Assembly (NCBI RefSeq): GCF_963921235.1
Contig: NC_086108.1
Location: 85,624,001 to 85,688,000, forward strand
Reading direction: 5' to 3'
From: Mobula hypostoma
Lineage: Eukaryota
Length of the DNA stretch: 64,000 bases
This document shows, one piece after another, positions 1-64,000 of the stretch. The position numbers and the translations under genes are program-made. A model generated the notes under the pieces. The model had not been told where the DNA came from. It saw nothing but the letters and a program-made list of their open reading frames with translations, and did no database searches. Every line of letters starts with the position of its first letter. Within the stretch, counting starts at the first letter, position 1.

Positions 1-139
1 TACCTAGTTCATGATTGATACGTCAGAATAGAAGATGACATTGAGTGTTCCTACTGCAGTTGTCCCTGGTGGTTGAAGTTGTAGGTTTGGAAAGTGTTCT
101 TGGAGTAAACTTGGCGAATAATTGCAGTATATTGTATAA

Positions 140-410
140 AGCTTCCTCCCACAGGTAGTCAGACTGCTAAATAGCTGCTCTACCTGACTCTGCTTTGGAC
201 ACTTTTAACTTGCACTGGACACTTATAACTTGATTTTAACTGACATGTGGCTGTTGTGTTTTACTATTTATTGTTGTGTTTATTATTTAGTGTTGCGTTT
301 GTTATGTTATGATTGCACTGCTCCTGAGAAACGCTGTCTCATTCTGCCCTGCAGAGCTGATGTACGGTTAGAATGACAATAAAGTTTTTTGAATCTTTGA
401 ATCTTGAATC
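140..410 (+). mobile_element. Rex1/Babar LINE 3' end, 5'-truncated, with (TTGAATC)n tail
   Basis: Near-identical to the reverse complement of 50671-50945, which is joined to a Rex1-type RT C-terminus (DPSHPLH..LPSGKRYRS). AATAAA then a TTGAATC tail. Confidence 0.8.
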
Positions 411-632
411 TAGATTGCGTGCAACAAGCTACACTTGTGCCAAATACCTATGAAGGGCAGTCAAAATGAAGAGATTATTTTGTACTGGAAACTTCACTGT
501 ATTTATCAGTATGGATTTTCACACAGAGAGCCTTGCAGACAGTATTAATGTTAAGGTTAGTAGAGATTCTCACCTGGCTCAGAAAAAAATCTTTGAGAAT
601 TTATATATATGTTAATGAGATTCCACAAGTCC

Positions 633-855
633 TAAGACATAGGAGCAGTATTTGGCCATTTGACCCAACCAATCTACTGTGCCATTCGATCATGGCTGGT
701 TTATTTACTCTCTCAACCCCATTCTGCTGCCTTATCCCCATAACATTTGACGTCCTTACTAATTAAGTACATATCAACCTCCACATTAAAAATACCCAAT
801 GACTTGGCCTCCACAGTTGTCTGAGACAATGAATTCCACAGATTCATCACCATCT
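633..855 (-). mobile_element. CR1 LINE 3' end fragment
   Basis: Resembles the other CR1 3' ends in the window (gaattccacagattcatcac = VVNLWNS on the minus strand; taagacatagg tail). Confidence 0.7.
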
Positions 856-1254
856 TCTGTCAGTATGAGCTAATTGTTAGGTTATACTTATGAAAGGGGA
901 GGAAATGGAAATATGTAGAATGTGAATGAGTTCTTTGATGGGAACACATTTGCTCTGCATCACTCTGCCATAAAACTATATATCTGCCTGTCTTAAATCC
1001 ACCCTGGTTTAAAATCAAAATTCCATGGAAATTGAAAACATGGTTTACTGAAGGGGCATGTTGAAAGGTACTACATATTTATGTAGAAGGGTAGGGAGAG
1101 ATTGTACATTGTAGTTTCCCATTATCTAATCAAAACCAACTCCAATATCATGATTCTTGTGTCCAACATCAGGAGTACAGACAGTACTTTTTACTGAATT
1201 GTCTTTCAAGACTTGCTCATTTTCCTTATCTACCTGTACCACCATGCACGGCAT

Positions 1255-1540
1255 TTTATTTATTTATTATTTAGTGATACAGTGCAGAGTAGGCCCTTCT
1301 GGCCTTTTGAGCCTCACCGCCCAGCAATCCCCAACAAACCTGATTAACCCTAACCTAATCATGGAACAACCTAAAATGACCAATTAACCCACCTGAAATG
1401 CCTTTGGACTGAGGAAGGAAACAAGAGGACACGGAGAAAATGTAAAGAGACTACTTACTGAATTGTGCCAGAACTGAACTGCAAACTCCAGAACACCTCG
1501 AGCTGTAATAGCATCACACTAACCACTACGCTACCATACA
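1255..1540 (-). mobile_element. Degraded tRNA-derived SINE with CR1-like tail
   Basis: Head gtatggtagcgtagtggttagtg on the minus strand (A-box-like). Similar to 27755-27895. Confidence 0.55.
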
Positions 1541-3054
1541 CCCTAGTAAGATTCTTTCTACATAGGTGTGTTTCCTGCAAGCCAGTTCCCATTTGAGATG
1601 TGGTAATTGCAATATCTCTTAATTGGCAGCAGTCTTCACAGATAAGCTTATTCTTCTTAGTACACCATTAACAAATTTTTAAATATTTCACTCAAAATTG
1701 ATAGTTCAAATGAAGATTATCAGCTCAGCCCCATGGCAAATGACGTAGGCAAAGAACTTCCTTTTCTACTAGGTTAAGGTTGGTGAACTTACGGAATAGA
1801 ATCTTTCCCCTGAAGAGACGTCGTTTTGTACTTTGCAACTCTACCATCAATTACTTTTACCTCCACTTTGTATGCACTTTGAGACTTGGTGTAACATCTC
1901 ACTTCAGCTACAAATCAAATTCAGGTCATATTTGCCTTACAAAGAATCCTAGAATTTCTATTCCTGATGGTCTCATATAGTATTAACTTTTTATTTCCCT
2001 TTACTGTAATCTTGGTGCTTGCAACACGTTGTACCTTATTTTAAAGGTCAAATTATTTTTGAGCGGGAGATTCCATTGACCACCAATCTGTTTCTGAGAA
2101 CTGCTGTGAAAAGTTGCCCACATTTGCAATTCTCTAAATTGTTCCACTATTTGATGGAGGATATCAATCTTTCCTTCTTTCTATTGATGGAATTCAAGTG
2201 CTTGGTTTGATATGGGCCATTTTGATGAAGTTGGTTTACAATATTTTAAAGTCATCAGAATGGTCTGTTCCTTTGCCAAGATCTCCTTGATTTCTTATCA
2301 GATCTACTGTGTATTTCCTGGAGGCATTTTGCAAGATATAATTGATTTTCAAGGCATCTTTAATCTGCCTTGTAAATTTCTCCTTTTATTTGTATGCTCC
2401 ATTCTGAAACTCAAATCCTTGACAGTCACTTTGAGGCTGAACTTTATTTTAATTTTCCTGGCTTGCCTCTCAGTGGAAAATCTCTGTGCACATTCCCATT
2501 GGGATTATTGAGAGCACTGGATCAGCATTCTTGTTGTGCTGCCTATGAGTCCCCTGTTAAGTATGCTCAAGGTTGGTCAATGCCTGAAATGGGGATCACT
2601 TGGGAATAACAGGTGCAGTTGGCTTTCTGGCTGTGGAAGCAAAGGATCTGAGCAGCACAGTTCCATGAAATCACGTTACATATTGCAAGTAGTCACCCCT
2701 TTTCCCTCCATAATGTACAAGTAAGTTTGAGTTGAAAATGCAATGCTTGCTTGTAAACTATGGCTTCTTTTCATCTTACTTTAAATGATGACCTCCTCCT
2801 CCCTACAATGATTTGACAAGATGTATGCGTCTGTATTGACAACAGAGTTCTATACGTCAGAAGTAGAATAGAAAAAGCTGATTGTTCCCTGCTTACTTGC
2901 CTAATAAAATATACATTTTAAACCACTTTTTATAATGTTGTTTACACTGTAAATACATGCTGGCATTTGTGTATTTAGGTGCATCTTATTCCATATCTGT
3001 ACTTTAACCTCTAACTTTTTAATGTATTTTTTATTCTTAATAATTTTTGAAAGT

Positions 3055-3407
3055 TATAGAGTCATTGAAAATTACAGCACAGAAACAGGCTCTTTGGCCC
3101 ATCTGGTCTGTGGCAAACCATTTAAACTGCCTACTCTCTTGACCTGCACCGGGGCCATAGCCCTTTGTACTCCTACCATCCATGTACCTATCCAAACTTC
3201 TCTTAAACATTGAAATTGAGCTGGCATGCACCACTTGCACTGGCAGCTCATTCCACACTCTCACAACCCTCTGAGTGAAGAGGCTCCCCCTCATGTTCCC
3301 TTTACACTTTTTTGCTTTTCATCTTGAACCCACAACCTCCACTTGTAGTCCCACCCAACCTCAGTGGAAAAAGCCTGCTTGCATTACCTTGTCTATACCC
3401 CTCATAA
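3055..3407 (-). mobile_element. CR1 LINE 3' end
   Basis: ORF 3037-3294 (FTQRVVRVWNELP..FKRSLDRYM) is the CR1 ORF2 C-terminus. Confidence 0.85.
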
Positions 3408-3579
3408 TGTTGTTTTTGTTGCATGTTACGCCAACACACCACAGCAAATTCCTAATACATGCAAGTGCATATGGCGAATAAAGCTGATCTTTCATCCTTC
3501 GTCCTTGATATTTCGGAACTGTTAAGAATTTACTAACAATTGAAAATCTATAGAACAGCAAAACCTTTACATTGAGATA

Positions 3580-3970
3580 CACGCAGTTACCACTTCATTA
3601 GCTGCCCTTGTACACCCACTTGTTAATGCAGATATCTAATCAGCCAATCATATGGCAACAGGTCAATGCATAAAAACATGCGGGCATTGTCAAGAAGTTC
3701 AGTTATTCAGACCAAGCATTAGATTAGGGAAGGAAATATGCTTTAAGTGACTTTGTTGTTGGAATGATTGTGGGTGCCAGACAGAGTGGTTTGAGTATCT
3801 CAGAAACTGCTGCTCTCCTGGGATTTTAACATACAACAGTCTGTAAAGTTCACAGAGAATGGTGTGAAAAACAAAAAAAAAGCTTTCAGTGAGCAGCAGT
3901 TCTGTGGGTGAAAACACTTTGCTAATGATAAAGATCAGAACAGAATGGCCAGACTGACTCTAACAGGTAT
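3580..3970 (+). mobile_element. Non-autonomous Tc1 derivative (transposase N-terminal HTH remnant)
   Basis: Translates to LSDFVVGMIVGARQSGLSISETAALLGF, a Tc1 paired-like HTH. Same family as 62968-63500. Confidence 0.7.
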
Positions 3971-4479
3971 AACTGTAAAAGATTTTTTTTTATGTGTGGG
4001 AGGAGGGCTGATGCTCTTGTTTTTGTTTGCACGAACTTTTTTTTGTGCGGGGGGGGGAATGATGCTTTCCTTTGAATGGGTTCCATGGTTTTCTACGCTT
4101 TGTGGCTCTCTGTGGAGAAGACGAATCTCAAGGCTCTGTACTGCTACATACTTTGATTATAAATGTACTCTGAATCCTTTGAATAAATGGATTGGGAATA
4201 AACCTATTTACTCTAATAAGTTATAAGGTTATTAGCACTAGGAAAGGTAACATACAATTTGTTGGATTAGCTGGATTAGTGCTATACGAAATATGGTGTT
4301 TCTCTCCTTGCTAAACAGAGAATTCTTTTCTGGTGGCTTTGTTCACAATGAGTAACGTTACTATTAAATTGTAAGAGTCAAGACAGGGATGGCAAGATGC
4401 CAACCCGTATTTATGTAAATAAGCAGAGTTACTTTGTGAGATATATTTACAGCTGCTTTGTTGTTAAAGAATGCTCTAA

Positions 4480-5600
4480 CAATAAGTGGGAATTTATAGG
4501 CTGTGAGTTTGACATCAGTAGTTGGTAAGTTATTGGACAGTATTCTAAGGGACTAGATATATATGTAACACCCTTGGGAAAGATTTCACTGCCAACGTAA
4601 TGGTCTTTCTGTAGAAACATTTTTTGGGTTATGGTTAGAGATAATGAGTGTTTTTGACTGTGAACTGTCCAATGAAGGGAGTGTGTTTCTCGTGCCATGT
4701 GCCCGACACCGGTGTGTGAGCTGGGTCTTTGGTTTGGCAGGGAATGATGGGAGCAGACGCCGGAGAGAAGAGGTCATACGACTCGACCCGGAGCGGAGCC
4801 AAGATCTGACGAAAGCTGGGGAGCAGACGCCGGAGAGAAGAGGTCATACGACTCGACCCGGAGCGGAGCCAAGATCTGACGAAAGCTGGGGAGCTCGAAG
4901 GAGGATCGGCGAAGGGGAAACCGTGAGCTCCAACTTGTGCACATTAGACTGTTTCATTAAAATGGGCCCTTTTCGTTTTTTTTTTGCTTTTTCTTTACTA
5001 ACCCTTTAGTCAAATTAAGAATTATAAAGCTAAATCCTTTAATTTTATGCAGTGTACTGTCTGTTGTTTCATGGTACTGATTTGTAACAGGGTAACGAAT
5101 CACGTAGCTTCCACACAAATGGGGGGTTTCGGGGTGGGCTTACACCTCAATCTCACACATATGGCGGGGCCAGAGGTCGTCTTCCCTAGATTTACACATC
5201 TGACAGAATCAGAGTGTTTCATATAAGCAGTTGGATTGACTAGAGATAGCCAATATGGTTTTGTGCACAGTAGCTCATGTCTAACCAATCTTATAGAGTT
5301 TTTTGAGAGTTCAGAAAAATTGATGAAGACAAGCAGTGAATGTTGTCTACATGGACCTTAGCAAGGTCTCAGACAACGTCCCACATAGGAAGTTGGTCAA
5401 GAAAATTCAGTTGCTTCACATTCAGAATGACGTAGTAAGTTGGATTAGACATGGGCTTCGTGGGAGATACCAGAGAGTGGTAGTGGATAATGGCCTCTCA
5501 GACTGGAGGCCTGAAACCAGTGGTGTGTTGCAGGACTGATGCTGCGTCTGATGTTGTTTGTCATCTGTATCAATGATCTGGTTGATAATGTAGCATATTT
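4480..5600 (+). mobile_element. CR1 RT fragment interrupted by a solo LTR
   Basis: NYRPVSLTSVVGK-like motif before 4564. VVYMDLSKVSDNVPH and QRVVVD motifs in ORF 5336-5539. Confidence 0.75.
4564..5221 (+). mobile_element. Solo LTR (TG...CA, 4-bp TSD TATA)
   Basis: Starts TGTAAC and ends GTTTCA, flanked by TATA on both sides. The CR1 host rejoins across it. Homologous to 10046-11020. Confidence 0.8.
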
Positions 5601-5789
5601 CGAAGTTCAAAGTAAATTTATTATCAAAATACGTTATATACCCTGAAACCACATCCTTAATATTTGACTCCAACATCTTCCCAACCATAGAGTTCAAACT
5701 AATTGGCCTATAATTTCCTTTCATCTGCTTCTCCCTTCTTGAAGACATTTGCAATTTTTGTCTTCCTGAGTAAAGTGGAGTATAATGCA

Positions 5790-6245
5790 TTTAATTGCTA
5801 TACAATAGTTCAACTGAGCTAAAAATGGTGTTGTTGATGATTTTTGTTTGTACTCAGTGACTGAGACCTCTCACTTAAGTGTCCAACAATAATCAGCCAG
5901 CATTGATAGATTCCAGTTGCCATGATACCGTTTCTCCATGATCACAATGTCCTGGTGAAATCTTTCATTGTGTTCACCACTGACAGCGCCAAGATATGCA
6001 ATGAAGAAGTCTAAATGGGAGTGCAGAAAGTTAATCTTTAGTAACATGTTGCACTTCACGATTTCAGCTTGCATTGTGGGCAACATTTTAATTGACTTGA
6101 ATTTTGAATTGAAATAACAAATATAGGTGATTTTAAAAATTGGTGAATGATAGGGAAATATCATTGTGATTTTCATGATCAGCAGCCCAAAATCCATAAG
6201 ATACACTCAAAAGCATTCAGGAAGCAAAATCTTTGTTGTCCATTG
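5790..6245 (-). mobile_element. Chapaev3 (CMC superfamily) DNA transposon deletion derivative
   Basis: ORF 5871-6206 ends KINFLHSHLDFF..LGAVSGEHNERFHQDI..MEKRY.G.W..SMLADYCW, the Chapaev3 transposase C-terminal motif. Terminus CAATGGACAACAAA on the minus strand at 6245. Confidence 0.75.
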
Positions 6246-6439
6246 TGATAGCATTCTAGCCCTGCCACAGCTAAAGCACCCTTTGGAGGTTCAAGTTTGA
6301 TCTAGAATTGCAATTTTGCCCATGAGGTGGCTTCCTGGAGATCTCACCTGGGCCTTTTGTATCTTACTTGGTTGCCACATCTAAATACTGCTGATCTGGC
6401 CCTTGGCAGATTGAGGAGCTCATGGTTCACTCAGAGCTT

Positions 6440-7305
6440 CAGGTATTTGCAGATGACACCAAGATTGGAGATATAGTGGACAGTGAGGAAGGCCATCAAA
6501 GCTTGTAGCAGGATCTGGGCCCTCTGGGAGAGTGGACTGAAAGTTGGCAGATGGAACATAATGCAGACAAGTGTGAGCTGTTGCACTTCAGGAAGGTAAA
6601 TCAGGATAGGATATACTGTACACGGTGATTGGTAGGGTGCTGAGGAATGTGGTAGAACAGAAGGATCCATAATTCCTTGAAAGAGGCATCATAGGTAGAT
6701 AGGGCCATAAAGAGAGCTTTTGGTACTTAACAGGAGTTGGAATGTTATGTTGAAGTTTTATAAGGTGTGGGTGAAGCCTAATTTGGAGTATTACGTGCAG
6801 TTGGTCACCTACCTACTAGAAAGAGTGCAGAGAAAATTTACATGGGTGTTGCCAGGACCTGAGGACCTGAGTTATCTGGAAAGGTTGAATCGGTTAAAAC
6901 TTTATTCCCTATAGCACAAGAGGATGATGGGAGATTTGACAGAGGTATATGAAATTTTGAGGGGTATAGATAGGGTAAACGCAAGCGGGCTGTTTTCCAC
7001 TGACATTGTGTGAAACTAAAAATAGTGCTCATAGGTTAAGGGTGAAAGGTGAACTGTTTAAGGGAAGCGTGAGGGAGAACTTCTTCACTCAGAGGGTGTT
7101 GAGTGTGTGAAACGAGCTGCGAGCGGAAGTGATGGATTCAGGTTCAATATCAACATTTAAAAGAAATTTGGATAGGCAAATGGATAGGAGGCATATGGAG
7201 GGCCATGGTGCAGGTGCAGGTTGATGGGAGTGGGAACATTAATAGTTTGGCATGAAGTAGATGGGCTGAAGGGCCTGTTTCTGTGCTTCTGTGTTCTATG
7301 ACTCT
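6440..7305 (+). mobile_element. CR1 ORF2 3' part and 3' UTR (likely continuation of 4480-5600)
   Basis: FADDTK, KPNLEY, ERVQRKFT and FTQRVL motifs; tctatgactct tail. Confidence 0.85.
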
Positions 7306-7514
7306 GTGGTCAAATGTCTCTCTCCATGAAGGTTGAGCAGAAGTTTTATCAAGAGAAGATTTGTTCATCATAACATATAATTGATTCAACACTAGATCAA
7401 TTCAATACAAGTATGCCTATTAGTCCCTTCGTTCTCCCACTGCATGTTCTTTTCACTCTCTTTTGTGCTTCACACTCTTCACAGTAGTTTTCCCATTTGA
7501 AATAATGTCGCTTT

Positions 7515-7690
7515 CAAATCCTACCCAGCTTCTTTATAGGGCCTCTGCCCCTTCCCTCTTCAGTCCTGTCGAAGGGTTGCGGCCCGAAACGTTGACTGAT
7601 TGTTTCCACGGATGCTGCCTGACCTGCTGAGCTCCCCCAGCATGTTGTGAGTGTTGCTTTGACCTCAGCATCTGCAGTGTATTTTGTGTT
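7515..7690 (+). mobile_element. Penelope-like element terminal repeat with degenerate hammerhead ribozyme
   Basis: cagtc-CTGTCGA-agggttgcggccc-GAAAC-GTT-gactg followed by gatgctgcctgacctgctgag. Same family as 54350-54485. Confidence 0.7.
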
Positions 7691-7692
7691 GA

Positions 7693-8890
7693 GAAAAGAG
7701 CATGGCCTGGGTGGTGAGGATCTCTGGTGATGAATGCCGCTTTTCAACAGCAATGTTTCCTGTTGATGTGCTCAATGGTTGGGAGGGTTTTACCGATGAT
7801 GCACTGAACTGAATCCACTACATTTTCAGGATTTTCCACGCAAAGGCACTGGCGTACCCATACCAGGCCATAATGCAGCCAGTCAACACACTTTCCAACA
7901 CATCTACAGAAGTTTGCCAAGGTTTTTGATGACATACCAAATCCCCGTAGACTCCTGAGGAAGTAGAGGCACTGTTGTGCTTTCTTCACAATTATATTCA
8001 TACGATGTGTCCAGGACAGGTCCTCTGAGATAGAGACACCCAGGACTTTAAAGTTACTGACCTTGTCTACCTCTGATCCTCTGATAAAGACTAGCTCATA
8101 GACCACTGGCTTTCCTCTCCTGATATCTACAATCAGTTCTTTGGTCTTATTGACATTGAGAGAGAGGTTGTTGATATTACATCACTCAGCTAAATTTTCA
8201 GTCTCCCTCCTGCATGCTGATTCATCACCATCTTTGATAAAGCCCACCACAATGGTGTCATCAGCAAACTTGTATATGGTGTTGGAACTGTACTTAGCCA
8301 TACAGTCATAGGTGTAAATCGAGTAGAGCAGGGGAATAAGCACACATCTCCGTGGTGCTCCTGTGCAGATGGAAATTATGGAGGAGGTGCTTTTGACAAT
8401 CCGAACTGACCGCGATCTACAAGTGAGGAATCCAATTGAACAGGAGGGTATTGAGACTCAGGTCTTGGAGTTTTCTGATTAGTTTTGAGGGGGTGATGAT
8501 GTTAAATACTGAGCTGTAATTGATAAAGAGCATCTTGATGTAATGCATCTTTGCTGTCCAGAAGTTCCAGGATTGAGTAAAGAGACAATGAGATAGCATC
8601 TGCTGTAGACCCGTTGCTTTGGAAGGCGTATTGGAGCAGATCTAAGTCGCCACTCAAGCAGGAGCTGATGTGCTTCAACACCAGCCTCTTAAAAAAAAAA
8701 CTTCCTCACTGTGGATGTGAGTGCCACTGGGTAGTAGTCGTTTAGACAGGTATCACATTCAGATGTCACACTCTGCTTGAGCATCGGTGTGCCTGAAGCC
8801 TGCTTGAAGCATGTGAGCAAGAGGGAGAAGGTATCTGTGAATACTCCAGCCATTTGGTCAGCACATATATTCAGTACTCTGCCAGATACT
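7693..8890 (-). mobile_element. Rex1/Babar LINE RT fragments
   Basis: [22 protein letters not shown] and KKAQQCLYFLRSL motifs in ORFs 8689-8976, 8417-8599 and 7744-8106. Confidence 0.85.
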
Positions 8891-10045
8891 CTGTTCAGAC
8901 CAGCTGCTGTCATCACCATCTTGGATTCACTGTCTTGCCCATCATCTTCAGATACTGAGTCCTCTTGTGTACTCACATCATTATTGTCAACAATGCCTTT
9001 AGCAAAGCCTTTTAATTTATTTCAACACATTTTCCTTTGTCAGTCTGTCACTTTGTTAGTGCTCAAATGTGCCTATTAATGTCTCTTTCAATGGTCTATA
9101 CCTATAAGCCTTACACAATGATATTTCTGCAATGTGCCCTGAGAATGTTGTGCTATAATAGAGGTACAATTCAAAGGTAGGATATTGTTATGAAAACTTC
9201 CAAATGTTTCACAGGCACTTGTCAAGGAAAATTTGCTATCAGTTTTCATCAGCTGAAGATAATAAAACAAAGCTAGGCCAGATAAGTGGACTTTTAAACT
9301 GTGTTTTAAATAAAGAAAAACAGTTGGAAAGCAATGAGTGTTAAGAAGAGAAATTCAGAACTTAGAGCTTAGGTAATTGGAGGCAAGGCTGACAGTGGAG
9401 AAATTAAATCAGTGTCTATGCTGCATTTATGTGTACTTATGGGAAGAAAATAAAGGTTAAGCCTCTTGTTCAATATGCAAAAGCTAGTATTAAGATTCAA
9501 GCATTAAACGCTCCCATGGAGTGAAGTATAATTCCCAGTATATCTCTGGGGTCCAAACCTGCAGCAGATACTAATTGACAGTGAGGATTTATGCTCCTCT
9601 GTGTTTGTTGTTATGCTTTAGGCTGTCGTCTCTGGAGCATTTTTTGTTTAGTTTCATGTATTGACATTGTACTGCTGTGTGATAATGGTGGCAGTCATTA
9701 CACACGTAATGGGTTTCTCAAGGACCGAATTTTGTTGTAGGAGGCATGTTCTACAGGTGATGGGCTGTCTTTTCTGACAGACAGCAGTGTACTATCTGGT
9801 GGATACTAATACTGACTGCTGTGGCTGTGTCATCCAGTCCTCTGTGAGAAAGGGTTGGCAAGGTCTGTGTGGGCCAAGATGATTTATCACACTGCTGTTG
9901 AATGCAACACTTTGACATGATGGTCTATAGCTTTGAAAAATTATGGTGAATGTCATTTGACACTTTGTGAATAATAGCAGCATCAAGCAGCACTTCAATA
10001 AAAGTATCAAGGATCTTTATGCACACACATGTGCACAGAAGAAAG

Positions 10046-11020
10046 TGTAATACCCTGGGAAAGGCTTTACTGCTAATGTAACGGTCTTTCTGTGGAAGCA
10101 GTGTTGGGGTTATGGTTAACATAGAACATAGAATAGTACAGCACAGTACAGGCCCTTCGGCCCGCAATGTTTTCCTGACCCTCAAACCCTGCCTCCCATA
10201 TAACCCCCCACCTTAAATTCCTCCATATACCTGTCTAGTAGTCTCTTAAACTTCACTAGTGTATCTGCCTCCACCACTGACTCAGGCAGTGCATTCCACG
10301 CACCAACCACCCTCTGAGTTAAAAAACCTCCCTCTAATATCCCCCTTGAACTTCCCACCCCTTACCTTAAAGCCATGTCCTCTTGTATTGAGCAGTGGTG
10401 CCCTGGGGAAGAGGCGCTGGCTATCCACTCTATCTATTCCTCTTATTATCTTGTACACCTCTATCATGTCTCCTCTCATCCTCCTTCTCTCCAAAGAGCA
10501 AAGCCCTAGCTCCCTTAATCTCTGGTCATAGAGAGAACGGGTGCTGTCCAATGACGGGAGGCTGTTTTCGTGCCGTGTGCCTGTCACCAGGGCGTTCTGG
10601 GTCTTTTGTTCGGTGGGAGATGAGGAGAGAAGACGCCAGAGGGATTAGGTCATAGGACTCAACCCAGAGCCGACGAAGGCTGGGGAGATCAAAGGAGGAT
10701 ACAGCGAAGGGGAACGCGTGAGCTGCAATTTATGCACATTAGACTGTTCCATTAAAATGGGCCCTTTTTGTTTTTTGCTTTTTCTTCACTAACCCCGTAG
10801 TCAAATTAAGAATTATAGAGCTAAATCATTTAATTGTATGTGGCGAACTGTCTGTTTTCTCGTGGTACTGATTTGTAACAGGGTAACGAATCACGCAGCA
10901 TCCACACAAACGGGGGGGGGGTGGTTTCGGGGTGGGCTCACCTCTCAATCTCACCCGTTTGGCAGGGCCAGAGAATTGTCTTCCCTAGACTTACACAGCC
11001 AACTGAACCTGAGAATGACA
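10046..11020 (+). mobile_element. Solo LTR, second copy of the 4564-5221 family, interrupted by CR1
   Basis: TGTAAT...GACA ends. Colinear with 4564-5221 once 10119-10528 is removed. Confidence 0.75.
10119..10528 (-). mobile_element. Young CR1 3' end inserted in the solo LTR
   Basis: RLRELGLCSLERRRMRGDMIEVYKI..TRGH motif; (CTATGTT) tail. Nearly identical to 41411-41599. Confidence 0.85.
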
Positions 11021-11279
11021 AAAATATTCCCTACTTACAATAAAAATTGCTAAAGGTAGAAACTCAAAACTTCAGGTAGTGACCATAAAGAGAGAAAATG
11101 ACTAGTATTTTGAGGTCAAGTTTGGTATTCAAATATAAACATTATGGCGTTGATCCCCAACATGATATCTAGATTGTACTGAAAGGTGTCAAAGCATCTC
11201 ATCTTCTTACCATAATTAAAGCATGCTCCAACACTGCACTTGGGAGCAACGTTTCCATCTTAATTATTCCTGGTGTCAA

Positions 11280-11845
11280 GATTTACGTTGAAATGATATA
11301 AGACACTGGCAAGGCCCAATTTAGAGTATTGTGTACAGTTCTGGTCACCAGCCTACAGAAAATATATCAATAATTTTGAAATAGTACAGAGAAAATTCAC
11401 AAGGATGTTGTCAGATCTTGAGGAGCTCAGTTATAGGGAAAAGTTGAATAGATTAAAACTTTATTCCCAGAAGCATAGGGCAATGATGGAGGTTTGATAG
11501 AGCTACTGTATATAAAATTATAAGGGTATAGGTAGGGTAAATGTAAGCATGCTTTTTTCCACCGAGGTCGGGTGAGACTAGGACTGGAGGTCATGGGTTA
11601 ACAGTGGATGGTAAAATTGTTAAAGAGAACATAAGGGGGATCTTTTTTCACCGAGCAGGAGGTGAGAATCTGGAACAAGTTTCCAGCACAAGTGGTGGAT
11701 GCGGGTTTGATTTCTACATTTAAGAAAAAACTTGGATAAGTACATGGTTGGGAGGGACATCGATGCAACCAGCCAAATAATATTTTGTCACACACTAGGT
11801 GCATCAAAGGCCCTGTTTCTGTGCTGTGGTTCTCTATGACTCTAT
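11280..11845 (+). mobile_element. CR1 3' fragment
   Basis: RPNLEYCVQFWSP motif and tctatgactcta tail. Confidence 0.8.
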
Positions 11846-12921
11846 TCAGTAATGTCCAGCAGCAAAGTGGAGCGAATAAGTAGACTCAGGAGGTTTGATC
11901 TTTTTTGTAGTATCCTCTGAGGGCCACGGGTGGTCGCCAACGCCACTTGAGTAAACCTTGAGTCTGTTGTTACCTCTTCAGCTGCTATGAATGGTGTCCC
12001 AACTGAAATTTTTCTCCATCATGGTGACTGCCTCCCCTCCCATCCCAATCAACCTTCAGTCTATACTTACAGTGATTACTATTGCTGATTATCATTTCCA
12101 AAGATTCACCTGCCACTGATTTTCCAGCCCAGACTGTCGACTTCAGCAGATGCCTGGGGCAAAATAGAACCAGGTATAATAATGCCGCTATAATTTGCAA
12201 GTCATCCATATACACCCCCAGGCCAGGGTCCCCGCAGCCCACTTCCCACAGCTATTACTTCCATGTTATCCTGTATATCTTGGAGCTAGTGTTTCATGCA
12301 GACAACCTCCATCAAGAAAGGAAGATGTTGGAAAGGAACAGCCTTCGGGCAAATGCGGAGTCAATAGAAAGTATGTGGCAGGGCTGGTTACAGACAGTAG
12401 TAAATCATTGTGATTCTTTTCATATAGACTGTGGAGGCTCAGTTGCTGAAACAGAGGTTGATACATATTTTTAGACATTGAAGGATTCATGGAATATGTC
12501 ATGGAAAGTGGCTCTGAGGTAAAAGAACGTCCATGCTCTTATTAGTTATTGGAGCAGGAACAAGAGGTTGAATGGCTCATGGAGTCATGAACAGATACAG
12601 TAGAGAAACAGGCTCTGCATCCGATTGGGTCTGCACAGACCATCAATGCTTATTTTGCACTAATACTTTGTTAATCCCACTTTTTATTCTCCCCACATTC
12701 TATTCAACTACCTTAAATTCTACAACTCACTAGTGGTAATTTACAGTGGCTAATTAAGCCAGGTGCCTGGCGTCATGAGAGATGTGTTGTTTTGGAAAGA
12801 CTTAATGAGGTAAAAGGAACGTAAATTCTGGCTCGGATATGTTGCTCACAATGACCTGTTCTGGTCTTTAATTTCTAGCAGTCCACAAACTCTTGTCATG
12901 CGCTTGCTCTTGCTGCTACTT

Positions 12922-14480
12922 AGACCATAAAACCATTAGTTATAGCAGCAGAATTAGGCCATTCAGCCCATTGAGTTCGTTCTTGGCTGATTTATTACCC
13001 TCTCAAAGCTATTCTCCTGCCTCTCCCTGTAACCTTTGACGCCCTTAATCAAGGACCTATCAACTTCTGCTTTAAATTTGCCCAGTGCCTAGTCTGCACA
13101 GATGTCTGTGGCAAGGAATTCCACAAATTCACCACTCTCTAGCTAAAGGACTTCCTCCTCATCTCTTCTGAAGGGACATACTTCTTTGCAGATGCCGTAC
13201 CTTCTTCTGTTCTTATTTATCTAGAATGGTTGTGAAAACTTTGGAAACTCTGCCGAGGAATTACAATTACAAAAATAGTCTAAGGTTGCTTAATTATTCT
13301 CCTTGGAGAACATGGAGGTATTTAATACCACTAGGGTTTACTAAGAATAAATACTATATGACAATAAAGTATAGGAACAGAATTACATAATTTGGCCCAG
13401 TTATGTCTCCTCCACCATTCTACCACAGCCAATTCAGGAAAAAGTCTGCACCTTTATACCTTCTACCAAAGTGCATGACAATGCACTTCTCTACCCTATA
13501 TTCCATCTGCCACCTCTTTTCTCATTTTGCCAACCTGTCCTAGTCCTTCTGTAGACTTCCAACTTCCTCAACACTACCTGCTCCTCCACCAATCTTTCTA
13601 TCATCTACAAACTTGGCCAAAGCCATTGATATATAACATGAAAAGAAGTGGTGCCAGCATCAGCCACTGTGGAAAACCAGTAGTTACTGTCAGTCAACCA
13701 GAAATAGCCACCTTTATTCTCATTCTTCACTTTCTGCCAGTCATGCTAGTATCTTTCCTGTAATACCATGGGTTCCCATCTTGTTTTGTAGCCTCATGAG
13801 CAGCAAAGGCCTTCTAAAAATCCATGTAAACAAATCCATGACTCTCATTTATCTGTCCTACTTGTTACTTCCTCAAAGAATTCCATCATATTTATCAGGC
13901 AAGATTTCCCCTGAAGGAAACTGCTCTGACTTTGACCTATTTTATCATGCACTTCCAAGAACCCTGAAGCCTTATCCTTAATAATGGGCTCTAAAATATT
14001 ATTGACATCAAGCTAACCAGCTGGGTGTTGCTTGGATTTCCAGCATCTGCAGATTTTCTCTTGTTTCGGCTTATAATTTATAGTCTTTTGCCTATCTCCC
14101 CTCTTGAAGTGTGTAGTGACATTAGCAATTTTGCAGTCTTCTGGAACTATTCCTAACTCCAGTGGTTCTTAACAGATCACTACTAATCCCTCCAATATTT
14201 CTTCAGCTCCTCTTTCAGAATACTGGAGTCTAATCCATCTGGTTCAGTTGATACATACAACTTTAGATCTTTCAGCTTCCCAAGCACCTTTTCCTTGGTA
14301 ATAGTGACTGATCACTTCTGATCTCCTGACTCTATCAAATTTCTGGCTTGCTGCTGGTGTATTCTATGGTGAAGGCTGACACAAAATTGCTTATTCATTT
14401 TGTGTCCATTTCTTTGTGCCCCACTACTGTTTCCCTAGTGTCATTTTCCAGCAGTCCAATGTTCCCTCTTGTCTCTTTGT
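12922..14480 (-). mobile_element. Degraded CR1 fragments
   Basis: CR1 3' UTR at 12922-13200. Remnants of RT motifs (DF.KAF, G.VP.DW..ANV.P) at 13370-14480. Confidence 0.6.
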
Positions 14481-14719
14481 TATTACTTCCTGTGGCTGAA
14501 AGGTTGATAGCTAGAGGGAACAAGTTTATGAGGTAATTATCAGAAGAACTGGCTAACATACGAAAATATCTTTTTAATGCAACAAGTGAAGAAAAATTAG
14601 AACTAACTACTTAATTCTTAATTAACTACTTAATGGCTGGAAGAATTAAATTCCTTAATAGTTTTCAATAATGTATTAGTTGAAGGAGTAAAATGAATCA
14701 AACCATTGCGGACAAAGTG

Positions 14720-16117
14720 TCATAGATTGAGGCCACTAGAATGCTGTGTTGAACAACTAGCGAGAGTATTCAAGGACACCTTCTATCTCTTACTGCTGCT
14801 GCAGTTGGAGATTCCCATCTGCATCAAAAGGGTGGTAGTCATTCCAGTGTCCAAGAAGAGCAGGGTGAGCTGCCTCAACAACTATCACCCAGTTGCACTC
14901 ACATCTGCTACGACAACGTGCTTTGAGAGGTTGGTCATGGCCACTCTACTCAGCCCTGGATCACCTGGAACAGCAGCAGTATCTGTGTCAGGTTTGCAGT
15001 TTATTGATTACAGCTCAGTGTTCAACACCAGCATACCCTCAGTACCAAGCAAAAAGCGACAAAAGCTGGGCTTTTTTACCTCCCTCTTCCATTGACTTCT
15101 TCATTGGAAGATCAGAGTCAGTGTGGAGTGGAAATAATATGTCCTCCTTTCTGACAATCAACACTGGTGCACCCCAAGGACGCATGCTTAGAACACTGCT
15201 TGTCTCTCTCTCTCTCTACACCGCTCTATGTGGTCGCATTGCTCAAACCCCATCTATTAATTTGCTGATGGCCCAGCTGCTGTTGGCCAAATCTCAGATG
15301 GGGTGAGGAAGTGTACAGGAGTAAGATCAGCTGGTTGAGTGGAATTGCAGCAACAACCTTGCAGACAATGTTATAAGATCAAGATCATGGACTTTAGGAA
15401 AGGGAAGCTGAGGGAACACACACCAGTTCTCATTGAGGGATCAGCAGTGGAAAGGGTGAGCAGTTTCAAGTTCCTGAGTGCCAACGTCTCTGATGATCTA
15501 TCCTGTGCCCAACATATAAGTGCAATTATAAAAAATGGCATGACAGTAGCTATATTTCATTAGGAGTTTGAGAATTGGTATGTCACCAAAGACTCTCTAA
15601 AATTTCTACAGACGTACTGTGGAGAGCATTCTAACTGGTTGCATCATTGTACGGTATGGAGGGGCCACTGCACAGGATTGGAAAAAGCTGCAGAAAGTTA
15701 TAAACTCAGTCAGCTCCATTATGGGCTCTAGCTTCCCAGGTCAAGGACACCTTCAAAAGGCGATGCCTCAGAAAGATGCCATCCATCATTAAGGACCCCT
15801 GTCACCCAGGTCATGCTATCTTCTTTTCATTACCATAGGGAGGAAGTACAGGAGCAAAAAAGGCATTCACTCAACAGTTGGTGGGAACAGTTTCGTCCCC
15901 TCCGCAATCATATTTCTGAACGAACAATAAATCAATGCATGAATACTATCCCACTACTTTTTGCTCTCTTTCTGCACTATTTATTTAACGTAATGTTAAG
16001 ATATATATATTTCTTACTGTAATTTATAGTTTTTTAATGCTTTGAACTGTACTGCTGCCGCTTAACAACAAATTTCACGACATATGCCAGAGATACTAAA
16101 TCTGATTCTGATTCTGA
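14720..16117 (+). mobile_element. Rex1/Babar LINE, 5'-truncated, with (CTGATT)n tail
   Basis: PVSKKSRVSCLNNYHPVALTS, FIDYSSVFNT, TGAPQG and VERVSSFKFL motifs; tail ctgattctgattctg. Confidence 0.85.
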
Positions 16118-16975
16118 TGCTGTTTGAAAGAGTTGTCACAGGATTGATGTGCTGAATGCCTCCTTCTCTACTGTGAATCTTTGGTTCTGTCCACAATAGG
16201 ACAGGGGGCAGGAGTGGCTGAGACTGTACTATTCAGTTAAAAAAAAAATTCTTAGAGGTTTCTAACATTTTCTTTGTGATTTAAATCAGGATCTTGTTTG
16301 CAGTTTGAATTTTAAAGATTCACACAAATGAAAGAAGCAAGATCTGAACCAGTCAAAACAAATGCATTAAATTTATTTAACTTGGGACGCCACTGATGCA
16401 ATTACATGGATTAATATATTAAATAATTCATTTATTCACACGTATTTCTTTATGAAATAGATTCCAAATCTATCAAGGATTCCTTTTGAGTGCTATGCTG
16501 CACCATATAGCCACATCAAGCATTCCAGTCAGCACAGCTTCAAACTGAGATGGAGCTGTATAGATACACTGGGCATTCAGTCAATGTAAAAGCGCTTAAT
16601 TAACATCAGTGGAAATACGAAAGTTTACTGTAGGTACTTCAGCAGTGCATGCTAATACAGCTTATCATTTTATCAGGTATATTCACAACTCCCAGCTTAT
16701 TTTCCATTAAAATAATTTGCTTCCTCTGTTCAAAATCATTTTAAAAGCAGAGAAGTTGTGTTAAGCTTTCATTGATTCTTGGTTGGTCTGCTGGGCATGG
16801 GGTTGGTCTCAATGTTCTCAAAGCATAACATAGAAAACATAGAAAACATACAGCACAATACAGGCTCTTCGGCCCACAAAGCTGTGCCGAACATGTCCCT
16901 ACCTTAGAACTACCTAGGCTTTACCAATAGCCCTCTATTTTTCCAAGCTCCATGTAGCCATCCAGGAGTCTCTTA

Positions 16976-17279
16976 CGAGGGATGATTGATAAGTTCGTGG
17001 CCTAAGGTAGAAGGATTCAATTTTAGAAAACCTAGCACATTTATTTTTCAACATAGTCCCCTCCTACATTCACACACTTAGTCCAGCGGTCGTGGAGCAT
17101 ATGGATCCCTTCTTTGTAGAAGTCGGCATCTTGGACCTCCAGAATGTGGTCCACAGCAGGGGTGATTGATAAGTTCGTGGCCTAAAGTAGAAGGAGATGA
17201 GTTATTAACTTCAAACTTTCTGCATAATCACTCAAAGAGTTGAACCGCAGGTGCATGTAACGAGAGCTGTATAGCTCAT
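16976..17279 (+). mobile_element. Mariner-type MITE, right end deleted
   Basis: TA|CGAGGGATGATTGATAAGTTCGTGGCCTAAGGTAGAAGGA terminus. The same motif recurs as an internal direct repeat at ~17158-17196. Confidence 0.65.
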
Positions 17280-17726
17280 CCTATCAATGTCCCATTGTAA
17301 CCTCTGACAGCCCTCCACATTATCCACAACACCTCCAACCTTTGTGTCATCAGCAAATGTACTAACCCATCCCTCCACTTCCTCATCCAGGACATTTACA
17401 AAAAAAAACACAAAGAGTAGGAGTCCCAGAAAAGATCCCTGAGGCACACCACTGGTCACCGACTTCCATGCAGAATATGACCCGTCTACAACCACTCTTT
17501 TCCTTCTGTGGGCAAGCCAGTTCTGGATCCATAAAGCAATGTCCCCTTGGATCCCATGCCTCCCTACTTTCTTAGTAAGCCTTGCATGGGGTACCTTATC
17601 AAATGCCTTGCTAAAATCCGTATACACTACATCTACGGCTCTACCTTCATCAATGTTCTTAGTCACATCCTCAAAAAATTCAGTCAGGTTCATAAGGCAT
17701 GACCTGCCTTTCACAAAGCCATGCTA

Positions 17727-17852
17727 ACTTTATTTTATTGTCGCCAAACAATTGATACTAGAGCGTACAATCATCACAGCGATATTTGATTCTGCACTTC
17801 GCGCTCCCTGGATTACAATTCGATAGTAAATATTAAAAATTTAATATTTAAC
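17727..17852 (-). mobile_element. Short Rex1 3' tail inserted in CR1
   Basis: Matches 46652-46731 (tttattgtcgccaaacaattgatactag...gctccctgg), the 3' end of the Rex1 at 46652-47985. Confidence 0.75.
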
Positions 17853-19140
17853 TTTTCCTAATCATATTATGCCTCTCCAAATGTTCATAAATCCTGCCTC
17901 TCAGGATCTTCTTCATCAACTTACCAACCACTGAAGTAAGACTCACTGGCCTATAATTTCCTGGGATATCCCTGCTCCCTTTCTTGAATAAGGGAACAAC
18001 ATCCGCAAACCCCTCAAATACTCTGGAACCTCTCCCGTCCTCATTGATGATGCAAAGATCATTGCCAGAGGCTCAGCAATCTCCTCCCTCGCTTCCCACA
18101 GTAGTCTGGGGTACGTCCTGTCCGGTCCCGGTGACTTATCCAACTTGATGCTTTCCAAAATCTCCAGCACATCCTCTTACTTAATATCAAGCTTTTCAGT
18201 CCACTGCAAGTCATCCCTACCATTGCCAAGATCCTTTTCTATGGTGAATACTGAAGCAAAGTATTCATTAAGTACCTCTGCTATTTCCTCCGGTTCCATA
18301 CACACTTTTCCATTGGTCCTATTCTCTCATGTCTTATCCTATTGCTCTTCACATACTTGTAGAATGTCTTGGGATTTTCCTTAATCCTGTCCACCAAGGC
18401 CTTCTCATGGTCCCTTCTGGCTCTCCTAATTTCATTCTTAAGCTCTTTCCTGCTAGCCTTATAATCTTCTAGGTTCATATCATTACCTAGTTTTTTGAAC
18501 CTTTCGTAAGCTCTTCTTTTCTTCTTGACTAGCTTTACAACAGCCTTTGTGCACCACGGATCTTGTACCCTACCATTCTTTCCATGTCTCATTGGAACCC
18601 CACGCAAATATCCCCTGAATATTTGCCACATTTCTTCGGTACGTTTCCCTGAGAACATCGGTTTCCAATTTATGCTTCCAAGTTCCGGCCTGATAGCCTT
18701 ATAGTTCCCCTTACTCCAATTAAACGTTTCCCTAATTTGTCTGTTTCTATCCCTCTCCAATGTTATGGTAAAGGAGATAGAATTGTGATCCCTATCTCCA
18801 AAATGCTCTCCCACTGAAAGACCTGACACTGACCTGGTGCATTTCCCAATACCAGATCAAGTACAGTCTCTCTTCTTGTAGTCTTATCTATATGTTGTGT
18901 CAAGAAACCTTCCTGAACACACGTAACAAACTCCACCCAATCTAAACCCCTCACTCTAGGAAGATGCCAATCAGTATTTGGGAAATTAAAATCTCCCACC
19001 ACAACAACCCTGTTATTATTACTCCTTTCCAGAGCTTTTGCCTGGGCTTGAAATCATTCTCAAGAGAGGCTAAGGTTCTAAACTCTAGAAGTATGAAGAC
19101 AAAGAGGGGAGATTTGATGTGAGACTTTAAAGTTAATAAA

Positions 19141-19391
19141 ATTATGCTGCTTTGTAACTTCAAAACATTAAAATAATTCAAAGGAAGACACAGGGAGTCC
19201 AGAAATATGGGTGTAACTCCTAGTTTACTTTAAGTGTGGCGCTCATGTAACATGTGGTAGCATGATGACATATGCAATTAACTTAATTATATCTATAAAA
19301 CTTGTAATTATTTGTTTAAACAAACAAGAATGCTTAATCAAACATATTTATAAGATTACTCAAATATAACTAAAATATTCAATACACAACA
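19141..19391 (-). repeat. 3' LTR of Gypsy element A
   Basis: Direct repeat of 22731-22939 joined to 24560-24604; adjacent PPT. Confidence 0.85.
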
Positions 19392-19689
19392 CTCCTCCCC
19401 GCTTTTAGAGTATATAAACTTCAACTCAACAGAGAATGCATCTCACCTATATACACCGTATGTTACATAATACAACTACGACTCACAGACATCCAAACTT
19501 TAAATTGTCCCATTCAGGCCTAAAGAATTAATTGCTGTGGAGGATTTCTTACTCTTGTGGGGTACTGTCTTTCCTGTTGGCTTTTGAGACTTCTGGAGGT
19601 GAAATCAATCTCAGGTTCTGGGGCCTCTGCTATGGTAATTGTAGGAGTCGACTCTGAGACTGTACTCTGGTTCTGACAGCTCTGGACAC

Positions 19690-21260
19690 CTTACTTCCCT
19701 TTTCTTTCTCTGGATCTACCTCAACCCCTTCCTTTTTCTTTATTAGGTTCCTTCCCTCTTTTACATACACTCATTTCATTCACATTCTTTCTCTCCAACT
19801 CTTCCCTTGCTTTTCTTCTTCTAGTTTGTGCATCTTGATTTCGGGAAGGTCCATTTAGTTCACTGGAGTATTCTCTTATTAATCTTTTTATTGCTCCCTT
19901 TACGATCTGATCTCTCCTCTTGGTTTCCTCATCCACAACATCATCTGACGAATCCTTAATTTTTGTATCTCCATTAACTTGTTTCTTTTTGGCCTTCCAT
20001 TCATCCATCTGGGCTTTGGTCTTTGCATTTAATTTTTACAAGCAGCATTTTTTCTTCCACTTGAAATTCATGAAATAACCTTAATGCACGTACAGTAGAT
20101 TCTGGTTCTTTATACTCACAAAAGCTGAATGTTTGCCTGAAGCTCCTTGAACTCTTTTCCAGCTTAAAACCAAGGCAAGCTTTCTTAGATACGTTGCCTC
20201 CAAAAACTGTGTGGTTAGGTATAGCTCAAATGCCATCTATGAGTTTGCCAATGATACAACCATTGCTGGTAGAATCTCAGATGGAGATGAGTGGGCGTAC
20301 AGGAGTGAGATATACCAGCTAGTTGAGTGGTGTCACAGCAACAACCTTGCACTCAATATAATTAAGGCAAAAGTGCTGATTGTAGACTTCAGGAAGAGTA
20401 AGACCAGGGAACATGAACCAATCCTCATAGAGGGATCAGATGTGCAGAGAGTGAGCAATTTCAAGTTCCTGATGTCAAAATCTCTGAGGATCTAACCTGG
20501 TCCCAACATGAATAAAGATCTAATCTGGTCCCAACAGCTATAAAGAAGACAAAACAGTGACTGTATTTCATTAGGAATTTGAAGAGATTTGGTTTGTCAC
20601 CTAAAACACTTGAAAACTTCTATAGATGTACTGTGGAGAGCATTCTGACAGGCCGTATTGTTGTCTGGTATGTGGTGGCTACTGCACAGGACCTAAAGAA
20701 GCTGCAGACAGTTGTAAAATTAGCCAGCTCCATCTTGGGTACTATCTTGTGTAGTATCCAAGACATTTTCAAGGAGCAGTAATTCAGAAAGGCAGCGTCC
20801 ATTATTAAGGACCCCCCATCATTCTGGCCATGCCCTCTTCTCACTGTTACCCTCAGAAAGGAGGTACAGAAACCTGAAGACACACACTCAGCGATTCAGG
20901 AACAGCTTCTTCCCCTCTGCCATCTGATTCGTAAATGGACATTGAATCCATAAACACTACCTCACTTTTTTTTACATTATTTCTGTTTTGCATTATTTTT
21001 AATCTAACCATTTAATATACATTTTTTACTTACTGTAATTGGTTTGCTTACTTTTTTTATTTCTATATTGTCATGTATTGCATTGTACTAAGTTAACAAA
21101 TTTCACGAGGCGTGCCGATAATAATATACACTGATTCTGATTCTGATTCTGTTGTAGGGGGACCACTGCTTTTGTCACTTTCTCATTTCCTCTGAGCAGC
21201 ATGGTCCTGCCTTGGTCCAATATGCTTTCCAACTGGAGGCATGGATGTTGACACCAACAC
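19690..21260 (-). pseudogene. RBM25: Processed (intron-less) RBM25 fragment: N-terminal region, RRM and start of the RE-rich region; split by Rex1 at 20207-21151
   Basis: Minus strand reads VLVSTSMPPVGKHIGPRQDH..SSGPPTT|VFGGNVSKKA..LVLSWKRVQGASGK..FCEYKEPESTVRALRLFHEFQVEEKMLLVK..AKTKAQMDEWKAKKK..DEETKRRDQIVKGAIKRLIREYSSELNGPS. This matches recalled human RBM25 (VGKHLGARKDH..GPTTTVFVGNISEKAS..LVLSWKRVQGASGKLQAFGFCEYKEPESTLRALRLLHDLQIGEKKLLVKVDAKTKAQLDEWKAKKK..DEETKRRDQMIKGAIEVLIREYSSELNAPS). Contains stops, frameshifts and deletions. Confidence 0.93.
20207..21151 (+). mobile_element. Rex1/Babar LINE 3' part inserted in the RBM25 retrocopy
   Basis: FANDTTI, LALNIIK, VSNFKFL and FYRCTVESILT motifs; (CTGATT)n tail. 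The RBM25 reading frame rejoins across it. Confidence 0.9.
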
Positions 21261-22719
21261 CTGTTTGTCCTTTATGTGTCAATGATTCATCGTGTTCAGC
21301 ATGAGACAGTTGTGGCATCATCCAGAAGCTTTCTTCACTCATTTAGAGTGGGTTTCATTGCAGGGATGTGGCATGCAAGTGTAGAATAGACCCCAAACAA
21401 GTTATACTTGTCTCAGCCAATCACACCCCCACAATGCTGATCCTTCTGATTTTACCACATACAAGCTTTATGAGGCCTGTTGGTGGTTGTACTTCACTGG
21501 CACAGTTACCATTCCCATAGGTGTTATCTTTTCTCCAGTATAAATTCTTTGTTGGCTATCTACAGGCTTCAGTTTAGTATCTTTGAAATATACCTCAAAT
21601 TCATATTGTGGAATGACTGAAACAGCTGAACCAGTGTCTAATCCCATTTTAATTAATTTGCCTTTCACGTCTGGTGTAAGCCATATTGCTTCTCTATTGC
21701 TAATTTTCACACTGTAGATCTCAAGGTTACACAATCCTGTGTCTTCTCAATATTATAATATTTTTCATCAACAGCATACAGGTCAGTGCTCTTGTTGAAA
21801 CTGCAACTTGACTTTTTAGCTTTTTCTCATCCCAGAGCAGTCCACTTATTTTTGTCTGCCTGGTATACTCTTTGTACGTGTCCTATGTTGTTGCATTTTC
21901 GGCAATATCCACCTTTAAACCTGCTTTGGTTGGTGTAAGTGAGCCCCTGTCACTCCAGTAAGACAATTTGTTCAGCAAGGCCAGTTTCTGTTTAGTGATG
22001 CAATTTTGTTTTCACTCACTCTCATTCCTGACTGCAACTCAATTGCATCTCTGTCTGCGGTTTCCAGTGAAACAGCGATTCCCACTGTTTCTATGAATGG
22101 AAGCTGTGCTTCAGTTAGCAGCTGTTTTTGAGTACTTTCTCTTAAGATTCCACGAGCTGAATGATCTCTCAGTGTATCATTAAACCCATTACTGAGCTGA
22201 CTCAGATAATCTCTTCAATTTCGCCACATATTCTGAAATAGATTTTTGATTCCGCTTATGAATGCGAAAGCACTGAAAACCAGTGACTTTGCTTCTAAGC
22301 GTTCCTGCATCAATAGCAGCAAAAGAAATTTCTGATGGTTTGCTGGAGCAGTCAAACTTTGAAGCAAACTGTATGCCTTTAAACCTAAAGAACTCAACAA
22401 AATTGGCTCTCGCTTCTCATTGGCTATTTCATTTGCTTCAATATACTGTTCCAATAGCTCAGCATACACGAGCCCATTACCCGTTGTGTAATAAAACTTG
22501 TCAACGTAGCCAGTCATTGCTGCTTTTTTTTGAAAATGATTATTATCGCCTGGTACTCCCTCTTTCTGAACCCTGAAATCTTCCATTTACAGCATTTTTT
22601 TAAAAACTCGATCCTGTCTTCCCTTCCAAAGCCTTGTGCTGCTCTATTTCAACGTTGCTCTTGCTGTGTTTTATATTATTTTGAACGTCTTGCCACAATA
22701 GGTTGATAGCCATGTCACA

Positions 22720-22729
22720 TTCGTCACCA
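22720..22729 (-). promoter_or_regulatory. Primer-binding site, tRNA-Ser(GCU)-like (degenerate)
   Basis: TGGTGACGAA immediately inside the 5' LTR; compare TGGCGACGAG at 60857-60866. Confidence 0.65.
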
Positions 22730-22939
22730 ATATTATGTTTTGTAACTTTGAAACATGAAACCAATTCAAAGGAGGAGCTGGGGAGTCCAGAAATATGGGT
22801 GTAACTTCAAGTTTACTTTAAGCAAGGTGTGCACGTAACATGTGGTAGTATGATGACGTATATGCAATTAATGTATTTGTACATATAATCTATAATTAAT
22901 TATTTAAACAAACAAGAATGCTGCATCAAACAAAATATA

Positions 22940-24559
22940 CAGTGCTTATAAAAAGTACTCACCCCCTTTGGAAGTCGTCATGTTTTATTGTTTTACAACA
23001 TTGAATCACAGTGGATTTAATTTGGCTTTTATTGGCACTCATCAACAGAAAAAGACTCTTTCATGTCAAAGTGAAAGTAGATCTCTGCAAAGAGATCTAA
23101 ATTAATTACAAATATAAAACATAGAATAACTGATTGCATAAGTATTCACTCCCTTCAAGTCGGTATTTAGTAAATGGAGCTTTGGCATCAATTACAGCCT
23201 TCAATCCGTGTGGATAGCCCTCCATCAGCTTTGCACATCTGGACACAGCAATTTTTGTCATTCTTCTTTACAAAACTGCTCAAGCTCTCTCAGATTGCAT
23301 GGGGATTGTGAGTGAACAGTCCTTTTCAAGTCCAGCCACAAATTCTCAATTGGACTGAGGTTTGAACTCTGACTTGGCCACTCCAGGACATTAATTTTGT
23401 TGCTTTTTAGCTATTCCTGTGTAGCTTTGGCTTTACGCTTGGGGTCATTGTCTTGCTGAAAAACAAATCTTCTTCAAGTTGCAGTTCTCTTGCAGATTGC
23501 ATCAGGTTTTCCTTTGGGATTTCCCTGTATTTTGCTGCATTCATCTCACTGTCTACCTTCACCAGCTTTCCAGGGCCTGCTATAATGAAGCATCCCAACA
23601 GCATGATGCATCCACCACCATCCTTCATGGTAGGGATGGTGTGTTTTTGAAGACAATCATAACGTTTAGTCTGATGACCAAAAAGCTCAATTTTGGTTTC
23701 CGCAGACCTTAGAACCTTCTTCCATTTGACTTCAGAGTTTCCCACATGCCTTCTGGTAAACTCTAGCTGAGATTTCATGTGAGATTTTTTTCAACAGTGG
23801 CTTTCTCTTTGCCACTCTTCCATAAAGCTGCGACTGGTGAAGTGTATGGGCAACAGTTGTCTTTCCCATCTCAGCCACTGAAGCTTGTAACTCCTCCAGA
23901 GTTGTCATCGGTCTCTTGGTGGCCTCCTTCACTCATCCCCTTCTGGCACAGTCACTCAGTTTTTGAGGATGGCCTGCTCAGGGCAGATTTACAGTTGTGC
24001 CATTTTCTTTCCATTTCTTGATGATTGACTTAACTGTACTCCAAGGGATATTCAGTGACTTGGAAATGTTCTTGTATCCATCTCCTGACTTGGGCTTTTC
24101 AATAACCTTTTTGTGGAGTTGCTTGGAGTATTCTTTTGTCTTCCTGGTGTAGTTTTAGCCAGGATACTGACTCACCAGCAGTTGGCCCTTTCAGATGCAG
24201 GTGTATTTTTACTACCATCAATTGAAAAAACCTTGAATGCTCACGGTGATCTCCATTTAATTAACTATGTGACTCCTAAGACCAATTGGCTGCACCAGTT
24301 ATGGTTTGGTATGTCATATTAAAGGGGGTGAATACTTATGCAATCAATTATTTTGTGCCTTTTGATATTTGTAATTAATTTAGATCACTCTGTAGACATT
24401 TGTTTTCACTTTGACTTGAATGTTTTTTTTTGGTGATCCATGTCAATAAAAAAGCAGAATTAAATTCACGATGATTCAATGTTGTAAAACAATAAAACTT
24501 GAAAACTTCCGGGGGGGGGGCGGGGGTGATGGTGCGGTGAATACTTTTTGTAGGAACTG
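22940..24559 (-). mobile_element. Full-length degraded Tc1 transposon (IR/DR type) inserted in the Gypsy 5' LTR
   Basis: TA|CAGTGC...AACTG|TA ends. ~215-240-bp TIRs with inner direct-repeat motif (ttgcataagtattcac). Transposase motifs WKKVLRSAETKIELFG and GGGCIMLLGCF in ORFs 23732-23932 and 23407-23778. Confidence 0.9.
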
Positions 24560-25261
24560 TATACAAGATTGCTCAACTATAACTAAAATATTAATTGCAC
24601 AACAAAAATAGTTGTGACTTTTCCACCTGTGAGGGTAGTAGGTGGAGTCGTAAAGGCAAGGTTAATTAGGAATTCTGAAGGATCTTTATGCTGAAGTTGG
24701 TGAGCATATGGTCAAGACAAATAGAACAGCTACAGAGAACCAATGAAAGAAAATGCATGGCAGAAAGAAATAGAAGGATGTGTTGATGGGGAAAGATTTA
24801 TTGAGGTGGAAGAAGAACATATGGAGCAATAAATACAAGCTCAACAAGGCTCAGCTGTGCCTCAAAGTTCCTTGTAACATTCAAAAGGCTATCAAAGGCA
24901 GTAGACAGGAAGAATAAAAAGTGCACACCTGATGGCAATTATTAGTAAGCTATTTCATGTTGATGAATTTTCTATTTCTCACAACCTTCAGCTGACTCTT
25001 AGCACCCCTTATTTTCCCTGTTATGTATATTCTCCCATGACGTGAAAGTAGCCAGTGAACCTATCAAGTAGAACATCTTTGGATGTGGGATTAAACTGGA
25101 GTCCATGGAAGCAGCCTTATGGTCACAGGGGAGAATAAACGAAATCTGCACAGACTTCGCTGTGGTCAGGATCAAACATAGTTTTCTACAGCTGTGAAGC
25201 TGCAGACTGGGCTGATGAACTACTATGCCATCAGTATGTTGACTTAATAGGTATTCTAGAT

Positions 25262-25735
25262 CTAGCACATCATGGAAACGAAACCAGCCTTACCTCTTTG
25301 GAGTTTGGTTACACTTCTCACTGCCTCAGTATAGCAGCCAGCATAATCAAAGACCCCATCCACCCCAGACATTTTCCCTTCTCTCCTCTTCCATTGGGCA
25401 GAAGGTATAAAAGTCTGAAAGTGCGTACGACTAAGCTCAAGAATAGCACCTATCCCGCTGTTACAAAACTATTAAATATCTTCCTTGTACAACAAGCTGG
25501 GCTCTTGATCTCAAAACCTATCTTGTTATGATTTTGATGAATGGCCTTATTATTTACCTACACTGGACTTTCTCTGAGCCAAGTGTAATTCATTTTCTTA
25601 CACTTTGATTTGCATTTTATTGTTGTTTTAGCTGAATGCACTGTGTAATAATCTGATCTGTATGAACAGTTTGCAAGGCAAGTTTTTCACTGTATCTCAG
25701 TACATGTGACAATAATAATTCAATTCCAATTCCAA
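25262..25735 (+). mobile_element. Rex1 3' end
   Basis: AASIIKDPIHP..PLPLGRRYKSL motif; gacaataataa...(ccaatt) tail. Confidence 0.75.
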
Positions 25736-27754
25736 AAATTGATAAATTTTTGTTTACTGTGGTTAATGCTTCAAATTTGTGTTGTGGATCTCTCCAGTGC
25801 TTCGGATACCTCCTGTATTCCAATGATGTGCTGCTTGGTAGATTCATTGGCTCTTGTAAATTGCTGCTAAAATAGATGGATAGTAGAATGAGGAGGGAGT
25901 GTGAAGGGGAGGAGTTGATAAGCATGTGAAAGAGAATATGTTGTAGGAAAACGTGGGGAAATGACACTGATAGGATTGCTTGGCAAGGGTTTCTGAGAGT
26001 TCATCAAACATAATTATTCTTCTACCTAACACTATAATAGCAGGCCAGCATACTTATTGTTTTATTTTTCATTTCAGGAAGCTTGGTGAATAGTCTCCAA
26101 ACTACCTATTTTATCATAAACCAAAGGTAGTATTTGGCAGGGATTAATAGTGCATGAGCAATCAACTAGAATGTTAATAGGTTAAATACAGTAATTCACC
26201 TTTAACTGGAAGGCGCTCCACAGACATTGAGAAGTTCCCACAGGCTGTTGGAACTGGTAGGTCGACATTCCAATATTCCGTTATCAGTAAAGACAAGAAA
26301 TCAGAGATCTTACTTTGTGGTCCCCTGGATCATGGATTGTAGTTGATGGATTAAACTGAATTAAAAGTTAACTCATGGAAGGTGCTCCTCTAATTTAATT
26401 TCTGTGACATGCAAGCAAAATAAGCAGTGTTAGGGAGAATTATTGCCAAAGTTTTTAACTGCTGTCCTTTAAACAATGAAATAGAGGCACTGATTTCCAC
26501 AATGCACGGAGAACACAGATATCTCATTATCACAGCCAATGATGTTTATCTTATATCAGCCCATAGATTAGTGCAATTGGCTAATGATTTGTAAGTATGT
26601 TGAAATGACTAGTTCAATGGATAAAGGTCAAAGTGAAAGTCATGCCTTCAAATCAGAGGATCAATATTAGAAGCAATATTTAAAACATTTTTCCTGATTG
26701 CATCCTCTTTCCACAATGACGATTCCAGAGTTTTTATTGATTACTTACTCATTGAAGGCTGACGAGTGATGGCTATGATTTTATTCTTTGGTTTTATTAT
26801 TTTACATTAAAAATCTTAACAAGTTGAGAAAAATTTTGGAACAATTTCTTCACTTGTGGTAATCACATTGAAAAGAATTATGCAATTTTTTCATTGGAAA
26901 TGGAAAAATATGACATCTGAGTGATTGTGTGGAAATACTATTAACTTATACATAATAGCTTCTAATTTTAGGTACTGAATTAATGCCAAAATTACCTATT
27001 GATTGCCATCATTCAGTGCAATTTTTTGAATGCTTCTATTAATTTGATCTTTTCTCTGAAAGAGGCAAATGGAAAGAGTAAAAGAAAATGTAAAACATTT
27101 CTATAGATAAAAACTGAATTTTATTTGCAATTTATATGTATGAAAGAATACGTAAGGAAAAGGAGTTCGGAAAAATGGAAGCAGAGGTGAACTAAGAATG
27201 GCGAGCTGTAAAATAAATGAGAAGGCAGGCAGACTTCACCAGAGACTTCTGTTTATCTTGTTGTAAAAATAATGCAGGCAAAAAGTAAAACTAAATAGAA
27301 CCCACAGATGGGTCAATAATGGACTCTCATAAATCCAGCTTTATATTTCCACCCCAGATGTAAAATAATTCAGTTAAATCAGGTAGTGAACCAGTAAAAG
27401 ATGTGCCCAGATGCAATGTAATAATAATCCATCCTTCAGTATGAAACGGTGAGTCTTATGTGGATCCAATTATCTGGGACATATGTTACACAACATGCTC
27501 TCGGAAAAGAATAGGCTGAAAATCCATTGGACTTTTTTTTTAAGCAAGTATTTTTAAAACAATAGAAACAAGTTGTGATAGTTGCAATTTTGAATAGACA
27601 CCACTTACCATTCTAGGAAAATTAGCTTTGCTTGTCACATGTCCATCGAAACTTGCAGTAAAATTTGCATCAAATCAGATCAATGTGGATTGTGCCGGGG
27701 AAAGCCACAGTTGTCGCCATACCGTCAGCTTACTAACGTTAACCATACGGTACG

Positions 27755-27895
27755 TCACTGGAATTGGGAGGAAGCCAGAGCAGCCAAAGAAAACCCATGC
27801 AGTCACAGGGAGAACACACAAACACCTTACATAGAGCAGTAGGAACCGTACCTTGATCAGTGTAAAGTGATTGCGCTAACTACTACACTACCACG
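27755..27895 (-). mobile_element. tRNA-derived SINE (V-SINE/HER1-like) fragment
   Basis: Minus-strand head gtggtagtgtagtagttagcgcaatc; gggaggaagccagagcagccaaagaaaacccatgcagtcacagggagaac core. Confidence 0.65.
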
Positions 27896-28759
27896 CATAT
27901 TCATGATTACATTCTGAACAGTGATCCCATCCTAAAATAACTTTAACAACATTTCATGATAAATATTCATATATTATTGTCTCTGGCCACGTGCTCACTG
28001 TTAAACTCATCAATAAGTCCCAGCCAGCTCATTGATCTCAAAAATTAGCATTATGCAAGCTATTTCCATTTTCATATTTTTCATATTAACAACTTGTGCT
28101 TCTATAACATAGAAGAGTCTATTAGGCTTACTGAGTCCATGTTAGCTGTCAAAATCATGCTATTAATCCGTTAATCCCAATTCTCAATTTATTTCCTTTT
28201 AATATACTGTATTCTTCCTTATACATAGCCAAGTATACCTCTCTTGACAGTCACTTAAACTAGTGATAATTTGTAGCAATATTATGGATATTCAGTGCCC
28301 TTGGCTCAGGCAGGGGAGCCCTTATGATAAGCACAGCTTTCTAACAAAGCAGCTGACACTTCTAGAGATCAAAGAGCTGTTTTTGAGTAAGTTAAGCTTC
28401 CAACCAACATTGTTTGTTCATCTTCTTGTCATAAGCAGAAACCAGTCTTCAGTTCATAATGTAAATTGCAAGCAATAATCAATTTGAAGATAAAAGGACA
28501 ACTTTGTAGACAAACAACATTATCTATAGAGATACAGGCCTACAGCAACATTCAAAATATGGGTATTGGCAGATAAACATGCCAAGGAAGATAAACAGGG
28601 AAGAGATTGAGCATTTGAAGGGTAGGTAGATAAAAGAATAACTTCCGTTTAGTGAAGGTATCTGCAGCTGTCTATATCAGATAGGGCTTAAAATCTTTGT
28701 CTGACTTCAGAACTTTGTGGTCAAAAACTCAATACCATCATAGTAGCTAATTAACATAC

Positions 28760-29280
28760 TAATACGCATCTGCTCTATCACCATCTCAGTCTCCTGAATG
28801 ATCTGGAGTTAGTCAGTTCCTGTTCCTACTCCTGAACATGGTCTGTTAGAAGTTGCAGCTGGATGCACTTTTTGTAGGTGAGGTCATCAGGGACACTGGA
28901 GGTCTCCCTGCCTTCCCATATTCTGGAAGAGGAGCATTCATCTATCCTACTGCTATAACTGTGCCATGATAAAGAAGGAAGCAATAATTTAACGTACAGA
29001 TTTTTGCCTTCTCTCACAAAAGCCTCTCCTCGCAGAAGCCTCAAGGAGCTAAAGCCTCAAAATGCCCACTCTAACACTGTCCACTCCAAACATGGTCGCT
29101 TCAACAAAGGCCATGTTGCTTGCTCCCACCTTACTTTAATGTGCACTTGCTAATGAATCCCGATCACTGATCGGCCACTGTTCAAATGCTGTAACTTCTG
29201 CGAAGCACTGCACTTAATGCTCACTCGCTGACATGAGTGATACACATTTTCTCACACTCCTGATCTCTGATATTCTGCTG
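28760..29280 (-). mobile_element. CR1 5' UTR and ORF1 N-terminal zinc-finger segment, inverted relative to the adjacent CR1 body
   Basis: ECSSSRIWE..VPDDLTYKKCIQLQLLTDHVQE (ORF 28826-29044) is the CR1 ORF1 C..C.MWE...C.KC motif. Confidence 0.7.
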
Positions 29281-29780
29281 TTCAAATGCCGAAACTCAGA
29301 TCGTCTTCAGCATCCTTAAGTGGGAGGGTAGTCAGCAAGAGGTCACTGTCCACATCCGTGCCAATGACATAGGTAGATGACAAGATAAAGGACAAAACTT
29401 TCAGGGTTGTGATTTCAGGATTATTACCTGTGTCACGTGCTAGTGAGGCCAAAAGTAGGAAGATCATACAGCTTAACATGTGGCTAAGGAGTTGGTGTAG
29501 GAGGGAGGGCTTCAGATTGTTGGATAATTGGGCTCCCTTCCAGGGAAGGAGCAACTTGTACAGAAGAGATGGAGGGGGACCAAAACTCCTGGTGGGAAGG
29601 TTTGCTAGTACTGCGGGGGGGGGGGGGGTTAAAGTAGAGTTGCAAATAGATGAGAACCAGAGTGCCAAAGCAGATAGTAGAGTGGTTGTGGTGACAGATG
29701 TTGTTAAGACTAGAGACAAAGTCAGGAAGCAAAATGTTGAGCATCGTGGGACTGATGGTCTTTGTTGTGTATATTTCAAT

Positions 29781-30753
29781 TGTGACGCGGTCCTGAATTA
29801 CCCTTATGAACTGTGCTTTCGGAAAAGAGAGAGAGAGAGTTATTTAACACCGACATGTTGTTTTGAAAAGAGAGGGGGAAAGAAAGAAAGAAAGAGAGAG
29901 AGAGACGAAGACTAACTGTTGGACTGTCACTTTAAGGCACTGGAAGTAACTTCTGGATTTCTGCTGAGTTGGAGATGGCACCGAGCAGCTCGTAAGTTAC
30001 TATGGTGACCAAGGGCAGCATTATTTGATGGACAATTGATATTATGATTTTTCGGCAGCGTGTTTATACTTCTCAAGGACATTTGCCTGTTTGTACATTT
30101 CTTACACAGAGAAAGGAAGGAGGAGTTATTTGAATGACAGTTGATACTCAGCATGGTGAGATAAATAGGAGGTCAGATGATATAAACCTCAGACACATGT
30201 TTTGGACACTGAATGAGCTTTGTCGTGCCCTCAGAAAAAGTGGGGTTTTTTGGAGGATCGATCAGGCAGATCAATCAGTCGCTCTTGCAGTGAGAAAAGG
30301 GATTGACTGGTGGGGAGTTGTCCACGTGTCCAACCTTTGCCTGGGTTGATAGCTCCACCACAGAAAAGCAATCCCTTTTGTTGTGGTCACAGTCGGTGAC
30401 TTTTAAAGGATTTTGGAGGACAACGGGAAGATCGACGGGGTCAGCTCAACTAAAGACTCAAATCTCTCCCTCTCTCTCATCATTACTACTCAACTCAATA
30501 CCACGAACTGAACTGAACTTTACTCATCATCATAAGACTGTATCTTTTTACCCCTAGACTTGAAGAAGCTTGATTTTCATATATTTTACTACAGTTACTT
30601 ATATATAATCATTACTAACCTGTTTGATTTATCTACATTGGTATTACTCTGTTGCATAGTTACTAATGAATATTATTAGTTAATAGCAATACTGGACTCC
30701 AAAGTGTTTTCCATCTCTGCTGGTTCTTTATTCGCATCACGGGTTATGTGACA
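29781..30753 (+). mobile_element. Solo LTR, 973 bp, TG...CA, 4-bp TSD CAAT
   Basis: CAAT|TGTGAC...GTGACA|CAAT. Removing it restores CR1 codons CVYFN-ARSIV. Strand is inferred. Confidence 0.85.
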
Positions 30754-30877
30754 CAATGCAAGAAGTATTGTAAGAGAGGCAGATGAGCTCAGGACATGGC
30801 TCAACATATGGAATTATGATATTGTAGCCATTATCATAATATAATATGATATTGTAGCCATTAGTGAGACTTCAGTA

Positions 30878-32519
30878 CAGGTTTCCCCTGCCATCCGAAG
30901 GTAGAGCGTTCCTATGAAATGGTTTGTAAGCCGAAATGTCGTAAAATGAAGAAGCAATTACCATTTATTTATATGGGAAAATTTTGTGAGCATTCGCAGA
31001 CCCAAAAATAACCTACCAAATCATGCCAAATAACACATAAAACCTAAAATAACAGTAACGTATAGTAAAGGCAGGAATGATATGATAAATACATAGCCTA
31101 TATAAAGTAGAAATACTTTTCCACAATCATTACTGCACTGTTTTCCATAGCGAAAATCTCACGCAAGCGCCGTCAGCAGAAAATCTCACGCAAGCGCTGT
31201 TGGCAAAAACACGGCGCAAGCGCTCTCCAGTAACCTTTAAGCTATGAAGCTGCCAAATCATACAAAATAACACGTAAAAATATGCGGCCTATATAAAGTA
31301 AAAATAATGTATGTACAGTGTAGTATCACTTACCGGAATTGGGACAGTGTCGAGCACACTGATGATGGTGTGTTAGACTGAGTCGTCGCAGGTTGGGTGG
31401 TGCAGTGGCCCCCACCCTGCGGGCCACCAACTGTTACCGATCCGCGAAGCATGCAGGAGTGCAGCGGTAGCCGGGAGGCACACAGCACATCTTTAAGAAA
31501 AAAGCCGAAACAAACCTACTAATTAATTAGGTGCTGCCCAGCACGTAATTGTTGGCCCAGATCAGTGCCGATTTCCGATTGTGTTGTCTCTGATCTGGGC
31601 CGACAATTACGTGTCGGGCGGAACCTAATTAATTAGCATGTTTATTTCGGCTTTTTTCTTAAAGACGTGCTGTGTGTCTCCTGGCTACTGCTGCATTCTC
31701 CGCGAATCGGTATCTGTCCTTGGCCTGGGGGTTGGGATGGTGGGACACTGGGGTGTCATCTCGTCATCATCTGTTTCCATTTGGGCAGGCAGGTCATTTT
31801 CTATCTCTGCCCACCTCGATGTCGAAGGTCGAGTTTCGTCGTCTGCTGTGGCTGATGTGGAAGGCTTGCTTGACTGCTGAGCCTCGCGCATTTTTCTATC
31901 ACACAGTTCTTTGTAAGGACTCAAACCATCTTGCAAATATCCCCTAAACCTACGTACCCTTTCAAAATTAAATTCGTACTTTATCATTGCAACAAAAATC
32001 TCACGCAGTTGCTTCACGTTCATTTCGCTAATGAATTCGGTTTTGATTGCTATCCTTTTTTCTTCTAATTGCATCGGCTCTTCATCTATCAGATCTTGGT
32101 CATGGGATGCCAAAACCTCTTCAACATCATGTCCGTCAGCTTCCACAAGCCAAACTCACTTTGTCCTTAACTTCGTTCACCATGATCGAAACGCTTAATT
32201 ATGTCTAGTTTTACGCTAAGCGTAACAGCCTTATGAGCTCTTTTAGGCTTTTCTGATACCATAGAACTCATCTTTCATACGGCTGCTCACAGGCACGTGT
32301 TAAAGCAATGCCGTTCCAAATCCGGGGGAGAGCGGCTGCTCGGGGCTTGCGCTTCCTTTTATTGTGCGCTGATTTTTTCGTGCGCTGATTTTTTATCGTG
32401 CGCTGCTTTTTTTCGTAATAGTGAAAACACCTTCTGAAAGTGAAAACAGGGTACTAATGTAGGTCTTTCATAACAGTGAGGTTTCGTAAAGCGAACATTC
32501 GAAAAGCAGGGGACACCTG
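30878..32519 (-). mobile_element. Tigger/pogo non-autonomous DNA transposon
   Basis: TA TSDs. TIRs CAGGTTTCCCCTGCCATCCGAA and (reverse complement) CAGGTGTCCCCTGCTTTTCGAA. ORF 31685-32146 resembles the acidic Tigger transposase C-terminus (DVEEVLASHDQDL.DEE..QLEE). Confidence 0.82.
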
Positions 32520-35500
32520 TACTGCCCCTCCTGCAACCATGTCTCAGGGTTCCATTGTTTTAGCCGTAATAGTACAGGAGAGATTAAAGGGGGAGGGGTA
32601 GTGTCACTGGTCAGGGAAAATGTCATGAGAGTGTTCAGACTGGAGAATCGCCCAGTGAGACATTATGGGTGGAACTGAGGAATAAGAAAGGTATGACCAT
32701 GTTAATGGGGCTACATTATAGACCACCCAACCTTCCGTGGGATTTAGAGGAACAAATTGGTAGAAAGACTTTTGCGAGAAACAAAATGTTGTGATTGTAG
32801 ATGATATTAGCTTTCCACATAGTGACTGGGACTCCCATACTGTAAAAGGACTAAATGGGATGAAGTCTGTCAAATGTGTACAGTAAAGTTTCCTTAATCA
32901 GTAAATAGAAGTGATGATCCACTTGATCCCAATGATCCACTTGATCTCGATGTGTTCAGGAAAGTTTTCTTATTCAGTATATAGAAGTCCTAATGACACT
33001 TGATCTCCTCTTAGGGAATGAGACAGGGCAGGTGACAGAAGTTTGTGTAGTGGAACACATTGTATCTGGTGCTCATAATGTCATTAGTTTCAAGGTAATT
33101 ATGGAAAAGGATGCGTCTGGAGTTGAGATTATAAATTGGGGAGAGAGCAATTTTGATGATATCAGAAAGGATCTGCCAAATGTGGCTTAGGACAAATTGT
33201 TTTCTGACAAGGGTGTACTTGATAAGTGAGAGGCCTTCAAAAGTGAAATTTTACAAGTACAAAGCTTGTATATGCCGGTCAGAATAAAAGGCAAGGATAA
33301 AAGTTTGAGGGAGAGATTTCAAGAGATATTGAGGACGTGGTTACGAAGAAAAAAGGGGGTGCATAGCAGATATAGGCAGACAGGAACAAATAAGGTACTT
33401 GAGTGTAATATCTGCAAGAAAACACTTAAGAAAGAAATCAGGAGAGCTAAAAGAAGGCATGAGATTGTTCTAGCAGACAAGGTGAGGAGATTCCTCAGGG
33501 CTTCTGCAGGAATGTTAAGAGGAAAAGGATTGCAAGAGGCAAAATTAGTCCTCTGGAAGATCAGAATGGTTATCTGCATGGACCCAAAAGAGATGGGGCA
33601 GATCTTAAATGGATTTTTGCATCTGCATTTACTTAGGAGATGGACACAGATCCTATTGAATTGAAGCAAAGCAGTGGTGAGATCATGGATCTTATACGGA
33701 TTACAGAGGAAGAGGTGTTTGCTGTCTTGAGGAAAATCAGGGTGGACAAATTCCCAGGGCCTGACAAAATGTTTCCTTTGGGAGGTAAGCGCAGAAATTG
33801 CAGAAGCCCTAGCAGAGATATTTAAAACAGATGAGATACCAGAGGATTTAAGATTAGCTAACATAATTCCATTGTTTAAGAAAGAGTCTAGTAATAAACT
33901 AGGAAATTATATGCCGGTAAGCCTGACATCAGTAATGGGAAAGCTATTGAAAAGTATTCTAAGGGAGCCAGTATATGAGTATTTAGATAGACAGGGAATG
34001 ATTAAGGATAGTCAGCATGGTTTTGTGCATGGTAGGTTGTGTCTAAACAATCTTATAGAGGTTTTTGAGGATGTTACCAGGAAAGTTGATGAAGTCAAGG
34101 CAATGGCATTTGACAAAGTCCCACAGGAGAGGTTGGTCAAGATGGCTCAGTTGATTGGCATTCAAGATAAGGTAATAAATAGGAATAAACCTTGACTTTG
34201 TGGGAGAAGTCGGAGAGTGGTAGTAGATGTTTGCCTGTCTCACTGGATGCCACGGGAATCTGTCTTTGGTCTGTTGTTGTTTCCCATCTATATCAATGAT
34301 ATGGATGATAATGTGGTTAACTGGATCAGCAAATTTGCAGATGACACCATGATTGGGGGTGTGGTGGACAGTGAGGAAAACTATCAAAGCTTGCAATGGG
34401 ATCTGAACCAGCTGGAAAAATGGGCTGAAAAATGGGAGGTGGAATTTAATGCAGACAAGTGTGAGGTGTTGCACTTTGGGAGGAGCAACCAGGATAAGTT
34501 TTACACAGTGAGTGGCAGGGCACTGTGGAGTGTGGTAGAACAAAGGGGTCTGGGAATACACGTCTATAATTCATCGTAAGTGTCATCACAGTTAGATAGG
34601 GTCATTATGAAAGCTTTTAGTGCATTGGCCTTCACAAATCAATGTATTGAGTACAGGTGTTGGGATGTTATGTTGAAGTTGTATAAGACATTGGTGAGGC
34701 CTAATTTAGAGTATTGTGTGCAGTTTTGGTCACCAATTTACAGGAAAGATGTAAATAAGATTGAAATGGTACAGAGAAAATTTACATGGATATTACCAGG
34801 ACAGTTGGACCTGAGTTATAAGGAAAGATTGCATAGATCAGAACTTTATTTCTGAGAACATAGAAGATTGAGGGGAGATTTGAAAGTGGTATACACAATT
34901 ATGAGGGGTATAGATAGGGTAAATGCAAGCAGGCTTTTTCCACTGAGGTTGGGTTGGGATTAAAACTAGAGGCCATGGGTTAAAAGTGAATGGTGAAATA
35001 TTTAAAGGAAACATGAGGGGAATCTTTTTCACTCAGAGGGTTGTGAGGATGGGGAATGAGCTACCAGCGCAAGTGGTGGATGAGACTTTGATTTCAACAT
35101 TTAAGAGAAGTTTGGATAGGTACATGGATGCGAGGGGGTACGGAGGGCTATGTTCAAGTGCAGGTTGATGGGACAAGGCAGTTTAAATGTTTTGACATGG
35201 GTCGAAGCGCTTTCTTCTGTGCTGTAGTTTTCTATGACTCTATGACCCTACGACTGTATGACTCCGTGTGGGAGGACGATGGAGCACCTGAGCAGTAATA
35301 AGGAGAATGTGCAAGCTCCACATTAACGGCACTGGAGGTCAGAAATGAATGCTGGCTGCTGGAGCTGAGAGGCAGCGCGAAGTAGCACTGTGCCATCCTT
35401 GTCATTGGCTGTTGCCCAGGCATGGACACCCTTAGATAACAGTTTGGAATAGTTCTCCTTTTCTGACGTTACCCTCTTTGCTTGCTTGATCCTGACAACT

Positions 35501-37529
35501 AAGTACTGGGTTTTCCCTTGGTAGAGATATCAATAATAAGCAGGTGTAGGTTTAACAAGAGAATGTGCTGCCAGACGAGGTGGAGGAATTAAGTACAATC
35601 ATTGCTCCGTTAGTTGTGGCTCACTTGGAAGTACTCCAGCTTCTGAATCAGAAGAGACTAAGAGCAAGTTCTACACTGGGGACCTGAACACAGAAATCTC
35701 AGAGGGCTCTCTAGTGCACATTATAAGCTCTCATAAGAATATTATCATGAAAAGCTTGCTCATTTTGTTATAAAGGCAAAAAATGGTGGAAGCAATCTAG
35801 GCGTGATCTATGGAAAGAAAAAAACACAATAAAAAAACAAATTAAACACTTAACAGTTTGGAGACCTTTCATCAGTAGTTTCAAAGTGCATTTATATTCA
35901 AAGAATATATAAATTATACAAACCAGATTTGTTTGCTTACAGGCAGTTGCAAAGGAAGGAACCCAAAAGAACCCAATTGTAAAAAATAAAACCAACTCCA
36001 GTGCCCACAGAGAAAGAGAGAAAAAAAACCACAAAACAAGTTATGCAAACAATGAAATGAGCAACAACACAGCATTTCAAACCAAACTGAGTCCTTAGAT
36101 CCAAATCATATGAGCAGGACAAATCACCACAAAGTTCGCAGACATGAAAGTTTGCAGTACTGGAAAAGAGAGAAAATTACAAGACTTCAAAACTTCCTCA
36201 TTTGCTGTAAAAAATGTTTTGTGACAACATGTACATTTTCTTTATTTGCTGGTTAAGGGAAACTATTTATTCTCATAAAATGTTTGGAAAATCTCTTTTA
36301 AGTTGTATGGGGGTCATGGTACAGGTTCAGGGGTTAGGGAGATGTTGTTTTGTGCAAGAACACAAGAGATTCAACAGATGCTGGAAATCCAGAGAAGCTC
36401 ACGCAAAATGTTGGAGGAAATCAGCAGGTCAAGCAACATCTATGGAGAGGAGTAAAGAGCAATGTTTGAGCAGAAATCCCTTCTGCTGCCTGACCTGCTG
36501 ATTTCCTCCAGCATCTTGTGTGTGTTATTTTATGCAAATGACATTTCAACAGCTATTAGTTCATCCCATGGCTTTCTGTATGATGCGTATTAATTTAGAA
36601 GATGGACCAACATTCAGCTGGGGAAGCAGAGAAAGAATTTCAAACCATGTTTAAACGGTCCATAAATTAATATTCTTTTTAACATAGTTTTCCCTGCAGT
36701 AGCTTCAAGGATTATATGAACTATATCATTGTAATGTATATTCAGAAACAAATAGTTGGGAGGAGGGTTTATGGATGGACTATTAGTTGTATTCAGGATT
36801 TTATGTCTCTCCTAAATGATACTATATCAGTATATCTAAGGGACTATATTAGCTCTATATTAGGCAGTCATTTGCATTATGAATAAATTGCTTTCATTTG
36901 AATTCTATAGATTCTGTGATGGCTGTTGTGACCAACTGGGATGTAAATGTTGCAGACGTGGCACAGGTGAGGTGACGGCAGTGATGGTGTGTGGTGTGTG
37001 GTGGGGGGGTGGTGAGCGGTGGTGGTGCTGGTTGTGGGAGGGTTGGTGGTGGTCAGGCCACGTGGGAGGCAATGTGCTCCTTCCACTCATTTTGCTGCAC
37101 TTCCATGCACTCCTGATAAAGAGGCTTCAAGTTCTCGGTACATTCCATTTTGATCGTTCATGGAACAGGTGTCCTTCTCAGTAGATGACAATTTTAAGGA
37201 AATTCTGAGTCTCTCCTTGAAGTACTTTCCCTATTATTCTGGCAATTTCTCAGCATGTTGGAATCTCTTTACCTGGTTACCTGGTGTGGTTGCCCATCAG
37301 AGCTGGCTGAGCATAAGTCATGGCTGTAATTATGGGGATCTTGTTATGCTTATTTTACCAATGGATCTGGAGAGTTTTGCAGTGTCAGTATTATTGTTAC
37401 CTCTTCAATGTTTTGAGGTGCCTGCTTTATATCTCTGAAGTGTAAGGGCAGTTTGGGGGGGGGGTGGGGGTTGGTGCTGAGGATGACTGTTACAAAGTCA
37501 TAAGACCATTAGACATAGGAGTAGAATTA

Positions 37530-37985
37530 GATCGTAGATCATAGAGTTGTACAACATAGAGTGACCCACCAAGCCAATGCTGCCCTTCCTGCCCAACTAC
37601 ACTAATCCCAGTTGCCTGTGTTGGAGCTGGAACCTTTTAGGACTTGTCTATGCCATGATGTCTTTTAAATGCAGTGATCTCCTTTAAAACTCCCTCTGTC
37701 TCATTAAACCTGTGCCTTCTTATGATTGCTATCTTCACCATGGAAAAGGAATATGACTTTTGCACTATCTGTGCACCTTATGATTTTATATATAGTGTCT
37801 CTATTGGGTATTAGTCAGCCTACTCTTCTTCTTTCTTCATTCTAGGGAAAATCAGCCCAACCTATCCAATCTCTCCCTGTATCTAAAGTCCTCCAACCCA
37901 GGCAATATCCTGATGAATATCCTCTGCACTCTTTCCAGCACAATCATATCCTTCCTAGTGTGCTGCAACCAGAACTGCACACATT
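37530..37985 (-). mobile_element. Degraded CR1 3' fragment
   Basis: CVQFW motif (ccagaactgcacaca on the plus strand), LE.VQR.FIR remnants and a 3' UTR. Confidence 0.6.
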
Positions 37986-38059
37986 GTGATCAACCTTTCC
38001 CCACTTTGGGACATCAGCTTGTGGACCCATCATATCCCTTTTAATAATTACCTTGAAAC

Positions 38060-38470
38060 TTACAGCTTCTCCTCTATGGGCTCTGTCAATGCCTCAGTAA
38101 AGCAGCAGCCTCCTGGCTGAGTGCAAAGACCCCACCCACTCTGGAGATTTTCTCTTCTCCCCTCTCCCATTGGACAGAAGATACAAAAGTCTGAAAGCAT
38201 GTACCATCAGACTCAAGGACATCTTCTATCCCACTGTTATCAGACTCTCAAATGGACCTCTTCTGTGTTAAGATGGGCTCTTGACCTCACAGTCTATTTC
38301 GTTAGGATCTTTCACTTTGTTTTATCATCACTGCACTTTTTCAGTAGCTCTTACACTGTATTGTTATTGTTTGATCTTATACATTTGGTCAGTATAAACA
38401 GTAAGAAAGACAAGATTTTCACTGTATCTTGATACACATGACAATAATAAACCAATACTCATACCGATAT
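38060..38470 (+). mobile_element. Rex1 3' end
   Basis: KDPTH..LPLDRRYKSL-like motif and gacaataataa tail, as at 25262-25735. Confidence 0.7.
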
Positions 38471-38499
38471 GGCTGAGCATCGAGGGCATTACTGATCAC

Positions 38500-41400
38500 G
38501 CGAAGGAAAACGGCATTGATTGTACCAGTGATGCCTCCCTCCCTGACACTCAAAACAACTTTTATGTATGCTTCGAGCAGCTATGAAAGCTATCACCCTT
38601 CCGGGTGAGCAGAGGCTGTCTGTAACGGCAGCAGACGTGAGGAAGACTCTGCAGAGGGTCAAGCTCCATAAGGCTGACAGGCCAGGCGACATCCCAGGCT
38701 GAGTACTCAGGGAGTGTGTACACCAGCTCACTGATAGACATACACATAGACATAAAAATAGGTGCAGGAGTAGGCCATTTGGCCCTTCAAGCCTGCACCG
38801 CCATTCAGTATGATCATGGCTGATCATCCAACTCAGAACCCTGTAACTGCCTTCTCTCCATACCCCCGATCCCTTTAGCCACAAGGGCCATATCTAACCC
38901 CCTCTTAAATATAACCAATGAACTAGCCTCAACTGTTTCCTGTAGCACAGAATTCCACAGATTCACCACTCTCTGTGTGAAGAAGTTTTTCCTCATCACG
39001 GTCCTAAAAGGCTTCCCCTTTATCCTCAAACTGTGACCCCTCGTTCTGGACTTCCCCAACATCGGGAACAATCTTCCTGCATCTAGTCTGTCCAATCCCT
39101 TTAGAATTTTATACGTTTCAATCAGATCCCCCCTCAATCTTCTAAATTCCAGAGTGTAAAAGCCTAGTCGATCCAGACTTTCATCATATGAAAGTCCTAC
39201 CATCCCAGGAATCAATCTGGTGAACCTTCTTTGTACTCCCTCTGTGGCAAGAATGTCTTTCCTCAGATTAGGGGACCAAAACTGCACACAATACTCCAGG
39301 TGTGGTCTCACCAAGGCCTTGTACAACTGCAGTAGTATCTCCCTGCTCCTGTACTGGAGTCCTCTTGCTATGAATGCCAGCATACCATTGGCATTTTTCA
39401 CCGCCTGCTGTACCTGCATGCCCACTTTCAATGACTGGTGTACAATGACACCCAGGTCTCGTTGCACCTCCCCTTTTCCTAATCGGCCACCATTCAGGTA
39501 ATAATCTGTTTTCCTGTTCTTGCCACCAAAGTGGATAACCTCACATTTATCCACATTAAATTGCATTTGCCATGAATTTGCCCATTCACCTAACCTATCC
39601 AAGTCACCCTACATCCTCTTAGCATCCTCCTCACAGCTAACACTGCTGCCCAGCTTCGTGTCATCTGCAAACTTGGAGATGCTGCATTTAATTCCCTCGT
39701 CTAAGTCATTAATATATATTGTAAACAACTGGGGTCCCAGCACTGAGCCTTGTGGTACCCTACTAGTCACTGCCTGCCATTCTGAAAAGGTCCCGTTTAT
39801 TCCTACTCTTTGCTTCCTGTCTGCCAACCAATTCTCTATCCACATCAATACCTTACCCCCAATACCATGTGCTTTAAGTTTGCACACTAATCTCCTGTGT
39901 GGGACCTTGTCAAAAGCCTTTTGAAAATCCAAATGTACCACATCCACTGGTTCTCCCCTATCCATTCTACTAGTTACATCCTCAAAAAATTCTATGAGAT
40001 TCGTCAGACATGATTTTCCTTTCACAAATCCATGTTGGCTTTGTCCGATGATTTCACCGCTTTCCAAATGTGCTGTTATCACATCTTTGATAACTGACTC
40101 TAGCATTTTCCCCACCACCGATGTCAGGCTAACTGGTCTATAATTCCCCGGTTTCTCTCTCCCTCCTTTTTTAAAAAGTGGGGTTACATTAGCCACCCTC
40201 CAATCCTCAGGAACTAATCCAGAATCTAAAGAGTTTTGAAAAATTATCACTAATGTATCCACTATTTCTTGTGCTACTTCTTTAAGCACTCTGGGATGCA
40301 GACCATCTGGCCCTGGGGATTTATTTGCCTTTAATCCCTTCAATTTACCTAACACCACTTCCCTACTAACATGTATTTCCCTCAGTTCCTTCATCTCACT
40401 AGACCCTCGATCCCCTACTATCTTCAAGGACATCTTTAATACTTCACTTATCCAGGCTGTTGTCCTCACATGCTTCAAAATAGCCAGCATCATCCCTGTA
40501 CCAAAGAAATCTACACCTTCAGAACTAAGTGACCCAGTGGCACTGATGCCAATTATGGGGAACAGCTGGTGATGGCACATATCAAAAACTCTATTCCTGC
40601 CACACTGGACACTCGCCAATATGCTGACTGACAGAACTGCTCTATGATAGATGCTATAGTATCTGTCATGCACCTGGCACTGACACACCTCGAAAAAAAG
40701 GACACCTCTTTGTGTCAGCAGCATAGTCGTGGAAAGTGTGAGCAGTTTCGAACTCCTGGAAGTGTTCATTTCACAAAATCTCTCCTGGTCCCAGAACACT
40801 TCCTGCATAATCAGGAAAGCTGGCCAAAGTCTCTACTTTCTGGGGAGGCTGAAGAGAGCTGGACTATACACACCTACACTTGCGTCCTTCTACTGATGCG
40901 GAGTTGAGAGCATCCTAACATGCTGCATCACTGCGTGGTACGGAAAGCTCTAAAACGGGTAGTCCAAACTGCCCAACTTATCACCAGCACCAGCCCATCC
41001 ACCACTGAGAACATATATACAGAAAGGTGCCAGGAAAAAGGCCAGTAATATCATGAAGGATCCCACCCACCCTGCTTATGGACTATTTATACCACTCCCA
41101 TCACGGAGGAGACGACCTGCCAGGACGACCAGACTCAAAAACAGTTACTTTCCCCACGCAGCAAGGCCGAACAACACCTCCACCCACTAACCCACTCCAG
41201 CACTCACCCTGCTGCCCGCAGCCTCTACCTTATCCTTTCTGGTCAGAGTCACCTTATGTACAGACACTCCTGTGCCTCACCTCACTTTATGAATATACAA
41301 TCAACCTATGTATATAAGCTACCTTATGTATTTAAATTTGTTGTGTTGTTTTAATTGTGTTCTTTATCTTATTGTGTTTCTTTTTATGTTGCATTCTTTT
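38500..41400 (+). mobile_element. Degraded Rex1 LINE split by a young CR1
   Basis: DVRKTL..KADRPGDIPG.VLREC..QLTD|IFKDIFN.SL.QAVV.TCFK rejoins across 38735-40419. Confidence 0.8.
38735..40419 (-). mobile_element. Young 5'-truncated CR1 with almost intact RT
   Basis: ORFs 39609-40808 and 38814-39602 are in frame and separated by one TAG. KSPGPDG, NYRPVSLTS, DFQKAFDKVPH, VPQGSVLGP and FADDTK motifs. Confidence 0.92.
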
Positions 41401-41410
41401 GTTCTCCTTT

Positions 41411-41599
41411 ACATAGAACATAGAATAGTACAGCAGAGTACAGGCCCTTCGGCCCACATTTTTGTGACGACCCTCAAACCCTGCCTCCCATATAACCCCC
41501 CACCTTAAATTCCTCCATATACCTGTGTAGTAGTCTCTTAAACTTCACTAGTGTATCTGCCTCCACCACTGACTCAGGCAGTGCATTCCACGCACCAAC
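41411..41599 (-). mobile_element. Short CR1 3' end
   Basis: Near-identical to 10119-10307. Confidence 0.85.
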
Positions 41600-41619
41600 A
41601 CTTGTTTACTGGAAATTAC

Positions 41620-42570
41620 TTTAAACAATCTCCAATCTATAATCCTATGTTTTACCCATCTGGTCTCTGAGGAAGATCCCTCCAGGACATCCTTTTTAGA
41701 ACTGCTATTATGTTCCTCCTTTCCAGTGATGTGGCACTCCCACCTCTGCTTTGAAACCCTCTTGTCACATCTGAAACTTCTATACCCTGGAATATTAAAT
41801 TGTCAGTTGCTGATCCAATTGCTGATCCATGCTCTAAACTTACCTGACCTAACCTGCAAGGTTCCTTTTGTGAAAGTAAATACAATCCAGTTGGTCAGCA
41901 ACACCGCCCCCCCCCCCCATGCTCTCTCGCCTGTGCTATGCCTGAAGTTGATTGATTTATCGATATAGTTCGTTCAATCTCCCCACCTGCTGCACTGTCA
42001 CCTGCCTCCAAACTAGCTTAAGCCTCCCTGCAATGTGAACTATGGCCTCTGGTCATTCTCTTTTTCCCTTCAGAGTTTTCTATACCTCATTGAAGGCACA
42101 TCCAACCCTGGCAGCAGGCTGGCAACATACCATTCAGGAGTCTGATTCTCGGCTGCTCTATTGTCTGTCTTTTCCCCTTATTAACAAATACCCATTTACC
42201 ACTACTCGCACAGATTTTTCCCACTGCTGCTGTGTATTACAGCCATTTAAGGAGCCACTTAGCTTCTCCTGCCACTTCTGTCCAAGAGAATCAACCCCTT
42301 CCAACACCCTGCGGGATTTGGCATGTTATACTGTACCTGAGTGAGAGGGGAATGACTACAGAGGGAGACCGTTGCACTATCTGCTTGTTTTACTGCCCTA
42401 CCTGGTGGTTGCCAGTCCCCTTTCTTTCTGCAGCTGCAGTGTGACTAGTTTGTGTTTTCCAAGATATCGCCTGCATTCTGGATGCCCTAAAACTGAGGTC
42501 AAATAGAAGCTGCAGCCAGACGGACTTCTGGCAGATGCCCCACATTCTGCAGGCAGAACATACCACTACC
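41620..42570 (-). mobile_element. Highly degraded CR1 ORF1 and ORF2-start remnants
   Basis: MVC.PAARV esterase-like segment at ~42100-42200; C..C.MW motif at ~42540-42562. Confidence 0.5.
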
Positions 42571-43003
42571 CTGGCTTATGTATCCTTTCCCACTAGTTCC
42601 TTCTACTGAGAAAGAGGAAAGGAAAGTTACCTGGTCCTAAGCAACACGAACGCAAAATACAAGAGGAAGTCAACAGTTCAGTCGGTATCTATGAAGGAGA
42701 ATAGAGTTTCCCTTCCACCCGTGTTCTTATACTGGCTTCTGTCCCCTTTCTTTCCAGTCCTGATGAAGGTCTTGGTCCAAGTCGTCAACTGTTTATTCCA
42801 CCTCTCCCCCCTCATATTGTGTGTGTTGCTCACAATTTCCAGCATTTGCACAATCTCTTGTGTTAACGTTACCTAGTCATGACTTGCCTTCCTTACCAAA
42901 GCTCGATGCACAGCAAAGACCCACAGCTCCTCAGAAAATGGCTGTCCCCACCATATCTGGTGGTTCTTTTTATCTCACTCACCAGTAATTCTGTAGGTGC
43001 AAT

Positions 43004-43689
43004 GGGAGGAGGAGAAGATGGCGGCGCGACGCAGCTTGCGAGGCCATTCCGGTGAATGATATCTGTAATCTGTCAAGTAGGGTGCCGTGCATAATCCTGA
43101 TTTGATGGAGACAGACCTGAGAACACAGAGGAACATCTGGAGAAACTTCTGAAATGCCTGTTTCACTGCCGCTGTTACTGTGTGATCCTGAATCTCTGGA
43201 GGGGAAGGCCGCGAGTCCTCGGCTTTGCTTGTTGCTTGGCGGCCGGGGCGGGGTCGAAGCGCTCGGCAGAGATGGTGCTCGGTGCTCGGTGTCGAAGGGC
43301 TGGTCGGAGGCTCAAAGTTTTCAGACAGATTCAAAATCAGCTGTGGTCGGGTGCTTCCAATGCATCGACAGTTGTCGGTGCCTGGAGGTTTATGGCAGAG
43401 AGAGTTTCTCCCTTCTGACACCTGCTATCAGGGACTATCGGGAATCGATCGGAACTTTGAAACTTTTTTTTACCGTTCCCATGGTCTGCTCTTTATCAAA
43501 TTATGGTATTGCTTTGCACTACTGTAACTATATGTTATAATTATGTGGTCTCGTCAGTGTTAGTCTTTGGTTTGTCTTGTTGTTTTTGTGATATTACTCT
43601 GGAGGAACATTGTATCAGTTCTCAATGCATGCATGCATATCTAAATGACAATAAATGAGGACTGCGTGTCCTCATAATCTAATCTAATC
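43004..43689 (+). mobile_element. Non-coding non-autonomous retroelement (~690 bp) with AAGATGGCGG head and (AATCT)n tail
   Basis: A second copy lies inverted at 44437-45110 with matching ends. Terminal hairpin TGAGGAC-tgcgt-GTCCTCA; AATAAA. Confidence 0.8.
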
Positions 43690-43829
43690 CTTTTGCTGCT
43701 TTAGGTCTTACCTCTTGCTCTTCATCAATGTGGTTCACTAAATTATGAGAAACCTGCCCCCTCTGCATAGCAATCTCTCCCCTCTTTCTGCTGACAATGA
43801 AGTACCAATGAGACTTTGAAAAATACTGA

Positions 43830-44366
43830 AAAATTTCTATAGTTGTACAGTGGAGAGCATTCGGACAGGCTGCATTACTGTTTGGTATGGAGGGGCTACT
43901 GCACAGGACCAAAAGAAGCTGCAGAAGGTTGTAAATCTAGTCAGCTCCATCCTGGGCACTAGCCTACAAAGTACCCAGGACATCTTTAGGGAGTGGTGTC
44001 TCAGAAAAGCAGCATCCATTATTAAGGACCTCCAGCACCCAGGGCATGCTCTTTTCTCACTGTTACCATCAGGTAGGAGGTACAGAAGCCTGAAGGCACA
44101 CACTCAGCGATTCAGGAACAGCTTCTTCCCCTCTGCCATCCGATTCCTAAATGGACTTTGAAGCTTTGGACACTACCTCACTTTTTAAAAAAATATACAG
44201 TATTTCTGTTTTTGCACATTTTTAAATATCAATTCAATATATGTAATTGATTTACTTGTTTATTTATTATTATGTTTTATTTAATTTATTATTATTATTA
44301 TTTTCTCTCTCTGCTAGATTATGTATTGCATTGAACTGCTGCTGCTATGTTAACAAATTCCACAGC
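43830..44366 (+). mobile_element. Rex1 3' part; its final ~55 bp lie at 52702-52760, beyond the L1 insertion
   Basis: ORF 43850-44161 (GCITVWYG..KAASIIKD..LPSGRRYRS). The tail ...tgccggtgataataaacctgattctgattctg resumes after the L1. Confidence 0.88.
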
Positions 44367-44436
44367 GGTTCCGGTGACATCATCGTCTAGAATGGCAGCT
44401 TAAATCAACAGCTCCTCTGGAAAAACGCATTTTTTT

Positions 44437-45110
44437 TTAGATTATGAGGACACTCAGTCCTTGTTCACTGTCATTTAGAAATGCATGCATTAAGAAATGA
44501 TACAATGTTCCTCCAGTATGATATCACAGAAACACAGGACAGACAAAGACTAAAACTGACAAAAACCACATAATTATAACATATAGTTACAACAGGGCAA
44601 AGCAATACAGTAACTTGATAAGAGCAGACCATGGGCACGGTAAAAAAAAAAGTCTCAAAGTCCCGATAGCCCATCATCTCACACAGACGGTAGAAGGGAG
44701 AAACTCTCCCTGCCATGAGCTTCCAGCGCCGCAAACTTGCCGATGCAGCATCCTGGAAGCACCCGATCACAGCCGACTCTGAGTCCGTCCAAAAACTTCG
44801 AGCCTCCGACCAACCCTCCGACACCGAGCACTGAGCACCAGCTCTACCGAGCGCTTCGACCCCGGCCCCAGCCGCCGAGCAACAGGCAAAGCTGAGGACC
44901 CGGGGCCTTCTCCTCTGGAGATTGCGGATCACACAATAGCAGCGACTGCGATACAGGCATTTCAGAAGTTTTACCAAATGTTCCTCTGTGCTCTCTTGTC
45001 TGCCTCCATCAAATCAGAATTGTGCACGGCATCCTACTTGACAAATAACAGATATTCACCACTGGAGTGGCCGCGCGCGCTGCGTCGTGTCGCCATCTTC
45101 TCCTCTCCTC
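44437..45110 (-). mobile_element. Second copy of the ~690-bp non-autonomous element, inserted in the L1 5' UTR
   Basis: Reverse complement aligns by eye end-to-end with 43004-43689. Confidence 0.8.
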
Positions 45111-45182
45111 ATCCACTTTGCCCCGCTAATCCATCAAATATAAGATCTTTCGAAAATATCTGAACTGATAAGGGGGGCAAGA

Positions 45183-46255
45183 ATGGGGAAAAAGAATAGA
45201 GATAGAAAAAAGCACCACTGTGGAGCTTATGGAAGAGAGAGGTACAAGCAGTGGCTCTCCTGTATGTGCGCGTGGCGGCGAGGCTGACACTGGGCCTTGT
45301 GCAGGCGAAGCAGCAAATATGATAAGGATTCTGGAGGAGATCAGGGAAGTCCAAAAGGATATAAAGCAGCAACTCAGTGATACAAAGTCAGCGCTCACCA
45401 ACATCAATCAGAAAATAGTGGTGGCAGAGACTCAAATTGAGAAGGTGGAAGATCGCATGCAAAACGTGGAACAGATACTACGTAAGACGATGAAAATATT
45501 AAATCAACAGGAAAGTAAATTGCTTGACCAGGAAGGAAGATCGCGATGGAAAAATATCAGGATTTATAATGTTCCCGAAGGAGCAGAGGGATTGTCGATA
45601 ATAGAATTTGTAGAAAAGCTGCAGTGGGAAGTGCTGGAGATGTCCCTGACTATGGAGATTGAAACTGAGAGGGCGCATTGTTCGCTCGTCCCACGGCCTC
45701 CCGGAGACAGAGAAAGTAAACCGCGCTCAATAGTACTTAAATTCCTTCGATTCAAGAGCAAGGCGGAGATTCTATGAAGGGCCTGGGCTAAGAAGAGGGT
45801 GTTTTGGAATGGGAAGTTAATATACTTCGATCATCCCCTCCCCCCCCCCCCACCACCCGGCGGTCCTACAGAAACGGAAGGAATATTCCAAAGTAAAACA
45901 TATATTAAAGCAAAAAAAGATTGAATTCCAAACCCCGTACCCTGCTAAGCTGAGGATATCTTACCAAGAAGGGATACAGCTATAACAGATGGTGGAAGAG
46001 GCTACTACAGACGTGAATAACAGAGGACTGCCCTTTAGCGTGGTCAAACCAAGGGAAACTCTGGCTGAGCAGTTGTCCCGATCTGCTTGGGAAATAGTAA
46101 AATAATTGAGAAAGCAGGGGACGGGAACAGGACCAAAGAAGGATATTAGGAAGAGACTGTCAGTTCTCCGAGGGCAGCCCTCACCTCCTCCAGAAGAGCC
46201 ACAAGGTATGGCTAACTTTAAAAGTGCTGAGAAACTAAACGGAAGCAAAAATAGA
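45183..46255 (+). pseudogene. L1 ORF1 (coiled coil and RRM), disrupted
   Basis: LLDQEGRSRWKNIRIYNVPEGAEG..ERAH..PRSIVLKFLRFKSKAEIL; premature stop at 45777 and later frameshifts. Confidence 0.85.
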
Positions 46256-46651
46256 TGGTGATATACCTATATCGAGAAATACGTATTATAATGTGGATTT
46301 TATACTACTCAATTTCTTAAAAATTCATTCATTCATTCCTTTTTCCTCACCTAAATGAGGATATATACATGGGAGAAATACACAGGGAAATCATTTCTGT
46401 GTAATGGTCATAGATTTTTTTACTTACTTTTACAGGTACTGCAGCGGGGGTCCTCAACTCACAGGTAGGAAGGGCTATTCCCACGGCTAGACATTTCTTC
46501 TAGCTCAACCCAGGGTCACCTAGAGACCCCAGCCTTGGAATCACACCTTCGTTACCTTTTTTTTTATTATTCACGTTTCTTGGCTCTTATTTGTTCGGGG
46601 AGTAGATTGATTAAATTATATTCTGCAAATTTCAATGATATACTAACAGAT

Positions 46652-47985
46652 ACTTTATTGTCGCCAAACAATTGATACTAGAACGCACAATCATCACAGT
46701 GACATTTGATTCTGCGCTTCGTGCTCCCTGGAAACTTGCACTGAGTACAGCAGGGGGCTGAGTACACAGCCTTATGGGGCACCGGTGCTCAGAGTGATTG
46801 TAGAGGAGAACTTGTCCCCTATTTTTACAGCCTGGGTCCTGTCGGTGAGGAAGTTGAAGATCCAGCTGCAGATCTGAGTGCTAAGGCCCAGGTTCCGGAG
46901 CTTAGGAATCATTTTATTTGGAATGATGGTATTAAAGGCAGAGCTGTAGTCAATGAAAAGGAGCCTTACATATGCGTCTTTATTCTCCAGGTGTTCTAAG
47001 GAGGAATGTAGGGCCCGAGAGATGGCATCTGCTGTTGACCTCTTGCTCCGGTAGGCAAATTGCAAAGCATCGAGGTTGACTAATAGACTGTGGTTGATGT
47101 GTGCCATAACCAATTGCTTGAAGCACTTCATAGCAATTGATGTCAGAGTCACAGGTCGATAGTCATTCAGGCATGCCACCTTGCTTTTCTTCGGCACCGA
47201 GATTATCGTTGCCTTCTTAAAACACGAGGGGATCTTAGACTGAAGCAAGGAGCAGTTGAAGATGTCAGCAAACACTCCAGCTAGCTTGCTTGCACAGGCC
47301 CGGAGAACCTGTCCCGGGACGCCATCTGGGCCCGTCGCCTTCCTTGGATTTATCTTCAGGAAGGCCCTTCTAACGTCCTCCTCGGTGATGATAAATCTCG
47401 ATGCCACCAGGTCCGGTTCATCCGGAGGGAGTGGGACGCATTTCTTCTGTTCGAATCTTGCATAGAATGCATTAAATTCGTCAGGAAGAGAAGCACCACA
47501 GTTATTGATATTCCTAGCCTTTTCTTTGTGCCCAGTGATCTCATTTAGACCCTGCTATAGTCTACCGGCATCCCTCTGGTTAGCCTGGGCTTCCAACTTG
47601 GCTCGATATTGCCTCTTGGCGCCCTTAATGGTTTTCCGGAGTTCACGCCTGGATTCCGTGTAGTGACTGGTATCCCCGGACCTAAAAGCCGCAGCTCTAG
47701 CCTTCAAAAGGGACTTGACCTCATAATTCATCCAAGGTTTCCGATTAGGGAATAGCCGGATCATCTTGTGAGACACACAGTCCTCTGTGCATTTCCAGAT
47801 AAAGTCCATGACAGCTGAGGCATACTCATCGAGGTTAGCTGCTGAGTCCTTGAATACTAACCAGTCCACCGATTCAAAGCAGTCACAGAGGACCTCATCC
47901 GTTTCCTCCGTCCAACGCGACACCACTTTTGACACCGTGACCTCCCGCTTCAGTTTTTGTTTGTAAGCTGGGAGGAAGAGTACAG
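46652..47985 (-). mobile_element. Rex1 LINE with internal deletion, inserted between L1 ORF1 and ORF2
   Basis: FPNRKPWM, KATGPDGVPG, CLNDYRPVTLTS, LFIDYSSAFNTI and STGAP motifs. The RT jumps directly to the 3' tail at ~46732. Confidence 0.9.
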
Positions 47986-47994
47986 CACATATAC

Positions 47995-50900
47995 ATGGCT
48001 AAGGACAAGGTAAGATTCATTTCTTTTAATGCCAATCCAGTCAAGCGCAGTAAAATTCTATCAAAAATGAAAAAAGAACAAGCCCATGTACTATATTTAC
48101 AGGAAACTCACTTAAGTGATAATGAGCATGGGAAATTAAAGAGAATGGGCTTCATTAATTTGCTTTTCTCCTCATATAAATCAGGACATAGAAGAGGAGT
48201 TGCTATTCTCATCTCAAGCAAGCTAAATTTTGAAAAAGTATTCGAAATGGGAGATAAGGACGGCAGATATATCCTGGTAAGTGGGAATATAGATGGAAAT
48301 CAAGTTACTTTATTGAATATATACACACCCCCAGGAAGTGATATTAGTTTCTTCCAGAAAATTACTAATATTATGCTAATGGAAACAGTAGGTCTCTTGA
48401 TATGTGGAGGAGACTTAAATTTACAATTACAACCAAAGTTACACTCCTCCAATAGAAAAACTTATGAAACAAAGTCTTTACATAAGGAAGTTAACACTCT
48501 TTTTGAGGATGTTGGTCTACTTGATATATGGAGGGACCTTTTCCCTGACAGAAGGGATTACACTCATTATTCTGCCCCCCATTCTGTATATACAAGAATA
48601 GAATATTTTATAACATTTGGAAAAGATAGAGACAAAATAGTCACCTGTGGAATTGGAACAATAGATGTAAGTGACCATGCACCTATATATTTATCTGTTG
48701 ATTTTGACCTACAACCAAAGAATACTATTTGGAAACTAAATGCAAGTCTACTCAATGATCCCTATTTTAAGGAACAAATTAAAAAAGAAATTAGTCTTTA
48801 CTTAGAATTCAATGATAATGGAGAGGTTTCACCTTCCATTTTATGGGATACTCTGAAGGCTGTCTTAAGAGGGAAAATTATAGCGATATCTTCATATAAG
48901 AAAAGAAGGAATAAAACATTAGAGGAATTACAAAATAAGCTGAAGGAGCTAGGAAAAACAAACACAAATTGAGTTTGGCACAGGATACACTAGAGGAAAC
49001 TAAAAAAATTAGGAATGAAATTAATGGTTTGGCTACACAAGAAATTAGAAAAAATTGAATGTTTCTGAAACAGAGACACTATGAAAGTGGATCTAAATCT
49101 ATGAAAATACTGGCGTGGAAACTGAGAAAAAAAGATAGCAGAAAGTACAATTCATAGAATTAGGGATCCAAGAACAAAAGTGATGAAAAATAAGCTAAGT
49201 GAAATTCATGAAGCTTTTGAAATGTTTTACAAAACTCTATATCCAAAGTTCCAGGGGGAAATTTCACCCAAATTGACACCTTCCTGAATTCCTTAGAGTT
49301 ACCCACTTTAAGCAAAGAACAAAATAGAACAATGACTGCTGATATAACTGAAGCTGAACTAAAAAACTGCAATTAGTAGGCTTAAATTAAGCAAGTCACC
49401 AGGATCAGATGGATATACGGCAGAGTGGTATAAAGAGTTTAGAAGTGAGTTAATTCCTATTTTACTCTCCACACTGAACTGGGCCCTGAGAAAGGCGCAA
49501 ATGCCATCCCGCAGGAAGGAGGCGACAATCTCAGCTATACTGAAAGAAGGCAAGGATAAAATGGAATGTGGGTCATTTAGACCAATATCTGTTCTTAATG
49601 TGGATTATAGAATATTTACCTCCATCATGGCCAAATGATTAGAAGAATGATACATAATGATTAGAACACTGATACATAATGATCAGACAGGTTTTATACA
49701 ACAACGCCAAACACAAGACCATATATGAAGGACACTTTACATTATGGATCATATTTTAAAAAATGAAATTAAAGCAATAGTGATAAGCGTGGATGCTGAA
49801 AAGGCATTTGATTTGGTTAATTGGAATTTTCTTTACAGAGTTTTACATAGATTTGGTCTACGTGACACAATTATTAAAACTATACAGGCACGACACGACA
49901 ACCCTACTGCCAGGATTAAAATCAATGGATATTTATCTAATAGTTTTACCCTAGAAAGGGGCACGAGACAGGGTTGTGCATGGTCACCACTACTCTTCGC
50001 ATTATATCTGGAACTATTAGCTCAATACATCAGACAAAATGAAGATATCAGGGGAATTACTATTAAAGGGACAGAGCATAAATTGGCCTGTTACGTGGAT
50101 GACGTGTTGATCTATCTAGGGCAACCAACAGACTCTTTACCTAAATTGATGCAATCCTTTGAACAAATGGCCAATTATCAGGATACAAGATCAACACAGA
50201 TAAAAGCCAACTACTTTCATATAACTGTAGTCCACCAAGAGAAATTGAAAGTAGATATACTTGGGCATGGCAAACAGAGTCCGTCAAATATTTGGGCATC
50301 ATTATGCCAAAAGATTTGACAAAATTATCAGAATGCAATTATCAGCCTATATATAAAAATTAAGGAGGTTATAACAAAGTGGAACCTAATTCCTTTTCTT
50401 GGTCTCAGTTCAAGGATTGAATCTATTAAAATGAATATACTGCCTAGACTACTATATCTCTTTCAGACCCTACCAATAGAGATTAACCTAAATCAATTCA
50501 ATGAATGGAACAAGATGCTATCAAGATATATATGGCAAGGTAAAAGGCCTAGGGTTCATCTCAAGATTTTGCAATTAGCCAAGGATAACGGGGTATGGGG
50601 CCTACCTTCTCTTAGAGATTATTATTTTGCAGCACAGTTGAAAGCTGTGATATGCTGGTGCAATCCATCATTCAAGATTCAAGATTCAAAGATTCAAAAA
50701 ACTTTATTGTCATTCTAACCGTACATCAGCTGTGCAGGGCAGAATGAGACAGTGTTTCTCAGGAGCAGTGCAATCATAACATAACAAACGCAACACTAAA
50801 TAATAAACATAACAATAAATAGTAAAACATAACAGCCACATGTCAATTAAAATCAAGTTATAAGTGTCCAGTGCAAGTTAAAAGTGTCCAAAGCAGAGTC

Positions 50901-52480
50901 AGGTAGAGCAGCTATTTAGCAGTCTGACTGCCTGTGGGAGGAAGCTGTTTAGTAGCCTTGTGGTTTTAGTTTTGATGCTCCTGTAACGCTTGCCTGATGG
51001 CAGAAGAACAAACAGTTTATGGAGAGGGTGTGAGGGGTCTTTAATGATGTACTGTGTCTTCTGGAGGCATCGACTCGGAAAGAGATCTTGGACAGAAGGT
51101 AGGGAGACCCCAGTAACCTTCTCTGCTCCCCTAACCACCCTCTGCAAGGCTTTTTTGTCGACAGCACTGCAGCTGGAGTACCAGGTTGTGATGCAAAAGG
51201 TCAGCACACTCCCAACCACGCCTCTGTAGAATGTAGTTAAGATGTTAGTGGGGAGTGATGCTTGTTTAAGCTTCCTCAGAAAGTGTAATCTCTGCTGGGC
51301 CCGTTTCACAATCCCAGTGGTGATCCTGGACCAGGTGAGATTGTCCGTATGACGCTCAATGGAAAAACATTGAGGAGAGGATACTTTCCATCCCCATACG
51401 GGCAATTTTGGCTGATAACAACCTACAGAGCTACATAATATTGACAACCCGTGGGTGAAATGGACTCTTAAAATATGGAAAACTATTATAAAAGAATATA
51501 AACTAGAAAGAGACATTGCAGTTCTTAAATGGTGTGCATATGACTCGGTTTTTACGCCGAATAAACTGGATGCTAGATTTAAGGACTGGACAGCTAAAGG
51601 AATAACAGCTATTTGCAATATAATGAAAGAAAGAACACTGTTCAGTTTTGAAATGCTCAAAGAGAAACACTTATTAGAAAAACAAGACTTTTACCGGTAT
51701 TTACAGATGCGACAGTATGTTAATAGGACGGTTAAAAATGTAACCAAGGCAAGTACAGGTCTGATAGAGCTATTTAGAAAAGCATATAATTCAGACAACG
51801 GTAGTAAAATCATTTCAAGCGTGTATAAGGGGTTTGTCAAATCTTAAAACATATTCGACTTCATACATTAAAACAAAATGGGAGAAGGAAGGAAGGATAG
51901 TAATATCTGAGGAAGACTGGGCAATAATATGGAGGTATCAATGGAAGTGTACCAGTTCACAGAAATGGAGGGAGTTCGGGTGGAAAAACTTGATAAGATA
52001 TTTTAATACACCTTCTCAGAAATCCCATTATGATAGTAACCCTTCTGTTTGCTGGAGAAATTGTAGAAATCAAAATGCAAACAATTATCATATTTTCTGG
52101 GAATGCCTCGTTATCAAAGACTGTTGGAGTGGGATACATAATGCCCTAAAAGACATCTTTAAATGTGAAATATCCTTAGAGATTAAGACCATATACTTTG
52201 GGTATATATCTCAAGAATGGTTGAAAAGAGATAAATATTTAATGAATGTACTGCTGGTGGCTGGTAAAAAGACCCTTACCAGGAAATGGTTATCACAGGA
52301 GAGCCCAACTTTAAATGTATGGATGGAAATTACAATGGACATTTACAACATTTACAAAATGTTATTTACAAAATAACAGCATCTGTTAATCATAAGTTGG
52401 AACAATTTTATTCATACTGGAAAAAATGGTTTAACTACATAACACCTCATAGGCCTGATTTTATTCTCACAAGTCAATGA
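47995..52480 (+). pseudogene. L1 ORF2 (APE endonuclease, RT, CCHC), disrupted
   Basis: LQETH, GGDLN, SDHAP, KSPGSDG, DAEKAFD, RGTRQGC, YVDD, KMNILP and CWRNC..HIFWEC motifs across ORFs 47995-48972, 49744-50319, 50431-50718, 51455-51847 and 51834-52376. Confidence 0.92.
50671..51347 (-). mobile_element. Rex1 3' part inserted in L1 ORF2
   Basis: KRAQQRLHFLRKL..DPSHPLH..LPSGKRYRS motif. L1 codons WCNPS|YDAQWKNIE rejoin across it. Confidence 0.9.
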
Positions 52481-52849
52481 ATATGTTGTAAAAAAAAGAT
52501 CACTCCCTACTCTGTACATAGTTTTCTTCTTTCGATTGTTCTTTTTTTCCTCTCCTTTCTATAAGTGTATACCTCAGATAAATATTATGTGGAGATTTGT
52601 GACAAGTATGATTATGTGATACATATGGACAGTATCTGAAATACATCTTATGGAACTGTTTGTTTGATGATGAAATTCAATAAAAAATAAATTACAAAAA
52701 AAATGAATTTCACAGCATATGCCGGTGATAATAAACCTGATTCTGATTCTGATTCTGATTCTTTTCTATTTGTAAAATGTACCTCTGATGCACAGGCTTG
52801 GGCTATCTGAGGAAGAGTGTTTGCAAGACCTTAATTCTTGGATTGATAT

Positions 52850-53395
52850 TTATTTTAGTTTATTATTGTGTGGAGATACAGTGAAAAGTTGTTTTATTTC
52901 ATGAGCATGCAGATAGCTCATTCCATACAAAATTACTTTGAGATAGTAAAAAGAAAGTCAAATGCAGAATACATAGTTGCAGTTACAATGAAGGTGCGGT
53001 GCACGTAGACAGATGAGGTACAAAGGCCATGACAGGGTAGATTGGAAGACCAAGAATTCATCCTTTAGTGTATGAGATGTCCATTCAAGTTTCTGATAAC
53101 AGTGAGGTAGCAGTCTGGCGGTGTGTGTTTTCAGACATTTGTATCTTCTGCCCAATGGAAAATGGGAAAAAAGAGAGTGACTAGGGTGGAAGGGGTCCTT
53201 GATTTTCTTTGCTGCTTTCCCAAGGCAGCAGGAAGTGTAGACAGAGTCAATGGAGGTATGCTGGTTTGCATGATGGACTGGGCTGGTCTTTATAACCTTC
53301 TGTGACTTCCTGCGACCTCGAGTAAAGTGATTGCCATACCCAGTGGTGGTGCATTTGCGTAGTATGCTGTCTATGATGCATCTGTAAAAATTGGT
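52850..53395 (-). mobile_element. Rex1 3' fragment
   Basis: AKKIKDPFHP..PLGRRYKCL motifs on the minus strand; same subfamily as 25262-25735. Confidence 0.7.
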
Positions 53396-54349
53396 ATTAT
53401 GTTGATAGTAACATTTTCTATTTGCACAATATTCTTAACAGAGAAAAAAAATATCTTCCAAGGTACTTCACAAGACCACAATCAAATAAATGATTGAGCT
53501 ACATAAGGAAATTAGGGAAGATGACCCTAACAGAATAATATTTTCCTCATGAGCTCTGATAAGTGGTAACCCATTCCTCTCAGAACCTGCTTGCTACAGA
53601 TGCATTGCTTTTTAACCTATGTTTCAAATGGAAGGTAATTCCTGACGTGCAAGTTAAACCATCATCTGCTCCTGCACTTGGAGACAACTGACGTAGTTCC
53701 CTGCAGCCTTAAGCTAGCACACACATCACATTAATTGTAGGCATTGTTACAAGACTGGTAGTGTGAACATGAAGTGATTATTTCACACAGGCTTTTCCAG
53801 TTGAGTGTTTTTAATGCCCACTGTATCTGGACCACAGCTGTCTCAGAATCGGCTGGGGACTCCAAATGCCTTCCCAGTCCCATTGATCACGCCTGACATT
53901 GAAACACAGTAGTCACTGAACTATAGCATCGAGGCACGCGTTTCCCAATTGTGGTATCCTCAGAAACTGTCTAGAGGCAAGAACTGGTGAGGCGTGACAC
54001 ATATTTTAAACCTATTTAAACATATGGAGCTGTGTTTATTTTTATGAGTGTCAGAGAAGATTCTAATTTTAAACGAAAATCACTGACTTTCACCTTAATT
54101 CCCTGTTGCAGTTGCTGGGGGCTAACTGGATGCTGCTGGAAAACGTATTCTGGGAACAGGAAGTACAATTAACCCATACCCATTTGACCCAGTGAAAGAT
54201 GCACTTAAAAATTGAAGCTCCCTCCTCACTGCATCCAGTCAGCCATAATCCCTGTTGTTTATTGCCATTTCCAACTTTGTAATTGAGCTAATTAACACAG
54301 AACGAAGGCTTGCTAAATGTAAATGGACAGTATACCATTAATGATAAGA

Positions 54350-54485
54350 AGTATCACCTTCTTGCTCTGACTTCTCATCTTTCTTTTCCAGTCCTGATGA
54401 AGGGTCTCGGCACGAAACCTCGGCTGTTTACTCTTTTCTATAGATGCTGCCTGGCCAGCTGAGTTCCTGAAGCATTTTGTGTGCA
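54350..54485 (+). mobile_element. Penelope-like element terminal repeat
   Basis: cagtcctgatgaagggtctcggcacgaaacctcggctg..gatgctgcctggccagctgagttcc. Related degraded copies at 7515-7690, 36360-36525, 42640-42865 and 62370-62550. Confidence 0.72.
54389..54426 (+). ncRNA. Minimal type I hammerhead ribozyme motif (slightly mutated)
   Basis: Stem I CAGTC/GGCTG, core CTGATGA, stem II gggtc-tc-ggcac, GAAA, then UC cleavage site. Confidence 0.6.
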
Positions 54486-57067
54486 GGACGTCCATTTCAG
54501 GCTTTTTTTTTACACAGAGACTAATGGGTGTCTGGAATGCGCTGTCATGGGTGCTAAGGGAGGCAAATGGAAACAAATACAGCAGAAAACATATAAGAGG
54601 ATCTTGGATATGCCAATGAATATGCAGAGAATGAAGGGATGTGGACATTATTTAGATGGACATAGTTAGGTGTTTAATTACCATTTTAATCTGTTGAGCA
54701 CTATATTGTGTGTTCCTGTACAGTTCTATGCCTATGTCTCAAATAGTTAATGGGAAGATGCTCATAACTTGCAGCTGGTGCCAGAATCCATTACAACAAC
54801 TTGAGAAACCATGAAGAAACATAAACAAGTAGATATTTTGGTTTTGCATGATTTGGTGCTTCATGTGAATAAGTTTCCGGTTACCAGTACCCTCTGTTTC
54901 CCTCCCCCTGCTGTGTTTCTCTCATTCTGGTGGCCCACTCGCCCTTTCTCTTCCTCTCCCCTGCTCTCCATGATTTGCTCATCACGTCCATCTAGTTCTC
55001 CTTTATTGCACAGTCTACTGCTCTCTCTGTTGTGTCTGTACACAACTACATAGATATTAAATAAAAGCGCGCGCGTGGGAAATGGCTTTAACAAGTACTT
55101 TCACATTGCAGCGAGAGAGAGAGGGAGAAGAATATGCATGCATAGACAACAGTGCATGCACAGAAAACAGATCAATCCCTAGCGCTAAGGGAGGGGCTCA
55201 TTACTCTAAAAGAAATACATTACACTTCGTCTCTTTTAGATTAATGCAACATAAAACGGTATATGTACAAAATATGGGTTCATAAACCCATATTCCAAAT
55301 AAATGTTGTCCATGCCTAGCTTCACAGTTCTAAAAGTTCAGTCTTTTGGGTGGTGCTCTGTTTCTTTCAGGATAGCAACTCTGGACCTATGCAGTGGCTT
55401 CAGTTTTGGCAGATGTCTTTTCAACGGTAATGTTCTCATTGTACCTCTGGACCTGTGGCGTGGCATTAGGTTTGGTATGTGTCTTGTCTAAGACAACGTA
55501 CTCGGTTTCTGGGTGTCACATTGCTGTCGACAATATCATCACTGAAAGGTGGGTCCAGTGACTGTAATATGTCTGTCTTGTTGGACGCAATTGACTCGGA
55601 TGTGTTCTTTGGTTGAGTGTCCCGTATTTGGTCCAGATGACGTTTCCATGTCTGATCTCCAACATTCTCTATGTACATCAGTGATCCAGTTTTTGTATGT
55701 AGTTATCCTACCGGGTGTCCACTTGTCTTCTCGGTAATCATGCAGTAGGACTTCCTGTCCATTCTCGAAGCTCCTTGCTGCTTCATTTGGCAACTGGCAG
55801 AACTGTTTATTCTGCATTTCCCTCCATAGATCTGGTTTCAGGAGGTCTATGTGAGATCTCAGATTCCTGCTCATGAACAGCATTGTAGGTGTTTGATTTG
55901 TCGTCGCATGAACAGAGTTCCGATACACAAAAAGGGAAGTTGTCCACCTTGTGCTGTAGAGGAGTCTCCTCCTTGTCCAACACTTTAGTTGACTTCTTGA
56001 AGATTTGTGTAAACCTTTCAGCTAACCCATTTGTTGCTGGGTGGTGAGGGGATGACTTGAAACGTCTGATGACATTTTTCTTCATGAACAGTCGGGATTC
56101 TTCTGACGTGTATTATGGTCTGCTGCCACTCACAATTTGTTCTGGTAAGGTGTTTCTGGCAAAGGTAGTCATCAGGGCAGAAACAGTCTTCGCTGAGGTG
56201 GTTGACTTCATTGGTATAACCTCCAGCCACTTCAGATGAGCATCCACAGCAATCAGGAACATGGAGTCCATGAAAGGCCCAGCAAAGTCAATATGTACTC
56301 TTTGCCATGGTGAAGATGGCCACTCCCAAGGAAGTACAGGTGCCCGAGGGGGTGCATTTTGAACTCTTGGCATCCCAAACAGGTTTTGGCCAAGTCTTCA
56401 ATCTATCTATCTATTCCCAGCCACCATACGTAGCTCTGGGTAAGACTCTCCATCTTGACTGTACCCAGGTGTCCTTCATGCAGATTTTCTAACACTCTGG
56501 AGCTCAGCTTAGAGGGAACCACAACACGAGATCCACACATCAGCGATCCTTGACATGCCAACATTTGGTCTCGTCTCACTAAGAGCACTGGAAACAAGGT
56601 TTCCGTGAGCTGGCCATCCTTGCATGGTGATGTCATACACTTTTGACAATGTCGGGCCATTCCTTGATTCCCTTTGTATTTCAGAACTTGTTATTGTCAA
56701 CTGGTCCACCAATTCAGTGTGGAACACTTCAGCTGGGTCACAATATGAATACTTTTCTTCTTCAGTTGCCAATACTGGAAGACATGACAAGCTGCCAGCA
56801 TTGCTGTGTTGTTTGGTACCCTTGAACTCTATGTCATAAGAGTGGGCTCCTAGGAATAGTGCCCAACATTGTAACCGGAATTCCCTTCATGGAATTGAAA
56901 ATGGACACAAGGGGCTGGTGATCTGTTGTTAGTGTAAACCTTTGTCTATAAAGGTAGTGGTGGAATTTCTTTATTCCCCGTACTAGACTAAGGGCCTCTT
57001 GGTCGATTGGTGTATAGTTACGTTCTGCATTCATCAGTGATTGGATGTTCAGATCAATCTTTCATAA

Positions 57068-57850
57068 TAGACCACAAGACCACAGGACAAAGGAGCAGAA
57101 GTCGGCCATTCAGCCCATTGAGTCCGCTTTGCCATTTTATCATGAGCTGATCCATTCTCCCATTTAGTCCCACTTCCCCGCCTTCTCACCATTACCTTTG
57201 ATGCCTGGCTACTCAGATACCTATCAATCTCTGCCTTAAATACACCCAATGACTTGGCCTCCACTGCTGCCTATGGCAACAAATTCCATAGATTCACCAC
57301 CCTCTGACTAAAAAAATTTCTTCGCATTTCTGTTCTGAATGGCTGCCCTTCAATCCTTAAGTCATGCCCTCTCGTACTAGACTCCCCATCATGGGAAACA
57401 ACTTTGCCACATCCACTCTGTCCATGCCTTTCAACATTCGAAATGTTTCTATGAGGTCTCCCCTCATTCTTCTAAACTCCAAGGAATACAGTCCAAGAGC
57501 AGACAAACGTTCCTCATATGTTAACCCTCTCATCCCGGAATCATTCTAGTGAATCTCTGTACCCTCTCCAACGTCAGCACATCCTTTCTTAAATAAGGAG
57601 ACCAAAACTGCCCAAAGTACTCCAAGTGAGGTCTCACCAGTGCCTTATAGAGCCTCAACATCACATCCCTGCTCCTATACTCTATTCCTCTAGAAATGAA
57701 TGCCAACATTGCATTTGCCTTCTTCACTACTGACTCAACCTGGAGGTTAACTTTAAGGGTATCCTGTACGAGGACTCCCAAGTCCCGTTGCATCTCAGAA
57801 CTTTGAATTCTTTCCCCATTTAAATAATAGTCTGCCCATTTATTTTTTCA
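57068..57850 (-). mobile_element. Young CR1 3' part inserted in the Gypsy B RT/RNase H region
   Basis: ORF 57530-57793 (QRDLGV..RPHLEY..FWSPYLRKD); (TCTTGTGG) tail. Confidence 0.88.
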
Positions 57851-60294
57851 AATAATATAATAATAATAATAATATGTGACTAAACAACTCCAATGCCATA
57901 AGGGGATGCATTGCGTGCCAATCTGATGGGCAGGGATGAGTCAACATGGGTGAGCAGTTCATTGGACTCATTGTTAGTCTCTTTGTTTCCTTGAATGTTC
58001 TTTCACATCTTTCTGACCATTCCCACTTTGCTCCTGTCTATAACAGTGCGTTCAATGGATGCAACACTATAGCAATGTTTGGGAGAAACCGGTGGTCGTA
58101 TTTACAAGGTTCAAGTATGACTTGAGTTGTGACACATTTTCCAATTTGGGTGCCTGTAGCACTGCTTCAGTCTTCTCTTGTGACTTATGTAAGCCATGCT
58201 TGTCAATGACATGTCCACAATATGAGATTTAATTTTTGAAAAACTCACGTTTCTCTCTGTGCACAGACCATACTGAGTTAGCCTGGTAAGCTCTACTGAG
58301 GTTCTGGAGGTGCTCTTCATCATTTTTGCCAGTCACAATGTTCTCATCAAGGTAACATTGTGTTCCTGGGATATCTTGGCGTGCTTGGTCCATTGCTCTT
58401 TGCCAAATTGCTAGGGCTGATGCGACACCAAAGACGAGACGATTTTGCTGGAACAGTCCCTTGTGAGTAGTGATCGTGTGGAACTTCCTGCTTGGCTGCT
58501 CATTCTCCATTTGCAGATAGGCTTGTGACAAGTCAATCATTGAAAACCTCTCCTGCCTACCAAAGACGCAAAATTATCTTCTAATCAGGGCAGGGGATAC
58601 TGCAAAATACGCAGAACTGTGTTGCTGCTTACCTTGAAATCCCCACATGCGCAAAAGGCTCTGGCCTTTCCTTTCTTGATCACCGGGACAATGGGCGTGA
58701 CCCAATCATTCCACTCAGCCTTGGAGAGCATTCCAGATCCCTCCAAACTCTGCAGTTCAATATTCACTTTGGGACGTAGTGCATAAGGCACAAGACACGC
58801 TTTATGGAATCTTGGTGTTGCTGTTTCATTCAGTTGAATTTTGACCTTCATGCCTTCGAGTTCACCAATCCCCTGGTCAAACACCTTCTCATTAACATTA
58901 AGTAGCTGTTCCATTCTCTGGTTAGTGCTACCATTTGAGCTGTCATTGCCTGTTGATGTCACACTGAGAGCTTTGACTGAGTCCCAGTCTAGTTGAATTT
59001 TTCTCAACCATTTACGTCTGAAAAGTGCAGGCCCTCCGCTTTTCAATTCATAAAGCTCAAACTGTTGTGTTTGGCCTCCATACTTTCAGTTTCCCTTTGG
59101 GAGATATTTATTCACCTGTGTAAGTCTTTAGCATCACTGAGGGCTTCTCTAATGGTATTTTAGAAAACAGTCTGTTGTAGTCAGCCTCTGGAATTATAGA
59201 CAAAGCTGACCCTATATCCAGGTCCATTTTCAGTTTTACACCAGACACATCTATTGTGATCTATATTATATTGCAATCTGCTTCAGTTATAATACGCTGT
59301 TTGAAGCATGACAGTTCACCTTTGTCAAACTCTATGCTGTCTGATTCTGTTCCGCATTCAGTAACTCTATGCATTTGCTTAGTTTTGTGTTTGAGACTTT
59401 TCACTCAGTTGTGCTTTTTGTCTGCCTTGCACAATCTCTCTATGTACCCTTATCTGCAACACTTTCTGCAGACTTCTTTTTTGAACCAACAGTTATTTGC
59501 ATCGTGGGAGGGTTTGCAACATCGTTAACATCTTTGGTTTTTGCACCATTCAGGGGCATTTTGTGCATTTCACATTCTGACCTCCTTTTCTCTAGTTCTG
59601 CTGCAACCTTTGCTGCAGTTTCTAACGATATTGCAATGGCCAATGCCCGTTCTAAGGTTAGGTCCCTTTCAGACGATAGCAACTTTTGAGTGCTTTGACT
59701 ATGCCTGCCACGTACAAATTTGTCCCTTATTGCATCAGAAATGCACCTCTAAAGTCACAGTACTGGGGAAGTTTGCACAGTTCTGCAATGTATTCGTAAA
59801 TGCTTTTATCTTTTGACTGGTTCCCTTTGTAAAATCTAAATCTCTCGGCTATCACCAGTGACGTAGGGCTCAAGTGACTTTGTAAAATTATAACATTTTC
59901 ATTGAGCATCTTGCTTGCTGGTTTTTCAGGTGTGACTAGATTAAATAAGAGACTATATGTCCTTGCACCCATTAAGCCAAGAAGTGTAGGGACATTATTT
60001 TGCTCCTCCACGTTGTTTGTGTTACAATACGGTTCCACTCTCTTGATATATGACACTCAGCGCTGCCAAATTCATCAACTTTCTTGACTGAAGCCATTGC
60101 CATGTTTTTTTCACTTTAAATTCAGTGCAACTTCCACTGTTACTATGTACTGTTCTCATGTGTTTGATAACATCTATGATGGCCTTCTCATGCTGTTTAA
60201 CTCTTGCTGTTTTGTCCTGCAAGAGAGGGAATTTGTTGGATGCGTGCGGAATTTGTTGAATGCCTACAAGATGGCTTTTTAGAGCAGCTTGTGC

Positions 60295-60810
60295 TTGAGC
60301 CTAGTCAGGGAGAGGCTATCTGAGGTCGGGTGTTGTGTAATAACCTGGGAATAAAGGGGTCAACATATTAGGAACATTTGGCATTTTGGGTCTGTGCTCA
60401 CTGAAATTTAGAAGAATACGGGGGGGGGTGGGTGGATCTCATTGAAACCTACTGAATATTGAAAGGACTAGGTAGGGTGGATGTGGAGAGGATGTTTCTA
60501 TGTTGCAGGTATCTAGAACTAGAGGGTACCACCTCAAAATTGAGGGGTGACCGTTTAGAGCAGAGGTAAGGAGAGATTGTCTTAGCCAGAGAGTAGTAAA
60601 TCTGTGGAATGTGCTGCCACAGATTGTGGTGGAGGCCAAGCCTGTGGGTATATTTAAGGCGGAAATTGTTAGTTTCCTGTTTGGTCAGGGCATCAAAGGA
60701 TATGGTGGAAAGGCAGGTATATGGTGTGTGGGATCTGGGCTCAGCCATGATGGAAAGGTGGAGTAGGCTCGATGGGTTGAATGGCCTGAAACTGTTCCTA
60801 TGTCTTATGG
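60295..60810 (+). mobile_element. CR1 3' fragment in the Gypsy B leader
   Basis: DLIETY, SRTRG and QRVVNLWN motifs. Confidence 0.75.
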
Positions 60811-60856
60811 TAACTGTCGGTGCAGTTCGTGATATTCTCTGTCATTCTGGCTTGTA

Positions 60857-60866
60857 CTCGTCGCCA
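60857..60866 (-). promoter_or_regulatory. Primer-binding site complementary to the 3' end of tRNA-Ser(GCU)
   Basis: TGGCGACGAG 3 nt inside the 5' LTR; vertebrate tRNA-Ser(GCU) ends ...CCTCGTCGCCA (recalled). Confidence 0.75.
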
Positions 60867-61453
60867 ATTTGTTGTCTGTGCACAACTACATATCAATTAA
60901 ATGAAAGTATGCACGCGGGTGATGGCTTAAACTGGTGTATTCACATTGCATTGAGAGAGAGAAATGTGTATACCTAGACAACAGCGCATGTGCAGACAAC
61001 AGATCAATACTTAGTGCTTAAGGGTGGGGTGGGGGGGGGAGTCATTGCTCTAAAAGAAATAGATCCATGCATTACACCGAAGTTGAGGCCTGTTGGCTGG
61101 AGCTGAGTCTGCGAACCTTTGTGAGTTGCCGGGAAGTCAAAGCCCAATGTCTCCTTGGGCCCACTGGAGGCTGGAGGCCTAAGGAGATAGCCTGTTGCAG
61201 AGTTAAAGGACTGTGTGTGTGATGGGTCGGATGGAAGAACAGGGCTTGTTTTGTTGCTTATTGTATAAATTAAATAAGTAGTGCAAAAGGAGAGCAAAAT
61301 GGACCTATTGACAGTTTCCAGCATTTTCAGTTTTTATTTCTAGATTTGGTGGCTTGTCCTGTTGGTGTAGACTTAATCAGCCAAATAGCCAACTCCTTTG
61401 CAGTAAATGTTAACGTGACACATGGCCTAGGATACCATTATTCTATATATAAG

Positions 61454-61741
61454 CATCCATTAGTCTCGTGAGACCATGGATTTGCGCCTTGAGAGGTTTC
61501 CAGGGCACAGGCCTGGGCAAGGTTGTATGGAAGTCCGGCAGTTGCCGGTCTCCCCTCTCCATGCCACCAATATTGTCCAAGAGAAGGGCACTAGGGCCGA
61601 TACAGCTTGGCACCAGTGTCGTCACAGAGCAATGTGTGGTTAGGTGCCTTGTTCAAGAACACAACACGCTGCCTCAGCTGAGGCTCGAACTAGCAACCTT
61701 CAGATCACTAGACCGACACCTGAACCACTTGGCCATGCGCC
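61454..61741 (-). mobile_element. tRNA-derived SINE with CORE-like central domain
   Basis: A box TGGCCAAGTGG, B box GTTCGAGCC, then tgtgttcttgaacaaggcacctaacc. Confidence 0.75.
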
Positions 61742-61819
61742 AACACTACCATTATTCAAACCTTTCAATATATTCTACCATTCTGAAGGAATAGCAGTAG
61801 CTCTATAGAATATAATTCT

Positions 61820-61960
61820 GGTCTCTGTCTCTCTGTCTCTCTGTCTCTCTGTCCCTCTGTCCCTCTGTCCCTCTGTCCCTCTGTCTCTCTGTCTCTCTGT
61901 CTCTCTGTCTCTCTGTCTCTCTGTCCCTCTGTCCCTCTCTCTCTCTCTCTGTGTCTCTCT
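61820..61960. repeat. (CTCTGTCT/CTCTGTCC)n and (CT)n microsatellite
   Basis: Directly visible tandem units. Confidence 0.95.
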
Positions 61961-62967
61961 TCTGGGCAGCTTTGCTCATTGTTTTGTGTGCCTGCACTCT
62001 ATTGTGTCCCCACGTGGCCGGATTCCTCTCACACCCCTCTATCTATACAGCTCATCCTCTCCCTTGTCTGTTCATGTGGAGATGTGTTAATTAACAACAG
62101 AGACAGCATGGGGATTGATTTGAACTGGAAATTACAAATATCTGGTAATCTGCTAATCAATATCAATGATAAGATCATGCTCACTTAGTGACTCTGATAA
62201 AGGATCAGTTTCTAATCAAAGCAAAATGCCATGAATGCCAGAATCTAGAAAGAAAACAAGAAAGTGCTGGAAAACGTTTAGCTGTCCAGGCAGCCTGATG
62301 GAAGGATCGGGTTTTCTCAAGGCGAACGGTTCCTGGAACAGTAAAACTAAAGCAAATGCAGATGCATCAAGCAACACACACACAAAATGCAGGAAAAACT
62401 CAGCAGGTCAGGCAGCATTTATGGAGAGAAATAAAGAGATAATGTTTTTGGCCGAGTCTCTTCTTCAAGATCGGAGTGGAAGGAGACAGAAGCCAGAATA
62501 AGGAGGGAAGAAAGGGGTGGAGTACAAGTCGGCAGGTGATAGGTGGAGAGGGAAGAAGCAAATGCTGACAGAACTGCCAAAGATTTTACGTTTATTTTCT
62601 GCTTTTAGTTTGTGCAAAAATGCCCTTCAATAACAGCAGATCAGTGTTCCACTCCGGAACATTTTGATCTGCTGGAAGGACTGCATGTATTTACTGAGAG
62701 AGTCAGAGCTATTGTGATTTCATAGATGGACACGCCTTGATTGTTTTTCATCTTTCACACTGCAATTGTTACAAGTAAAAGGACCTGCATAACAGGGATC
62801 ATCTGTGAAGCATTAGTTGATGTATAGTAGGGCTATAACGAATGGCATCTTTATCTTGTTGAAAACAAGAGGAGAATGATACAGTGCTGCATCTTGGAAC
62901 CTGCACCTATAAAGTAATCAGTCTGGTTTGCTCATTGAGTCAAACAAGGAGAATACCGTATGCTGTG

Positions 62968-63500
62968 GGTGGCCACTTTATTTGGTACACCAGTACGCTC
63001 ATGCTAACATCTAATCATCCAGTCATGTGGCAGCAACTCAATGCATGCAGACCCGGTCAAGTGTTTCTGTTGTTGTCCATACCAGACATCATAATGGGGA
63101 AGAAATGTGATCTAAGTGACTTTGACCATGGAATGGTTGATGGCACAAGACTGGGTGGTTTGAATATCTCAGAAAATGCTGTTCTCTTGGGATTTTCATG
63201 CCCAGCAATCACCACAGTTAAGAGTTCATAGAAAACGGTGAGAAAAACAAAAAAAAAAATCAATTGAGTGCCAGCTCTGAGGGGCAAAAATACCTTGTTA
63301 ATCAGAGAGGTCAGAGGAGAATGGCCAGACCGGTTCAAGCTGACAGGAACACGACAATAATTCAGATAACCACCATGTTCCATAGTGGTTTACAGAAGAA
63401 CATGCCTGAGTGCACAACATATAGAACCTTGAAATAGATGGGCTACTGCAGCAGGAAAATGCAAGCATACACTCAGTGGCCACTTTATTAGGCACAGGAG
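62968..63500 (+). mobile_element. Non-autonomous Tc1 derivative
   Basis: MGKKCDLSDFDHGMVDGTRLGGLNISE..LLGFS; terminal motif gtggccactttatt at 62970 and 63476. Confidence 0.72.
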
Positions 63501-63582
63501 ATGCACGGACTGAGGCACAGTGATAAACATGCCATTCATAGAGATAGTTTCATCACATCAGTGCATTGAGGGAGAAAAATAG

Positions 63583-64000
63583 ACAGTAGACAATAGGTGC
63601 AGGAGTAGGCCATTCGACCCTTCGAGCCAGCACCACCATTCACTGTGATCATGGTTGATCATCCAAAATCAGTATCCAGTTCCTGCCTTATCCCCATAAC
63701 CATTGATTCCGCTATCTTTAAGAGCTTTATCCATCTCTTTCTTGAAAGCATCCAGAGACTTGGCCTCCACAGCCTTCTGGGGCAGAGCATTCCATATATC
63801 CACCACCCTCTGGGTGAAAAAGTTTTTCCTCAACTCCTTTCTAAATGGCCTACCACTTATTCTTAAACTGTGGCCTCTGGTTCTGGACTGACCCATCAGC
63901 GGGAACACATTCCTGCCTCCAGCATGTCCAATCCCTTAATAATCTTATATGTTTCAATAAGATCCCCTCTCAGCCTTCTAAATTCCAGAGTATACAAGCC
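63583..64000 (-). mobile_element. Young CR1 3' end, runs off the window
   Basis: ORF 63669-63908 (SRTRGHSL..KNFFTQRVVDIWNALP). Confidence 0.88.

Follow-up and report, generated by a model that had tools for sequence, protein, structure and literature searches.

The element at positions 19138-24609 (minus strand) of the window, the 64,000-nt stretch of DNA analyzed here, is best explained as a defunct copy descended from a non-autonomous Gypsy family that carries a spliced RBM25 mRNA captured by template switching, a reading to which we assign a probability of about 90%. The capture happened once, in an ancestor, and not at this locus, since copies throughout the genome share its breakpoints. 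The window copy itself is decayed and was later struck by a Tc1 and a Rex1 element. Its parts, in the order of the element, are the following:

24605..24609, minus strand: 5' target-site duplication (TSD) ATTTT (sequence inspection)
24560..24604, minus strand: first part of the 5' LTR, from the TG start to the Tc1 TA site (~84-86% to the start of the 3' LTR)
22940..24559, minus strand: Tc1 DNA transposon inside the 5' LTR, a later insertion (TA duplicated, long inverted repeats I1-I3, transposase remnant)
22731..22939, minus strand: second part of the 5' LTR (82% to the 3' LTR)
22721..22729, minus strand: candidate primer-binding-site position, TGG-initiated, abutting the LTR (sequence inspection)
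21845..22517, minus strand: gag, decayed and frameshifted, with zinc-knuckle region (tblastn, P0029 from aa 1 at 22517; P0030 aa 6-181 and 203-236)
21318..21746, minus strand: aspartic protease and PR-RT linker, truncated by the 5' breakpoint (P0030 aa 261-378; the DNA match to the parents stops here)
21308..21317, minus strand: 5' breakpoint microhomology between the end of RBM25 exon "E2" and Gypsy pol, with identical reading frame in both
21261..21307, minus strand: RBM25 cassette exon "A", 48 nt, with a 1-nt gap here (host C1:99832586-99832633)
21149..21260, minus strand: 5' part of RBM25 exon "B" (85% to the host exon)
20211..21148, plus strand: Rex1-type LINE, 5'-truncated, a later insertion in exon B (ACAG duplicated, short-repeat tail)
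19811..20210, minus strand: RBM25 exons B (3' part), C, D and E, spliced, encoding the RRM and the following helical region (86-91% to host exons, junctions abut)
19689..19810, minus strand: mosaic of RBM25 exon G pieces, the G/H junction and the start of exon H, ending in the 3' microhomology
19407..19688, minus strand: integrase C-terminal tail and 3' untranslated region (matching DNA follows the integrase in pol-bearing relatives)
19392..19406, minus strand: polypurine tract (PPT; sequence inspection)
19143..19391, minus strand: 3' LTR (comparison with the 5' LTR)
19138..19142, minus strand: 3' TSD ATTTT (5-bp match to the 5' TSD)

Inspection of the sequence confirmed the minus-strand order proposed in an earlier note on this DNA: LTR, primer-binding site (PBS), gag, zinc knuckle, protease (PR), RBM25 piece, integrase tail, PPT and LTR. 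As also claimed there, reverse transcriptase (RT), RNase H and the integrase core are missing; in tblastn searches the full Gag-Pol P0030 matched only with aa 6-378, and no RT, RNase H or integrase match was found between PR and the 3' LTR. The two LTRs of the window copy have diverged by 17-20%. The Tc1 element (~1.6 kb) retains a HTH_Tnp_Tc3_2 domain match (E = 7.7e-10), and because it splits the 5' LTR, the cis-signals of this copy are damaged, contrary to the earlier view that all of them remain. The Rex1 insertion had been recognized correctly, but its span of 20207-21151 was corrected to 20211-21148; other family copies lack it at the matching position. A ~36-nt deletion in the 3' part of exon B is private to the window copy, which skips exon F and thereby belongs to a short subfamily. 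A Pfam search did not recognize the decayed RRM, gag and PR frames of the window, and no tRNA gene was found in its 64 kb. Neither its second Gypsy element nor the loci of a SUDS3 capture have DNA in common with the RBM25 chimera family.

The captured piece gave a shark RBM25-like protein as its best protein match (82%), and all 27 protein matches were named RBM25, RRM-containing or unnamed, with none named as another gene, in agreement with the identity originally assigned. RRM matches in a PDB search were weak (best E = 0.052). A C-terminal protein query located a single RBM25 host gene on contig C1 (4/4 matches), and each captured piece maps to its own host exon. A PWI family search for the host gene returned only two other PWI genes, presumably of SRRM1 type and PRPF3 type. 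The RBM25 origin of the insert thus stands, but RBM25-derived DNA in the window totals ~690 nt and not ~630 nt of coding sequence, its last ~120 nt being a mosaic from internal deletions. The capture starts at ~21317 (microhomology) or 21307 (exon A), ~55 nt earlier than the position 21260 given before, so that the "TV" of the presumed protease end "..DDATTV" is already shared or RBM25 sequence; likewise, the 5' RBM25 piece extends to 21149 and does not end at 21152. Exon A is a conserved cassette exon in frame with Gag-PR; a role as "poison exon" was ruled out, as it is 48 nt long, in frame and stop-free. Retained introns were looked for, and every exon junction was spanned without one, as expected of a spliced mRNA; in a sample of 30 copies, the junctions were spanned within 3 nt in 20/20, 22/22, 28/28, 28/28 and 29/29 testable copies. 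Neither a poly(A) nor a TSD of its own was found around the insert, again as claimed.

Pol-bearing Gypsy relatives with the LTR, gag and PR of the chimera exist in the genome. Among 30 RT-bearing loci, 18 match the gag, PR and linker of the window at the DNA level, as far as the breakpoint, where the match ends. The parent family shows the PR-RT-RNase H-integrase order, LTRs, PBS, PPT and 5-bp TSD of the Ty3/Gypsy superfamily. K02A2.6-like Gypsy elements (P0030, P0035) resemble it in their gag-PR-RT-RNase H-integrase order, ~250-nt TG..CA LTRs and 5-bp TSD, whereas RT, RNase H and the integrase core are gone from the chimera; the parent is presumably "Mag-type". Alignment to pol-bearing relatives revealed that ~2.4 kb of pol is replaced by ~1.07 kb of RBM25 mRNA, in line with the loss of the pol core noted before. 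Compared with four parents, the insert replaces part of the element's open reading frame (ORF) rather than interrupting it, and the replaced interval (2,315-2,524 nt) covers RVT_1, RNase H, H2C2 and rve. Both breakpoints show microhomology of 7-10 nt to pol-bearing relatives. The shared stretch is at least 7 nt in 7/12 parents at the 5' end and 6/7 at the 3' end, and shorter in 5/12 and 1/7 decayed parents, respectively. For random pairs the probability of at least 7 nt is 7e-4, but microhomology was scored as the best of 16-20 offsets per parent, and the chance per junction for 7 nt is therefore nearer 1% than 0.07%.

Such a composite might also have formed if a LINE-made RBM25 retrocopy entered a Gypsy element whose pol was already or later lost, and then spread. 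LINEs (Rex1, CR1-like) are active around the locus, and pol-deleted parents are present (L064, L090). However, the insert is an internal mRNA piece without the 3' anchoring, poly(A) and TSD of a LINE-made processed pseudogene, and each of its ends falls on a microhomology that is in register with pol. Moreover, no 3'-anchored RBM25 retrocopy was found in the genome, where the 3' end of the host gene (PWI region) has no match other than that gene itself. This route is very improbable and already largely refuted. Capture by LTR-mediated template switching, as the earlier note had it, is supported by the spanned junctions, the microhomology and the lack of a 3'-anchored retrocopy, but not as an event at this locus.

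Exact motifs of the two junctions occur 285 and 250 times genome-wide, with 0 hits for controls, so the breakpoints are common to copies across the genome. The copy number is ~2,200-2,400 (range, 1,300-5,000), an estimate derived from 9 overlaps. The suggested non-autonomous family is thus real and large, with dispersed copies of shared structure, their own TSDs and an autonomous partner with matching LTRs, and it is present in three other organisms. Its full-length founder form survives beside deletion subfamilies; one copy (L143) tracks the RBM25 mRNA from breakpoint to breakpoint, while the window holds a short form. TSDs differ per copy; among eight full-length copies, five have a TSD with at most 1 mismatch and three have no clear one. 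The tree of copies is star-like and contains no supported clade of three or more, and the order "long before short" therefore rests on structure and allele pattern. A few copies lie close together, e.g., two on C15 and two on C63. Adjacency of this kind would fit an origin of the copies from one chimeric locus by segmental duplication or recombination at the DNA level, but copies on dozens of contigs are 18% diverged from one another, similarity ends at the LTRs, TSDs are copy-specific, and across hundreds of contigs the loose ends at the LTR boundary are not alike. We give this explanation almost no weight.

The RBM25 frame evolved neutrally. Purifying selection on it was looked for by the ratio of third to first and second codon positions and was not found (0.92; confidence interval [CI], 0.83-1.02), and the open frame plus purifying selection that mark a functional retrogene were not seen. 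In the 12 best RRM copies, changes outside the selected stretch were rich in non-synonymous ones. A singleton-versus-shared N/S test (P = 1e-4 for 10-70%) was discarded as selection evidence because the number of shared synonymous variants is raised by recurrent transitions and by CpG sites of the founder. No annotated Pol-RBM25 fusion was present among 108 matches (maximum coverage, 64%; lengths 129-413 only). Since the frame is neutral, the analogy drawn before, in which a retrovirus transduces a functioning host gene, is unsupported.

Alternatively, the cargo may have been useful: an in-frame Gag-PR-RBM25(RRM) fusion or a host-like RNA could have caused the burst by aiding packaging or export or by helping the element to evade silencing. 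In its favor, the 5' junction is in frame with Gag-PR in 40/44 copies, two natural copies are open from the PR C terminus into the RRM, the deletion subfamilies seen keep exons A-E and lose the RE-rich part, and the chimera gag has a faint third-position excess (1.16; CI, 1.01-1.34). Against it, an in-frame junction has a prior of 1 in 3, the reading frame at the 3' junction is not that of the integrase tail, the RRM ratio is 0.98 (CI, 0.83-1.14), changes at the subfamily level are mostly non-synonymous, and exons A-E are open in 0/62 copies; protein-level selection was looked for by codon-position ratios and not found. We consider a helpful cargo unlikely, and similarly doubtful that the founder's own protease trimmed Gag-PR-RBM25 to a particle-borne RRM protein or that a putative host-identical RNA aided export or shielded against silencing. 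Most probably the RBM25 piece was carried along as a passenger, and the family owed its success to a template that was shorter yet complete in cis.

For the template-switch origin, we infer that a particle of a pol-bearing Gypsy family co-packaged a spliced RBM25 mRNA with the 48-nt cassette exon. Reverse transcriptase would have switched onto this mRNA and back at the 7-10-nt microhomologies, exchanging ~2.4 kb of pol (RT, RNase H, integrase core) for ~1.07 kb of RBM25 while LTRs, PBS, PPT, gag and PR were kept. The chimera amplified to ~2,000+ dispersed copies; enzymes of pol-bearing relatives probably mobilized it in trans, a step that, like co-packaging and switching, lies beyond direct observation. 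Repeated deletion of purine-rich parts gave rise to the subfamilies, including the short one without exon F. The window copy integrated with its 5-bp TSD, then received Tc1 and Rex1, and decayed.

A single LTR-mediated gene capture can thus become a major vertebrate repeat family. With parent, donor, founder form and deletion derivatives all surviving in one genome, double template switching is documented here with unusual completeness, the captured exons are the fossil trace of an old splice isoform of RBM25, and insertions common to species are usable as phylogenetic markers. In the available portions of the VGP preprint, non-mammalian retrocopy counts are low and filtering is on repeat overlap; therefore, families of this kind may escape notice or be wrongly filed among pseudogenes. 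If the cargo did help, this would explain why a single capture is some three orders of magnitude ahead of all LTR retrocopies described so far, and the thousands of copies could themselves be a source of antisense small RNAs directed at the mRNA of an essential splicing factor. Literature searches on RBM25, retrotransposons or retrocopies, and sharks or elasmobranchs found no description of the family; supplementary tables (Tan 2016, VGP Supplementary Table 13) could list RBM25 retrocopies.

The mechanism of LTR-mediated capture is already published (Tan 2016; maize Bs1), and it is the scale that is unusual here. In the accessible parts of Tan et al. 2016, on LTR-mediated retrocopies or pseudo-LTR retrotransposons of animals (PMC5131818), an intron-less, partial spliced mRNA likewise replaces part of the element's ORF, with microsimilarity at both switch points (median, 6 bp in their cases); the insert has neither poly(A) nor TSD of its own, and the element retains both LTRs and is re-mobilized non-autonomously. 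Those cases are young and occupy few sites, nine fly retrocopies accounting for 18 and a vertebrate genome having a handful, whereas the one RBM25 capture is old, evolved neutrally and yielded ~2,000+ copies with deletion subfamilies; the species list in that text includes no cartilaginous fishes. Maize Bs1, as described in parts of two sources (PMC5131818, PMC13317346), is also an LTR element with transduced spliced host exons, common switch points and a capture partly in frame, but it exists in 1-5 copies, drew on three donor genes and has a chimeric protein that is translated, in contrast to one donor, thousands of partial retrocopies and no protein constraint seen here. Helitrons and Pack-TIR/Pack-MULE elements also multiply host gene fragments; in the passages available (PMC4224331, PMC8277862), these are DNA-level captures by DNA transposons, whereas the RBM25 family arose from a spliced-mRNA template in an LTR element.

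The element in the window is a Gypsy LTR retrotransposon on the minus strand, and the order put forward in the earlier note (LTR, PBS, gag, protease, RBM25, integrase tail, PPT, LTR) was found as such, with an ATTTT target site duplication (TSD) on both sides:

24609-24605, minus: TSD ATTTT, 5' side of the element
24604-22731, minus: 5' LTR, interrupted by Tc1
24559-22940: Tc1 inside the 5' LTR, TA duplicated
Between 5' LTR and gag, minus: PBS position
Start 22517, minus: gag
Between gag and RBM25-like DNA, minus: protease
Between protease and integrase tail, minus: RBM25-like DNA, interrupted by Rex1
20211-21148: Rex1 inside the RBM25-like DNA
Between RBM25-like DNA and 3' LTR, minus: integrase tail, then PPT
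19391-19143, minus: 3' LTR
3' side of the element, minus: TSD ATTTT

The full database Gag-Pol P0030 (Pfam gag, protease, RVT_1, RNase H, H2C2, and rve) aligned to the element at aa 6-378 only, in line with the claimed absence of the pol core, and the best match of the captured frame was a shark RBM25-like protein (82%), which reasonably points to a cartilaginous fish. Elsewhere in the window, a second, decayed Gypsy (55600-60100, minus) matches P0030 in gag, RT, RNase H, and integrase; DNA similarity between it and the RBM25 family was not found. A Rex1-type fragment (15238-16119, plus) is ~77% like the Rex1 within the RBM25 piece, and a CR1-like LINE remnant with an endonuclease domain (17850-19050, minus) adjoins the 3' LTR.

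A C-terminal RBM25 query placed the host gene at one locus, G000:C1 ~99.79-99.84 Mb (4/4 matches), and at its sensitivity revealed no 3'-anchored processed pseudogene of RBM25 in the genome. Host exons were mapped by their AG/GT ends within 100 kb fetched around the locus. Pieces of the window matched exons A (78%), B (85% and 88%), C (91%), D (87%), E (89%), and part of G (73%). They abut at sites where host RBM25 has introns of 2 to 5 kb, so that the captured piece is intron-less and spans exon junctions, as proposed. Exon A had been counted as Gypsy sequence but maps to a 48-nt in-frame cassette exon of RBM25 (G000:C1:99832586-99832633, minus, in fetched locus L030). The shark model P0002 shares the final 14 codons of this exon exactly, and neither ray-finned RBM25 protein viewed (P0007 and P0008) contains the exon; judging from these sequences, exon A is a conserved alternative exon that was preserved in the retrocopies. 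An apparently solitary LTR of the RBM25-family Gypsy lies in locus L035 (host stretch 73648-73890; G000:C1 ~99.8767 Mb), ~36 kb upstream of the RBM25 exon beginning MSFPP.

The suggestion of a non-autonomous family with identical breakpoints held up: a 19-mer over the Pol/RBM25 junction occurred exactly 250 times and a 17-mer over the E-to-G deletion 285 times (controls, 0 for both). Based on motif overlap in four fully listed contigs (76 and 85 matches, 9 coinciding), we estimate ~2,200-2,400 copies (range, 1,300-5,000). The 3' piece of the window returned 3,668 first-look candidates, and among 40 scored, 39 non-window loci spanned the bulk of the query at 79-84%. With an RRM protein as query, 3,750 candidates came up, of which 150 were scored; such candidate totals are not copy numbers. 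Exon A was in place in 21 of 30 distinct copies and truncated or interrupted there in 9, and exon junctions were crossed within 3 nt in all testable copies of the n = 30 set (20/20, 22/22, 28/28, 28/28, and 29/29). At least 250 nt of exons A-E was present in 24/30 motif-selected loci. Mean identity of copies to the host mRNA was 86%.

Exon F of the host gene, which the window lacks, gave 357 candidates in the genome, and 39 scored non-host matches were 90-96% alike. The Gypsy context was the same in all nine fetched exon-F loci, and those reaching the ends have common breakpoints. One copy, L143, aligns with mRNA positions 40-1,112, interrupted by a single 30-nt gap in the RE repeat and a few minor gaps; the founder therefore captured ~1.07 kb of mRNA. 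Subfamilies are set apart by several distinct deletions within the purine-rich RE region, and the window has the short form, with one jump from E to G, two inside G, and one in H. At diagnostic sites, host-type alleles are commoner in long forms, but the copy tree is a star (internal, 0.38; terminal, 6.93) with no supported clade of three or more copies. Among exon-F-bearing copies, L137+L142, L138+L141, and L139 are distinct RE-rich deletion subfamilies.

An RT-region query returned 17,408 candidates in the genome, and 18 of 30 fetched RT loci had the window gag/protease/linker DNA in common, the match stopping at the junction. Both anchors were present in 7 of 16 extended pol-bearing parents, which allowed the replaced pol interval to be mapped against relatives, as the earlier note had envisaged: it measures 2,315-2,524 nt in four of these, the remaining ones having deletions or inserts, and spans RT, RNase H, and the integrase core. 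Parents L064 and L090 have internal pol deletions without RBM25, and represent further non-autonomous offshoots of this Gypsy family. At the 5' breakpoint (pol D-A-T/A-V-F versus mRNA P-A-T-T-V-S at the E2/A junction), 7 to 9 nt are common to pol and mRNA in 7/12 scorable parents; at the 3' breakpoint, integrase tail and exon H have 7 to 10 nt in common in 6/7. For random pairs, P is 7e-4 (7 nt) or 6e-5 (9 nt), but because the best of 16 to 20 offsets was taken, ~1% and 0.1% are the fair figures. The microhomologies are in register with the chimera junctions, and the pattern is that of a double template switch as in excerpts of Tan et al. (PMC5131818). In two putative SUDS3-carrying loci (L156 and L157; G000:C50), gag/protease matches P0030 up to aa 392, near the RBM25-family cut (~aa 408). 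No DNA in common between these two loci and the RBM25 family was found; they are a separate Gypsy family by DNA, so a cut directly behind the protease occurred in at least two Gypsy families.

LTR-LTR K2P averaged 0.25 (0.16-0.36) in the 14/20 copies with both LTRs and was 0.16-0.20 for the window. Copies diverge 18% from one another and 14% from the host (62/68 copies; six with <250 aligned nt left out). A TSD with at most one mismatch was seen in 5/8 full-length copies (four by script, one by eye). Organisms B, C, and F have roughly a hundred contigs apiece over the RBM25 part. For B and F, one contig continues past the Tc1 end via the LTR start into low-depth flank, differing from the window at 8/307 and 32/333 letters, respectively; the window insertion and its Tc1 are hence older than the B and F splits.

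The Pol frame continues into RBM25 at the 5' junction in 40/44 copies, and L150 and L152 have an open frame from the protease C terminus into the RRM. Across the 3' junction, the integrase tail is not in frame, and none of 62 copies had an open frame over exons A-E. Pairwise differences among copies are flat by codon position in RBM25 (ratio, 0.92; CI, 0.83-1.02) and in the RRM only (0.98); in chimera gag there is a slight excess (1.16; CI, 1.01-1.34), not seen in parental gag (0.90). Near-fixed copy-versus-host differences comprise 19 synonymous and 1 non-synonymous, the pattern expected because the constrained host gene drifts; at the sole non-synonymous site, the shark protein has the residue of the copies. 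Subfamily-level changes are mainly non-synonymous, and the top RRM copy among 150 of 3,750 candidates scored is only 93% identical. The RBM25 cargo is best read from these patterns as a passenger. An early or RNA-level role is improbable but could have gone unnoticed, since a short burst leaves little signal.

A literature search outside supplements found no published description of the RBM25 family, and RBM25 is not mentioned in the portions of the VGP preprint main text available. The capture is real and well explained by a mechanism already known: the family is an LTR-mediated retrocopy turned non-autonomous element, with the tested features set out in the PMC5131818 excerpts present, and resembles the retrocopies described there in mode of origin. 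It is unlike Bs1 in scale, for which the same excerpts give 1-5 copies, and its amplification is exceptional.
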